DNA of 64,000 nucleotides from an uncultured delta proteobacterium (GCA_963727485.1 CAVSGM010000001.1:864001-928000), one strand, 5' to 3'. Counted from the first letter of the stretch, positions 1 to 64,000 are shown. Notes: generated from the letters alone by a model not told the origin. Translations and numbers: made by a program.

Positions 1-384
1 GTTCATCAGGATCTCGGCGGTGCAGCAGACCACCGGGGCCTCGCGGTTGATGGTGGCGTCGCCGGTCATCAGGCCCACCCGCTCGGCGCCAAACGCCTCG
101 CAGAGGGCGAAGAACTTCTCGTTCACCAGGGCCTTGATCGGCGAGACGTACCAGCTCGACCGGCCCGCGGCGAGCGCCTGGTAGTGCAGCGCCAGGGCCA
201 CCAGCGACTTCCCCGAGCCGGTGGGGGTGTTGAGGACCACGTGGTGGTCCGCCAGCAGCTCGAGGACCGCCTCCTCCTGGGCCGGGTAGAGGCTGCGCCC
301 GCTCGCCTCCACCCAGGCGACGAAGGCCTCGAGGACGTCGTCGGGGGAGGCGAGGCTCGTGGGATCTGCGAGCGCCGCGGTCAC
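1..384 (-). CDS. DEAD/DEAH-box (Ski2/HelY-like) helicase, 5' portion; runs off the window
   Basis: Manual translation gives [12 protein letters not shown] (Walker A), [13 protein letters not shown] and [10 protein letters not shown]...[12 protein letters not shown] start overlaps the upstream stop. Confidence 0.85.
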
Positions 385-1694
385 TTGGCCAGGGCCAGAC
401 CCCGCTCGAGATCGCGGATGATGTCGGCGGCGGCCTCGATGCCGATGGACAGCCGGATGCCGTTGGGCCGGATGCCGCCCTCGGCCTGCTTCTCCGCGGG
501 GACCGCCGCGTGGGTCATGGCGCCGGGGTTCTCGATGAGGGTCCGCAGCTGCCCCAGGCTCACCGCGAGCGTCAGGGTGTAGGCCTCGTGGGCGATCCAG
601 TCGACGACCTTCACGCAGTTCTCCGGGTGGGCCTCGTCCTGCTCCACGGTCTCGAAGTAGATCATGTTCCCCGGCGCGAAGTTCCCCTCGGGGTCGCGCA
701 TCTGCCGCTTGGCGACCGAGTACCCCGGGTGGTCCTCGAGGCCCGGGAAGCTCACCCGCTTGACCCTGGGGTGGCCCCGGAGGAAGCGCGCCACCTCGAA
801 GGCGGTGGCCATCTGCTTCTTGAGCCGCAGCGGCAAGGTGGGCAGGCCGTAGACCAGGATCGGCCAGGCGGCCTTGGGCGCGAGCACTCCGCCGAAGTCC
901 TTGCGGTAGAGCAGCAGCTGCCCCTCGAGGGCGTGGGGGGCGATGACCGCGCCGCCCATGTCGGTGCCGTAGCCGCCGATGTTCTTGGTCAGCGAGTGGA
1001 CCACCACGTCGGCGCCCTGGGAGATCGGCCGCTGGCAGAAGGGGGTGGCGAAGGTGTTGTCCACCACGATCCAGATCTTCTCGGCCTCGTCGCGGCCGGC
1101 GTTGAGGGCGTCGACCTCCTTGCGGATGGCGGCGATGTCGAGGATCTCCATGGTGGGGTTCACCGGGGTCTCGAAGTAGACCACCCGGGTGGTCTCGGAG
1201 ACGGCCCCCCGGAGCGCGGCCGGGTCGTGGAGGTCGACGAGGCGGGTGTCGACGTTGAGGCGGTCCGGGTACCAGTTGGTCAGCAGGTTGTAGGTGCAGC
1301 CGTAGAGGGTGTGGTGGGCCACCAGCGACTCGCCGGCGCGCAGCAGCACCCCCAGGGCGGCGCTGATCGCCGCCATGCCGCTGGCGAAGCACACGCCCAC
1401 GTCGCCGCCCTCGACCGCGGCGAGCTCGTCCTCGAGCATCCCCCGGGTCGGCTCGTCGAGGCGGTCGTAGATGTAGATGGGCTCGTCCTTGGTGCCCTCG
1501 CCGGAGGCGTACTCCCGGAAGCCCTTGGCCCCGCGCTCGGTCTTGTCGAGGCGGTAGGCCACGCTGGAGCTCTGGGGGGGCACCAGGTGGTGGCTGAACT
1601 CCCACTTCTTGGAGAAGTGGCGACCGTGGATGAGGAAGGACTCGAGGGAGACGTCCTCGGGGAGCTCGCGGCGGGGGGCATCGTCCTTGGCCAT
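381..1694 (-). CDS. PLP-dependent trans-sulfuration enzyme (methionine gamma-lyase / cystathionine gamma-lyase family)
   Basis: [34 protein letters not shown] (PLP Lys) and AVSLG motifs. Confidence 0.9.
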
Positions 1695-1850
1695 GGGGCA
1701 CCTCGGTGGGGTTGGAACCGTGCGGCGCACTCAACACCGCCTGGGTCGCGAGTTCAAGGCGCACCTCGTCGTGGCGCCGGGATTCCACGAGGGGTGGCCC
1801 GAGGCCGACCGAGGGGTTATCTGGGGAGCCTGACCCACTGGAGGCCCGAG

Positions 1851-4145
1851 ATGACGCGATCCACCATCCCCGCACTCGTTGCCGTGCTCCTCCTCGCCGC
1901 CGGCTGCGCCACGCCGCGCGCGTCCAAGCCCGCCCCGGCGCCGGCCCCCGCCGCCAAGGCCCAGGCCCAGCCCCAGGCCCCCGCGGCCCAGGCCCCCGCG
2001 GCCCAGGCGCCCGCGGCCCAGGCCCCCGCCGGCCCGACCCTCGGCCCCCCGCCGGCGACCGCGGTGAAGGACGTGACCGACACCTACCACGGGGTGAAGG
2101 TCGTCGACCCCTACCAGTGGCTCGAGGACTGGTCGAACCCCAAGGTCCAGGCCTGGTCGAACGCCCAGAACGTCTACGCCCGGCACTTCCTCGACGCCCT
2201 CCCGGGCCGGGACGCCCTGGCCCGTCGCATCGAGGCCCTGATCCGCGCCGAGAGCGTGCGCTTCGGCTCGATTCGCCACGCCGGCCACCACTACTTCGCC
2301 ATGGAGGGCGACCCCAAGAAGCAGCAGGCCTTCCTCATCGTCCTCGACGACCTCTCCAAGCCCCAGACCGCCCGGGTGCTCGTCGACCCCAACGTCCTCG
2401 ACCCCAGCGGCCACACCGCCATCGACTTCTACCGGGTCTCCCCCGACGGCAAGCACGTGGCGGTGAGCCTGTCCCAGGGCGGGTCCGAGGCCGGCAGCCT
2501 CCACCTCTTCGACGTGGCCACCGGCAAGCCCGTGGACTCGGTCATCCCCCGGGTCAACGGGGGCACCGCCGGGGGCGACGCCGCGTTCACCGCCGACGGC
2601 AAGGGCCTCTACTACACCCGCTACCCGGCGCCCGGAGAGCGGCCCGCGGCCGACCTCGGCTTCTACCAGCAGCTCTGGTACCACCGCCTGGGCACGCCCC
2701 TGGCCAAGGACCACTACGTCCTCGGCAAGCAGTTCCCCAAGATCGCCGAGGTCACGGTGGACACCGACCCCCACTCGTCCCGGGCGATCTGCACGGTGCA
2801 GGACGGGGACAGCGGGCGCTTCGCCTTCTGGCTGCGCACCACCCGGGGCAAGTGGGTGAAGCTCGCGGGCTTCGACGCCCGGATCCAGCAGATCACCTTC
2901 GGCCCGGAGCGGCGCCTCTACGTCTTGAGCCACCAGGCAGCGCCCAAGGGCAAGATCCTCTCGGTCTCCGTGGGCCGACCGGACCTGCGCCACGCAAAGG
3001 TGCTCGTCCCCGAGGGCAAGGACGCCATCGCCTTCAACTACGAGTTCGGGCCCAAGCTCACCACCACCGACCACGCGATCTTCGCGGTCTACCAGCTCGG
3101 CGGTCCCACCGAGCTGCGGGCCTTCTCGCCCTCGGGCAAGGCCCTGCCCCAGCCGAAGCTCCTCCCGGTCTCCGCGGTCTACGGGGTGGCGCCGGCGGGG
3201 GGCGACGCGGTGGTCTACGCCAACGTCTCCTACACCCAGCCGCTGGCCTGGTACCGCTACGACGTGAAGACCCGCAAGGCGGTGAAGACCGGGCTCTTCG
3301 CCACCAGCCCGGTGAGCTTCGCCGACGCCGAGGTGAAGCAGGTCTTCGCCACCTCTCAGGACGGCACCCAGGTCCCCCTGACCCTGCTCTACAAGAAGGG
3401 GACGAAGCTCGACGGCCACAACCCGGTGATCCTCACCGGCTACGGCTCCTACGGGATCACCATCGGCCCGGGCTACAGCGCCGTGCGCCACCTGGCCCTG
3501 GAGCGCGGCTACGTCCTCGGGATGTGCCACATTCGCGGCGGCGGCGCCTACGGCGACGGCTGGCACGCCGACGGGAGCCTCACCCACCGCCAGAACAACT
3601 TCAACGACTTCTACGCCTGCATGCACGACCTGGTGAAGTGGGGCTGGACCTCACCGTCGCGCCTCGCGATCACCGGCGGATCGGCGGGCGGGCTGCTCAT
3701 GGGCGGCATGATCACCCAGCACCCGGACGCCTTCCGGGCGGTGGTGAGCTACGTGGGTTTCTACGACATGCTCCGCACCGAGCTCTCGCCCAACGGCGCC
3801 TTCAACATCCCCGAGTTCGGGACGGTGAAGGACCCGGCCCAGTTCAAGGCCATGTACGCCCTCTCGCCCTACCACCACGTGGTCAAGGGCACGGCCTACC
3901 CGGCGATCCTGTTCATGACCGGCGCCAACGATCCCCGGGTGAACCCGATGCAGTCCCGGAAGATGACCGCGCGCCTCCAGGCGGCCACCAGCTCCGGGCG
4001 CCCGGTGCTCCTGCGCACCAGCGCCGACACCGGCCACGGCATCGGCTCGCCGCTCAAGGCCCGCATCGCCCAGATGGTCGACGCGGACAGCTTCATCTCC
4101 TACGAGCTCGGGGTGTCGAAGCCCGAGGCGTCGGCCGCCCGGTAG
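1851..4145 (+). CDS. Prolyl oligopeptidase (S9A) lipoprotein
   Basis: Lipobox LAAGC, AQAPA linker repeats, [14 protein letters not shown] nucleophile, NDPRV and GHG. Confidence 0.92.
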
Positions 4146-5701
4146 GCGCCGTCGCTCACCCGGCCCACCGCCTCGGCCAGATCGTCGCGGCCGAGGCGGT
4201 CGAGGGCGAGCTCCACCTCGAGGGCGAGGACCGAGGCGGTGTAGGCGTCCACCTCGTCGGGGGCGCCGCGGTTCGGGGCGGCCGCGCGGAGGATCACCGC
4301 GAGGAGGGCGAAGAGGCCGATGGTGGCGTCGGCGACCGCGGCCAGGGGGATCTGCTCGCCCGGGAGGCGGATGCCGTGGCGGGCCTTGAGGGTGGCCACC
4401 GCGTCGGCGAGGCGGGCCCGGAGGGCGTCGAAGCGCCGGGCGAGCTCGGCCAGTGGCGCGGGGACCTTCTCCTCGAGGCGCGGGGCGTCGGCGCCGGTGG
4501 CGAGGATCCCGGTGGCCACGTGGAGGCGGAGCACCTCGTTGGCCCCCTCGAAGATCCGGGTGATCCGCGCGTCCCGGAGGATCCGGGCGACACCGGTGTC
4601 CTCGATGTAGCCGCTGCCCCCGTGGAGCTGCAGGGCGGTGTCGGCGACCTGCCACGCCCCCTCGCTGGCGAGGATCTTGGTGGCGGCGCTGGCCCAGCCC
4701 AGATCCCCGGTGCCGCCGGCGAGGCGGGTGGTGAGGGCGACGGCGGCCTCCAGGGCGCGGATCCGGGCCTCGATGCCGGCGACGTGGGCCCGCACCTGGC
4801 CGAAGGTGGCCAGCGCCTTGCCGAACTGCCTGCGGGTCACCACGTGGGCCAGGGCGAGGTCCCGGGCGGCCCGGGCGCTGCCGAGGCTCCCGGCGGCCAT
4901 CAGGGTCCGGCCCCAGGCGAGGATCGACGCCAGGTGGTCGAGGCCCTTGCCCGGTGTCCCCAGCACCCGGTCGAGAGGCACCGGGACGTCGTCGAAGGAG
5001 AGCGTGGTGGTGGACGTGCCCCGCAGGCCGAGCTTGCGCTCCTCGGCGCCCACGGAGAACCCCTCCATGCCCCGGGTGAGCAGGAGCACGCTGTGGCCCT
5101 TCCGGGCGCCGCCGAGGCCCGGGGTCCGGGCGAGGATGGTGAACATCGAGGCCCGGCCGCCGTTGGTGACGAAGATCTTGCTGCCGGAGAGGCGCAGCCC
5201 GTCCCCGTCGGCGACGGCGGTGCTCTTGACCCCGGCGATGTGGGAGCCGGCCTCGGGCTCGGTGGCCGAGAAGGCGGAGAGCTCCTTGCCGGAGGCGAGG
5301 CCGGGGAGCCACCGGGCCTTCTGGGCCTCGGTGCCCAGGGAGATGAGCCCGTGGAGCCCCAGGCCGTTGTGGAGGCCCACGGCGGTGGCCACCGAGCGGT
5401 CGTGCCGGGCGAGGGCCTCGATGACCTGCGCCACCGCCGGCATCGAGAGCCCGGCGCCGTCGTAGGCCTCGGGGATCGAGAGGCCGAAGAGCCCCAGCTC
5501 CGCCGCCGAGGCGTAGACCGAGTCGGGGATGGCGTGGGCCTCGTCGATGGCGGCGGCGTCGAGGTCGCGCCGGGCCCAGGTGGAGACCGAGGCGAGGAGC
5601 CCGCTCACCACCGCCGCCTCCTCGGCGCTGGCGCCGGGCCAGGCGAGGGAGGCGGCGAGCTGGGGGGCGGCGGCGACGAGGTCGGCGAGGGGATCGCGCA
5701 T
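4100..5701 (-). CDS. Acyl-CoA/acyl-ACP dehydrogenase with C-terminal extension
   Basis: FSATEPEAGS, LSGSKIFVTNG, KLGLRGTST, RRQFGK, LQLHGGSGY and RIFEGANE. The 3' end overlaps the convergent peptidase by 46 bp. Confidence 0.9.
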   Translation of the reverse strand: MRDPLADLVAAAPQLAASLAWPGASAEEAAVVSGLLASVSTWARRDLDAAAIDEAHAIPDSVYASAAELGLFGLSIPEAYDGAGLSMPAVAQVIEALARHDRSVATAVGLHNGLGLHGLISLGTEAQKARWLPGLASGKELSAFSATEPEAGSHIAGVKSTAVADGDGLRLSGSKIFVTNGGRASMFTILARTPGLGGARKGHSVLLLTRGMEGFSVGAEERKLGLRGTSTTTLSFDDVPVPLDRVLGTPGKGLDHLASILAWGRTLMAAGSLGSARAARDLALAHVVTRRQFGKALATFGQVRAHVAGIEARIRALEAAVALTTRLAGGTGDLGWASAATKILASEGAWQVADTALQLHGGSGYIEDTGVARILRDARITRIFEGANEVLRLHVATGILATGADAPRLEEKVPAPLAELARRFDALRARLADAVATLKARHGIRLPGEQIPLAAVADATIGLFALLAVILRAAAPNRGAPDEVDAYTASVLALEVELALDRLGRDDLAEAVGRVSDGAYRAADASGFDTPSS

Positions 5702-5718
5702 GGAGGCCTCCGGCCGGG

Positions 5719-7020
5719 TCAGAACTGGACGATGCGCCGGTTTGCCTCCCGGGCGGCGAGGGTCTCGCGCCGGTCCCGGTAGAACTCCCGCCACAGGTGG
5801 AGGTAGCCGGCCTCGAGGGTCTCGGCGGACATCTTGTGGGGCGTGAACACGACGTTGGCGTCGTTGTAGTGCTTCCACTCGTAGTCGAAGATCCGCCCCT
5901 CGGCCTGGTAGCGGTGCCAGGTCGGCGTCCCCGGGTAGGGGGTGGCGATGGCGAACTCGGCGAGGTCGACGCCCATCTCCGAGGTGAAGTCCAGCATGCG
6001 ATCGAAGACCCCCTCGTCGTCGTCGGGGTTGCCCACCAGGAAGGAGACGTAGGGATCGATCTCGTGGTCGTGGCAGCGGTCGATGCAGCGCTTCGCCCGG
6101 TCGAGGGCCTTGGGGTCGGCCAGCCCGAAGGCCTTGCGGGTGATGGGGTCGAAGCCGCCGACGAGGTAGAAGCGCTCCATCCCCGTCTCCCGGAGCTGGG
6201 CCATCAGCTTCGCCTCCAGGGAGAGGATCATGGGCATGCTGATGCCCAGGTAGCTCAGGTTCACCGGCAGGCCCCGGGCCTGGGCGGCGATGACCTGGTC
6301 GAGGAAGGCGCGCAGGCGCCGGCGGGCCCCCTGGAGGGCGAAGACCGAGGTGTCCTCGGTCAAGGAGATGCGCTTGCCCGCCTCGGAGAGCTTCGTGAGG
6401 GTGTGGAGGACGTTCTGCTCGGTGTGGAAGCGCATCTCGGCGCCGAGCTGCACCGGCAGGGCGCAGGCGTCGCAGTGGAGCGGGCAGCCCCGGGAGAGCT
6501 GGAGGGGGTAGTCGTCCGGGGAGTTCGAGGGGTCCTCGGCGTCGAGGTAGAGATCGACCCGCGGGGGCCGGAGGCGCTCGAGGTCCACGGGCGCCTGGTA
6601 GATCCCCGAGAGGGTGCCCGCCTCGGCGTCGGCGAGGACCTCGGTCCAGGCGGCCTCGCCCTCGCCGACCACCACCGCGTCCACGTGCTCGGCGACGGTG
6701 TCGGGCATCAGGCTGGGGAAGATGCCGCCGGCGACCACCTTCTTGCCCCGGGCCCGGAGGGCGTCGGCGATCTCCAGGCCCCGGGTCGCCGCCGGGGTGA
6801 AGAACGAGAGGGCGTAGAGGTCGGCCTCGTGGTCCGGGTCGAAGGGCGTGACCCGGTCGTCGATGAACTCGAGGTCGTGGCCGGGGGGCGTGGCGCCGGC
6901 GATGGAGGCGATGCCGAGCGACGGCGGCCCCAGGTACTCGTCGGCGCTCACCGAGGTGCGCAGCTCCGGGTGGGCGTCGGCGTGGCGCTCGAAGGCGGGG
7001 TAGACGAAGGCGATTCTCAT
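5719..7020 (-). CDS. B12-binding domain radical SAM protein
   Basis: N-terminal PPSLG...VVAGGIFPS...VVVGEGE cobalamin-binding fold, SRGCPLHCDAC (CxxxCxxC) and TPYPGT. Confidence 0.9.
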   Translation of the reverse strand: MRIAFVYPAFERHADAHPELRTSVSADEYLGPPSLGIASIAGATPPGHDLEFIDDRVTPFDPDHEADLYALSFFTPAATRGLEIADALRARGKKVVAGGIFPSLMPDTVAEHVDAVVVGEGEAAWTEVLADAEAGTLSGIYQAPVDLERLRPPRVDLYLDAEDPSNSPDDYPLQLSRGCPLHCDACALPVQLGAEMRFHTEQNVLHTLTKLSEAGKRISLTEDTSVFALQGARRRLRAFLDQVIAAQARGLPVNLSYLGISMPMILSLEAKLMAQLRETGMERFYLVGGFDPITRKAFGLADPKALDRAKRCIDRCHDHEIDPYVSFLVGNPDDDEGVFDRMLDFTSEMGVDLAEFAIATPYPGTPTWHRYQAEGRIFDYEWKHYNDANVVFTPHKMSAETLEAGYLHLWREFYRDRRETLAAREANRRIVQF

Positions 7021-7268
7021 GGCGCCAGGTGACCGGCCAGGGCCGTCACCACTCCGTCCACGGTCTCCACCGCCATCACCTGCTCCATGTCGGGGTCGAT
7101 GTCGAAGGTCTCGCTGACCCGCGAGAGCAGCTCCATCGACTGGAGCGAGTCGAGGCCCAGGTCCTCCCGGAGGCGGTCGGTGCCCTGGATCTCCGCCAGT
7201 GGGGTTTGGGAGAGCTCGGCGACGATGTCGCGGACCACTTCGGCGAGGCGGTCGGTGGGGGGGGTCAT
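7017..7268 (-). CDS. Acyl carrier protein
   Basis: 83 aa, acidic, with EDLGLDSLQSMEL phosphopantetheine motif. Start and stop overlap the neighbours by 4 bp. Confidence 0.9.
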   Translation of the reverse strand: MTPPTDRLAEVVRDIVAELSQTPLAEIQGTDRLREDLGLDSLQSMELLSRVSETFDIDPDMEQVMAVETVDGVVTALAGHLAP

Positions 7269-8272
7269 GAGGCGTTCCTTTCCGCGCGTGGGACGAAGCC
7301 GTTGCGCTGGTACCAGTCGTAGGTGTCGTCGAAGGTGGCCTCGAGGGGCCGGGCGAGGTGCCCGAGCTCGCCGCGGGCGAGGGCGTCGTCGACGGGCTGG
7401 CCGTGGACGATGAGGTCGACCAGCTCCCGGGAGAGCCGCGGCCGCTCGGCGGTGCCCCGGCACCTGGCCTCCTCGGCGTCGGCGAAGGCCACCGCCTCCT
7501 CGGCGGCGAGGCGACGGGTCGGCGGCTCGACCCCGAGGCGCCGGGCCAGCCGGTCGATCAGGGTGGACACCGGGAGGCCGTGGCCGGCGAGGATGTACCG
7601 GGCGCCGTGGCGCCCCCGCTCGGCGGCGACGACCAGGGAGCGGGCCACGTCCCGGGCGTCGACCATGTCCACGAAGCCGTCGACGAAGCGGTCGAGGCGC
7701 CCGCTGCCGACCCCGGCCACCAGGTAGCCGGTGCCGACCTTGTGGTCGTAGGGGCCGAGGCACCCGGTGGGGCAGGCGGTGACAATCTCCAGCTCGCCCC
7801 GGGAGGCGGCCTCCATCACCGTGCGCGCCATGGCCACCTTCACCGCGTGGTAGGTGGCCCCCGGAGGCGGGACGATGAGGCCGTCGGCCTCGGTGGCCGG
7901 GCGTCCGTCGGCCCGCTGGGCCACCGTCGCCACCGAGCCCACATAGACGAAGCGGCGCACCCCGGCGCGGCGGGCGGCGGCCAGGGCGCTGGCGACGCCC
8001 GAGACCCCGGTGGAGACCTGGGCCACGGTGTCCCCGGCGTAGCGCGGGTAGTGGCCGGCGGCGAAGAACACCACGTCGCTGCCGGCCATGGCGTCGGCGA
8101 GCTGGGCCCGGTCCCCGAGGTCGGCGGACACCAGGGGCACCCCGAGGCGGCGGGCGAAGATGGTGTTGCTGGACCGCCGGCGTCCGGCGCGCACCTCGTG
8201 GCCCGCGGCCTTCAGGGCCTCGGCGAGGTTGAGACCCAGGAAGCCCGTGCCCCCGAGAATCAGGGCATTCAC
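7265..8272 (-). CDS. NAD-dependent epimerase/dehydratase (extended SDR, HpnA/dihydroflavonol reductase-like)
   Basis: GGTGFLG, YHAVK (YxxxK), PTGCLGPYD and VDARDVA...GRHGARYILAG. C-terminal part of ORF 7265..10066. Confidence 0.85.
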   Translation of the reverse strand: MNALILGGTGFLGLNLAEALKAAGHEVRAGRRRSSNTIFARRLGVPLVSADLGDRAQLADAMAGSDVVFFAAGHYPRYAGDTVAQVSTGVSGVASALAAARRAGVRRFVYVGSVATVAQRADGRPATEADGLIVPPPGATYHAVKVAMARTVMEAASRGELEIVTACPTGCLGPYDHKVGTGYLVAGVGSGRLDRFVDGFVDMVDARDVARSLVVAAERGRHGARYILAGHGLPVSTLIDRLARRLGVEPPTRRLAAEEAVAFADAEEARCRGTAERPRLSRELVDLIVHGQPVDDALARGELGHLARPLEATFDDTYDWYQRNGFVPRAERNAS

Positions 8273-9883
8273 GGCACCGGCTCCAGGGACCTGAGGGACA
8301 GGTGGTCGACCCGGATGCCGAGGCGGGCGAGGAGGACGCCGTTGACCTGCTTCTCCAGGGCCTTGTGGGCGGCCGGGTCGCCGTCGAGCTCGAGGACCAG
8401 GTCCTCGGTGCCGGTGGCGGGGTTGGGGCGGGCGTGGGCCCGGGGCAGGGCCGCCGCCAGGGCCGGGTCCTCGGCGAGGACCGCCTCCACGTCGGCGGGG
8501 TAGTAGTTGCGGCCCATCTTGATGACCATGGGCTTGCGCCGCCCGGTGATGTGGAGCCGGCCGTCGGAGACCACCCCCAGGTCGCCGGTGCGCAGCCACC
8601 CGTCCTGGAGCACGGCGGCGGTGGCTCCGGGGCGCCGGTAGTAGCCCTGCATCGACGAGGGGCTCGAGACCCGGATCTCGCCGACCCGGCCCGGGGGCAG
8701 GAGCGCGTCGTCGGGGCCGAAGAATCCCCACCGACTGCCCGGGCAGGGGGCGGCCCACCGAGACCACGTCGCCCTCCAGGGTGGGGACGGTGTGGATCGG
8801 CTCGCCGGGGGCGGGGCAGGTGGCGGCCAGGGCGTTCTCCGCGAGGCCGTAGAGGGGCGTGAGGCTCGCCGGGTCCAGGCCCGCGGGGGCGAAGCGGCTG
8901 GCGAAGGCGTCGAGGGTCGCCGGGCGCACCATCTCGGCGCCGTCGAGGGCGAGGCGCAGGCTCGAGAGGTCGAGGCCCGCCAGGTGGCGCTCGGTGACCC
9001 GCCGGGCGGCGAGGTGGTAGCCGGCGTTGGGTCCCGCGGTCACGGTGGCCCGGAAGCGCGAGAGAGCGCCGAGCCAGCGGTGGGGCCGCATCAGGAAGGC
9101 CTCCGGGGGCATCACGTGGACCGGGAAGTGGAACCGGAGGCTGGTGAGCAGGACCCCGATGAGGCCCATGTCGTGGACCAGCGGGATCCAGACCACGCCC
9201 ACGTCCCGGTCGTCGAAGCCGAGGGCGGCCCCGAGTCCCTCGACGTTCAAGGCGATCTGCCGGTGGGTGAGGGCGACGCCGGCGGGGCGGACCACCGGGC
9301 CCGAGGTGTACTGGAGGAGGGCCAGGTCGTCGGGATCCGGATCGGGGAGCCGGCCGCCGAGGCCCTTCGCGGTGTCGAGATCCTCGACCAGCACCAGGCC
9401 CTCGGGACGCCCCAGCCGGCCGAGGAGGGCGGCGGCGGCGGTCTCGGCCCGGCGGGTGGTGACGAAGAGCCGGGCGTCGGCGTCGGCGACCACGCCCTCG
9501 AAGCCGGCGACGTAGGCGTCCACCAATCCCAGGGTCAGGGGCATGGGGCAGGGCACGGGGACCCCGCCGGCGAGCCAGGTGCCGAAGAAGCCGAAGAGGA
9601 AGGCCTCGGAGGTGGGGACCAGGATCACCACCCGGTCACCGGGGGCGAGCCCCCGGGCCCGGAGGGCGCGGGCGTAGCGCACCGCGCCGTCGCGGACCGC
9701 CTGCCACGAGAGGGGATGGGAGGCGTCGGCGGTGTCGAGGAGGTCGACGAAGAGGCCGTCGGGATCCTTGACCGCCGCGGCGTCGAGGGCCCCGAGGAGG
9801 CTCGGCCAGGGCGGCTCGGTCAGGGGTGGACCATCCAGGCGGGAGGTCCCCACGGGGGCCCGGGCATCGTCCATGGGAAGCAT
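8269..9883 (-). CDS. Fatty acyl-AMP ligase-like adenylate-forming protein; one frameshift near 8724; degenerate motifs
   Basis: WIPLVHDMGLIG, YGLAENALAA, WLRTGDLG and GRNYYPADVE. N- and C-halves lie in different frames and are rejoined by removing one base. Confidence 0.8.
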
Positions 9884-9915
9884 GGACGAGTGGTAGGCCT
9901 CCCGGCCCGGGAGGT

Positions 9916-9933
9916 CACTGACCTGGATCAGTG
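9916..9933. promoter_or_regulatory. FNR/CRP-type palindromic binding site
   Basis: CACTGA-N6-TCAGTG perfect dyad. Minus strand reads CTGAT-CCAG-GTCAG versus FNR consensus TTGAT-N4-ATCAA. Centred 41.5 bp upstream of the ATG at 9883. Confidence 0.7.
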
Positions 9934-9977
9934 TTTTGGCACTTGATCGGGCTGGCAATCGCCCTAAGCTGCACCTG

Positions 9978-10658
9978 ATGCAGACAATGCGCCGATCCTG
10001 TGCCGTCCGGGACGCGGGTCTCCGCCTCCGGGAGGCGTGCACGGCCTGCGAGGGCCGCCCTGCCACGGGGATGATCTCCCTGGGGCGTCACCAGGTGCTC
10101 CACGTCGAGGGCGACCGCGGCGGGGTCATCTACGCGGTGGTCGAGGGCACCCTCTGGGAGAGCCGCGCCACCGCCGACGGCCGGACCCAGGGGATCCGGC
10201 TCATCACCGAGGGGGACGTGGTCGGTCTCGAGTCCCTGGTCGGGGAGCCCTACCGCAGCACCCTCGAGGCCCTGGCGCCGGCGAAGGTCTGCCGGGTCGC
10301 CGCCTGGGAGGCCGGGGCCTTCCTGGCCCTGCGTCCCGACGCCCAGCGGGCCCTGGGGTCCCTGGCCATCCGCCAGACCCTGGCCCTCTCCGAGTCGGTG
10401 CGCCTCCTCGGCGCCGGCACCGCCGAGGAGCGGGTGCTGGCGGTGGTGCGGCGCCTCGCGGCCGACAAGCCCGCTGGGACCTGGGTGCGCCTGCCGGTGA
10501 CCCGCAAGGAGCTCGCCGAGCTCGCGGGCCTCGCCGACCCCACCGTCTCGCGAATCATCCAGCGCTTCGTCCGCGCCGGGAAGCTCGAGGTCCGGGGCCG
10601 GTGGCTCCGGGTCCAGGACCCGGGGCTCCTCGCCGACCCCGCCACCGACGCCGCCTAG
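9978..10658 (+). CDS. Crp/Fnr family regulator, FNR-like
   Basis: cNMP-fold (EGDVVGLE), HTH TRKELAELAGLADPTVSR, N-terminal C-x12-CxxC, and a central EALAPAKVC resembling FNR Cys122 context. Confidence 0.85.
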   Translation: MQTMRRSCAVRDAGLRLREACTACEGRPATGMISLGRHQVLHVEGDRGGVIYAVVEGTLWESRATADGRTQGIRLITEGDVVGLESLVGEPYRSTLEALAPAKVCRVAAWEAGAFLALRPDAQRALGSLAIRQTLALSESVRLLGAGTAEERVLAVVRRLAADKPAGTWVRLPVTRKELAELAGLADPTVSRIIQRFVRAGKLEVRGRWLRVQDPGLLADPATDAA

Positions 10659-10742
10659 GGTCCAGGGCCGCCGTCCCCTCGGGGAACGGCCCCCGGGGCG
10701 CGGCGCCCGCGCCCGGCCCGCGTGGTGGGCAGAGTGGTGGGC

Positions 10743-12358
10743 TCAGAGGACGTCGACGTCCACGCCCAGGCGGGCCAGCCCCTTGCGCAGCTCGCCCTTG
10801 TCCACGGCCTTGGCCAGCGCCTCCGCCGGCTCCACCAGCTCCTTCTCCACCAGCTCCAGGAGGGACTGGTTGAGGGTGCGCATCCCCAGGCCCCGGCCGG
10901 TCTGCATGATCGACGGGATCTGGAAGGTCTTCCCCTCGCGGATGAGGTTGGCGGTGGAGTGGGTGACCAGCAGGATCTCGTAGGCCGCGACCCGGCCGCC
11001 GCCCTTCTTCTTGCAGAGGGTCTGGGCCACCACCGCCTTGAGGCTCTCGGAGAGCATGGTGCGGATCTGCGCCTGCCGGTCGGAGGGGAACTGGTCGATG
11101 ATCCGGTCGACGGTGGAGGGCGCGGTGTTGGTGTGGAGGGTGCCGAAGACCAGGTGGCCGGTCTCGGCGGTCTCGATGGCGATGGCCACCGTCTCCAGGT
11201 CGCGCATCTCGCCCACCAGGATGATGTCCGGATCCTCGCGCAGGGCGGCGCGCAGGGCGCTCTTGAAGCCCCGGGTGTGGGGGCCAATCTCGCGCTGGTT
11301 CACCAGGCAGCGCTTGTTGTCGTGGACGAACTCCACCGGGTCCTCGATGGTGATCAGATGCCCGGGTCGGTGGGCGTTGAGGTGGTCGACCATCGCCGCC
11401 AGGCTCGTGGACTTCCCGGAGCCGGTGGGGCCGGTGACCACCACCAGGCCCTTCTCGAGGAAGCACAGCTCCAGGACCGCCTCGGGGAGCCCCAGGTCCT
11501 CGGCGGTGAGGATCTTGGTGGGGATGAGGCGGAACACACCACCGGGCCCCTTGCGGTCCAGGAAGAGGTTGCAGCGGAACCGGGCCTCGCCGGGGATCTC
11601 GTAGGCGAAGTCGGTGTCGTGCTCCGCCTCGAACTGCTCCCGGTTGACCTCGGGGGTGATCTCCATGAGCAGCTCGCGGACCTCCTCGGGCGAGAGGGGC
11701 GGCGCCTTGGCCAGGGGGACGATGTCTCCGTCCTTGCGGAAGAGGGGCGGGTTGCCGCTGCACAGGTGGAGGTCCGAGCACCCGAGCTCGAATCATGATC
11801 TGGAAGTAGGACTCGATGGCCGGCGCCCCCTCGCGGGCGGCGTGGGGCCGGGCCCCCGGGTCGTAGGGCAGGAAGGAGACTCCGTCGACCGGCGAGGCCG
11901 GGGGCGCCGGGGTGTCGCCGGCGGGGGCCTCGGCGGGCTCCGGGGACGGTCGGGCGTCCTCGCCCCAGGCGCCCTCGGCGGGGTCGGCGGCGTCCGCGGC
12001 GGGCTGGGGCTCGGGCTGGGGCTCGGGCTCGGGGGCCTTCCGACGCTGGGGCCGCTGGCCGTAGGCCACCACCGAGAACGAGAGGCTGCCGCTGTCCCGG
12101 CGCACCCGGATGGTCACCGGCCCGGCCGGGGCCAGGTAGGGGAACTCGTGGTTGCCGGTGCTGCCAATCCGCGGCGCCATGTCCTGGGGCACGATCTCCT
12201 GGAGCACCCCCTCGAGGAGGGCGGGCACCGCGGGCTGGGCGCTCACCGTCCGGACCTCGTCGCCGGTGACCAGGGCGACCTTCTCGCCGGTGACGAACTC
12301 CAGGCGGTCCGCCTTGAACTGGAAGAGGGCTTGGACGAACTTGTCGAATCCGCGGCAC
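10743..12358 (-). CDS. pilT: Type IV pilus retraction ATPase PilT with extra N-terminal domain; frameshifts near 12348 and 11792
   Basis: SDLHL, GPTGSGKSTSLAAM, ITIEDPVE, LREDPDIILVGEMRD, TLHTN and ANLIRE. Confidence 0.88.
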
Positions 12359-12368
12359 GCGTCGTTCC

Positions 12369-12863
12369 TCACTGGTTCCCGGGCATCCGGAACCACCGGA
12401 CCCGGGACTTGTTCACCAGGTGACAGGTCTCCCCCTCGCGGACCACCACGAAGGGGGCGGGGTCGTTGAGGAGGTCGACGAGACGCTCGTGGCCCGAGGC
12501 CAGGAGCCAGACGACCGTGCCCTCCACCCGGGTGTCGTCCTCGAGGAGGGCCTCGACCTCGGCCACGTGGGCGTCGGAGGCGGCGAGGTCCTCGGCGTCG
12601 AGGGCGTCCTCGCCGAGCTCGAGGTCCGCGGCCACCGAGATGACGCACACCGCGTCCCGGTGCACCAGGAGCACCTCGCCGAAGCCGCTGGCCACCGCGA
12701 AGAAGGGTTCGGCGCCGTTGAGGACATCGCTGGGACGCTCGGGGCCGTCGTGGCCCCGGGCCCGGTCGGCGAGGAAGAGCTCCACCGCCCGGGGGGTGGC
12801 GCCGGTGACCGCCAGGCGGGCGGCGACCCGGCGTTTGGGGATGCGGTAGGGATCCTCGGGCAC
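12369..12863 (-). CDS. Conserved hypothetical protein with two similar halves
   Basis: Typical codon usage. RPSDVLNGAEPF and RLVDLLNDPAPF repeated motif. Directly upstream of pilT. Confidence 0.65.
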   Translation of the reverse strand: MPEDPYRIPKRRVAARLAVTGATPRAVELFLADRARGHDGPERPSDVLNGAEPFFAVASGFGEVLLVHRDAVCVISVAADLELGEDALDAEDLAASDAHVAEVEALLEDDTRVEGTVVWLLASGHERLVDLLNDPAPFVVVREGETCHLVNKSRVRWFRMPGNQ

Positions 12864-12925
12864 GTTCGTCCAGAGGTAGCAGGGGGGGGCCCGCCGCCGC
12901 AATGCCCCGCCCCGGGGACGGGCCG

Positions 12926-13624
12926 CTACTGGGCGAGGCGGTAGCCCACGCCGCGGACGGTGACCAGGTGCTGGGGGCTCGAGGGGTCGGCCTCGAGCTT
13001 GGCTCGGAGCTGGGCGATGAAGTTGTCGATGGTCCGGAGGGTGCCGTGGTGGTTCGGACCCCACACCGCCTGGAAGATCTCCTCGCGGGTCACCGCCTCG
13101 CCCGACCGCTCGGCCAGGGCGGTGAGGACGTCGAACTCGGTGCTGGTGAGCTCCACCGCCTCGTCGCCGCGGTGGACCTCCCGGGCCTGGGGGTTCACCG
13201 TGACCTCCCCGAAGTGCCACACCGGCGCCGGCCGGGGGCCCGCCCGGCGGAGCACCGCGCGGATCCGGGCGAGGAGCTCGGCGAGGCTGAAGGGCTTGGT
13301 GACGTAGTCCTCGCTCCCGAGCTCGAGGCCCGTGACCTTGTCCATCTCCGAGGTCCGGGCGGAGAGGACGATGACCGGCGTGGTGTTCCCCTCGCCGCGG
13401 AGGGTGCGCAGGACCTCGAAGCCGTGGAGCTTGGGGAGCATGATGTCGAGGATCACCAGGTCGGCGCCCTCCCGGGCGAGCTGGAGGCCGGTGACCCCGT
13501 CCTCGGCGGTGGTCACCCGGTAGCCCTCGGTCTCGAGGTTCATCCGCAGGCCCATGGCGATCGAGGGGTCGTCCTCGATGACCAGGATGCGGGCCTTGGG
13601 GCGCGCGTCGTTGGGGGTGCTCAT
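12926..13624 (-). CDS. OmpR-family response regulator
   Basis: ILVIEDD, LDIMLP, DYVTKPF and TVRGVGYR. Confidence 0.93.
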   Translation of the reverse strand: MSTPNDARPKARILVIEDDPSIAMGLRMNLETEGYRVTTAEDGVTGLQLAREGADLVILDIMLPKLHGFEVLRTLRGEGNTTPVIVLSARTSEMDKVTGLELGSEDYVTKPFSLAELLARIRAVLRRAGPRPAPVWHFGEVTVNPQAREVHRGDEAVELTSTEFDVLTALAERSGEAVTREEIFQAVWGPNHHGTLRTIDNFIAQLRAKLEADPSSPQHLVTVRGVGYRLAQ

Positions 13625-14577
13625 GGGCTCTGCGCCTCCCGGGCGATGGGCAGGACGAGGGTGAAGGTGCTCCCCGCGCCGGGGCTGGAGTCGACCTCGA
13701 CCTTGCCGCCGTGGGCCCGCGCCACGTGGCGGACGATGGCGAGGCCGAGACCCGAGCCCTCGGCGACCCGGGAGAGCCGCTCGTCGACCCGGTAGAACTT
13801 CTGGAAGATGCGCCGGTGCTCGGTCGGGGGGATGCCGATGCCCCGGTCGCGCACCGCGAGGTGGATGGCGTGCCGGTCGGCGTCGGCGGAGAGGGTGATG
13901 TCCGGGGCGCCCTCGGAGTACTTCAGGGCGTTGGACAGGAGGTTCACCAGGGCGTCGACCAGCGCCCCCCGGTCGGCCATCACCGGCGGCAGGGCCTCCT
14001 GGACCTCGACCTTCACCGGGATCTCGCGGCCCACGGTGACGATGCGGAAGGCGGCCAGGGCCGCGTCGACGATCTCGGGCACGGTGTCGGGGCGCAGCTC
14101 GTAGACCCGCTTGCCCGCCTCCATGCGGCCCCAGTCGAGGAGGCGCTCGATGCGCTCGGTGAGGCGGCCGGTCTCCCGGGCCAGGGCGTCGGTGAGGCCG
14201 GCGAGCTCCTCGGGCGGCACCCGGCCGAGCTGGAGGGTCTCGACGAACATCCGGATGCTGGTCAGGGGGGTGCGCAGCTCGTGGCTGACCTTGGAGACGA
14301 AGTCGCTCTGGAGCTGGGAGAGCTGGGCCTCCTTGCGGAGGAAGACCAGGGCGAGGATGGTGCCGGTGGCCAGCGAGGCGACGATGGCCACCACCAGGAC
14401 CCCGAACACCAGGTCCAGGCTCCCCCGGTAGAAGACCAGCATCAGGATCCCCACCGCCAGGAGCAGCACCGTGGGCACGGTCACCAGGGAGACCAGGAGG
14501 ACCACGATGCGGCGAAAGCCGCGGGTGTGTCCGTCGGACTCGGAGAGGAGGGTGCCGCGGGTGGGCGGGGTCGCCAT
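13621..14577 (-). CDS. Membrane sensor histidine kinase (2 TM, no extracellular domain)
   Basis: VSHELRTPLTSI, NLLSNALKYS, DRGIGI, FYRV and GSGLGL. Confidence 0.93.
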   Translation of the reverse strand: MATPPTRGTLLSESDGHTRGFRRIVVLLVSLVTVPTVLLLAVGILMLVFYRGSLDLVFGVLVVAIVASLATGTILALVFLRKEAQLSQLQSDFVSKVSHELRTPLTSIRMFVETLQLGRVPPEELAGLTDALARETGRLTERIERLLDWGRMEAGKRVYELRPDTVPEIVDAALAAFRIVTVGREIPVKVEVQEALPPVMADRGALVDALVNLLSNALKYSEGAPDITLSADADRHAIHLAVRDRGIGIPPTEHRRIFQKFYRVDERLSRVAEGSGLGLAIVRHVARAHGGKVEVDSSPGAGSTFTLVLPIAREAQSP

Positions 14578-14666
14578 GGCGGGGGGATGGAAGCACGGGC
14601 GGCACGGCGCGGCAACTCCCGGCGCCGGCGCTCGCCGGAGCCGGCGGGCTCTGGCATAACCAGCCC

Positions 14667-16109
14667 ATGGCCTCCACCCGAGCCCGCGGTCTGTTCTGCA
14701 ACCGCACCCTCAACCTCCGGGCGATCCGCGCGGTGGGCTACGACATGGACTACACGCTGGTCCACTACCACATCGACGCCTGGGAGCGCCGGGCCTACGC
14801 CTATCTCCGCGAGGGCCTCGCCGAGCGCGGCTTCCCGGTGTCGGACCTGGAGCTGGTGCCGGGGCTGGTGACCCGGGGCCTCATCCTCGACACCGAGCTG
14901 GGGAACGTGGTCAAGGCCAACCGGTTCGGCTACGTGAAGCGCGCCTTCCACGGGACCCGGCTGATGCCCTTCGAGGACCAGCGCGCCGCCTACGCCCGGA
15001 CCCTGGTCGACCTCCGGGAGGATCGCTGGGTGTTCCTCAACACCTTCTTCTCCATCTCCGAGGCCTGCATGTACATGCAGCTGGTCGACCTCGCCGACGC
15101 CGGGGCGCTCGGACGGGTGCTGGGCTACGCCGAGCTCCACGGGAAGGTTCGCGCCGGCCTCGACGCCGCCCACGCCGAGGGGCGCCTCAAGGCGGAGATC
15201 GTCGCCGACCCCGGGCGCTTCGTGGCCCGCGATCCCGAGATGCCCCTGACCCTCCTCGACCAGAAGGAGGCGGGCAAGCAGGTCCTGCTGATCACCAACT
15301 CCGAGTGGGACTACGCGGCGCCGATCCTCGCCTACGCCTTCGATGGCTTCCTCCCCGGGGGGAAGGGCTGGCGGGACGTGTTCGACGTGGCCATCGTCGG
15401 TGCCCGGAAGCCCGACTTCTTCTCGGGCCTGGCCCCGGCCTTCGAGGTGGTCAGCGACGACGGCCTGCTCCGGGAGCACCGGGGCGCGCTGACGCCCGGG
15501 GTCTACGTCGGGGGCAACGCCGGCCTGGTGGAGTCGTCGCTGGGGCTCGCCGGCGAGGAGATCCTCTACGTCGGCGACCACGTGTTCACCGACGTCCACG
15601 TGAGCAAGAACGTCAACCGCTGGCGCACCGCCCTGGTGATCCGCGAGCTCGAGGCCGAGATCGCCGCCCTCGAGGCCTTCGCCCCGCAGCAGGCGCGCCT
15701 GGTGTCGCTGATGGCCGAGAAGACCGGGCTGGAGGCCGAGCACGACGCCGCGCGCCTGACGCTTCAGCGCGTCCGCCGGGGCTACGGGCCGGCGTCCACG
15801 GTCTCGGCCGGCGAGCTCGACGCCACCCTCGCCGGGCTCCGGGGGCGCATCCTCGAGCTCGACGCCCGGATCGCGCCCCTGGCCCGGTCCTCGGCGGAGC
15901 TCCTCGAGCCCCACTGGGGTCTGCTGATGCGCGCCGGCAACGACAAGAGCCACTTCGCCCGGCAGGTGGAGCGCTACGCCGACATCTACACCTCCCGGGT
16001 GTCGAACCTCCTGGCCGCGACCCCCTTTGCCTACCTGCGCTCACCCCGGGGCAGCCTTCCCCACGACGATGGGTGGGAACCGGTGGCGCCGGACGACCCG
16101 GTGCGCTAG
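14667..16109 (+). CDS. HAD-IG family 5'-nucleotidase
   Basis: [25 protein letters not shown] and RYADIYTS. Confidence 0.92.
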
Positions 16110-16190
16110 CCTTTTTCGGTCGAGAGTCGGCGGTGACCGCGGGGCGCAGGGTGCGTCCCGGGGGAGCCGCCCTTCGGAGCCATCGGACAC

Positions 16191-16806
16191 ATGGGAACGA
16201 AGCTTTACGTCGGAAACCTGTCCTACGGGACCACCGACGAGACCCTAGGGAGCTGTTCGGCGCAGACGGGCGCACGGTCAAGGACGTCGCCATCATCCTC
16301 GATTGCGAGACACGGCGTCCCCGTGGCTTCGCCTTCGTGGAGATGGCCTCCGACGAGGACGCCAAGGCGGCGGCCGCGGCCCTCGACGGCCGCGAGGTCG
16401 ATGGCCGGGCGCTCCGGGTCAACGAGGCCCGGGAGCGTGAGTCCCGGCCGGGCGGCGGCGGCGGACGCGGTGGCTACGGCGGCGGCGGTGGCGGCCGCGG
16501 CGGCTACGGTGGGGGCGGTGGCGGTCGCGGCGGCTACGGCGGTGGCGGCGGCGGTGGCGGCCGGGGCGGCTACGGCGGCGGCGGTGGCGATGCGGTGGCT
16601 ACGGCGGTGGCGGTGGCGATCGCGGTGGCTACGGCGGCGGTGGCCGCGGCGGCTACGGTGGTGGCGGTGGCTTCGACGGCCCGCCCTTGCCCGACGACGG
16701 GTCCGGGGACCGGGGTCGCCGCGATGATCGCGCCCGGCGCCGGGAGCGCAGCCGCAAGCGTCGGGACTCGGGCCACGGCGGCGGCTTCGATCCCTACGAC
16801 GACTAG
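16191..16806 (+). CDS. RRM RNA-binding protein with RGG/GGY tail; frameshifted near 16247 and 16590
   Basis: RNP2 [12 protein letters not shown]1 [18 protein letters not shown] and GGRGGYGG repeats. Confidence 0.85.
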
Positions 16807-16887
16807 GCGCGGGGCGCCGACCGATGCGCCCTGGCCCTCGCATGGCCGACGCGGCCTCCGCCTCGGCCCGGCTACCCGTCCGGGGTG

Positions 16888-18483
16888 CTAGGCCGCGTCG
16901 GGCATCTCCACCGCAGCCTCGCCGGCGTCCGATCGGGCGCCGCCGCGGCGCTTCATGTGCGCCTCGCTCCGGAGCATGAGCGAGAGCGGGATCCCGGTGC
17001 CCAGGAGGATCAGGCCGCCGAGGACGAAGCCGTTGTCGAAGGCCAGCACCTGGGCGTGGGCCATGGCGGTCTGGAGGAGCGCCAGCATCCCCTTGCCCGC
17101 GGCCCCCGGAGGGAGCCCGGGGATCGCCGGCATCGGCACGTTCGCCACGTGGTCGGCGAGGCGGGCGAAGGCCTTGCTCGCCAGCGGCATCTGGGCCCCG
17201 AGGCGCACCGCGTGGACGTGGGCCTCGTTGGTGACGATGGTGTTGAGCACCGCGATCCCCAGGGCGCCGCCCACCCGCGAGCCGACGTTGAGGAAGCTGG
17301 ACGCGGTGGCGATGGACTTGCGCGGCACCGAGTTGAGGGCCACGGCCATCATCGGTGCCATCATCAGGGCCATGCCCATGCCCCGGAGGACCTGGGGTCC
17401 GATGATCTCGAGGGCGCCCGAGAGCGGGTCGAGGTGCCCGTAGAGGATCATCGAGTACCCGGCGATGGCCGAGCCGATGGCCATCAGGTACTTGGGCTGC
17501 ACCTTGTCGGCGATGCGGCCGGCAAACGGCATGCAGATGCCCACGGTGATGGCCCCGGGGGCCATCCACAGGCCGGTCTGGATGGTGGTGTAGCCGACGA
17601 TGTTCTCCAGGAAGATCGGCAGGAGGAAGATCCCGCCGAAGAGCCCCAGCGACCGCACCACCATCAGGGTCATCGAGAGGGTGTAGTTGCGGCTCTTGAA
17701 GAGCTTCAAATCCAGGAGGGGGTGCTCGACGCTCATCTCCACGGCGAGGAAGAGGATGAAGCCCACCACCGAGAGCACCATGCACACCACGACATAGGTG
17801 CTGTCCCAGCCCTTCTCCTGGCCGTTGGTGGCTCCGAGGAGGACGGCGATGAGGAACATGGTGAGGAAGCCGAAGCCGACGCCGTCGAAGGTCGGCCGGT
17901 TCTCCCGGTCGAGGGCGTTGGTCTTCATCACGATCAGGGCCAGGACCACGGCGACGGCGCCCACCGGGAGGTTCACCGCGAAGATGGCGCGCCAGGAGAA
18001 CCACTGGGTGAGGTAGCCGCCGAGGGTGGGGCCGATGGCGGGGCCGATGACGATGCCCATGCCCCACACGCCCATGGCCTTGCCGCGCTCCTCGGGCTCG
18101 AAGAGGTCGCCGATCATCGCCATGCCCAGCGGCTGGATCCCGCCGCCGCCGACGGCCTGGAGCACCCGGGCGAAGATCAGCGCGTCGTAGCTCCACGCGA
18201 CGGCGCAGAGCGCCGAGCCCACGGTGAACAGGAAGAGGCTGAGGATGAAGTAGGACTTGTAGGAGACCCGGGTGACGATCCAGCCGACCAGCGGCATCGC
18301 CACCGCGGTGGCGAGCATGAACGCGTTCGAGACCCACTCGATCTGGTCACGGTTCACCCCGAAGGCGCTCATCATGTGGGGCAGGGCCACATTGACGATG
18401 CTCGAGTCGAGGATCACCATCAGGGTCCCGAGCGCGGAGAGCGCCAGGACCCACCAGCGATAGCTGGGGTTCTCGGGGTTCAT
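16888..18483 (-). CDS. DHA2-family MFS efflux transporter (EmrB-like)
   Basis: [33 protein letters not shown] and PLLDLKLF. Confidence 0.92.
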
Positions 18484-18486
18484 CGG

Positions 18487-19575
18487 CTAGCGCTCGGCGA
18501 CGGCGTGGTCGTGACCGGCGTGGATGCGGATCTCCACCGAGAGCCCCGGGAGGAGGGCGTCGGCGGTGGGCAGCTGTCCCTCGACGTGGATGCGCACCGG
18601 GACCCGCTGGGTCACCTTGATGAAGGTGCCCGACACCCCCTGCGAGGGGATGGCGCTGAACTGGCTCTGGGTGGCCTTGACCACCGTGGCCACCCGGCCC
18701 TTCAGGTGGAGGCCGGGGTAGGCGTCGACGGCGATGTCCACCCGGTCCCCGACCTTCACCTGGGAGAGGTTGGTCTCCTCGACGTTGGCGTCGACCCGCA
18801 GGGTCTTGGGGTCGAAGAGGGTGATGACCGGGCCGCCGGGGTTGGCCATGTCGCCGGGGTCGCGCCAGCGCCTGACCACCACCCCGGCGAAGGGCGCGTG
18901 GACCACCGCGTCGGAGAGCGCGATCTTCGCCTTGTCCAGGGCGTCCTGGCTCACCTGCACGTGGGCCTCGGCGCTCTGGACCGCGGCGGCGGCGGCAGCC
19001 CTGTCCTCGGCGCGGGTGCCCTGGCGCAGGAGGGTGAGCTGGTGGCCCGCGGCCTCGTGGGCCTGGTTGGCGATCTCCACCTGGGCCGCGGCCTTGTCCA
19101 CCATCTGCTGGGACGCCGACCCCGAGGCCCGAAGCTGCTTGACGCGCTTGAGGCTGATCTCGGCGAGCTTCGCCTGGGCCTCGAGGCGCGCGGCGTTGGC
19201 GGCGGCCACCTGGATTTGCTGGGCCCGGGGGCCCCGCTGGGCCTTCTGGGACTGGGCCTGGGCGGCGGCGAGCTGCGCCTTCGCGAGGTTCAGGGCGGCC
19301 TCGGCCTGGGCGACGCTGGCCTTGAGCTGGCGCTCGTCGAGGTGGAAGAGGGTGTCGCCGGCCTTCACGTGGTCGCCGACGTCGACCTTCACCGCGGTGA
19401 GGCGGCCACCGATCTCCGGCGCGACGTCGATGAGATCGCCGGCGACCCGGGCGTCGTCGGTGGAGACGATGCCGCGCATGTCGAAGTACCAGTAGCCCAC
19501 TGCCGCGAGGGCCAGGACCACCAGGACCAGGGTGCCGATGATGAGTGGACGGGAGCTGCGAAGACGGGTGCTCAT
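18487..19575 (-). CDS. HlyD/EmrA-family membrane fusion protein
   Basis: VSTDDARV, lipoyl half-motifs, APFAGVV and FIKVTQRVPVRI. Confidence 0.92.
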   Translation of the reverse strand: MSTRLRSSRPLIIGTLVLVVLALAAVGYWYFDMRGIVSTDDARVAGDLIDVAPEIGGRLTAVKVDVGDHVKAGDTLFHLDERQLKASVAQAEAALNLAKAQLAAAQAQSQKAQRGPRAQQIQVAAANAARLEAQAKLAEISLKRVKQLRASGSASQQMVDKAAAQVEIANQAHEAAGHQLTLLRQGTRAEDRAAAAAAVQSAEAHVQVSQDALDKAKIALSDAVVHAPFAGVVVRRWRDPGDMANPGGPVITLFDPKTLRVDANVEETNLSQVKVGDRVDIAVDAYPGLHLKGRVATVVKATQSQFSAIPSQGVSGTFIKVTQRVPVRIHVEGQLPTADALLPGLSVEIRIHAGHDHAVAER

Positions 19576-20219
19576 GGCTGGGTATCCCGAGGAGCTGTGA
19601 GGGGGGGGCGGGTGTCGCCGGCGTCGAGGCCGCGGAGGAACACGTCGACGAGGAGCGCGAGGTCCGCGTCGACGTCCGACCGCTCGCCCTCGGCGAGGCG
19701 TCGGATCACCACCGAGAGGGAGGCGTCGATGATCATGGCCCCGACCTTGGCCGGGTCCACCGGGCGGAACTCGCCGCGCGCGACGCCCTGGGCGATGAGG
19801 TGCTCCATGCGGTCGACGAGGGCCCGGTAGCGGCTGCTCTTGTGGCGTTCCACCGGGTGGTGGGACTTGTGGCGTTCGAAGAGGAGGACCCGGAGGCTGT
19901 CGTGCTCCCGGTCGAAGAAGGTGAGGTAGCGCCGGAGGAGCTCGATGAGCTTGTCCCGGGGGCCGAGGTCCGACTCGAAGACGGTGGCGAGCTCGGTGCG
20001 CAACGGCTCGAGCTTGGCCTCGACCGCCGCCGCGATGAGGTCCTGCTTGTCCTGGAAGTAGCTGTAGAGGGTGCCCTTGGCGACCCCGGCCTCGGTGGCC
20101 ACCCGGTCCATGGTGAGGCGCTCGGCGCCCTCGTGGGTGAGGACGTGCACCACGGCGTCGACGATGGCGGTGCGCATCATCGATTCCCACTGTTCTTTCC
20201 GGCGGTTACGTTCGATCAT
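19572..20219 (-). CDS. TetR/AcrR family regulator
   Basis: TMDRVATEAGVAKGTLYSYFQDK helix-turn-helix. Confidence 0.92.
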   Translation of the reverse strand: MIERNRRKEQWESMMRTAIVDAVVHVLTHEGAERLTMDRVATEAGVAKGTLYSYFQDKQDLIAAAVEAKLEPLRTELATVFESDLGPRDKLIELLRRYLTFFDREHDSLRVLLFERHKSHHPVERHKSSRYRALVDRMEHLIAQGVARGEFRPVDPAKVGAMIIDASLSVVIRRLAEGERSDVDADLALLVDVFLRGLDAGDTRPPLTAPRDTQP

Positions 20220-20226
20220 GGCTGAT

Positions 20227-20260
20227 TGACCGGGTGGTCATTGGGTGAACCGTGCGGTCA
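20227..20260. promoter_or_regulatory. Putative TetR operator(s)
   Basis: TGACC-N4-GGTCA at 20227-20240 and a similar TGAACC...GGTCA at 20246-20260, immediately upstream of tetR. Confidence 0.55.
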
Positions 20261-20317
20261 CTATGGGCCCGAGCCCGACCCGGCGCAAGGGGTGCATCGG
20301 TGCCCCGGCCGCGGCGC

Positions 20318-21139
20318 CTACCGGCGGCCGGTGAACGCCGTGATCAGCCGCTCGGCGATGGACGGCTGGCCCAGGAAGGTGACCCGGGCGTTCCCGAAGA
20401 CCACCCGGAGACGGACCACCAGGCGCGGGGGGCCCGGGGGCGTCGGCGGGCGCCGGCCCGGGTCCGGGAGCCGGGCCTCGCCGAAGACCACCGAGGTCTC
20501 GATGCGGTGGGGGATGGCCGGGTCGAGGACGACCACCGCGTCGCCGAAGCGGACGTTCACCTGCACCACGTAGGGGTCGGGGCCGCCCTCGGGGACGTGG
20601 GTGAGGTCCACGGTGCTGCTCGCGAAGGTGACCTCGACCCGGTGATCCGCCGGGGCGCCCCCGTCCGGGGCGCGCGGGCCCTCGCCGGCGAGGCCCCGGA
20701 GGGCGCGGTAGAGGGCCCGGCCGCCCACGGCGAGGGCGCCGACGCCGGCGGCGGCGAGGAAGAGGAAGCCGTGGAACCCGAAGACCGCGTCCCCGGCGCC
20801 GGCCATGGCGACCAGGGTGGCGGCGACGGCGAGCTCGACCCCGAGGCCGGCGCCGCGGGGCTCGACCCCCTGCGGGGTCACCGGGGCCGGGGCCGCGGCG
20901 GGGGCGCCGGGCTCGGGTGGGGTCTCGGCGGGGGTCTCGGCGGCGGCCCGGGCCAGGGCCGACTCGGAGATGCCCACGTCGGCGGCGATCTCCCGGACCT
21001 CGTCCCAGGACAGGCGGTCGTGGTCGGCGGTGGCCGCAGGCGCCCGGGCGCCCTCGGCGCTGGCCCGGCGGATGAGCCGGCCCACCTCCTCGACGGAGTA
21101 GGTGCGCCCGTCGGGGGGCTGGGGACGGTCACCGGCCAC
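20318..21139 (-). CDS. Hypothetical membrane protein with LiaF-like C-terminal beta domain
   Basis: EVREIAADVGIS N-terminal motif, 2 TM segments, and FASSTVDLT...VVFG beta repeats. Confidence 0.55.
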   Translation of the reverse strand: MAGDRPQPPDGRTYSVEEVGRLIRRASAEGARAPAATADHDRLSWDEVREIAADVGISESALARAAAETPAETPPEPGAPAAAPAPVTPQGVEPRGAGLGVELAVAATLVAMAGAGDAVFGFHGFLFLAAAGVGALAVGGRALYRALRGLAGEGPRAPDGGAPADHRVEVTFASSTVDLTHVPEGGPDPYVVQVNVRFGDAVVVLDPAIPHRIETSVVFGEARLPDPGRRPPTPPGPPRLVVRLRVVFGNARVTFLGQPSIAERLITAFTGRR

Positions 21140-21196
21140 GGAGCGCAGGATAGAGCACCCGGCGCCGGCTCGCCATGGACGGCACCCCCTCCACGG

Positions 21197-21793
21197 TCAC
21201 CCCGCCGGCGCCCCCAGCTCGTCCCGGGGTGTCACCGGCAACGGTTGCTCCCGCTCCACCGAGACCTCCCGGATCTCGGCCTGGCCGAAGACCACGTTCA
21301 TCTTGAGCAGCAGGTGGGGGGGGCCGCCGGAGCGGTAGTGGGCCGAGCCGAAGAAGGTCGCGTCCCGGCTGGGCAGCCGCGCCTCCCCGAAGGCCGCCGA
21401 GGCGTCCACCTCGTAGGGCACCGCCGGGTCCACCCGGATCACGGTCTGGCCGAAGACCGTGTCCACCTCCACCCGCCGGGGCGGGCCCTCCGCGGGGAGC
21501 CCGGTGAGGTCCACGGTCCCGGTCCCCAGGGTCACCGAGTACTTGAGGTCGCCGAGGCCGGTGGCGCCGGTCGGGGCGAAGGTGCGCCCCTCCATGAGCG
21601 CCGCCGACTCGGGCGCGTGGACCCGGGAGGGGGACCAGGCGTCGAAGACGAGCTTCGCGCCGAAGAAGACCAGGGCCAGCCCCAGGGCGGTGCGGAAGAG
21701 CGGGACCTCGATCTGGAAGACCGCCCGGAGGACGATGGAGACGCCCAGGAGCACCACCAGGAGCCCGACGATGAGACCGAAGCCGAGCCGCAT
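21197..21793 (-). CDS. LiaF-like membrane protein
   Basis: 2 TM segments followed by GTGTVDLT, VDTVFG and NVVFG. Paralogous to the adjacent gene. Confidence 0.6.
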   Translation of the reverse strand: MRLGFGLIVGLLVVLLGVSIVLRAVFQIEVPLFRTALGLALVFFGAKLVFDAWSPSRVHAPESAALMEGRTFAPTGATGLGDLKYSVTLGTGTVDLTGLPAEGPPRRVEVDTVFGQTVIRVDPAVPYEVDASAAFGEARLPSRDATFFGSAHYRSGGPPHLLLKMNVVFGQAEIREVSVEREQPLPVTPRDELGAPAG

Positions 21794-21992
21794 CGGAACA
21801 CCTCCTGCTCGAGACACCGGAGAGGCGTGCATCGCCCACGCCAGCGTCGGAACCCAGGGGGAACGCGGTCTTCGGGGGCCGGGGCCGGCATCCCCTGCAC
21901 CGCGGCCGCAGGCTGTGCGACGGCGGGAAGGTCCCGGTGCGGGGGCGCCCCCTGGGCGGGCACCCGCACCCGGGGTCTGCTAGAAGGATCCG

Positions 21993-24060
21993 ATGCACCT
22001 CCACTCGCGTCTCGCCGGGGCCGTCGCCGTCCTCCTCCTCGCCGCCTGCACCGGACCCGCCGGACCCAAGGGTGCCGCCGGCGACCCGGGCGCCGACGGG
22101 GCCACCGGGGCCACGGGCCCGGCGGGGCCCCAGGGCCCGGCGGGCCCCACCACCGTCCCGCCGACCCTCTCCAGCCTCTCCCAGAGCTGGGGATCCGCCG
22201 CCTCGGAGCTCACCCTCACCGGCACCGGCTTCGACCCCGATCCGGCGGCGGACACCGTGTTCTTCGGGGGCTCCCAGGGCACGGTCACCGCCGCCACCGC
22301 CACCACCCTCACGGTGCGGCCCTCGGTGACCGTCGACGTGCGCACGCCGACGCTGGTCACCGTGGAGGTGGCCAACCAGATGTCCAACGCCCTCGCCTTC
22401 GACCTGGTGCCCCAGGGGACGCCGGTGCGCCTCCCGGTGGCGCTCCCCGACCGGCCCACCGGGGTGGCCTACCTCGGCGCCACGACCTACGTGGGCGCCG
22501 CCGGCGGGCCCATGGGCGGGCTCTACGCGCAGGATGCCACGGGCAAGGTCACGCGCCTGGTCGCCCCCCGGCGCCTCACCGGCGCGCCGGCCGGGGCCCC
22601 GGCCTACGTCGAGCCCACGGCGCTGGCCACCGACGGCCAGGGGGTGTTCTACGCCACCAACCTCGGCACCATCCACCGCTACGACCCGGGCACCGGGGCG
22701 GACACGGTGGTCTTCGACGCCAGCCTCTATGGCGCCGCCACCGGTCTCGCCTGGGCCGATGGCTATCTCTACCTGGTCACCTCCGAGTCCACGCTGATCC
22801 GCGTGGGTCCGGACGGGCGCTCCGCGGTGGATCACGACGTCACGCTCGGCGGCATCTTCGGTGTCGCGGCGCAGAACGGCCGGATCTATCTCACCATCCC
22901 CGGCAGCAACCGGGTCCTGGCGGTGGGGACCCCCGAGACGAACCCCACCGTCCTCGATCAAGCGGACGTGTCCCCTGGCTGCACCAAGCCGCAGGCGGTG
23001 GTCGCCATCGGCAACGATGACCTCCTGGTCACCTGCAACGCGGGCACCCTCTTCCAGCTCAACGATCCCGCGGTCGGGGTCAGCGGCTTCGGTGGGGGGA
23101 CGGCCGTCCAGGGGCTGGGGATCCCCACGGCGGCCACCCAGGGGGCGTTCGTCTCCGCGGCCGGGAGCGCCGGGGCAAAGGTCCTCTTCGCGCTCCCCAC
23201 CGACGGGGTGGTGGCGAGCCGGGACCAGGGCTCCCTCGCGGTCACCCCGGTGCTCGCCGGTCTCCGGGGCCAGACCCTGGGCGCCGCCCGGGTCGACGGC
23301 CACCTCTACCTCGCCACCAGCACCGCGCAGACCTGGGACCTGGTCCAGCCCGACGACACCGTCCTCGACGTGGCCCCGGACGGCTCGAGCCGGCTGGTCT
23401 TCGTGGGGTCGAGCCTCTCGGGCCTCGCCCCGGGGCCGGGCGGCAAGCTCTACACCGCCGGGTTCTCGGCGGCGGGCCAGGCGTCGATCCTCGCCATCGA
23501 TCCCGCCACCGGTGCCCAGACCGTGGTGACCTCCCAGGCCACCGGCGTCTACCTCGACGTCGCCTTCGACGCCGACGGAAACCTCTTCGCCACCCGGGTC
23601 GGGCGCCACCGCCGACACCCTCGTCCTCAGCCGGATCCCCGCCGGCAGCACGAACGAGACCGACGTGTCCACCTTCCCCGGCCACTCGTCGGACATCGTC
23701 GGGATCGGCGCCACCGGGGTCACCGTCGGTCCCAGCTTCTTCGGCAACGACGGGATCTCCACCGTGCCCCTCGACGGCAGCCCGGCGCAGCAGGTCGCGC
23801 CGGCGGGCGCCCTGGGCGACGCCGTCAGCGCCTTGACCACGGCGGACGGGGCCATCCTGGTCTTCACCCGCGTCGACGGGGAGATCCTGGAGGTCGACCC
23901 GGGGTCTGGCGCGGTCCGGATCCACGGCAGCTCGCGGGTGATCGCCTTCGACCCCGCCACGTCGATCGGTGCCGGCGTCGTCCGTGGCGTCCTCCGTGCC
24001 GACGGCACCCTCGTGGTCGCCGACGGCCAGCAGGACGCGGTGGTCGCCGTCGCCCCCTAG
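21993..24060 (+). CDS. Surface lipoprotein with collagen-like repeat, IPT/TIG domain and beta-propeller repeats; frameshift near 23600
   Basis: Lipobox LLAAC, Gly-X-Y run, LTLTGTGF and repeated PTGVA/PTALA/GLA strands. Confidence 0.7.
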
Positions 24061-24075
24061 GCGCGCGGGCCGGGG

Positions 24076-25329
24076 CTAGCGGGCGAGCCGGAGGCCGGTG
24101 AGCTGCCAGCGGGCCGCCGCCGGGAAGAAGTTCCGGTAGGTGGCCCGGAGGTGGTCGGTGGCGGTGAACGCCGAGCCACCCCGGAGCACCTGCTGGTCGA
24201 CCATGAACTTCCCGTTGTACTCGCCGAGCGCCCCGGCCAGGGGCCGGAAGCCCGGGTAGGGCGCGTAGGGGCTTCGGGTCCACTCCCACACGTCGCCGAA
24301 GCGCTGGGTCTCTCCCTCGGCGGCCGGGGCCGGGTGGAGGCGCCCGGACTCGACGAGGTTCCCCTCGATGGGCGCGCCCTCGGCGGCGACCTCCCACTCG
24401 GCCTCGGTGGGCAGCCGCGCCCCGGCCCAGTGGGCGTAGGCGTCGGCCTCGTAGTACGAGAGGTGGCAGACGGGCTCGGTGGGGTCGAGGTCCTTCAGGC
24501 CTCCGAGGCCGTAGACCTGGAAGCCGTCGCCGGCCTCCCGCCAGTAGAGGGGGTGGCGGGGATCGGTGCCGGCCTGGAGCCGGTGCCAGCCGTCGGAGAG
24601 CCACAGCTCCGGGCGGTCGTAGCCGCCGTCGTCGAGGAACGCCCGGTACTCGCCGCAGGTCACCAGGCGGTCGGCGAGCTCGAAGGGCTCGAGCCAGGTC
24701 CGGTGCCGGGGGCGCTCGTTGTCGAAGGCGAAGCCCGCGTCGCCGGCGCCGAGGTCCCGGAGGCCGCCCTCGTGGGCGGTGAAGGTCAGGGGCCGGGCCT
24801 CACCGACCGAGGCCGGGGGCGCCCGGCGGTAGGCCGGCGCCAGGGGGTTGGTGCCCAGGACGTGCTTGAGGTCGGTGAGGAGGAGCTCCTGGTGCTGCTG
24901 CTCATGGTTCAGGCCCAGGGTCACCACGAAGCGCACCGTCTCGTCCCCGCCCTCGGGGCCTTCGAGGAGCGCCTGCATCTCGGCGTCGATGGCGGCGCGG
25001 TAGCCGCGCACCTCGGCCACGGTGGGCCGCGAGAGCAGGCCCCGCCGCGGCCGGGGGAACTGGGGGCCCACGCCCTCGTAGTACGAGTTGAAGAGCCAGG
25101 CGTAGCTCGGGTCGAACGGCCTCCGGTCCGGGCGCCACCGGGCGAGGACGAAGGTCTCGAAGAACCAGGTGGTGTGGGCCAGGTGCCACTTGGTGGGGCT
25201 CACGTCGGGCATGGTCTGGACCACCATGTCCTCGGGCTTCAGCGGCTCGGTGAGGGCCTCGGTGAAGGCGCGGACGGCGCGGTAGCGGTCGACGAGGGCG
25301 GGGGCCGGAGGCTCGTTCGGGGTCACCAT
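24076..25329 (-). CDS. egtB: Ergothioneine biosynthesis sulfoxide synthase EgtB
   Basis: SPTKWHLAHTTWFFE, HEQQHQELLLTD, AFDNERP, GEYNGKF and TYRNFF. Confidence 0.92.
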   Translation of the reverse strand: MVTPNEPPAPALVDRYRAVRAFTEALTEPLKPEDMVVQTMPDVSPTKWHLAHTTWFFETFVLARWRPDRRPFDPSYAWLFNSYYEGVGPQFPRPRRGLLSRPTVAEVRGYRAAIDAEMQALLEGPEGGDETVRFVVTLGLNHEQQHQELLLTDLKHVLGTNPLAPAYRRAPPASVGEARPLTFTAHEGGLRDLGAGDAGFAFDNERPRHRTWLEPFELADRLVTCGEYRAFLDDGGYDRPELWLSDGWHRLQAGTDPRHPLYWREAGDGFQVYGLGGLKDLDPTEPVCHLSYYEADAYAHWAGARLPTEAEWEVAAEGAPIEGNLVESGRLHPAPAAEGETQRFGDVWEWTRSPYAPYPGFRPLAGALGEYNGKFMVDQQVLRGGSAFTATDHLRATYRNFFPAAARWQLTGLRLAR

Positions 25330-25423
25330 GTCGCCGCCGAACCTAGAGCAGGCCGGGCGCGTCGCCAAGCGCGCCGGCGCCGGTGCCGCGTCGGATCCGC
25401 TCCCGCCACCGCCGGGCGGCGCG

Positions 25424-26203
25424 TCAGAAGACGATCTCGTCGAGGAGCGTCTCGAGGCGGGAGGTGACCGCCTCCGGGCCCTGCCCCTTGGCCACCCAGC
25501 CGTCGGCGCCGGCGGCCCGGGCCCGCTCGGCGAGGACCGCGTCCTCGGCGCCGGACATGAGGACGATGGGGATCCCCTCGGTGTCGAAGCGGGTCTTGAG
25601 GGTCCGGCACACGTCGTCGCCGGTGATGTCGGGCATCTCCATGTCCGCGAGGATCAGCTCGGGGTGGAAGTCGGCGAGGCGGGCCTCGAAGTCGAGGAGG
25701 TCGCCCGCGGCCGCGGCGGTGTGCCCCAGCTCCCCGAGGGCGTCGACGAGGATGTCGCGGATGAGCCGGTCGTCGTCGAAGACCAGGATGCGCCGCCGGG
25801 GCGAGTCCTCGGCCTCCGGGGCCGCCGCGGGGCCGGCCCCGGCGAGGCGGATCTCGGCCTCGAGGGCGGCCGCCTCCCCGGCGCTGCGGGTCCCGGTGGC
25901 GGCGCGCTCCCCGGCGACGGTGAGGCGCCGGGCCCAGGCCACCGCCTGGCGCCACCCGGCGACACCGGGATCGCCGAGGTGGGCGAGGTGGGCCTCGAGG
26001 GCGCGGGCGGCGGCGGCGAGGGCGTCGAGGCCCAGGAGCGCGGCCTCGCCGGCGACGCCGTGGACCTCGTCGACCAGGGCGGCGCAGGCGACGCGCCGGG
26101 CGTGGGCGGCGGCCTCCCGGGGGAAGAGCCGGGAGATCCGCCCGCGGCGCTCGGCGCAGCGCTCGGCGAAGCGGGAGAGGAAGCCGTTGCGGGGCTCGCT
26201 CAA
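25424..26203 (-). CDS. Hpt-like plus receiver domain protein
   Basis: EVHGVAGEAALLG Hpt-like box and ILVFDDD...DMEMP...K receiver. TTG start overlaps the upstream stop. Confidence 0.7.
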   Translation of the reverse strand: MSEPRNGFLSRFAERCAERRGRISRLFPREAAAHARRVACAALVDEVHGVAGEAALLGLDALAAAARALEAHLAHLGDPGVAGWRQAVAWARRLTVAGERAATGTRSAGEAAALEAEIRLAGAGPAAAPEAEDSPRRRILVFDDDRLIRDILVDALGELGHTAAAAGDLLDFEARLADFHPELILADMEMPDITGDDVCRTLKTRFDTEGIPIVLMSGAEDAVLAERARAAGADGWVAKGQGPEAVTSRLETLLDEIVF

Positions 26204-27018
26204 CGCCTCGGCCCTGCCCCGGACGTGGCGTCGTCGAGGTCCCCGGTGAGGCCCAGGAGGTGGCCCAGGGTGTTGAGGAGCTGGGCGCGGAGCACCGGCT
26301 TGTGCACGAAGAGATCGGCCCCGGCGGCGAGGGCCTCGGCGCGGACGTCGTCGCCGCCGGTGCTGACCATCAGCACCGGGATGTCGGCGAGCTTGGGCCG
26401 GGCCCGGAGCTGGGCGATGACCCCGGCGCCGGTCATCACCGGGAGGAAGTGGTCCACGATGGCGAGGTCCACCGGCCCGGCGTCGAGGGCGGCCAGGGCC
26501 TCCTGGCCGTCCCGGGCCCAGGTGACCTGGAGGGCGCCGCGGCTCCCCTTCACCCGGTCGTAGAACCGGGTCAGGGCGTGCTCGAAGAGGTCGCGGACGA
26601 AGTCGTTGTCCTCGACCAGGAGGACCCGGAAGGGCACGTCGCGCGGGCGTTGCTGCCAGTCGGCGCGGATCCGCAGGCGACGCACCAAACGCTCCAGGGC
26701 CCGGCGCCCGGCGACGTCGTCGGTGAGGATCTCCACGCCCACGCCCGGGAGCGCGCCCGGGGTCTCGCCGGCCTCCTGGCGGAACCGGACGATGCCCTCG
26801 AGGTCCACGGGCTCGAGGAGGCCCGGGAACGAGAGGGAGAAGGCGAGCTTGCGCCCCACCTGGAAGTCGGCGTCGGTGCGGATGAAGAGGCCGCCGCGGC
26901 CGAGCTCGGTGAGGTAGTCGGCGAGGAGCTCGGTGGGCTCCCGGTAGCTCACCTTGAGCAGGATGTCCCGGACGACCTCGCCGTCGTCGCCGAAGCGCGC
27001 GCTCCGCGTCCATGTCAT
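26200..27018 (-). CDS. PilZ-like plus receiver domain protein
   Basis: ELGRGGLFIRT...GIVR...GVGVE PilZ-like domain and VLLVEDN...DHFLP...KP receiver. Confidence 0.8.
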   Translation of the reverse strand: MTWTRSARFGDDGEVVRDILLKVSYREPTELLADYLTELGRGGLFIRTDADFQVGRKLAFSLSFPGLLEPVDLEGIVRFRQEAGETPGALPGVGVEILTDDVAGRRALERLVRRLRIRADWQQRPRDVPFRVLLVEDNDFVRDLFEHALTRFYDRVKGSRGALQVTWARDGQEALAALDAGPVDLAIVDHFLPVMTGAGVIAQLRARPKLADIPVLMVSTGGDDVRAEALAAGADLFVHKPVLRAQLLNTLGHLLGLTGDLDDATSGAGPRR

Positions 27019-27143
27019 GCCCCCAACCAAGGGTAGATACCCGATCGGATCCTCCGTCGTCCAGCGGGGGCCCGGTCGAATTTCTTTCCCTGGGCCGCCG
27101 TCCCGGTGTCTGTACCCATGAACCCCTCGCCAGGAGCCCCGCC

Positions 27144-27482
27144 ATGCTTCGCAAGCTCGCCGTTCTCGCCACCCTCTTCGCCTTCATCGGCGTCTCCCTG
27201 CCGGCCCTCGCCGACGCGCCCCTGAAGACGGCCAACCAGCGCCAGGCGCGCCAGGAGCACCGCATCCGCCAGGGCGCCCGCTCCGGCCAGCTCACCCACC
27301 GCGAGGCCCGCAAGCTCCAGCGCCAGCAGCGCCACATCCGCAAGATGAAGCGGCGCGCCCGCCGGGACGGCAAGGTCACCCGCCGGGAGAAGCGGCGCAT
27401 CAACCGCGCCCAGAACCGCGCCAACCGGAACATCCGCCGGAAGAAGCACAACCGGCGCGTCCGCCGCCGCGACCGCAAGTAG
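27144..27482 (+). CDS. Secreted Arg/Lys-rich hypothetical protein
   Basis: AGGAG RBS, signal peptide ending ALA, and RIRQGARSGQLT / DGKVTRRE repeats. Confidence 0.75.
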   Translation: MLRKLAVLATLFAFIGVSLPALADAPLKTANQRQARQEHRIRQGARSGQLTHREARKLQRQQRHIRKMKRRARRDGKVTRREKRRINRAQNRANRNIRRKKHNRRVRRRDRK

Positions 27483-27516
27483 TCGCGACTCCGCCGTCCC
27501 GTGGCCGGCGTCCCCC

Positions 27517-27554
27517 CGGGGGCGCCGGTCGCGCGTATCCGGCCCCGGATCCGG
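27517..27554 (+). repeat. Direct repeat copy 1 (38 bp)
   Basis: CGGGGGCG-ccggt-CGCGCGTATCCGGCCCCGGATCCGG; 34/38 identical to 30068-30105. Confidence 0.85.
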
Positions 27555-27576
27555 GGGTCAGGGTGGGAGGGCCGCG

Positions 27577-27607
27577 GAGGGGGGTGACGAGGCACGCCAC
27601 CCCCCTC
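27577..27607. terminator. Hairpin between convergent genes
   Basis: GAGGGGGGTGACG / CGCCACCCCCCTC stem; no U-tract. Confidence 0.45.
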
Positions 27608-27619
27608 GGGTCCGTCGTC

Positions 27620-30011
27620 CTAGGGGCAGGTCACCGTGTTGCCGGTGTACGCCGCCGGGGAGACGGTGCCGCTGACGTAGAGCGAGGGGCTCCGGAGCTG
27701 GATGCGACCGTCCGCGCCCGCGCCGCCGGTGCCGCCGGTGCCGCAGCTGCTGTCGCTGAGGCCCAGCCGCCTCCGCCGCCAAGCGCGCTCACCGTGCCGC
27801 TGACGGACACGAAGATGGTGCCGTCCAGCCAGAGGCTGCCGCCGCTGCCGCCGCCACCACCGCCGCAAGAGGAATAGCAGCCCTGGCTGCTCGAGCTGCC
27901 GCCCGTGCCACCGTCGACCGAGATCGTCCCGGGGACCGAGATGGTCGGCGCGGTGATGCGCAGGGCCGCGCCACCTCCGCCACCCCCGGCCTTGCCGAAG
28001 GTGCAGCCCGCGCCGCAGCCGGGGCTGCCGCCGTTGCCGCCTGGGCTGAAGACCGACATCTGCGCGTCGCCCCAGGCCGCACCGCCGCCGCCGCCGCCGC
28101 CCGGGTAGAAGCCGGAGCCACCGGCGCCCGCAGAGCCGACCGCGGAGTAGCCGCCGCCGCCGCCGCCGCCGCCGGAGCAGGTGCCGCCACCGCCGTTGCC
28201 GCCGGTGCCGTTCGTTCCCCCGCCCACTCCCACACCGGAGATCGTTCCCTGGACGAGGACGTTGTCGGAGGCATTGAGGATGGTCACGCCGGCCGAGAGC
28301 TTCAGCGTCCCGCCCGCGGCGACGACGACGTTGCGGAAGTTGTGCGTGCCAGCGGTCAGCGTCACGGTCTTGCCCGAGGCGACGGTCAGGTCTCCTTCGC
28401 TGGCGGTCGAGCACGAGGGCGCGCAGCCGAACTGGGTGCACGTCGAGCCCGCGGCACAGACGTTGCCGCAGGCCATGCAGTTGTTGTTGTCCAGCGTGAG
28501 GTCGGTGCAGGTGGCGGCGGCTCCGGTGCCGCAGGTGGTCAGCGGGTCGGGGCAGCTGCACGTCCCCCCGCTGCACGCCCCGCCGTTCGGGCAGGTGGTT
28601 CCGCAGGTCCCGCAGTTGGCGTTGTCCGTCTGCAGGTTGGCGCAGTAGGCCCCGGCCGTGCCGGCCCCGCACTCGGTCAGGGTTCCGCCGCAGGTCGTGG
28701 CGCAGGTGCCGCCGGAGCAGACCTGGCCCGCGGGGCAGGCGGTCCCGCAGGTTCCGCAGTTGGCGTTGTCCGTCTGCAGGTTGGCGCAGTAGGCGCTGGC
28801 CGTGCCGGCCCCGCACTCGCTCGAGGTTCCGCCGCAGGTCGTGGCGCAGGTGCCGCCGGAGCAGACCTGGCCCGCCGGGCACGTGGTCCCGCAGGTCCCG
28901 CAGTTGGCGTTGTCGGTCTGCAGGTTGGCGCAGTAGGCGCCGGTCGTGCCGGCCCCGCACTCGCTCAGGGTTCCGCCGCAGGTCGTGGCGCAGGAGCCGC
29001 CGGAGCAGACCTGGCCCGCCGGGCACGTGGTCCCGCAGGTCCCGCAGTTGGCGTTGTCGGTCTGCAGGCTGGCGCAGTAGGCGCCGGCCGTGCCGGCCCC
29101 GCACTCGCTCGAGGGTTCCTCCGCAGGTCGTGGCGCAGGTGCCGCCGGAGCAGACCTGGCCTGCGGGGCAGGAGGTCCCGCAGGTCCCACAGTTGGCGTT
29201 GTCGGTCTGCAGGTTGGCGCAGTACGCCGCGCCGCCGTTCGGATCCGCGCACTGGGTGAGGCCGCTGCCACAGGTGGTGGTGCAGACTCCGGCGGTGCAG
29301 GCCTGGCCGTCCGGGCAGGTGGTCCCGCAGGTTCCGCAGTTGGCGTTGTCGGTCTGCAGGTTGGCGCAGTACGGGCGCGCCACCGTTCGCATCCGGGCAC
29401 TGGGTGAGGCCGCTGCCACAGGTGGTGGTGCAAGCGCCGGCGGTGCAGGCCTGGCCGTCCGGACAGGTGGTCCCGCAGGTCCCACAGTTGGCGTTGTCGG
29501 TCTGCAGGTCGGCGCAGTAGGCCCCGGCCGTGCCGGCCCCGCACTCGCTGAGGGTGCCGCCGCAGGTCGTCGCGCAGGCGCCGTCGGAGCAGACCTGGCC
29601 CGCGGGACAGGTGGTCCCACAGGTCCCGCAGTTGGCGTTGTCCGTCTGCAGGTTGGCGCAGTAGGCCGCGCCGCCGTCTCCGCCGCCGCACTGGCTGAGG
29701 CCGGCGCCGCAGGTGACGGTGCAAGCGCCCGCGGAGCAGACCTGGCCCGAGGGGCAGGCGTTCCCACAGGCGCCGCAGTTCTGGCTGTCGACCGAGGTGT
29801 CGATGCACGTCAATCCGCACTCCACCTGGCCGGAGGGGCAGGTCGGGCCCGTGGACCCGTCGGGTGTCGCCCCGGCGCTACCGCCTCCGCAGCCGGCCAC
29901 CCCGAGGGCACCGGTCAAGATCACCAAGATGAGGAGGGAGCGGTAGCTCGTCTGTGTTGCGGTAGGCAATGAGGGTCTCCTAGGGGTGTGAGTGGGTGCC
30001 CAAGCTGACAT
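27620..30011 (-). CDS. Cys-rich repeat lipoprotein with Gly-rich C-terminal domain; about 3 frameshifts
   Basis: Lipobox VAGC, repeated YCANLQTDNANCGTCGTTCP units, and a GGGSGG...GADGRI-type C-terminal domain. Confidence 0.75.
28470..29810 (-). repeat. Tandem array of about 144-bp (48 aa) coding repeats
   Basis: GTTGGCGTTGTC recurs at 28615, 28759, 28903, 29047, 29192, 29339, 29487 and 29631, plus two diverged terminal units. Confidence 0.9.
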
Positions 30012-30067
30012 GGATCAGAAGACCTCAGGTCGGGCCTCCACTCCAAGAGTTATCGCCGGCCGCGTTT

Positions 30068-30105
30068 CGGGGGCGGTTGACGCGCGTATCCGGCCCCGGA
30101 TCCGG
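30068..30105 (+). repeat. Direct repeat copy 2 (38 bp)
   Basis: CGGGGGCG-gttga-CGCGCGTATCCGGCCCCGGATCCGG. Confidence 0.85.
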
Positions 30106-30139
30106 ATGCTATGGTGGGAGGACCGCGGAGATCCCCGCC

Positions 30140-31445
30140 ATGCACCTGCGGCTGCCTGCCCTCTCAAACACCCAGCTCCCCTCCGCTCCCACCGCCCTGG
30201 CGGCCGACCTCGACCGGCGCCTGGCGGCGGGGCTCGAGGGCTACGTGGAGGCCGAGCTCCCGGGCGAGGTCGCGGTGCTCTTCCTCCACCAGGGCAAGAC
30301 CTACTGCGCCGGGCGCATGGACGAGGACGGGCGCTTCGGGGCCCTGTCCCTGCCGCGCTTCTTCGCCAGCCTCGACGGCGCGCGGTCGGTGACCCTCTGC
30401 GCGACCGACCTCCCGCTCTTCCTCTGCACCGCGGTCCTCTTCCGCAAGGCGCCGGCGGCGCAGATCCCCTCGAGCCTGGTGGACAGCGCCGCCATCCTCG
30501 ACCAGCTCCGGGAGGCCGGCCGCGACGCGGTGCTGGTGATCCGCCGGGGCGCGCGCGCAGAGCCTGGTGTTCTGCCGCGAGGGGCGTGCCCATGGCCCTC
30601 TACCCCGGACCCGGCGAGCGCTTCCCCGAGGCGGACACGGTCACCGACCGGATCGTGGAGTACGTCTACGCCGGCGACGGCAAGACCGAGGTCACCCTCG
30701 ACCTCTACGACGAGATTCTCGTTGCCCCCGGCGCCGGAGGCCGGCCGCCCGGTGTCGAGCTACCGCCTCGACCTCGAGGACGACGGGCCCGAGATCACCC
30801 TGGAGGTACGCCTCGGGGGCCGGGTGGTCTTCGCCTTCCCCATGTTCGGCGACGAGATCACCATGGGCCGCGGCGGGGACAACGACTTGGCCCTGGACAA
30901 CCTCTCGGTCTCCCGGCGCCACGCCCGGGTGCGCCGGGTGGGCGAGCGCCTCGACGTCGCCGACCTCGGCAGCGAGAACGGCCTGAAGGTCGACGGCGAG
31001 CAGGTGGAGCAGGTGACCCTCGGCCCCGGCGACGAGGTGGGCATCGGCCGCTACACCCTGGTGTTCCGCCTCGGGCCCGGGGCGCGGTGTCCCGGCGCCG
31101 CCCCCGAAGCGCCCGGCGGTGGCGGCGGTGGAGGAGACCATCGCCATCAACCCCGACGACAAGGTCGCCGAGATCGAGCACGCAGGCGCGGTGCACAAGA
31201 TCGGCGGCTGGGTGTTCACCATCGGCCGCAAGGGCGACGCCAGCCTCCGGATCCGCGGCCTGGGCGTCGGGGGCATCCACGCGCGCATCAACCGCGACCC
31301 CGACGGGCGCTACCGGGTGGAGCACGTCGCCGGCCTCTCGTCCCTCAAGCTCAACGATCGCAAGGTCGAGCGCGCCGAGCTCAAGGACGGCGACGAGCTG
31401 GGCATCGGGAGCCGGCGGTTCCGCTTCCGGTTGCGGGCGCGGTGA
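30140..31445 (+). CDS. Protein with N-terminal unknown domain and two FHA domains; about 3 frameshifts
   Basis: ITMGRGGDNDLALDNLSVSRRHA...DLGSENG, and a second TIGRKGDA...IHARI...LKDGDELGIG. Confidence 0.75.
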
Positions 31446-31641
31446 GGCCAGCCGGCGGCGGATGTCCGCCGAATCGGGAGACGCGTCGCACGATGCCGGC
31501 CTTCGCGTGTGCGTCGGCGGGCGCGTCTGCTGCCTGATGCCGGCGCCGAGTGGCGCAGGGCCCTTCAGACCCCTCCGGCGCCGGACCACCCGGCGCCTGC
31601 ATCACGCCGATGGCCTGCCCGTGCCGGGTCGCCGGCAACCG

Positions 31642-32064
31642 TCAGGGCGTGAGCCGATCGCCCGGGTGCCACCGTGGCCGCGACGCCCTTGGCCACCTCC
31701 AGCACCCGCCGCACTCCGTCGTGGCACACCTGGGTCGTGTCGCCGGCCGCGAACGTCTCGATCGCCACCACCTTGCCGGCGCCGTCGACGTAGACGGCGT
31801 CGATGGGGAAGGTGACCTCGCCGTTGGCGATGCACACCTGGCCGGCGCTGGGGAAGGGCAGGAGCAGCCCGTCTCCGGTCCCCAGCGCCGCGTGCCCTGC
31901 GAGCCCCCGCTGCCGGGCGGCCTCGGTGCTGGCGACCTCGGCGCACACCGAGAACCGCTCGATGCCGGTCAGCGACGCCACCCGCTCCGCCGTCGTCCCC
32001 GACGGGCAGCAGCCGGCGCAGCAGAGCAACCCGGCGAGGACCGCGGCGGCGGTGGCCAGGGGCC

Positions 32065-32068
<4 letters not shown>
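31642..32068 (-). CDS. DUF192 domain lipoprotein
   Basis: AEVASTEAARQRGL...GLLLPF...FPIDAVYVD...VLEVAKG. The likely true end PGDRLTP* needs a 1-nt correction. Confidence 0.7.
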
Positions 32069-34413
<2,345 letters not shown>

Positions 34414-34478
34414 CGGGGCAGTGTACCGGCTCCGGGCGCCCGCCGTCGCCCCCTGGCCGGTGGATTCCCTCTAGGGCC

Positions 34479-35771
34479 TCAAGGGAACTGGGTGAAGAAG
34501 TCCGAGAGGTCCTGGGTGCCCGAGTCGGCGGCGTGACCGAGGAGCGGGTGGACGTCGAAGATCTCCTCGATGGTCTTCAGGGTGGAGCTGTGGTCGTACT
34601 TGATGTTGTTCGAGTAGCCCGGCGCCTTGGCGTAGGGCGAGAGGATGATGAAGCCGATGGGGCAGTTGGCCCCCAGGCAGGAGAAGCTGAACTCGCTCTC
34701 GTCCCAGGTGATGATCAGCAGCCCGCCGTCCTGGTACGCCTGGGAGGCGAGGATCTTCGGCACCTCGTGGGAGAGCCAATCGTCGCCCTGCTTCACCTGG
34801 TAGTCGCCGTTGGGCACCACCGGCTTCGGGTTGCTGGTGCAGTCGTTGTGCATGTCGTCGCAGAGGTTCGGGGTGATGAAGTTGTACTGGGCGACGGTGT
34901 TGTTCTGGAGGTCGGTGGCCAGCTGCGTGTAGGGCACGTTGTGGGCCATGCAGTAGGCGTCGTGCTTGTCGAGGTTCCCGGTGCTGTCGTCGAAGAAGAG
35001 CATCGGGTCGTGCTTCGGGGCGTAGAGCCCGTGGCCGGTGAGGGGGCAGGTGGTGCCGTCGATGTCCTCCTGGTACGAGCGCCAGGTGACCCCGGCGGCG
35101 TCGAGGAGGGTCACCAGGTGGGCGGTGGTGTTCTGCACGTTCGACGAGGGGTCGTTGTCGTTGCTGATGCCGAAGTTGGTCCCCGCCTCGAGCCAGATGT
35201 AGTTGGGCTCGCTGGGGTGGACGCCCGGGGCGCTGTGGTAGTCCTCGGCGTGGACGCCGTCGGCGAGGAGGGTGTCGTTGATGTAGGGGGCGCTGCTCTT
35301 GCCCTTGATGTCGTCCCAGTTCTTGTTCTCCATCACGATCATGAACACGGTCTTGATGTGATGGCCGGCGATCCCGCCGGTGCCGCCGTCGGGAGTGCCG
35401 CCGTCGACGGTGCCGCCGCTGCCGCCGTCGGTGGTCCCGCCGTCGGTGACGCCGCCGGAGCCGCCATCGGTGGTGCCGCCGCTCCCGCCGTCGGTGACGC
35501 CGCCGGAGCCGCCGTCGGTGGTCCCGCCGCCGGAGCCGCCGTCGGTGGTGCCCCCACCGGAGCCGCCGTCGGTGGTGCCCCCGCCGGAGCCGCCGTCGGT
35601 GGTCCCGCCGCCGCTGCCGCCGTCGGAGTTGGTGCCCCCGCCCTTGCCGTTGCCGCCACCGTCGGCGCTGCCACCGCCGCCGCCTCCGCCTCCAGCCACC
35701 GGGGGCGAGCCGCAGCCGGCGACGGCGAGGACGAGACCGAGGATGAGGACGAGGCTGCGGGACCGGGTCAT
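34479..35771 (-). CDS. Phosphoesterase-family (acid phosphatase-like) lipoprotein with TTDGGSGG linker
   Basis: VFMIVMEN, HPSEPNY, KHDP, ITPNLCDDMH, ITWDE and DHSSTLKTIE. Confidence 0.85.
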   Translation of the reverse strand: MTRSRSLVLILGLVLAVAGCGSPPVAGGGGGGGGSADGGGNGKGGGTNSDGGSGGGTTDGGSGGGTTDGGSGGGTTDGGSGGGTTDGGSGGVTDGGSGGTTDGGSGGVTDGGTTDGGSGGTVDGGTPDGGTGGIAGHHIKTVFMIVMENKNWDDIKGKSSAPYINDTLLADGVHAEDYHSAPGVHPSEPNYIWLEAGTNFGISNDNDPSSNVQNTTAHLVTLLDAAGVTWRSYQEDIDGTTCPLTGHGLYAPKHDPMLFFDDSTGNLDKHDAYCMAHNVPYTQLATDLQNNTVAQYNFITPNLCDDMHNDCTSNPKPVVPNGDYQVKQGDDWLSHEVPKILASQAYQDGGLLIITWDESEFSFSCLGANCPIGFIILSPYAKAPGYSNNIKYDHSSTLKTIEEIFDVHPLLGHAADSGTQDLSDFFTQFP

Positions 35772-35915
35772 GTGGGGCTCCTTTGGCCGCAGGGGCCAAG
35801 ACTCGCGCACTCTGGCAAAGGAGGCGCTGACCTGGGAAGGCGCCCCCGGGACATGTAAGCCGCTGTCGCACCCGTTCCTGGCGTCCCCGGGCGGCCCGGG
35901 CTACCACTGCCCCCC

Positions 35916-39908
<3,993 letters not shown>

Positions 39909-39979
39909 TGCGCGGAAGGTACCCCCGGGGCCCGGGGTCGGCAAGGGCCGCCTCGACCGGGCCCGTCGCCGGGGCGCCT

Positions 39980-40969
39980 TCAGGACCGGTCGAGCAGCCG
40001 CATGGAGTGGGCCGGGTACCGCTCGCCGGCGACGGCGTCCGGGGGCACCAGCTGGTCGAGCTCGGCCAGGTCGATCTCCGAGAGCGTGAGGTCCTCGGCG
40101 GCGAGCGCCGCGTCGAGCTGCTCGGGGGTCTTGGCGCCGATCAGCGGCACCACGTCCTCCCGGCGCCCGGCCCAGGCGTGGGCCACCGCCACCGGCGTGG
40201 TCCCCCGGGCCCCGGCGAACTTCCGCAGGCCCTCGACCAGCTCGAGGTTGGCCTCGAGGTTCTCCTCGGCGAAGCGGGGGAAGCCGGCGCGGCCGTCGCG
40301 CTGGCGCAGATCGGCCAGCGACTGGATGCGCCCGGAGAGCAGCCCCCGGGAGAGCACCCCGTAGGCGACCACCGTGATCCCCAGCTCCTCGCACGTGGGC
40401 AGGATCTCGTCCTCAATCTCCCGGGTCACCAGGGCGTACTCGATCTGCAGGGTCGACACCGGGTAGATGGCGTGGGCGCGGCGGATCGTCGCCGCCGAGG
40501 CCTCCGAGAGCCCGAGGTGGCGCACGTGGCCCCTCTCGATCCACTTGGCGATCTCGCCGACCACGTCCTCGATGGGGACCTTGGGGTCCACCCGCGAGGG
40601 CACGAAGAAGTCGATGTAGTCGGTCCCCAGCTTGTTCAGGCTCTGGGCCAGGGCGTGGCCCACGTAGGCCGGGGACATGTCGAAGCCCCGCCAGGCGCCC
40701 GAGGGATCGCGCAGGGCCCCGGTCTTCACCGAGAGCACCACGTCCTCGCGCCGCCGCCCCTCGAGGGCCCGGGCGAGGAGCAGCTCGTTGTGGCCCATCC
40801 CGTAGAAGTCCGCCGAGTCGAGGAAGGTGATCCCGCGATCCAGGGCGTGGCGGATGGCCGCCACCGAGGCGTCGTCGTCGACCTGCCCGTAGCTCCCCGA
40901 CAGCGCCATCAGCCCGGCGCCGAAGGCGCTCACCAAAGGCCCGTCCTTGCCCAGTCGCTTCGTCTTCAT
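39980..40969 (-). CDS. Aldo/keto reductase
   Basis: FLDSADFYG, LGTDYID, GLSE, LQIEY and PLIGAK. Confidence 0.9.
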   Translation of the reverse strand: MKTKRLGKDGPLVSAFGAGLMALSGSYGQVDDDASVAAIRHALDRGITFLDSADFYGMGHNELLLARALEGRRREDVVLSVKTGALRDPSGAWRGFDMSPAYVGHALAQSLNKLGTDYIDFFVPSRVDPKVPIEDVVGEIAKWIERGHVRHLGLSEASAATIRRAHAIYPVSTLQIEYALVTREIEDEILPTCEELGITVVAYGVLSRGLLSGRIQSLADLRQRDGRAGFPRFAEENLEANLELVEGLRKFAGARGTTPVAVAHAWAGRREDVVPLIGAKTPEQLDAALAAEDLTLSEIDLAELDQLVPPDAVAGERYPAHSMRLLDRS

Positions 40970-41616
40970 TCGGTCTCCCGCGCCCGGCTCTGCAGCGTCT
41001 CGTAGGGGACGATGCCCCCGTCGGCCAGCACCGCCACCACCTCGGCGACGCAGCTCTCCACGTCCAGCGCCCCGGTGTCGAGGACCAGCTCCGGGGACGC
41101 CGGCGCCTCGTAGGGATCGTCGACGCCGGTGAACCCTCGGAGCTCGCCGGCGCGGGCCTTGGCATAGAGGCCCTTGGGGTCCCGGCCCTCGCAGACCGAG
41201 AGCGGCGTCGCCACGTGGATCTCGAAGAAGGGCACCCCGGCCTCGTGGTGGCGCGCCCGCACCCGGTCCCGGTCGGCGGCGTAGGGGCTGATGAAGCTCG
41301 CGAGCGCCACCTGCCCGCTCTCGGCCAGCAGCAGCGCCACCTCGCCGGCGCGCCGGATGTTCTCGGCCCGATCGGCGGCGGAGAAGGCCAGGTCGCCGCA
41401 GAGCCCGTGGCGCAGGTTGTCGCCGTCGAGTCGGAAGGCGGGCACGGCGAAGCCCACCAGGTGGGCCTCCACCGCCGCGGCCACGGTGCTCTTCCCGGAG
41501 CCCGAGAGGCCGGTGAACCAGACGGTGGCGCCCCGGTGCCCCAGGGCGGCCCAGCGCCCCTCGCGGGTGAGGTGGCCGGCGTCCCAGGTGAGGTGCCTGC
41601 TCTTGGGGTCGGACAT
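40966..41616 (-). CDS. cysC: Adenylyl-sulfate kinase
   Basis: WFTGLSGSGKST, LDGDNLRHGL, ISPY and RDPKGLY. Confidence 0.93.
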   Translation of the reverse strand: MSDPKSRHLTWDAGHLTREGRWAALGHRGATVWFTGLSGSGKSTVAAAVEAHLVGFAVPAFRLDGDNLRHGLCGDLAFSAADRAENIRRAGEVALLLAESGQVALASFISPYAADRDRVRARHHEAGVPFFEIHVATPLSVCEGRDPKGLYAKARAGELRGFTGVDDPYEAPASPELVLDTGALDVESCVAEVVAVLADGGIVPYETLQSRARETE

Positions 41617-41688
41617 GGCTGCGAAGCCTAGCGGGAAACCACGCCAAGGTCATTGACGGCGCGCCTCCGGTGACGCACCCATGCCGAC

Positions 41689-43356
41689 ATGACCTACGAA
41701 CGCCCCGAGGTGAAGGCCCCCCGGCTCTCCGGCCGCGCCCTCAAGACCGTCGCCGCCCTCGCCGAGCGCCCCCTCGCCGGCGCCCTCATCCGCCGGCAGA
41801 TGCTCGCGGGCCTGGGCTTCGACGGCTTCCGCGCCGCCGAGGTGGACGGGCCGCCGACCTTCCTCCCGAAATTTCCCGCCGGGGACGCGCCAGGCGCCGC
41901 CCCGGACCTGGACGCCCTCCTCGACCACCCGGGCGAGGGCGGGCCGTTTGCCACCACCGCCGACCTCCGCGCCGCCTACGCCGCCGGCGACACCGACCCG
42001 GTGGCCGTCGCCGAGCGTGCCTACCAGGCCATCGAGGCCTCGGATGACGGCGTGAGGCCCCTGCGCGCCTTCGTGGCCCGGGATCGGCAGCGGGCGATGG
42101 CCGAGGCCGAGGCCTCGCGGCAGCGGTGGCAGGACGGCAAGCCCCTCTCGCCCCTGGACGGGATCCCGGTGGCGGTGAAGGACGAGCTCGACGTCGAGGG
42201 CCTGCCGACCACCGTGGGCACCAGCTTCCTCGGCCACCCCCACGCGAGTGCCGACGCCACGGTGGTCGCCCGGCTGCGCGCCGCCGGGGCGGTGGTCCTG
42301 GGCAAGACCAACATGCACGAGATCGGCATCGGGGTGACCGGCGTGAACCCCCATCACGGCGCCTGCCGCAACCCCTACGACCCGGGCCACGTCACCGGTG
42401 GCTCCTCGAGCGGCTCGGCGGCGGCGGTGGCGGCGGGGCTGGTGACCATGGCCGTGGGCGCGGACGGCGGGGGCTCCATCCGCATCCCCTCGGGCCTCTG
42501 CGGCGTCGTTGGCCTCAAGGCGACCTTCAGCCGGGTCAGCGAGCACGGCGCCGCGCCGCTGTGCTGGTCGGTGGCCCACGTGGGCCCCATCGGCGCCACC
42601 GCCCGGGACGTCGCCGCCATGTACGCGGTCATCGCCGGCGCCGACGACGCCGACCCGAACACCGCCGGCCAGCCGCCCCTGACCCTCGACGGCTTCGAGG
42701 ACACGGACCTCGAGGGCGTCACCTTCGGGGTCTACCGCCCCTGGCTCGAGGACGCCGACCCCGAGGTGGTCAAGGTGGTCGACGCCGCCATCGCCGGCTT
42801 CAAGGCCCAGGGCGCGGCCATCAAGGACATCGAGCTGGCCGACCTGGTGCTCCTGCACCAGGCGCAGCTTTGCACCATCGTCTCCGAGATGCTCTCCGCC
42901 CACGCGGGCTACCGGAAGACCCACCTCCACGACTACGGCCTCGACGTGCGCCTGAACTTCGCCGTGGGCGGCGAGCTCACCAGCGAGGACTACGTGAAGG
43001 CCCAGCGCCTGCGCACCCGGGGCCTGAAGACCTTCGGCAAGGTGCTCGCGGGGGTGGACGCCATCGTCACCCCGGCCACCGCCATCCCGGCGCCGGCGAT
43101 CAACGAGGCGAGCCTCCCCGACGGCGAGTCCAACCTCTCGGACCTCGACGCCATCATGCGCTTCGCCACCGTGGGCAACCTCCTGGGCTACCCGGCGATC
43201 AGCTTCCCCGGGGGCTACACCGCGGCGGGGCTGCCGGTGGGCGTCCAGCTCATCGGCCGGCCCTGGGAGGAGCACCGGCTCCTGCGCTTCGCCCACGCCG
43301 CCGAGGCCTTCGTGGAGCGGCGCGAGCCCAAGTGGCACCGGCGCCTCCTGGGCTGA
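41689..43356 (+). CDS. Amidase signature family enzyme (FAAH-like)
   Basis: PVAVKD, GKTNMHE, GGSSSGS and DGGGSIRIP. Confidence 0.92.
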   Translation: MTYERPEVKAPRLSGRALKTVAALAERPLAGALIRRQMLAGLGFDGFRAAEVDGPPTFLPKFPAGDAPGAAPDLDALLDHPGEGGPFATTADLRAAYAAGDTDPVAVAERAYQAIEASDDGVRPLRAFVARDRQRAMAEAEASRQRWQDGKPLSPLDGIPVAVKDELDVEGLPTTVGTSFLGHPHASADATVVARLRAAGAVVLGKTNMHEIGIGVTGVNPHHGACRNPYDPGHVTGGSSSGSAAAVAAGLVTMAVGADGGGSIRIPSGLCGVVGLKATFSRVSEHGAAPLCWSVAHVGPIGATARDVAAMYAVIAGADDADPNTAGQPPLTLDGFEDTDLEGVTFGVYRPWLEDADPEVVKVVDAAIAGFKAQGAAIKDIELADLVLLHQAQLCTIVSEMLSAHAGYRKTHLHDYGLDVRLNFAVGGELTSEDYVKAQRLRTRGLKTFGKVLAGVDAIVTPATAIPAPAINEASLPDGESNLSDLDAIMRFATVGNLLGYPAISFPGGYTAAGLPVGVQLIGRPWEEHRLLRFAHAAEAFVERREPKWHRRLLG

Positions 43357-43388
43357 CGCCGGCAGCGGGCCCCAGGCACCGACGGGAC

Positions 43389-44033
43389 CTACACCCCGTC
43401 GGCGGTGAACCCGTTCTTCGCGTGGGTGCCGTCGCAGAACGGCTTGTTCCCGGACCCGCCGCAGCGGCACAGGGCCACCTTCTGCCCGCGCCAGATCGGG
43501 CGGCCGGTGCCGGCGCAGATCTCCAGGTTGCCCAGGATCACCAGCGGCCCGTTGGCCTGGGGCCGGACCTCCAGCGGGCCGCCCCGGCTCTCCAGGGTGG
43601 CCACCTCGCCGGTGGCCGGCTCGCCGGTCGCCTCGAAGTCCACCTCGTGGTGGCTGCCATCGCAGAACGGCTTGTGCTTGGAGGCGCCGCAGCGGCAGAG
43701 GGTGGCGCGGAACGTCTCGTGCTCGCCGACGCGCAGGTCGGCGCGGATCGCCAGGGGCCCGTTCTGGAGGACCTTGAGATAGTTCACCGGCGGCCGGTGC
43801 TCCTCGTTGCCACCGTCGGGCCGGCGCACCTGGATGGCGCCGGAGGGGCAGGCCTCGGCCAGCGCCAACAGCTCGGCATAGGTCGCGGCCTCGGGGTGGA
43901 TCCACTCGCCCTCGACGTTGGGCACGAAGACGTCGGGACGGTTGAGGACGCAGTTGCGGGAGTGGATGCACCGGCTCCCGTGGAAGAGGAGGGTGGCGTG
44001 GGGGCGGGCGATGGTCTCGACGTCGTCGCTCAT
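43389..44033 (-). CDS. Iron-sulfur protein: divergent 4Fe-4S domain plus two CDGSH domains
   Basis: CIHSRNC...CPSGAI, LCRCGASKHKPFCDGSH and LCRCGGSGNKPFCDGTH. Confidence 0.9.
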   Translation of the reverse strand: MSDDVETIARPHATLLFHGSRCIHSRNCVLNRPDVFVPNVEGEWIHPEAATYAELLALAEACPSGAIQVRRPDGGNEEHRPPVNYLKVLQNGPLAIRADLRVGEHETFRATLCRCGASKHKPFCDGSHHEVDFEATGEPATGEVATLESRGGPLEVRPQANGPLVILGNLEICAGTGRPIWRGQKVALCRCGGSGNKPFCDGTHAKNGFTADGV

Positions 44034-44121
44034 GGTGTTTCGAGTGTACGTCAACCTCGGGGCGCGTCGGCGCAACGCTCCGTTCTCCGCGTGGCCAACC
44101 GCTGCGTGGCATCCTCCGCAC

Positions 44122-44427
44122 ATGACCCGAATCGATCAGACCGTCGACCTCTCCGATCCCTGCGAGCACGTCACCGCCGAGATGCCCCGCCAGGTGACCC
44201 GTCCGGCGCCCGGCTGCGAGGACTGCCTGAAGACCGGCGGCCGCTGGGTGCACCTGCGCGTGTGCCTCACCTGCGGCCACGTGGGCTGCTGCGACAGCTC
44301 GCCCAACCGCCACGCCACCGCCCACTTCCACGGCACCGGCCACCCCGTCATCAGCTCCGCCGAGCCCGGGGAGACCTGGGCCTGGTGCTACGTCGACGAG
44401 CGGGTGCTCACCAGCGCCCGGCGATGA
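44122..44427 (+). CDS. Stand-alone UBP-type zinc finger protein
   Basis: CEDC...WVHLRVCLTCGHVGCCDSSPNRHATAH. Confidence 0.88.
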   Translation: MTRIDQTVDLSDPCEHVTAEMPRQVTRPAPGCEDCLKTGGRWVHLRVCLTCGHVGCCDSSPNRHATAHFHGTGHPVISSAEPGETWAWCYVDERVLTSARR

Positions 44428-44872
44428 CCACCCCGGGGGCGAGGCCGCCGTGGGGGGTGGCCAGCGCCGTGGGGGTGACGGTGACCGCCGGCGGGTGCCT
44501 CGTGATGCCGTAGATCGACCAGGCCAGCGATCCCAGGCAGACCGCCGAGATGAGGTACGCCCCCGGATTCTTCAGGGACGCGGACGCCTGGGGGCCGCCG
44601 TAGAACGCGGCCGCGGCCCCCAGGGTGAGCAGCGACCAGGTCGCGGTGCCGGTGATGCTCCAGACCAGCCGGGCGTGGCCGGTGTTCGCGAGCTCGACGC
44701 CGAGGATGAGGTCGGTGGCGCCCCCGAGGAGGACCACGGGGGTGGCCAGGATGACCACCATGCCCTCCCCGGCGAGCTGCAGGCCCGAGCCGCCCTGCTG
44801 GGCGAGGGCCGGCCGGGGGGCGACCGCGAACACGAGGACGAGGGCGAGGGGGAAGACGATGGCGCTGCGCAT
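44408..44872 (-). CDS. Hypothetical membrane protein
   Basis: Signal peptide plus hydrophobic segments. Confidence 0.6.
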   Translation of the reverse strand: MRSAIVFPLALVLVFAVAPRPALAQQGGSGLQLAGEGMVVILATPVVLLGGATDLILGVELANTGHARLVWSITGTATWSLLTLGAAAAFYGGPQASASLKNPGAYLISAVCLGSLAWSIYGITRHPPAVTVTPTALATPHGGLAPGVVIAGRW

Positions 44873-44884
44873 GGGTGGGGCCTA

Positions 44885-44900
44885 AGCAAGGCCCATGCCG
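44885..44900 (-). promoter_or_regulatory. Putative sigma54 -24/-12 promoter
   Basis: Minus strand CGGCATGGGCCTTGCT versus consensus TGGCAC-N5-TTGC. Confidence 0.6.
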
Positions 44901-45024
44901 TGACGGCAGAGACGTGGTGCGTCAGCAATAGTGGAAGGTTGCGGGACCCATGACGGACTCAACCCGCGACCTGCATGTCATGGCTGGCCAGTCGCCGGCC
45001 ACCGCGCGGTCCGGCGGCACCGGG

Positions 45025-45545
45025 TCAGGGGCAGCTCGGCGAGTCGAGCCCGAGAAGCTGCAGCCCGCCGCGGGCCGTCGCGGCGAGCACCCAGGTGTGG
45101 TCGCCGGGCGGGAGGGGCGCCGGGCCGTTCAGGGTGACGCCACAGTCCGGGTTGCCCAGGACCTGCTGCGCGGCGCCGTTGACGGAGGCGCGGATGCTGA
45201 AGAAGCAGGCGGTGATGCCGTTCGCGATCTGGAAGGGGCTGGCGCCGTCCGGGGAGAGGGTGCCGAAGTCGAGGTGGTTCCCGTTGGCCTCCCGGAAGGT
45301 GAAGGTCACGTTGCCCAGCGGCACGGTGCCGGCGTTGCAGGCCCGGACCCGGACCTGGGTGCCCGTGCCGCCGTCCGTGGCGTGGTGCCGCCGTCCGTGG
45401 CGGTGCCGCCGTCGGCGTTGCCGCCGCCCCCGGTGCCCCCGTCCATGGTGGTGCCGGCGTCCTGGCCGGACGGGGAGCCGGGGCCGGGCCCACAGGCGGC
45501 GACGGTGACGAGGAGGATGACGGCCAGGCTGGTGTTCCGGGACAT
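45025..45545 (-). CDS. Hypothetical lipoprotein; frameshift near 45380
   Basis: Lipobox VAAC, DGGT linker, then a Cys-containing beta domain in another frame. Confidence 0.55.
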
Positions 45546-45640
45546 GCGCGGACCATACAGGCTCCCGGCGCAGGTACAACGCCCGCCTCCTTACGACCGG
45601 GGCGGGCGACCAGCGCATGCTCGAGGGCGGGCGAGGGCGC

Positions 45641-46822
45641 CTACTCGTCGTCGAGGTCGCTGGCCCGGCGGACGGCGTCCCTGCCGAAGCGCGCCCGGAG
45701 CCCGTCGAGGGTCCGGTCGAGGTCCCGGCGCCGGGCGGTCTCCCGGGCCCCGAAGAGCCCGAGCTGCGCCGGCGCCGCCCCCTCGATGAGCTCGAAGGCG
45801 GCGAGGCCCACCAGGCGCATGGGCTGCCGGAGGTCCACCTCGTCGAGGAGCGCCACCGCGGTCTCCAGGAGCGGCCCCGCCGAGTCGGTGGCCTCGGGGA
45901 GCATCCGCTGGCGGGTGAGCAGGCGGAAGGCGGCGGTCTTGAGCTTGAGGCGTACCCCCCGGGCGACGAGGTTCGAGGTCCGGAGCCGGCGCGCCACCTC
46001 GTCCGCCGACCGCCGCAGGTGGGGGGTGATGGCCGCGGCGCCGACCACGTCGCGCTCGAGGGTGTTCTCCGAGCCCACGCTCTTGGCGGCGTGCTCGGGG
46101 ATCACCTCGCGCGGGTCGTCGCCGCGGGCGAGGCGCCAGAGGTGGGGGCCGAGGCTGCCCAGCGCCTTCTGAAGGCGCGCGGGGTCCGCGGCGGCGACGT
46201 CGGCGATGGTGTGGAGGCCGAGGGCCTCGAGGCGCGGCGCGCTCTTCACGCCCACCCCCCACAGCCGGCTCACCGGCAGCGGCCCCAGGAACGCGTCGAC
46301 CGCCGACGGCGCCACCACCGTGAGCCCGTCGGGCTTGTCGTAGTCGCTGGCCACCTTGGCCACGTACTTGGTCCCGCTCACCCCCACCGACACCGTGAGC
46401 CCGGTGGCCTCGCGCACCGCCCGCTTGAGCCGGCGCCCCATCTCGTCGGGCGCGCCGAAGAGGCCCTCGGCGCCGGTCATGTCGAGGAACGCCTCGTCGA
46501 GGGAGAGCGCCTCGACCTTGGGTGAGAAGTCGTGGAACACCGCCATCACCTGGCGCGAGACCTCCTGGTACCGCTCGAAGCGCGGCCGCACCACGAGGGC
46601 GTCCGGGCACCGGCGACGGGCGAGCGCCATGGGCATGGCGCTGCCCACCCCGAAGGGCCGCGCCTCGTAGCTCGCCGTGGCCACCACCCCCCGGGGTCCG
46701 GGGTGGCCGATGAGGAGCGGCTTGCCCCGGAGCTCCGGCCGGTCGAGCTGCTCCACCGCCGCGAAGAAGGCGTCCATGTCCGCGTGGAGGACCACCCGGG
46801 GCCAGGAGGGGGCAGGGGGCAC
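45641..46822 (-). CDS. dinB: DNA polymerase IV
   Basis: HADMDAFFAAVE, ASYEAR, SLDEAFLD, KVASDYDKPDG and LWGVG. Confidence 0.93.
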   Translation of the reverse strand: MPPAPSWPRVVLHADMDAFFAAVEQLDRPELRGKPLLIGHPGPRGVVATASYEARPFGVGSAMPMALARRRCPDALVVRPRFERYQEVSRQVMAVFHDFSPKVEALSLDEAFLDMTGAEGLFGAPDEMGRRLKRAVREATGLTVSVGVSGTKYVAKVASDYDKPDGLTVVAPSAVDAFLGPLPVSRLWGVGVKSAPRLEALGLHTIADVAAADPARLQKALGSLGPHLWRLARGDDPREVIPEHAAKSVGSENTLERDVVGAAAITPHLRRSADEVARRLRTSNLVARGVRLKLKTAAFRLLTRQRMLPEATDSAGPLLETAVALLDEVDLRQPMRLVGLAAFELIEGAAPAQLGLFGARETARRRDLDRTLDGLRARFGRDAVRRASDLDDE

Positions 46823-46945
46823 GGGGGCATGGTGGCACCCGGCCGGGCCCCGGGCAACGGGCCCGGGCCGCATCCGTTGCGCCCGCGCCGCGCCCAGGGT
46901 CATGCCCCGGCTGATCCCGCGCGGCGATGGTGATAGAGCTTGGGC

Positions 46946-47332
46946 ATGTCCCCGGAAGCGGTCACCCGCGGCATTCGCGTCCTCGTCCGATCCCAGTTCG
47001 TCCCCGAGCGGTCGTCGTCCGAGGAAGGCCTCTACTTCTTCGCCTACCAGGTGACCATCCACAACGACGGGGAGGAGCCGGTGCAGCTCCTCTCGCGCCA
47101 CTGGGTGATCACCGACGGCATGGGCCGCACCGAGGAGGTCCGCGGCCCGGGCGTGGTCGGCGAGCAGCCGCGCCTCGAGCCCGGCGAGGCCTTCCAGTAC
47201 ACCAGCGCCTGCCCCCTGCCCACGCAGATCGGCGCCATGGAGGGCACCTACCAGATGCTCACCGACGAGGGCGAGCGCTTCGACTGCGCCATCCCCGTGT
47301 TCACCCTGGCCATCCCCGACGCGCTGAACTGA
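46946..47332 (+). CDS. apaG: ApaG protein
   Basis: QLLSRHWVITD, GPGVVGEQP and YTSAC...MEGTYQM. Confidence 0.93.
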   Translation: MSPEAVTRGIRVLVRSQFVPERSSSEEGLYFFAYQVTIHNDGEEPVQLLSRHWVITDGMGRTEEVRGPGVVGEQPRLEPGEAFQYTSACPLPTQIGAMEGTYQMLTDEGERFDCAIPVFTLAIPDALN

Positions 47333-48354
47333 TGCCTCGCCACCCCTTCGCGCCGCCGAGGGGCACCTTCGCCCACGTCGACGTCCCCTCGCGCCACCTC
47401 GAGGGGAACCTCCTCGGCGACCCGGCCACCCGCCGCGTCTACGTCTACCTGCCCCCGGGTCACGAGAACGGCGGGCCCTATCCCCTGCTGGTGGATCTCG
47501 TGGGCTTCACCGGCAGCGGCCCCAAGCACCTGGCCTGGCGGGCCTTCGACGAGTCCGTCCCCCAGAAGGTCGACCGCCTGGTCGCCGAGGGGAAGATGGG
47601 CGAGGTCGTCGTCGCCTTCCCCGACTGCTTCACCCGCCTCGGCGGCAACCAGTACGTGGACTCGCTGGCCATGGGCCACTGGGAGGGCTTCCTCCTCGAC
47701 GACATGCTCCCCGCCCTGGAGCAGGCGTTCCCCATCGCCAAGGGCCGCGACCACCGGGGCGTGTTCGGGAAGTCGAGCGGTGGCTACGGCGCCATGGCCC
47801 ACGCCATGAAGCACGGCGACGCGTGGGGCGCGGCGGCCTGCCACTCCGGGGACATGGCCTTCGAGTGGTGCTACCTCCCGGACTTCCCCGGCGTCCTCGA
47901 CGCCCTGGCGAAGCACGGCGGGATCCCGGGCTTCCTCGACCACGTGGACGAGGCCCGGAAGGTGGGTGGCGGCGACCTCCACGTGCTCATGACCCTGGCC
48001 ATGGCCGCCACCTACGACCCGGACCCCCGGGCGCCCTGCGGGGTGCGCCTCCCGGTGGACCTGACGACCTGCGAGCTCGATCCCGAGCGGTGGGCCGCCT
48101 GGCTCGCCCACGACCCGGTGCGCCTCGCCGACCGGCCCGAGGTCCAGGAGAGCCTGGGGTCGCTCGAGGGCCTCTATGTCGACTGCGGCGACCGGGACCA
48201 GTACCACCTCCACTACGGGGCGCGGCAGCTGGTGGCGAAGCTCGAGCGCGCGGGCATCGCCCACCGCTACGCGCACTTCGACGACACCCACTCCGGGGTC
48301 GACTACCGGATGGACCAGTCGCTGCCGTTCCTCTACGCGGCGCTCGCGGGCTGA
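47332..48354 (+). CDS. Putative esterase (alpha/beta hydrolase)
   Basis: VYLPPG, GKSSGG nucleophile, DCGDRDQY and FDDTH. Confidence 0.85.
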   Translation: MPRHPFAPPRGTFAHVDVPSRHLEGNLLGDPATRRVYVYLPPGHENGGPYPLLVDLVGFTGSGPKHLAWRAFDESVPQKVDRLVAEGKMGEVVVAFPDCFTRLGGNQYVDSLAMGHWEGFLLDDMLPALEQAFPIAKGRDHRGVFGKSSGGYGAMAHAMKHGDAWGAAACHSGDMAFEWCYLPDFPGVLDALAKHGGIPGFLDHVDEARKVGGGDLHVLMTLAMAATYDPDPRAPCGVRLPVDLTTCELDPERWAAWLAHDPVRLADRPEVQESLGSLEGLYVDCGDRDQYHLHYGARQLVAKLERAGIAHRYAHFDDTHSGVDYRMDQSLPFLYAALAG

Positions 48355-48417
48355 CCCGCCGGGGTCCGGCACCGGGCGTCTGGCCCAGGCCACCGGCGCG
48401 GGCTACCCTCGGGCGCC

Positions 48418-49185
48418 ATGCACCTCGTCACCTGGAACGTGAACTCCATCCGCGCGCGCCTCGAGCGCACCCTCGAGTGGCTCGACGCCAACGCCCCCGA
48501 CGTCGTCTGCCTCCAGGAGCTCAAGGTCACCGACGACGACTTCCCGCTGGCGCCCTTCGCCGAGCGGGGGTGGCACGCGGCGACCCACGGGCAGAAGACC
48601 TACAACGGCGTGGCCATCCTCGCCCGCACCGAGCCGCGGGACGTGGTGCGCGGCCTCGGCGACGACGTGGACGACCCCCAGGCCCGGTTCATCTGCGCCA
48701 CCGTCGACGGGATCCGCGTCGCCAGCGTCTACGTCCCCAACGGCAGCGAGGTGGGCTCGGAGAAGTGGGACTACAAGCGCGCCTTCTACCGGCGGCTGGC
48801 GGCCTGGCTGAAGCGCAACGTGCGCAAGGACGCGCCGTTTGCCCTCTGCGGCGACCTCAACGTCGCCCCTGACGAACGCGACGTGGAGAACCCCGACCAG
48901 TGGGCGTCGACGGTCCTCTTCCACCCCGACGCCCGGGCCGACCTGAAGTCGCTCCTCGACACCGGCCTCGAGGACGCCTTCCGCCTCCACCACGACGAGG
49001 GCGGCCTCTACTCCTGGTGGGACTACCGCCGCCTGGGCTTCCCCAAGAACGACGGCCTGCGCATCGACCACGTGCTGGTGACCGAGGCGCTGGCCGGGCG
49101 GATCACCGGCTCGCGGATCGACCGCGAGGCGCGCAAGGGCCAGAAGCCCTCGGACCACGCGCCGGTCCTCGTCGAGATCGACTGA
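48418..49185 (+). CDS. xth: Exodeoxyribonuclease III
   Basis: TWNVNSIR, LQELK, GDLNVA, GLRIDH and SDHAP. Confidence 0.93.
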   Translation: MHLVTWNVNSIRARLERTLEWLDANAPDVVCLQELKVTDDDFPLAPFAERGWHAATHGQKTYNGVAILARTEPRDVVRGLGDDVDDPQARFICATVDGIRVASVYVPNGSEVGSEKWDYKRAFYRRLAAWLKRNVRKDAPFALCGDLNVAPDERDVENPDQWASTVLFHPDARADLKSLLDTGLEDAFRLHHDEGGLYSWWDYRRLGFPKNDGLRIDHVLVTEALAGRITGSRIDREARKGQKPSDHAPVLVEID

Positions 49186-49231
49186 AGCCCCGGCCGCCGG
49201 GCCCTGGAGGCGCCGGCGGCCCCAGGGCAGG

Positions 49232-49573
49232 TCAGCTTCCGGTGCTTCGGTCCTGGAGGCGGTCGGCGTAGGCCTTGAGCTGGCGCTCGGCGGCGCGGAA
49301 GGCGTCGTTGACCGCCGCGTAGACGTCCTCGTGCTCCGGCGCGGCGCTGCCGTCCCGGCCCACCACCAGCTCCTGGCCGGGGACGGAGAGATCGATGGCC
49401 ACCCGGAACTTGTTCCCGTGGCGGTGGCTCTTGTGCGGCGACTCGACCACCACCCGACACCCGGTGATCCCGGAGAAGATCCCGTCGAGCCTCGCCGCCT
49501 TCTTGTGGATGATGCGGTTCACGGCGTCGGACGGATCCATGTCTCGGTAGGTGATCTGGACGGACGCGGTCAT
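49232..49573 (-). CDS. hpf: HPF/RaiA family ribosome-associated protein
   Basis: QITYRDMDPSDA...HEDVYAAVNDAF; GGAGG RBS. Confidence 0.8.
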   Translation of the reverse strand: MTASVQITYRDMDPSDAVNRIIHKKAARLDGIFSGITGCRVVVESPHKSHRHGNKFRVAIDLSVPGQELVVGRDGSAAPEHEDVYAAVNDAFRAAERQLKAYADRLQDRSTGS

Positions 49574-49752
49574 CGTGACCTCCGGTTGGGGGGAGGCGGC
49601 GTGCCTCCCCAACTCCAGTGTGTTGCAGAGGGGGCCCGTCAGGCAAACCCGTCACGCCAAGGTGGCGAGGTGCGTAGGCGGCTACGCGCCCGGCCGCCGC
49701 GGGCTGGCTCGCAACGCACTGGAATCACGGTGGCCGCCGCCGCGACGCGCTG

Positions 49753-49768
49753 CGGCATGAGCCTTGCT
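49753..49768 (+). promoter_or_regulatory. Putative sigma54 -24/-12 promoter
   Basis: CGGCATGAGCCTTGCT; 15/16 identical to the site at 44885-44900. Confidence 0.6.
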
Positions 49769-49781
49769 TCGGCACCGGGGC

Positions 49782-50207
49782 ATGCCCCGCCGTGCCCAGG
49801 CCCGCCACCACGCCCTGCGCTTCAGCCGCAGCCTCGTCGTCGGGGCGGTGGCGACGGCGGTGGATCTCGCCGTCCTCACCACCCTGGTGCAGGTCTTCGG
49901 CGTGTCGGCGCAGTGGGCCAACGTCCCGAGCCTCCTCGCCGGGCTCACCGTCCAGTTCCTGGGGAACCGGACGTTTGTCTTCAAGGCGAACAAAGGCCGT
50001 CTTTCCAGGCAGTTGGGCGCCTTCGTGGCCGCCGAGGCCGGGGCGCTGGCCCTCAACGCCCTGGGCTTCGCGGCGCTGGTCGCCTGGTCGCCGGTGCCCT
50101 ACCCGCTGGCCCGGCTCCTGGGCGAGATGGTGGTCTACGTCGGGTACAGTTACCCCTTGTGGCACAAGGTGTTTCGGGACCCTCCGGTGACCGCCGGGCA
50201 ACCCTGA
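49782..50207 (+). CDS. GtrA family membrane protein
   Basis: VVGAVATAVDL, FLGNRTFVF and 4 TM segments. Confidence 0.8.
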   Translation: MPRRAQARHHALRFSRSLVVGAVATAVDLAVLTTLVQVFGVSAQWANVPSLLAGLTVQFLGNRTFVFKANKGRLSRQLGAFVAAEAGALALNALGFAALVAWSPVPYPLARLLGEMVVYVGYSYPLWHKVFRDPPVTAGQP

Positions 50208-50264
50208 TCGCGGCCCTGATCGGGACACTTTGCTTGGGCGCTCAAGGGGAGTAGGTTCCCCGCC

Positions 50265-51551
<1,287 letters not shown>

Positions 51552-51631
51552 TCTCGCGCCTCGCGGGTGTCCTTTCGGGCCGGCGTTCTCCACGTTGCGT
51601 GGGGCGCCGGCCCGCCTAGGTTTCGGCAACG

Positions 51632-52072
51632 ATGAAAGAGCTCAACTCGGATCCCGAACTTCGCCGCGTCCTCGAGTCGGTCAACACCATTGCCGTCATC
51701 GGGGCGCACTTCAAGCCGGAGCGGCCGGCCTACTACGTGCCCGAGTACCTGAAGGCCCAGGGCTACCGGGTGCTCCCGGTGAACCCGGTCCACGTGGGCA
51801 AGGAGATCCTCGGCGAGACGGTGGTCGCCCGGGCCGACGAGCTCTCCGAGCCGGTGGACATGGTCGACGTGTTCCGGCGCTCGGAGGCGGTGCCCGGCCA
51901 CCTCGAGGAGATCCTGGCGATGAAGCCCCTGCCCAAGGTGGTCTGGCTCCAGCAGGGCATCCGCAACGACGAGGTGGCCGAGAAGCTCATGGCCGCGGGC
52001 ATCGAGGTGGTCCAGGACCACTGCGCGCTGGCCGAGCACAAGCGGCTGCACGTGCCGCCCAAGGCCGCGTAG
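51632..52072 (+). CDS. CoA-binding protein (YccU-like)
   Basis: IAVIGA, PVNP, VDVFR and VWLQQG. Confidence 0.9.
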   Translation: MKELNSDPELRRVLESVNTIAVIGAHFKPERPAYYVPEYLKAQGYRVLPVNPVHVGKEILGETVVARADELSEPVDMVDVFRRSEAVPGHLEEILAMKPLPKVVWLQQGIRNDEVAEKLMAAGIEVVQDHCALAEHKRLHVPPKAA

Positions 52073-52081
52073 TATCGCGGC

Positions 52082-53242
52082 ATGAGCAAGCGCCACCCGG
52101 GAAAGCACAGGAAGCACTCCCGGCGCCGGTCCCCGCGGACGCCGGGGCAGGCGCCGGGGACCCTCGTCGCCGAGCCCGAGGCCGAGGCCCCGCGGATCAC
52201 GGTGATGGGCTACGGCCCCGACGCCTACGAGGAGGCCGAGCTCACCGGCGTCGCCGAGCTCGACCGCTTCCAGGGCAAGTGGCCGGTGCTCTGGGTGAAC
52301 GTCGACGGGCTCGCCGACGCCGCGGTCATCGACGCCATCGGCAAGCGCTTCGGGCTCCACCCGCTCGCCCTCGAGGACGTCCTCAACACCCACCAGCGGG
52401 CGAAGGTGGAGCAGTACCCCGACCACCTCTTCGTGGTGGCCCGGGTGGTGAGCCTCGGGGACGGCGGGCCCGAGGGCGAGCAGCTCTCGATCTTCCTCGG
52501 CGAGGGCTTCGTGGTCACCTTCCAGGAGCGCCAGGGCGACCCGTTGGACCCGGTACGCCGGCGCATCCGCGAGGGCCGGCCCCTGATGCGCGCCGCCAAG
52601 GCCGACTACCTCGCCTACGCCATCCTCGACGCGGTGGTGGACCACTACTTCCCCATGCTCGAGGCCTACGGCGAGTACCTCGACGACCTCGAGGACGAGG
52701 TCATCTACCGGGCCGACCGGACGATGATCAGCAAGATCCACAAGACCCGCCGGGATCTCCTCGCCATCCGCCGGTCGGCGTGGCCGCTCCGCGAGGCCCT
52801 CAACTCCCTCATCCGCGACGAGAACGTCCTGGTCGGCGACAACACCCGCATCTACCTGCGCGACTGCTACGACCACGTCCTGCGCATCGTCGACCTGCTG
52901 GAGAACGACCGGGAGATCACCTCGGGGCTCATGGACGTCTACCTCTCGAGCCTCTCCAACAAGATGAACGAGGTGATGAAGCTCCTCACCATCATCGCCA
53001 CCATCTTCATCCCCCTGACCTTCATCGTCGGCGTGTACGGGATGAACTTCGACCGCGCCAGCCCCTACAACATGCCGGAGCTGGGGTGGCGCTACGGGTA
53101 CCTGGCGACCTGGGGGGTGATGGTGGTGATCGCGGTGATCATGACCATCTACTTCTGGCGCAAGGGGTGGATCGGGCCGGCGGTGGAGCGGCCCCAGGAC
53201 GAGGAGATCGAGGAGGCCGGGGGGCCGGATCTGGGGGAGTAG
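52082..53242 (+). CDS. corA: Magnesium/cobalt transporter CorA
   Basis: LHPLALED, YGMNF and NMPEL. Confidence 0.94.
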   Translation: MSKRHPGKHRKHSRRRSPRTPGQAPGTLVAEPEAEAPRITVMGYGPDAYEEAELTGVAELDRFQGKWPVLWVNVDGLADAAVIDAIGKRFGLHPLALEDVLNTHQRAKVEQYPDHLFVVARVVSLGDGGPEGEQLSIFLGEGFVVTFQERQGDPLDPVRRRIREGRPLMRAAKADYLAYAILDAVVDHYFPMLEAYGEYLDDLEDEVIYRADRTMISKIHKTRRDLLAIRRSAWPLREALNSLIRDENVLVGDNTRIYLRDCYDHVLRIVDLLENDREITSGLMDVYLSSLSNKMNEVMKLLTIIATIFIPLTFIVGVYGMNFDRASPYNMPELGWRYGYLATWGVMVVIAVIMTIYFWRKGWIGPAVERPQDEEIEEAGGPDLGE

Positions 53243-53254
53243 GGGGGCCTGGCC

Positions 53255-53672
53255 CTAGCTGGACAGCGGCGCCCGGCTGTACTTGAGCCACCCCGAAGCG
53301 ACCACGCCCCACACGGCGTTGAAGAAGAGCACCATGACCGGCGTCAGCGCGCCGTGGGCCAGCCCGAAGTACCGGGCGCCGCCGTGGGGCATCAGGTAGA
53401 GCAGCGTCACCGCCGAGGGGCCCAGCGAGAAGATCGAGCCCCCGGAGGACCCACTTGCCCGGCGCCATGGGGAGGATGAACAGCGCCCCCCAGATGCCGC
53501 CCCAGACCATGCGCTGGTAGAGCCAGTACTTGGCCAGCGGCGGGGCGATGTGGACGCCGAGGGCCCCGGACCACCCGGCGTGGCCGAACCACCAGACCAC
53601 CAGGGAGTTGGCGAGGCCGCCGAGGGCGCCGGCGGCGAAGACGGCGGAGAGGACGAGGGCGAAGCGGCGCAT
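53255..53672 (-). CDS. Hypothetical membrane protein; frameshift near 53440
   Basis: WLYQRMVWGGIWG...FFNAVWG hydrophobic segments split over two frames. Confidence 0.65.
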
Positions 53673-53688
53673 GGCGTCTCCCGCCCGC

Positions 53689-55265
53689 TCACGATTCGGC
53701 GGCGGGCTCGAGTCGGGCGATGTCGTCTGAAGCCGCGACCCGCGCCCGGGGCAGGTAGCGACCGCCGTCGAGCTGCTGCAGGTAGCTGACCAGATGCTCG
53801 CGCAGCGCGCAACGCAGATCCCAGGCCTTGGAGGAATCGGCGGCGGAGACAAGGGCGCGCAGCTCGACGGTGTGCTCGGAGACGTTGGTGACCACCAGGC
53901 CCGAGGTCTTGCCGTCCCACTCGGCCCGGGTCTTCACGAAGCGGGTCACCTCGTCGCGGAGCTTCTCCACGGGCACGGTGTAGTCGGCGTAGAGGAAGAC
54001 GGTGCCCAGAAGGTCCGGATCCTTCTTGGTCCAGTTCTGGAAGGGGCTCGAGAGGAACCGATCGATGGGGATCACCAGGCGCCGGAGGTCCCAGACCTTG
54101 AGCACCGCGTAGGTGAGGGTGAGCTCCTCGATGGTCCCCCACTCGCCCTCGACGATGACCACGTCGCCGAGGCGCACCGGCTGGGTGATGGAGAGCTGGA
54201 TGCCCGCCAGCAGCATGGAGATGGACTTCTGGGCGGCGAGCCCGATGACGATCCCGGCGACGCCGGCGGAGGCGAGGAGCGAGGTGCCGAGGTTTCGCAG
54301 CCCCTGGAACTGGAGGAGGAGCAGGGCGCCGCCGAGGACCACCAGGATCACGTCGGCGACCCGGCGCAGGACCACGATCTGGGTCTTGGCGCCCCGGGTG
54401 TGCTGCACGTCGCCGCCGTGGTCGGCGAGGCGGGCCTCGAGGAGGTCGGCGATGAGCCCCACGCCCCGGAGCCCGGCCCAGGTGAGGACGAGCACCAGGC
54501 CGCTCTTGGTGACGTGGTCCACCGCGGACTGGGCGGGGACGGCGAGGTGGAGGAGGCCCGCGCCGGCGGCGAAGGTCCCCAGGCCCAGGAGGGCCTTCAC
54601 CGGGCCCGAGGCGGCGCGGATGAGCGCGTCGTCCCAGCTCACCTTGGTGCGCCGGGCGAGGCGCAGGCCCACGAACCGGAAGGCGGCGCCGAGGAGCAGG
54701 GCCACCACGAAGGCGGCGAGGAGCGAGAGGCCGAGGCCGAGCCACTGCCAGGCGTCCACCTCGAGGAAGCGCACCCGGAAGAACACCGGCGGGAGCACCT
54801 CGCCGACCCAGCCGACGCCGTAGCGGTCCCAGAGCCGGGGGATGGCGTCGACGGTGTCGGCGCTCACGCGCCAGGCGGGGCGGCCCTCGGCTCCGGGGCC
54901 CCGCTCGAGGCGGACGGGGACCTTGGCGTGGTCGACGGGGATCGTCACCGACGGTCACGGTGCCCGGGGGCGTGCCGGCGTCGGGGGTGTCGGGGACCTG
55001 CTTCCAGGTGATCCACAGGGTCTGGTCGAGGATGAGCTTGAGCTTCCAGGCGAGGCGGGGGGCCTGCTTCTGGCGCTCGGCGGCCGAGAGCTCGGAGAGG
55101 TCGAGGGCCTCGGCGGCCCGGGCGTAGTGGCCGGCCCGGGCCTGGTCGATGAAGGTCCGCAGGGCCTTCCGGGGGGTGGTCAGAATCCACCGGGTTGGCG
55201 GCCCGGGCGGCCGGGAGCGCGAGGACGAGGAGACAGGGGAGGGCAAGGCGCGCAAGAGGTCGCAT
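53689..55265 (-). CDS. MscS-family mechanosensitive channel with periplasmic domain; frameshifts near 55185 and 54945
   Basis: LLASAGVAGIVIGLAAQ, QPVRLGD, WGTIEE and FQNWT. Confidence 0.88.
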
Positions 55266-55359
55266 CAGGGCAGACCCTAGCCATTCCATGGGGTTCGGCA
55301 ACCATGTAAGGGCCCGGTAAGGCTGCCTCGCAGGATCTGCGTGCTACCTCCTAGACCTC

Positions 55360-55566
55360 GTGAAGCGCATGACCGCCATGGCCGTGGGGCTCGCAGGCCT
55401 CGTCTTCCTACCCGGTTGCCCGCCGAAGGGCGCCGCGGTTCCCCGGACGTGCACCCACCTGGGTCAGCAGTGCGACCTGGGCGGGGGCGTGCTCGGGGTG
55501 TGCAACGCCACCTCCACCGGCACCTGCGACGGAGGCCTCTGCCTCGTCTGCGCCCCCCAGCACTAG
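55360..55566 (+). CDS. Small Cys-rich lipoprotein
   Basis: Lipobox LPGC, six further Cys, ends CAPQH. Confidence 0.55.
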   Translation: MKRMTAMAVGLAGLVFLPGCPPKGAAVPRTCTHLGQQCDLGGGVLGVCNATSTGTCDGGLCLVCAPQH

Positions 55567-55600
55567 AGGCGCTCCCACCCGCGCCTTCTTGGAGAAGACC

Positions 55601-57163
55601 ATGAACGTACGCACCAAGATCCTCGCCGTCGTCAGCGGCAGCCTGGGCCTGATGTGGATGTCGCCGGCGCTGGCCTACAGCTCGTACCTCCGCGACGTCC
55701 CCAACAGCGGCGTCTACGGCTGCGCCACCTGCCACCGGACCAGCGGTGGCAGCGGCGCCAACGACTATTACAACGCGCTGTACCCGGGGAGCCCGAACTG
55801 GTCCTCGGACTACAGCCAGGACGCCGACAACGACGGCCAGACCAACGGCCAGGAGCTCGGCGATCCCTGCGGCAACTGGAGCCCGGGCGCCTCGCCCCAG
55901 TACACCACGGGCCTCTCCAACCCCGGCGTCGCCAGCGACACCAACTCCATCGCCGCCTGCGGCGGCGGGGGCACCACCGACACCACGCCTCCCACGGCGA
56001 GCGTCACCTCGCCCGGCAGCGGGCAGACGGTGAAGGGCACGGTGACCATCTCGATCTCCGCCACCGACGATACGGGCGTGACCCGGGTGGACATCAAGGT
56101 CGACGGCAACACCATCCGGTCGGTGAACAGCGCCCCCTACACGGCGACCTGGGACACCACGAGCCTCTCCAACAACACCACCCACCACATCTCCGCCGAC
56201 GCCTACGACGCGGCGGGGAACATGGGCACCGCCTCGACGGTGACGGTCACGGTCAACAACCAGCCGGCGGGCGACACCACCCCGCCCACGGCGTCGACGA
56301 CCGCCCCGACCGGCGGGACCACGGTCTCCGGGACCTCGGTGACGCTCTCGGCCCTCGCCAAGGACAACGTTGGCGTGGATCACGTGGACTTCCTCATCGA
56401 CGATGGCGTCGTGGGGACCGCCCGGACCATCCCCTGGTCGTACAACTGGGACTCCACGACCGTTGGCGACGGGCACCACACCTACAAGGTCAACGCCTAC
56501 GACGCGGCCGGCAATGTCGGCTCCTCGGTCGGCGTCGACATCGTCGTCCAGAACACCACCAGCGGTGGAGGCGGCGGTGGAGGCGGCGGCGGCGGTGGTG
56601 GCACCGGCGCCACCGACAACACGCCGCCCCAGGTCGCGGTGAGCTCGCCGGCGGCAGGCACCACGGTCTCCGGGACCAGCGTCGCGGTGGCCGCGGACGC
56701 CACCGACAACGTGGCGGTGACCCGGGTCGACTTCAAGGTCGACGGCGCGGTGGTGGGCTCGGTCCTGGCCGCGCCCTACAGCACCACCTTCGACAGCACC
56801 TTCTTCGCCGACGGGTCCCACACCCTGACCGCCGAGGCCTTCGACGCCGCCGGCAACGTGGGCAAGTCCACCGGGATCAACATCTCCATCAGCAACGGCT
56901 CCGGGACCGGCGGCACCGGCGGCGGCACCGGCGGCAACGGTGGTGGCACCGGCGGCAACGGTGGTGGCACCGACGGCGGGACCGGTGGCAACACTGGGGG
57001 CAACGGGGGCAACGGGGGCAACGGCGGCGGCACCGACGGCGGGGTCACCACCCCGCCCCAGGCCGTGGGCGGCTGCTCGGTGAGCCCGGGGCAGAGCTCC
57101 TCGGCGTTCCTGGCCCTCTTCCTCCTCGCCGGGGGCCTGATCTTTGTACGCAAGCGCTGGTGA
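55601..57163 (+). CDS. Surface protein: temptin-like/CXXCH domain, three Ig-like (Big_7-type) repeats, MYXO-CTERM-like anchor
   Basis: Signal peptide, CATCH, DADNDGQTNGQELGDPC, 3x D.TPP...AYDAAGN, and GGCSV + TM + RKRW. Confidence 0.8.
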   Translation: MNVRTKILAVVSGSLGLMWMSPALAYSSYLRDVPNSGVYGCATCHRTSGGSGANDYYNALYPGSPNWSSDYSQDADNDGQTNGQELGDPCGNWSPGASPQYTTGLSNPGVASDTNSIAACGGGGTTDTTPPTASVTSPGSGQTVKGTVTISISATDDTGVTRVDIKVDGNTIRSVNSAPYTATWDTTSLSNNTTHHISADAYDAAGNMGTASTVTVTVNNQPAGDTTPPTASTTAPTGGTTVSGTSVTLSALAKDNVGVDHVDFLIDDGVVGTARTIPWSYNWDSTTVGDGHHTYKVNAYDAAGNVGSSVGVDIVVQNTTSGGGGGGGGGGGGGTGATDNTPPQVAVSSPAAGTTVSGTSVAVAADATDNVAVTRVDFKVDGAVVGSVLAAPYSTTFDSTFFADGSHTLTAEAFDAAGNVGKSTGINISISNGSGTGGTGGGTGGNGGGTGGNGGGTDGGTGGNTGGNGGNGGNGGGTDGGVTTPPQAVGGCSVSPGQSSSAFLALFLLAGGLIFVRKRW

Positions 57164-57193
57164 CTAGGTAGATAGGCGACACCGTCAGCGCCC

Positions 57194-57235
57194 ACGCCCC
57201 GTCGTGCCCTCGGGCCCGGCGGGGCGTTTTTCTTT
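57194..57235 (+). terminator. Rho-independent terminator
   Basis: ACGCCCCGTCG...CGGCGGGGCGT stem followed by TTTTCTTT. Confidence 0.75.
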
Positions 57236-57314
57236 GGGGCCGGCCGCCTCTTGGGCCGCTTGAACTCCCCCCGCCGCGGTGCAAGATGGTGGCCTCGAAC
57301 CAGGAGACGACCCG

Positions 57315-57686
57315 ATGAACCTCGCACTGTGGATCGCCCAAGGGCTCCTCGCCGCGGCCTTCGCCATGGCCGGCCTGATGAAGACCTTCCGGCCCAAGGC
57401 GGCGCTCGCCAAGAACATGGGCTGGGTCGAGGACTTCTCACCGGGCTTGGTGAAGGCCATCGGCGTCCTCGAGCTCCTCGGCGCCTTCGGGGTGGTGCTG
57501 CCCTGGGCGCTGGGGATCGCGCCGGTGCTCACGCCCATCGCCGCCCTCGGGCTCATGCTGCTCATGGACGGCGCCGTGGTGGTCCACGTCCGCCGGAGGG
57601 AGCCGCCGCTGATGGTGCCGGCGATGGTGCTCGGGTTGCTCGCCACCTTCGTGGCGGCGGGGCGGTTCTTCGTGCACCTGGGGTAG
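57315..57686 (+). CDS. DoxX family membrane protein
   Basis: LWIAQGLLAAAF...IGVLELLGA...TPIAALGL...H; AGGAG RBS. Confidence 0.88.
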   Translation: MNLALWIAQGLLAAAFAMAGLMKTFRPKAALAKNMGWVEDFSPGLVKAIGVLELLGAFGVVLPWALGIAPVLTPIAALGLMLLMDGAVVVHVRRREPPLMVPAMVLGLLATFVAAGRFFVHLG

Positions 57687-57733
57687 GGCAGGGCGCCGGG
57701 GCCGCGCGCCGGCCCCGCCCCCGACGCTTCGGC

Positions 57734-58342
57734 ATGCTTCCCTCGACCCCAGACGACCTGTGCCCGGTGTGCGGCTGGGCCCTGCGCGAGGCGGCCTGGA
57801 GCGGCGGCGCGCCGTCCTGGGACACCTGCCCCGCCTGCGGGACGACCTTTGGTCTCGACGACGGCGCCGAGGCGGGCGTGCCGGACACCAACGCGGCGCG
57901 GGCGGAGGCGTGGGAGGCGCGGCGCGAGGCCTGGGTGGCGGCGGGGATGCCGTGGTCCTCGCCGGGTCACCCGTCGCCGGTGGGCTGGCGGCCCGGGCCG
58001 CTGCTGCGCCGTCTCGGCGGCGTCAGCCCCTGGGACCGCAGGGCCCTGGTGGACACCGCCGAGGGGATCCTCGGCGGCGAGGTGCCGGTGCCAGGCGGCG
58101 TCCGGTCCCTGGTCACCAGGCTCTCCGAGGTCGCCCCGGCGCTGCTGGAGTCGGGGCCCGGGCAGGGGCTGCGGGAGGTGGACTCGGCGCTGGGCGGCTA
58201 CCCCCAGGGCGAGGCGCGGTCCCTCTGGGACCCGGCGTACCTGGCGCGCCTCGACGCCGAGCTCGAGGCCTACCTGGAGCGGGTGCGGCCGTCGGTCGAG
58301 GCGCACTGCCGGGGGCTGGTGGCGCGCCTGGCCAAGGGGTAG
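57734..58342 (+). CDS. Hypothetical protein: CPxCG zinc-ribbon domain fused to a helical (DUF2489-like) domain
   Basis: CPVCG...CPACGTTFGLDD and YPQGEARSLWDP. Confidence 0.55.
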   Translation: MLPSTPDDLCPVCGWALREAAWSGGAPSWDTCPACGTTFGLDDGAEAGVPDTNAARAEAWEARREAWVAAGMPWSSPGHPSPVGWRPGPLLRRLGGVSPWDRRALVDTAEGILGGEVPVPGGVRSLVTRLSEVAPALLESGPGQGLREVDSALGGYPQGEARSLWDPAYLARLDAELEAYLERVRPSVEAHCRGLVARLAKG

Positions 58343-58415
58343 CGGGCGGGTTCAGGACGCCAGGGTCAAGCCCAGTGGTAGGCGCCGGCTCGTCGGCTTT
58401 GGTCGATTCTTCTGG

Positions 58416-58436
58416 AAGTAACGTTCGGCGTTACTT
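58416..58436. promoter_or_regulatory. Inverted repeat, putative AbiEi operator
   Basis: AAGTAACG-N5-CGTTACTT perfect 8-bp dyad just upstream of abiEi. Confidence 0.6.
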
Positions 58437-58446
58437 TCGCTAGGAA

Positions 58447-59134
58447 TTGACCGGAGGCCAGTACATGGACCTGGTGGCGCGGGGACGCCACCACTTCACC
58501 ACCGACGAGGCCGTGGCCGCGATTGGTGGCAGCCTGCCGGCCGTACGCGCCCAGCTCCGGCGTCTCAAGGCGGCCGGTCGCATCGCCACCCCAATGCGCT
58601 CGTTCCACGTGGTGGTGCCGCCGGAGTACCGCCGCCTGGGCTGCCTCCCAGCGGAGCAGTTCATCGACGCCCTGATGTCCGTCCTGCAGGAGCCCTACTG
58701 CGTAGGGCTCCTCTCGGCCGTCGAGCGCCATGGCGTGGCCCACCAGAGGCCCCAGGCCCTGCAGGTCATGGTCCGGCGGAATCGGCCGGCCATCACCTGC
58801 GGCGAGGTCCGCGTGCACTTCGTCGCGCGGCATGACCTCGAGCGCCAGCCGGTGACCCTCATGAACACCCCACGCGGGGCTGTCCGCTACGCAACGCCGG
58901 AAGTCACGGCCCTGGACCTGGTGGGCCATCCGGACCGCGCCGGGGGCGTGGACAACGTGGCCACCGTGATCGACGAGCTGGCGGAGGTGATGGATCCGGC
59001 ACGGCTCGTGGCGGCGGCGGGCCTGGCGCCGGTGGCGTGGTCAAGCGCCTGGGGTTCCTCCTCGAGCGGACAGGGCGCCGCGGTCTCCGCGCTGGAAGCT
59101 GTTCGTCAACGTCGACGTGGAGGCCGAGGCGTGA
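58447..59134 (+). pseudogene. abiEi: Type IV toxin-antitoxin antitoxin AbiEi, disrupted near 3' end
   Basis: VVPPEY, VGLLSA..HGVAHQRPQ and ATPEVTALDL. Frameshifts near 59040-59095; ends WKLFVNVDVEAEA*. Confidence 0.75.
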
Positions 59135-59877
59135 TCCGCGCGACTTCGTCACCGAGTGGCGGGCGCGCGCCCCCTGGGTACAGGACGCACAGGTCGAGCA
59201 GGACCTCGTCATCAGCCGGGCACTCGTCGAGCACTTCGGTGACGCGGGCATCGCGAGCCGCCTCGCGTTCCGTGGAGGCACCGCGCTCCACAAGCTGCAC
59301 CTGGCACCCGCGGCCCGTTACTCCGAGGACATCGACCTGGTGCAGGTGGCCGGCGGGCCCATCGGAGAGACGCTGGATCGGGTGCGCGGTGTGCTCGATC
59401 CCTGGCCTGGCGCGCCGCTGCGCCCGAAGATCGAAATGTACTCACGGGAGCACTTCACGTTGCTCGGGCACGTCCGCCAGCGATTCCACGTCGACAGCCG
59501 ATGGTTCTCCGGCGACTCGGAGATCACTACCTTCGCCCCGGACGAGCTGCTGGCCACCAAGCTGCGCGCTCTGTAGCAGCGCAAGAAGGGCCGGGATTTC
59601 TTCGACCTCTGGTCGGCGCTGGACCGGGGTCTCATCCAACCCGCGCGCCTCGTCGAGTGCTTCGGTGCGTACATGGACCACGGCGGGACACCGGTGAGCC
59701 GGGCCCAATTCGAGGCCAAACCTGGCGGCGAAGGCCGAATACCGGGACTTCCAGCAGGCCGTGTCGCCGCTCTTGCGGCCGGGGATCGCCTGGGAGTTCG
59801 CTCGTGCGCTGGACGACGTTCGCGAGGTGCTGTTGGTGTGGCTTCCGGGGGATCCCTGGAAAGGGGACGGCGGGTGA
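59131..59877 (+). pseudogene. abiEii: AbiEii nucleotidyltransferase toxin pseudogene
   Basis: QVEQDLVISRAL, FRGGTALHK, RYSEDIDL and KLRAL*QRKKGRDFFDL (TAG at 59574-59576), plus frameshifts. Confidence 0.8.
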
Positions 59878-59991
59878 CGAAGCCGCCGGGCTGCGGCCAG
59901 GACTTTCGGCAGTGACGCCGCGCAAACGGCTTTGACCGGCCGCCCCACTTGGGGTCAGATGGTCCGGTTCCGGGGGAACCGAGAGGACCAC

Positions 59992-60900
59992 ATGACCCAC
60001 CGCCCAGCGCGCTGGCGACCGGCCGCGCTCATCGCCGCGCTCACCGTCGTCGTCGCACCGACCGCCGCGTTCGCCGCCGACGCCGGCTTCCACAGCCGCC
60101 AGCGCGGCGCGGTCGTCCTCGGGAGCGTCGACATCACGCCCGTGGGCGACGCGCTCCTCGGCCACCTCGGCGGCCAGTGGTCGGAGATCGAGACCGTCCA
60201 GTCCCGGAAGTGGCTTCTCCAGTGGGACGGAATGGCGACCCTCACCGGCGGCGTGCTCGGCCAGACGCACCCGTACACGACGATGGTCGGCATCGAGGCC
60301 TCGGGCTTCTTCGAGGGCGGCTGGCGGCTGAAGCCGGCCCACGCCTGGAGCCTCTACCTCGGCGGGCGGCTCTCGCTCAACGGCGTGGTGATGCCGCCCT
60401 GGGGCACCGCGCTGGGGGACCTGAACACGGTGAACAGCGTCGCCGGCGTCGGCGGGGCGTTCCTCGAGGGCGGGCTCCGGGTGGCGGCGGGCACCTCGTT
60501 CATCTCGGGGCGCAGCGGGTTCCTGGCGGCGGTTTTCGTGGGCGAGTCCGCCTGGACGCCCCAGGTGAACCTCCCGGCCGCGGCGTTCACCGACCTCGGG
60601 GTCATGGTCCGCTACGACCTCGCCGGCTCCTGGATGCTCTCGGGCGAGGGGCGCTGGGGCACGACCCCGGCCATCACCCACGCCAAGCTCGACTACCACG
60701 ACCAGACGACCCACCTCGGCTTCTCCCTCGACCTCCGGAAGATCTTCGGCAACGGGATGTGGCTCGCCCTGCGCCTCCACGACGACCTGGTCTCCGACTA
60801 CCAGACCTACGCCGGGAGCGGCGCCACCTACCACACCGCCGGGCCCGCCAAGCTCGGCGCGGTGATCCTCTACGGCATCGGGCTCGGAGGCCAGTCATGA
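59992..60900 (+). CDS. Secreted, probable outer-membrane beta-barrel protein
   Basis: Signal peptide ending AFA and alternating aromatic beta-strand pattern; coupled to the next gene. Confidence 0.55.
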   Translation: MTHRPARWRPAALIAALTVVVAPTAAFAADAGFHSRQRGAVVLGSVDITPVGDALLGHLGGQWSEIETVQSRKWLLQWDGMATLTGGVLGQTHPYTTMVGIEASGFFEGGWRLKPAHAWSLYLGGRLSLNGVVMPPWGTALGDLNTVNSVAGVGGAFLEGGLRVAAGTSFISGRSGFLAAVFVGESAWTPQVNLPAAAFTDLGVMVRYDLAGSWMLSGEGRWGTTPAITHAKLDYHDQTTHLGFSLDLRKIFGNGMWLALRLHDDLVSDYQTYAGSGATYHTAGPAKLGAVILYGIGLGGQS

Positions 60901-62282
60901 GCACCCAGACCCCTCGCACCCGCCGCCGCAGCGGCCTGGCGCCCCTGGTCCTCCTCGCGACCCTGGTGGCGGGCTGCTTCGGCGCCCCCCAGCAGGCCGA
61001 CTGGGGCCTCGGGCGCATCAACGACATGAAGACGCCCCCGGACGACCCGTCGCTCGCCTGCGGCGTCCAGCTCCCGGCGGACACCCTGGCCGCCAAGCGG
61101 AAGGCCTGCAGCTTCGACACCGGGGCGCTCCCGGAGACCACCCTGGGCATCCCCGCGGCCACCGCCGCCAAGATCCCCATCCGGCACCTCATCATCGTGA
61201 TGAAGGAGAACCGGAGCTTCGACCACCTCCTCGGCGCGCTCCACGACGAGGGGCAGCCGGACACCGACGCCATCCCCGCGGACTTCACCAACGACGACCT
61301 CTCCGGCAAGGCGGTGCACTTCACGCACTCGACCAACACCTGCATCGACCAGGATCCCGGCCACCAGAGCCAGGGGATGTCGGCGAGCGTCGACGGCGGG
61401 AAGATGGACGGCTTCGTGAAGAACGCCGCGAGGACCACGCCCACCGACGGCCACTTCGTGATGACCTACTACCAGGACACGGAGCTGCCCTTCGACTACT
61501 GGCTGGCCAAGACCTGGGCGCTCGCCGACCGGCACTTCGCCCCGGTGGTCAGCGGCACCTTCGCCAACCGGACCTACATGATGTTCGGGCAGAACTACGG
61601 CGTGGTGGACACCGGCATCGTCTATCCGCGGCCGAACACGCCGTCGATCTTCCAGCTGCTGATGAACGCCGGCTACACCTGGGGGGCGTACTCGGACGGT
61701 GGGCCCCTGAGCGACACCCTGGGCTGGACCGCGAAGGACCCGGGCGTCCACTCCATGGCCGACCTCTACAAGGCCCTGGACAACGGGACCCTGCCCAACG
61801 TCGCCTTCGTCGACGGCACCGAGTACATCACCGACGACCACCCCGACGCCGACCTCCAGAAGGGCGAGGTGTGGCTGAAGCAGATCTACGACCACGTGGT
61901 CGCGAGCCCCCAGTGGGACCGGCTGGCGATGATCTGGACCTACGACGAGGGCGGCGGCTTCGCCGACCACGTGAAGCCGCCGAACGCCTGCCGCGCCACC
62001 CCCGACTCGCCCTACACCATGATGGGGCCCCGGGTGCCGCTGGTGGTCATCTCGCCCTGGGCCAAGCGCCACTTCGTCTCCCACGTGGCCAGCGACCACA
62101 CGGCGATCACCCGGCTGGTGGAGCTGCTCTTCCATCTGCCGGCCATGACCGCCCGCGACGCCAACTCCACCGCGCTGCTCAATCTGTTCGACTTCTCGTG
62201 CGGGCGGAACCAGAGCGTGCCCCCGGCGCCCGACCCGGGCACCGGCGACTGCACCACGCCGACGCCGCCGGGGACGCATTAG
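60897..62282 (+). CDS. Phospholipase C / phosphoesterase family lipoprotein
   Basis: Lipobox VAGC, MKENRSFDH, TFANR, TYDEGGGFADHV, GPRVP and DHTAI. Confidence 0.88.
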   Translation: MSTQTPRTRRRSGLAPLVLLATLVAGCFGAPQQADWGLGRINDMKTPPDDPSLACGVQLPADTLAAKRKACSFDTGALPETTLGIPAATAAKIPIRHLIIVMKENRSFDHLLGALHDEGQPDTDAIPADFTNDDLSGKAVHFTHSTNTCIDQDPGHQSQGMSASVDGGKMDGFVKNAARTTPTDGHFVMTYYQDTELPFDYWLAKTWALADRHFAPVVSGTFANRTYMMFGQNYGVVDTGIVYPRPNTPSIFQLLMNAGYTWGAYSDGGPLSDTLGWTAKDPGVHSMADLYKALDNGTLPNVAFVDGTEYITDDHPDADLQKGEVWLKQIYDHVVASPQWDRLAMIWTYDEGGGFADHVKPPNACRATPDSPYTMMGPRVPLVVISPWAKRHFVSHVASDHTAITRLVELLFHLPAMTARDANSTALLNLFDFSCGRNQSVPPAPDPGTGDCTTPTPPGTH

Positions 62283-62319
62283 GCGGGAGGCTCACAGGCA
62301 CCCGGCCAGGAGCACCGCG

Positions 62320-62636
62320 GTGGCCGCGCTCCTGGTGATGGCCGCCGGCTGTGCGCCCTTCAAGAGCTATCGGCTCCCGGTCGACGCCAGCGACGCGCAT
62401 TGGACGTTCGCGCCCCTGGCGTCGGTGGCGAGCAACCTGGGGCTGCGCTACGTCGTCATCGACGAGGCCGAGGTGCCCGCGGCCCGGCGGGAGGCGAAGT
62501 TCGCCTGGGCCAAGAAGAAGGCGGATGCCGTCTGGAAGAAGGCGATGGCGGTGATGCGCAGCACCGGGGCGATGGCGCCGGCCGGGCGCCGCCGCCGAGC
62601 CCGAGCGTCAACATCAACGTCAACGTGAACGACTAG
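62320..62636 (+). CDS. Small hypothetical lipoprotein, frameshifted
   Basis: MAAGC lipobox; C-terminal PSVNINVNVND lies in another frame. Confidence 0.35.
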
Positions 62637-62802
62637 GCGGTGTCGCTCGCACGGGGCGCTCGGCCCGCGACACCTCCCGCCTGGTGCAGGTGCGAACGCG
62701 TTGGCGTGCCGGATGGCGAGCGGTCTCTTCAGTAGAATCCCCGTGCCTGCTACAGCCTTTGTAGCCGGAGACCGATGGCGGCCACGGATGGAGGGGGGGG
62801 CA

Positions 62803-64000
62803 ATGCGAGGCAAGCTTCATCGCAGGTTTCCGTTTGCGGCAATCGTGTCTCTGCTGGTGCTCGCATTGGCCTCTGCGTCCGCGCCGGCCGCAGCCGACGC
62901 GGGCCCCAAGCTGCCGGGCTGGTTCCCGCGCAGGGCACGTCAACATCGGCGGCAGCCTGGTCTACGAGGCGTACGGGGAGGCAGCTTCTCCGACGGCTAA
63001 GGGCAAGACCGTTCACTACCGGGGGGCGTACTGGAAGGCCGGGGTCTGGCTGCCCAAGCGGCATCCCGGAGACTGGAAGGAGGCGTCCGCGGCGGTGATC
63101 GCCGGCTTGAAGCGGCAGGGCTACGTCGTGGACTACCACCACCAGGGCTCCTCGGTGGCGGAGGCCAGCTTCCACAAGGGCCGCGGCGACGGCTCCTGGC
63201 ATGTGGCGTTCTCCACCGAGAAGTACAACCGGGCGCTGCGTCGGCCAGGGCACGTCTCGCCCGTGAAGCCCGAGGTCGAGCCGCTGGCCGAGACGAAAGC
63301 GCCTGGCACGAGCGCAGACATTCCGGGCGCTTGGCCGCGAGCTCCCACGGAGGGCGAGCCCATGTACTTCGGCGACGAGGTGGACATGCCCTCGACCGCA
63401 CCTCTCGCAGGATTGGATGTTACGAGGCCAGCAGCGGCTGGTGGTCACGCTGGGCGAGAAGAAGAAGGGCTTCCTACGCCGCGCCCTCGTCGCTGGCCGC
63501 CGGAAGTTGAAGCTCCTGGCCGCAGACCAGAAGGCGAGCTGGTTCTTCTGACCTGACACCGCTGCCCGGCTGGAGGCTCTCGCACACCAAGCACAGCAGC
63601 CAGCGCTGCTCGTGTACGGTGCCAATGGCGCCAAGGGAGAGCTGGAGGGAAGCGGCTCCATCAGCAAGGTTTACCTGGAAGACAAGCCTTCACCAACGAC
63701 CAGTTCAAGCTCGCCTACGAGCAGGCGCTGGCCAAGGCCGGCTGGACCATTGGCGACAAGAAGAAGGAGCAGGGCTTTCTCGATGCCCACTACGGACAAG
63801 AATGGTCGGGACATTTGGATCGCCTGTACCGGAGCGGGCACCCCACCTTCACGGTCTCCGACGTTGGACTAGCCTCAAGGCGGCCCTGGCCAAGGGCTGC
63901 AAGGTGCCCGTGTACGGCGTGAACTTCGACTTCAACAAGGCGACGCTACGCCCCGATGCCAAGCCGGTGCTGGAGCAGGTCCTGGCGCTGTTCAAGGACG
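62803..64000 (+). pseudogene. OmpA-family protein, multiply frameshifted, runs off the window
   Basis: Signal peptide at 62803; 63901-64000 translates KVPVYGVNFDFNKATLRPDAKPVLEQV. Confidence 0.65.

Follow-up and report, generated by a model that had tools for sequence, protein, structure and literature searches.

A conserved myxobacterial operon joining a B12-domain radical SAM enzyme to acyl carrier and acyl dehydrogenase genes, with a possible role in sphingolipid synthesis

Organisation and conservation of the operon

The window, a 64,000-nucleotide stretch of DNA from an uncultured delta proteobacterium, contains an operon of five genes on the minus strand. A FAAL-like gene (9883-8269; Pfam AMP-binding) comes first and is followed by an SDR gene (8272-7265; Epimerase), an ACP gene (7268-7017; PP-binding), the gene for a B12-domain radical SAM enzyme (7020-5719; B12-binding, Radical_SAM and DUF4070) and an ACAD gene (5701-4100; Acyl-CoA_dh N, M and 1). 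A Crp/Fnr-family regulator (9987-10658; cNMP_binding and HTH_Crp_2) is encoded on the plus strand. These coordinates confirm the layout given in an earlier note on this DNA, in which five same-strand genes lie opposite a Crp/Fnr gene and are joined by 4-bp overlaps (GTGA, ATGA and ATGA at the FAAL/SDR, SDR/ACP and ACP/radical SAM junctions) or, between radical SAM and ACAD, by a 17-bp gap. The ACAD gene shares 46 bp at its 3' end with a convergent prolyl oligopeptidase gene, and a scan for sigma-70 promoters and terminators returned no sites.

The radical SAM gene is present in 56 of 401 Myxococcota genomes, which we refer to as carriers. A single-protein scan of the genome contigs gave only two loci. 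For neighbourhood counts, 125 loci were fetched, of which 109 were distinct and 52 were used, those with short flanks and near-duplicates being dropped. ACAD accompanies the radical SAM gene in 51 of these 52 loci and ACP in 50, with all five genes found together in 38; the relative order of the radical SAM and ACAD genes occurs both ways round among related loci. This linkage is far beyond chance, and the five-gene set, kept together across many uncultured myxobacteria, is a real conserved operon, which supports the earlier proposal of an acyl-ACP tailoring operon. The accompanying statement that KS, NRPS and thioesterase genes are missing holds for the window operon and fails for part of its relatives, a FabF-type KS being present in 4 of the 52 loci. 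We found no description of the five-gene set in the literature searched (main texts, with few subscription journals), in agreement with the earlier view that it matches no recognised pathway.

The FAAL-like protein

The FAAL reading frame is broken in the assembly near 8723-8737. A 370-bp short-read contig (run X1) spanning 8677-9047 has one base fewer at 8723 and is otherwise identical. The break therefore reflects a one-base insertion at 8723 made in assembly, and a true pseudogene lesion is rejected. Over the stop region (8173-8412) the assembly agrees fully with a short-read contig. The protein, whose best PDB match is the E. coli FAAL structure 3PBK, retains motifs A4, A5 and A7, but its P-loop reads QYTSGPVVRPAG, without the S/T-T-G of TSG(S/T)TG, and it ends ahead of the A10 KT(S/T)SGK catalytic lysine. 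Both the P-loop motif and the A10 lysine are lacking from the window protein and six relatives, on which the reading of P-loop degeneration is based and which form a single clade with it (SH-aLRT 96), whereas the lysine is retained in the other 13 rows of the FAAL alignment. The FAAL-specific insertion is short in the window protein, yet the same holds for several operon FAALs that are intact.

Since this protein has neither the S/T-T-G of the P-loop nor the lysine of A10, the suggestion that it loads a fatty acid is not supported. Its sequence indicates that it is probably a pseudo-ligase belonging to a clade without the catalytic lysine, and its conservation makes it a testable case of a ligase retained after loss of that residue. 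Elsewhere, in genome G272, FAAL and SDR are fused in a single 967-residue frame.

The SDR, ACP, ACAD and radical SAM proteins

The SDR is of the extended, HpnA-like type (192 bits, under the cut-off of 368) and contains GGTGFLG, S113 and Y141-x3-K145. Operon SDRs form their own clade (100/99), to which neither E. coli CerR nor the cerS-adjacent SDRs belong; this genome has a CerR-like gene elsewhere, at C2:1616733. The closest solved structures are 2X4G and 3WJ7, the second of which we take to be a fatty-aldehyde reductase, and a Pfam scan of the SDR listed no NAD_binding_4-type thioester-reductase domain. The ACP carries Ser41 within LGLDS and a clade signature, RLREDLGxDSxxSMELLS, and is a dedicated protein, the housekeeping AcpP being encoded separately on contig C4. 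The ACAD is a VLCAD/ACAD9-type long-chain acyl dehydrogenase (the best PDB structures for its profile are VLCAD and ACAD9), with FAD motifs, a C-terminal helical extension and a catalytic Glu385 (RIFEGAN) that is invariant in 83 sequences.

In the radical SAM enzyme, the N-terminal B12-binding-type domain passes its Pfam cut-off (PF02310, 40.6 bits against 32.1) while Radical_SAM falls short (25.9 against 29.5). The CX3CX2C [4Fe-4S] motif, C179-x3-C183-x2-C186, is invariant in 118 radical SAM sequences, and an equally invariant Ala185 occupies the site of the usual aromatic residue before the last Cys. An alignment-based model (pLDDT 95) matches radical SAM folds with a partial TIM barrel; a single-sequence model reached only pLDDT 42.5 and was not used. 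The best fold match is the radical diol dehydratase AprD4 (Z 29.7, rmsd 2.7 Å over 377 residues, 20% identity), followed by MgmA (25.3) and CysS (24.5), whereas profile comparison places MgmA above AprD4. None of the curated NCBIfam cut-offs for HpnJ, HpnR, BchE, TIGR04072, MgmA or AprD4 is reached; the best radical SAM score is 69.9 against 251 (TIGR04013), and AprD4 scores 23.6 against 500. By family prior, C-methylation or alkylation would be the likeliest single outcome, carrying about half of the weight, with oxygen-independent oxygenation and ring closure as alternatives. Both cobalamin use and methylation are nevertheless unproven, the closest fold of the model being that of a cobalamin-free dehydratase.

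Linkage to sphingolipid genes

An SPT-like gene directly follows ACAD in 9 of the 52 loci, on two separate branches of the radical SAM family: G272, which has the window gene order plus SPT, and the f12 family. A bCerS/YghO homologue lies within 10 kb in four of these nine loci. The operon SPT-like protein carries the Spt-type GTFSK lysine motif rather than the GTLGK of BioF/Kbl, groups with Spt with moderate support (81/71 for f12/G272) and finds its best NCBIfam match in SerpalmtaseCFB (404, below the cut-off of 640). All 14 genomes having the operon SPT clade also have the radical SAM gene. At E 1e-75 to 1e-98 the SPT query matched 186 genomes, mostly through stand-alone myxobacterial SPT, and only one of them is a carrier. 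A PF00155 scan of 34 carriers could not tell SPT apart from other aminotransferases. Across 50 loci SDR and SPT are nearly complementary, with 41 having SDR only, 8 SPT only and 1 both. In a further genome, G067, a gene judged by eye to be fatty-acid-hydroxylase-like lies directly upstream of SPT, in the place taken by radical SAM and ACAD in f12.

The window operon contains neither an AOS nor a CerS gene, and such partners sit on other contigs of this genome (G000): a PKS-fused AOS at C2:1634046-1642566, within a FAAL-PKS-AOS cluster, and a bCerS at C3:242451-243620 that is 36% identical to E. coli YghO. Beyond the genomes with SPT after ACAD, a PKS-fused AOS is found in 38 of 41 other carriers, and also in 17 of 25 hand-picked non-carriers, while bCerS homologues are present in 52 of the 56 carriers and in 212 of the 345 other genomes; co-occurrence of the cassette with both is confounded by kinship. 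Direct synteny is seen in G113, from the window's own radical SAM clade, where, two genes downstream, the operon is followed by a FAAL-ACP-PKS-AOS cluster, and metagenome locus L107 has a FAAL gene, an ACP gene and the beginning of a PKS in the same position. At E 1e-50 no bCerS match was found in G272, G113, G133 or G400, a group that includes the two best examples of synteny. Since the cassette is tied physically or genomically to SPT-like enzymes and ceramide synthase, the idea that it forms a stand-alone pathway is doubtful.

Regulation and oxygen

The open frame of the regulator begins at TTG 9936 (9936-10658), and the likely start, at 9987, agrees with orthologues. The protein has four FNR-like cysteines, an N-terminal C-x13-C-x2-C and a central KVCRV; the spacing in E. 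coli FNR is different. Its recognition helix is PTVSR, not the FNR-type E-T-x-S-R, and it scores below the family cut-offs (50 against 228 for Fnr, 65 against 300 for FixK). An FNR-type palindrome, CTGACCTGGATCAG, lies at 9918-9931, centred 41.5 bp upstream from the start codon of FAAL (ATG at 9883), and a TACCAC hexamer follows 22 bp downstream on the minus strand, an arrangement suggestive of class II-like geometry. Such a box is found at a fixed distance upstream (-62 to -44) in 10 of 62 operons, the window included, against 3 of 419 controls; the 62 were drawn from 79 regions after removal of duplicates and of those in which the first gene was not FAAL, SDR or KS. Together with a Crp/Fnr gene near 14 of the 52 loci, the cysteines and the positionally enriched palindrome support the low-oxygen-type control proposed earlier. 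The window box has 21 matches genome-wide, of which 14 are intergenic, as control palindromes with TGA/TCA also often are, and the genes downstream of these copies include no anaerobic hallmarks and form no obvious anaerobic regulon. Among 13 f12 genomes, heme-copper oxidase-family matches occur in three, fatty acid hydroxylases in one and fatty acid desaturases in none, whereas 29 of 30 other carriers tested have heme-copper oxidases; a cassette wired to SPT in such genomes fits a function independent of oxygen.

A proposed pathway and its alternatives

The reading that we favour, with roughly even confidence, is an oxygen-independent acyl-ACP tailoring step that feeds long-chain-base synthesis. 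We infer all of its catalytic steps from the gene content, motifs, synteny, co-occurrence and box enrichment observed. At low oxygen the operon would be activated through the box at 9918-9931, either by the divergently encoded Crp/Fnr protein with its four cysteines or by a regulator related to it. Because the operon FAAL lacks the catalytic lysine, we propose that the ACP receives its acyl chain in trans. The intact FAAL encoded in the FAAL-PKS-AOS cluster of contig C2 is the probable source, and the operon FAAL would serve only in binding or acyl transfer. The VLCAD-type ACAD would produce a trans-2-enoyl-ACP, and the radical SAM enzyme would act on this activated enoyl chain; radical attack on an alpha,beta-unsaturated thioester has a precedent in Jaw5, according to the accessible text of its report (PMC13459092). 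An alpha-oxoamine synthase, either the in-operon SPT-like protein (f12, G272) or the PKS-fused enzyme (this genome), would then join the chain to serine, a passage from ACP to SPT for which the available description of AasR-AcpR feeding Spt is a precedent (PMC9386255). The acyl C2=C3 bond would end up as the sphingoid C4=C5, and the SDR may reduce a carbonyl or enoyl intermediate.

A more specific version, which we offer only tentatively, is an oxygen-free Myxococcota route in which ACAD pre-installs the delta-4 double bond and the radical SAM enzyme adds a methyl group or oxygen to the enoyl-ACP ahead of its condensation with serine, replacing di-iron desaturases and hydroxylases. The route would have SPT built in among anaerobes and be induced by FNR in facultative species, the pseudo-FAAL acting as a scaffold in the window clade. 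If true, sphingolipid synthesis would gain its first radical SAM step, radical chemistry of this kind would not have been described before on the lipid chains of bacterial membranes, and the route could yield a lipid marker of anoxia. A cassette feeding SPT would explain sphingoid base diversity in anaerobes without oxygen-dependent di-iron enzymes and would touch on the variety of sphingolipids in anoxic waters, where Myxococcota_A are named among the candidate producers in the accessible part of one study (PMC11334938). The set is small and apparently soluble (ACP, ACAD, radical SAM, and SPT or SDR), making acyl-ACP radical chemistry readable by intact-protein mass spectrometry.

The strongest rival, which we regard as rather unlikely, keeps the same ACAD and radical SAM change but places it in a stand-alone reductive pathway, close to the one first proposed for this DNA. 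There the SDR would be a thioester reductase whose product, a modified fatty aldehyde or alcohol, goes into ether lipids or a small metabolite, and the SPT-linked operons would be a separate use of the core. The near complementarity of SDR and SPT points this way and also fits two alternative release enzymes; the SPT-only loci, however, belong to one family, so the pattern may reflect a single loss. The FAAL-SDR fusion of G272 resembles an A-(T)-R reductase, but G272 has both SDR and SPT, which would compete for one acyl-ACP. The position of the SDR outside the CerR clade and its closest structures are likewise consistent with reductive release, against which stands its lack of a listed thioester-reductase domain. 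No AOS lies near the window, although nearly all carriers have an ACP-type AOS elsewhere.

We consider it improbable that the radical SAM enzyme works without cobalamin and pairs with the SDR as AprD4 does with AprD3, its reductase partner, in a radical dehydration or hydration of the ACP-bound chain. Such a pair could, for example, make 2-hydroxy acyl chains, and therefore 4-hydroxy bases, without oxygen in place of di-iron hydroxylases, and could still feed sphingolipids, the difference from the favoured reading being one of chemistry. AprD4, which leads the structural matches, itself binds no cobalamin (PMC12931638), the non-aromatic Ala185 is atypical, fatty acid hydroxylases are nearly absent from f12, and the hydroxylase-like gene of G067 takes the place of radical SAM and ACAD. 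The fold match may, however, lead merely through a shared size class of 430-460 residues; the NCBIfam score and identity to AprD4 are low, MgmA ranks higher by profile, the N-terminal domain passes the B12-binding cut-off, and f12 operons have no SDR orthologue (best about 30% identity, five of five genomes tested).

ACADs usually serve in catabolism and the regulator resembles FNR, but a catabolic or salvage unit for activating and oxidising an unusual fatty acid under anoxia is very improbable. Biosynthesis is indicated by the dedicated ACP of 50 of the 52 loci and by neighbouring SPT, KS or PKS genes, and the neighbour clusters scanned contain no recurrent hydratase, thiolase or ETF family.

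Comparison with known systems

Modules for FAAL-ACP-ACAD loading and desaturation, such as MbtM/L/N, likewise combine a ligase-like protein, a carrier and an ACAD with an intact catalytic Glu; TamA/TamT and LipA/B/D are further examples. The window ACAD is VLCAD-type instead (MbtN score 78.7 against a cut-off of 700), the cassette ACAD is always coupled to radical SAM, and FAAL is dispensable or degenerate. AprD4 resembles the radical SAM enzyme in size, domain layout and pairing with a reductase, but the sequence lies far under the family cut-off and the predicted substrate is a carrier-bound acyl chain. Cobalamin-dependent methylases (MgmA/QCMT, CysS, TokK, HpnP/HpnR) share the B12-binding-type Rossmann domain and CX3CX2C barrel, and the structure titles for CysS and TokK give pantetheinyl thioesters as substrates; the window enzyme, known here from sequence and model, reaches no equivalog cut-off and has Ala in place of the aromatic residue. 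As far as the accessible text describes them, Jaw5 and the proposed ladderane radical SAM enzymes also perform radical chemistry on a carrier-bound ketoacyl chain, but Jaw5 is HemN-like and PKS-linked, and neither system is described there with an ACAD or as feeding SPT (PMC13459092). The ladderane model TIGR04072 gives the window enzyme 47 against 360.

In Pseudomonas fluorescens, the SgaAB system makes long-chain bases with a PKS and an AOS, which gives the partner cluster proposed on contig C2 a precedent; the C2 cluster has a PKS-AOS fusion with FAAL ahead, and the available portion of the SgaAB report mentions no tailoring operon (PMC12134224). The AasR-AcpR-Spt module of Caulobacter and E. 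coli BL21 (ECD_02851-02854), in its accessible description, likewise has a FAAL-type ligase and a dedicated ACP upstream of an SPT-like gene (PMC9386255), and the FAAL-SDR-ACP order of E. coli aasR-cerR-acpR-spt is that of the window operon. This match is not orthology, because the SDR is not CerR, and an E. coli-type operon with insertions is thereby ruled out. The cassette adds radical SAM and ACAD before SPT, whereas the window operon is without spt and its FAAL without the catalytic lysine; bCerS homologues near f12 operons are a further likeness to the module.

A conserved gene set around a radical SAM enzyme

The operon in the window comprises five co-oriented minus-strand genes, encoding a FAAL-like protein (9883–8269), an SDR (8272–7265), an ACP (7268–7017), a radical SAM enzyme (rSAM) with a B12-binding-type domain (7020–5719) and an acyl dehydrogenase (ACAD; 5701–4100). 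Their junctions are three 4-bp overlaps and one 17-bp gap, and a divergent Crp/Fnr gene faces away from them, an arrangement that is present as the earlier note described it. The ACAD 3' end shares 46 bp (4100–4145) with a convergent prolyl oligopeptidase gene. The genome (G000) is 5.55 Mb with a completeness of 93%, its close relatives are labelled Myxococcota, and pieces identical to the window DNA were found in two salt-marsh runs.

A protein-database search with the rSAM returned 1521 matches at E <= 1e-30 (7997 candidates scored). The operon rSAM belongs to a tight single-copy clade (50–66% identity) found in 56/401 genomes of the phylum, hereafter carriers, across 10 families. We examined 125 loci, of which 109 were distinct and 52 retained at least 4.7 kb upstream and at least 1.7 kb downstream. 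Within these 52, ACAD is present at 51 loci and ACP at 50, SDR and FAAL at 42 each, a Crp/Fnr gene at 14, an SPT-like gene at nine and a FabF-type ketosynthase at four; these counts identify ACP, rSAM and ACAD as the invariant core. All five genes occur together at 38/52 loci, so the set that the earlier note had taken for a single pathway is indeed kept together in other genomes. Two exceptions are L059, with rSAM and ACAD only, and L019, with rSAM alone. The latter gene (L019:7597–8898), from a Polyangiaceae MAG, belongs to the window's own clade (58% identity), and no ACP, ACAD, SDR or FAAL gene was found within 7 kb of it. An intact FabF-type ketosynthase gene lies upstream of the operon, with or without FAAL, at L118, L119, L124, L127, L129, L130 and L131, all from one rSAM clade.

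A degenerate FAAL-like protein

The FAAL frame is broken in the assembly. A 370-bp short-read contig from run X1, spanning 8677–9047, lacks one base at 8723 and is otherwise identical to the window; the break is therefore an assembly error, and a real lesion is ruled out. Over the stop region (8173–8412) a short-read contig is identical to the window. A PilT-like gene at 10743–12360 is apparently split across two frames, probably by another assembly frameshift.

The window FAAL groups with six relatives in a single clade (SH-aLRT 96). By alignment, members of this clade retain A4, A5 and A7 but have lost the A10 lysine and carry other residues in place of the P-loop S/T-T-G; the other 13 FAALs aligned keep the lysine. 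Judged by these residues the window protein is probably not a ligase, and the earlier proposal that it loads a fatty acid is not borne out. The five genome-assigned members of the lysine-less clade are spread over four families, which makes the degeneration look retained and not like decay. No FAAL is found in the operon at 8/50 ACP-bearing loci.

A proposed link to sphingolipid synthesis

In one Myxococcota family (f12) and in the related genome G272, an alpha-oxoamine synthase (AOS) gene immediately follows ACAD, and in f12 a homologue of the bacterial ceramide synthase bCerS (YghO) lies near the operon. This AOS carries the Spt-type GTFSK motif and in the tree clusters with Spt, not with BioF or Kbl, at moderate support (81/71); its top NCBIfam score, for SerpalmtaseCFB, is below cut-off (404 vs 640). 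G272, which lies on a different rSAM branch from f12, keeps the window gene order but adds SPT at the end and joins FAAL and SDR in a single 967-aa frame (L060:6276–9179). The accessible text of PMC11087976 sets out the roles of Spt, bCerS and CerR, that of PMC9386255 the loading of AcpR by AasR for Spt, and that of PMC12134224 the synthesis of sphingolipids by PKS-AOS proteins.

In co-occurrence counts that are all inflated by kinship, the rSAM is present in 14/14 genomes with the operon AOS clade and in 1/186 with a weaker SPT match (mostly stand-alone myxobacterial SPT), bCerS homologues occur in 52/56 carriers vs 212/345 other genomes, and, G000 aside, 38/41 carriers without the operon AOS have a PKS of ~2300 residues with a C-terminal AOS, the exceptions being G379, G043 and G288 (PKS truncated by contig end, beside cerS). 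In G113, from the window's own rSAM clade, the operon has a PKS-AOS cluster two genes downstream. Against the link, the partner genes in G000 are unlinked to the operon (on contig C2 a FAAL-PKS-AOS cluster whose FAAL has an intact P-loop region, and on C3 bCerS), the bCerS search gave no matches in G272, G113, G133 or G400, and PKS-AOS also occurs in 17/25 hand-picked non-carriers.

The FAAL-(ACP)-KS-AT-KR-DH-AOS cluster (G000:C2:1634046–1642566, L088; also L092–L094, L099, L100, L231 and L233) is widespread in Myxococcota; domain scans of L231 and L088 show an SPT-like domain fused to its ~2300-aa PKS. Several genomes have one or two bCerS genes next to the cluster, which at L233 adjoins a cyclopropane-synthase-like gene. 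The cluster is likely an alternative route to long-chain bases; no co-occurrence with the operon-type SPT was found among 80 genomes tested. The gene divergent from it at L088:16907–17989 encodes a His-containing membrane protein of 360 aa that matched no NCBIfam model at E 1e-5.

Proposed chemistry and alternatives

By SPT chemistry the acyl C2=C3 becomes the sphingoid C4=C5, a position that O2-dependent enzymes modify in eukaryotes. The rSAM would need an enoyl-ACP as substrate, which is the simplest reason for its constant association with ACAD and ACP, and the C2=C3 of that substrate would be carried by SPT to C4=C5. The linkage of rSAM, ACAD and ACP, taken with SPT chemistry, leads us to favour O2-independent tailoring of an acyl-ACP destined for long-chain-base synthesis, a reading in which we infer every catalytic step and hold about even confidence. 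Methylation would be the likeliest single radical outcome. A parallel for the enoyl-ACP substrate is Jaw5, which in the accessible text of PMC13459092 attacks an alpha,beta-unsaturated thioester. Literature coverage without most subscription journals and supplements yielded no description of the five-gene set; the individual parts are of known kinds, and it is for their combination, and for the proposed radical step on a sphingolipid precursor, that no description was found.

Alternatively, the SDR could release the product reductively. SDR and SPT are nearly complementary across loci (41 with SDR only, eight with SPT only, one with both), as expected of alternative release enzymes, a pattern that also counts against the sphingolipid link, and we regard reductive release as a possible though less probable reading. 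The SDR has its S-Y-K triad, and operon SDRs fall into a clade of their own (support 100/99) that excludes both E. coli CerR and the myxobacterial SDRs next to cerS; a distinct CerR-like gene is present in G000. The sole operon with both SDR and SPT is L060, in G272, a genome without a bCerS match.

For the radical step itself, C179, C183 and C186 of the rSAM are invariant, with Ala185 at the usual aromatic position of the canonical motif (as given in the accessible text of PMC13331322). The protein is above the Pfam B12-binding cut-off and reached no cut-off against NCBIfam equivalogs. Its alignment-based model (pLDDT 95) best matches the structure of AprD4 (Z 29.7), followed by MgmA (25.3) and CysS (24.5), and MgmA ranks first by sequence profile. 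Because the best fold match, AprD4, does not bind cobalamin according to the accessible text of PMC12931638, the label 'B12 methylase' is a prior and not a result. An AprD4-like (de)hydration by the rSAM is unlikely in our estimation. An Atlas search with the rSAM retrieved only unnamed B12-rSAM clusters, some from Fibrobacterota and Bacillota. In the ACAD, the catalytic Glu385 and FAD motifs are intact and the best profile matches, VLCAD and ACAD9, point to a long acyl chain as substrate. We consider a catabolic role for the operon very improbable.

Oxygen and regulation

The window Crp/Fnr regulator has three N-terminal Cys and one central Cys, and its recognition helix reads PTVSR instead of the E-T-x-S-R of FNR. 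An FNR-type palindrome lies at 9918–9931, with its centre 41.5 bp away from the FAAL ATG (9883). Searching for YTGAY-N4-RTCAR with at most one mismatch upstream of 62 distinct operons and 419 control genes, we found it 44–62 bp from the first gene in 10/62 operons vs 3/419 controls, and further upstream, where it is not enriched, in 2/62 vs 15/419. Genome-wide copies gave no clear regulon. One of 21 genome matches is a near-copy in a gene-poor stretch of the window (30005–30018; CTGACATGGATCAG). Between the palindrome and the FAAL start, a GC-rich inverted repeat at 9898–9914 (CCTCCCGG-G-CCGGGAGG) could be a second operator or a hairpin in the regulator mRNA.

Operon neighbours in individual relatives include genes for cbb3 oxidase, hemerythrin, H-NOX and heme A synthase. 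Among MAGs of 92–100% completeness, heme-copper oxidase-family matches occur in 3/13 f12 genomes, fatty acid hydroxylases in 1/13 and desaturases in 0/13, with oxidases in 29/30 other carriers tested. On gene content the SPT-wired f12 looks anaerobic, which fits a module that anaerobes would express constitutively and facultative species on induction.

A second radical SAM family (~420 aa; G000:C2:617675–618952, L091; also L074, L079, L080, L198, L202, L207, L208 and L212) has a weak best match to Tes (57 vs 450) and occurs in 30/56 carriers vs 24/345 others, close to the operon at 13 loci. Its genes often adjoin the same Crp/Fnr type or other B12-rSAM genes, and in the related genome G360 one adjoins spt-cerS-cerR; this may be another low-O2 lipid-modifying enzyme. 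By eye, G000:C2:619075–626638 and C1:978213–981360 hold candidate genes for anaerobic benzoyl-CoA reductase and aerobic BoxC/BoxB, which suggests a facultative aromatic degrader, and the benzoyl-CoA reductase-like genes (C2:619075–626638) are immediately followed downstream by the gene of the second radical SAM family.
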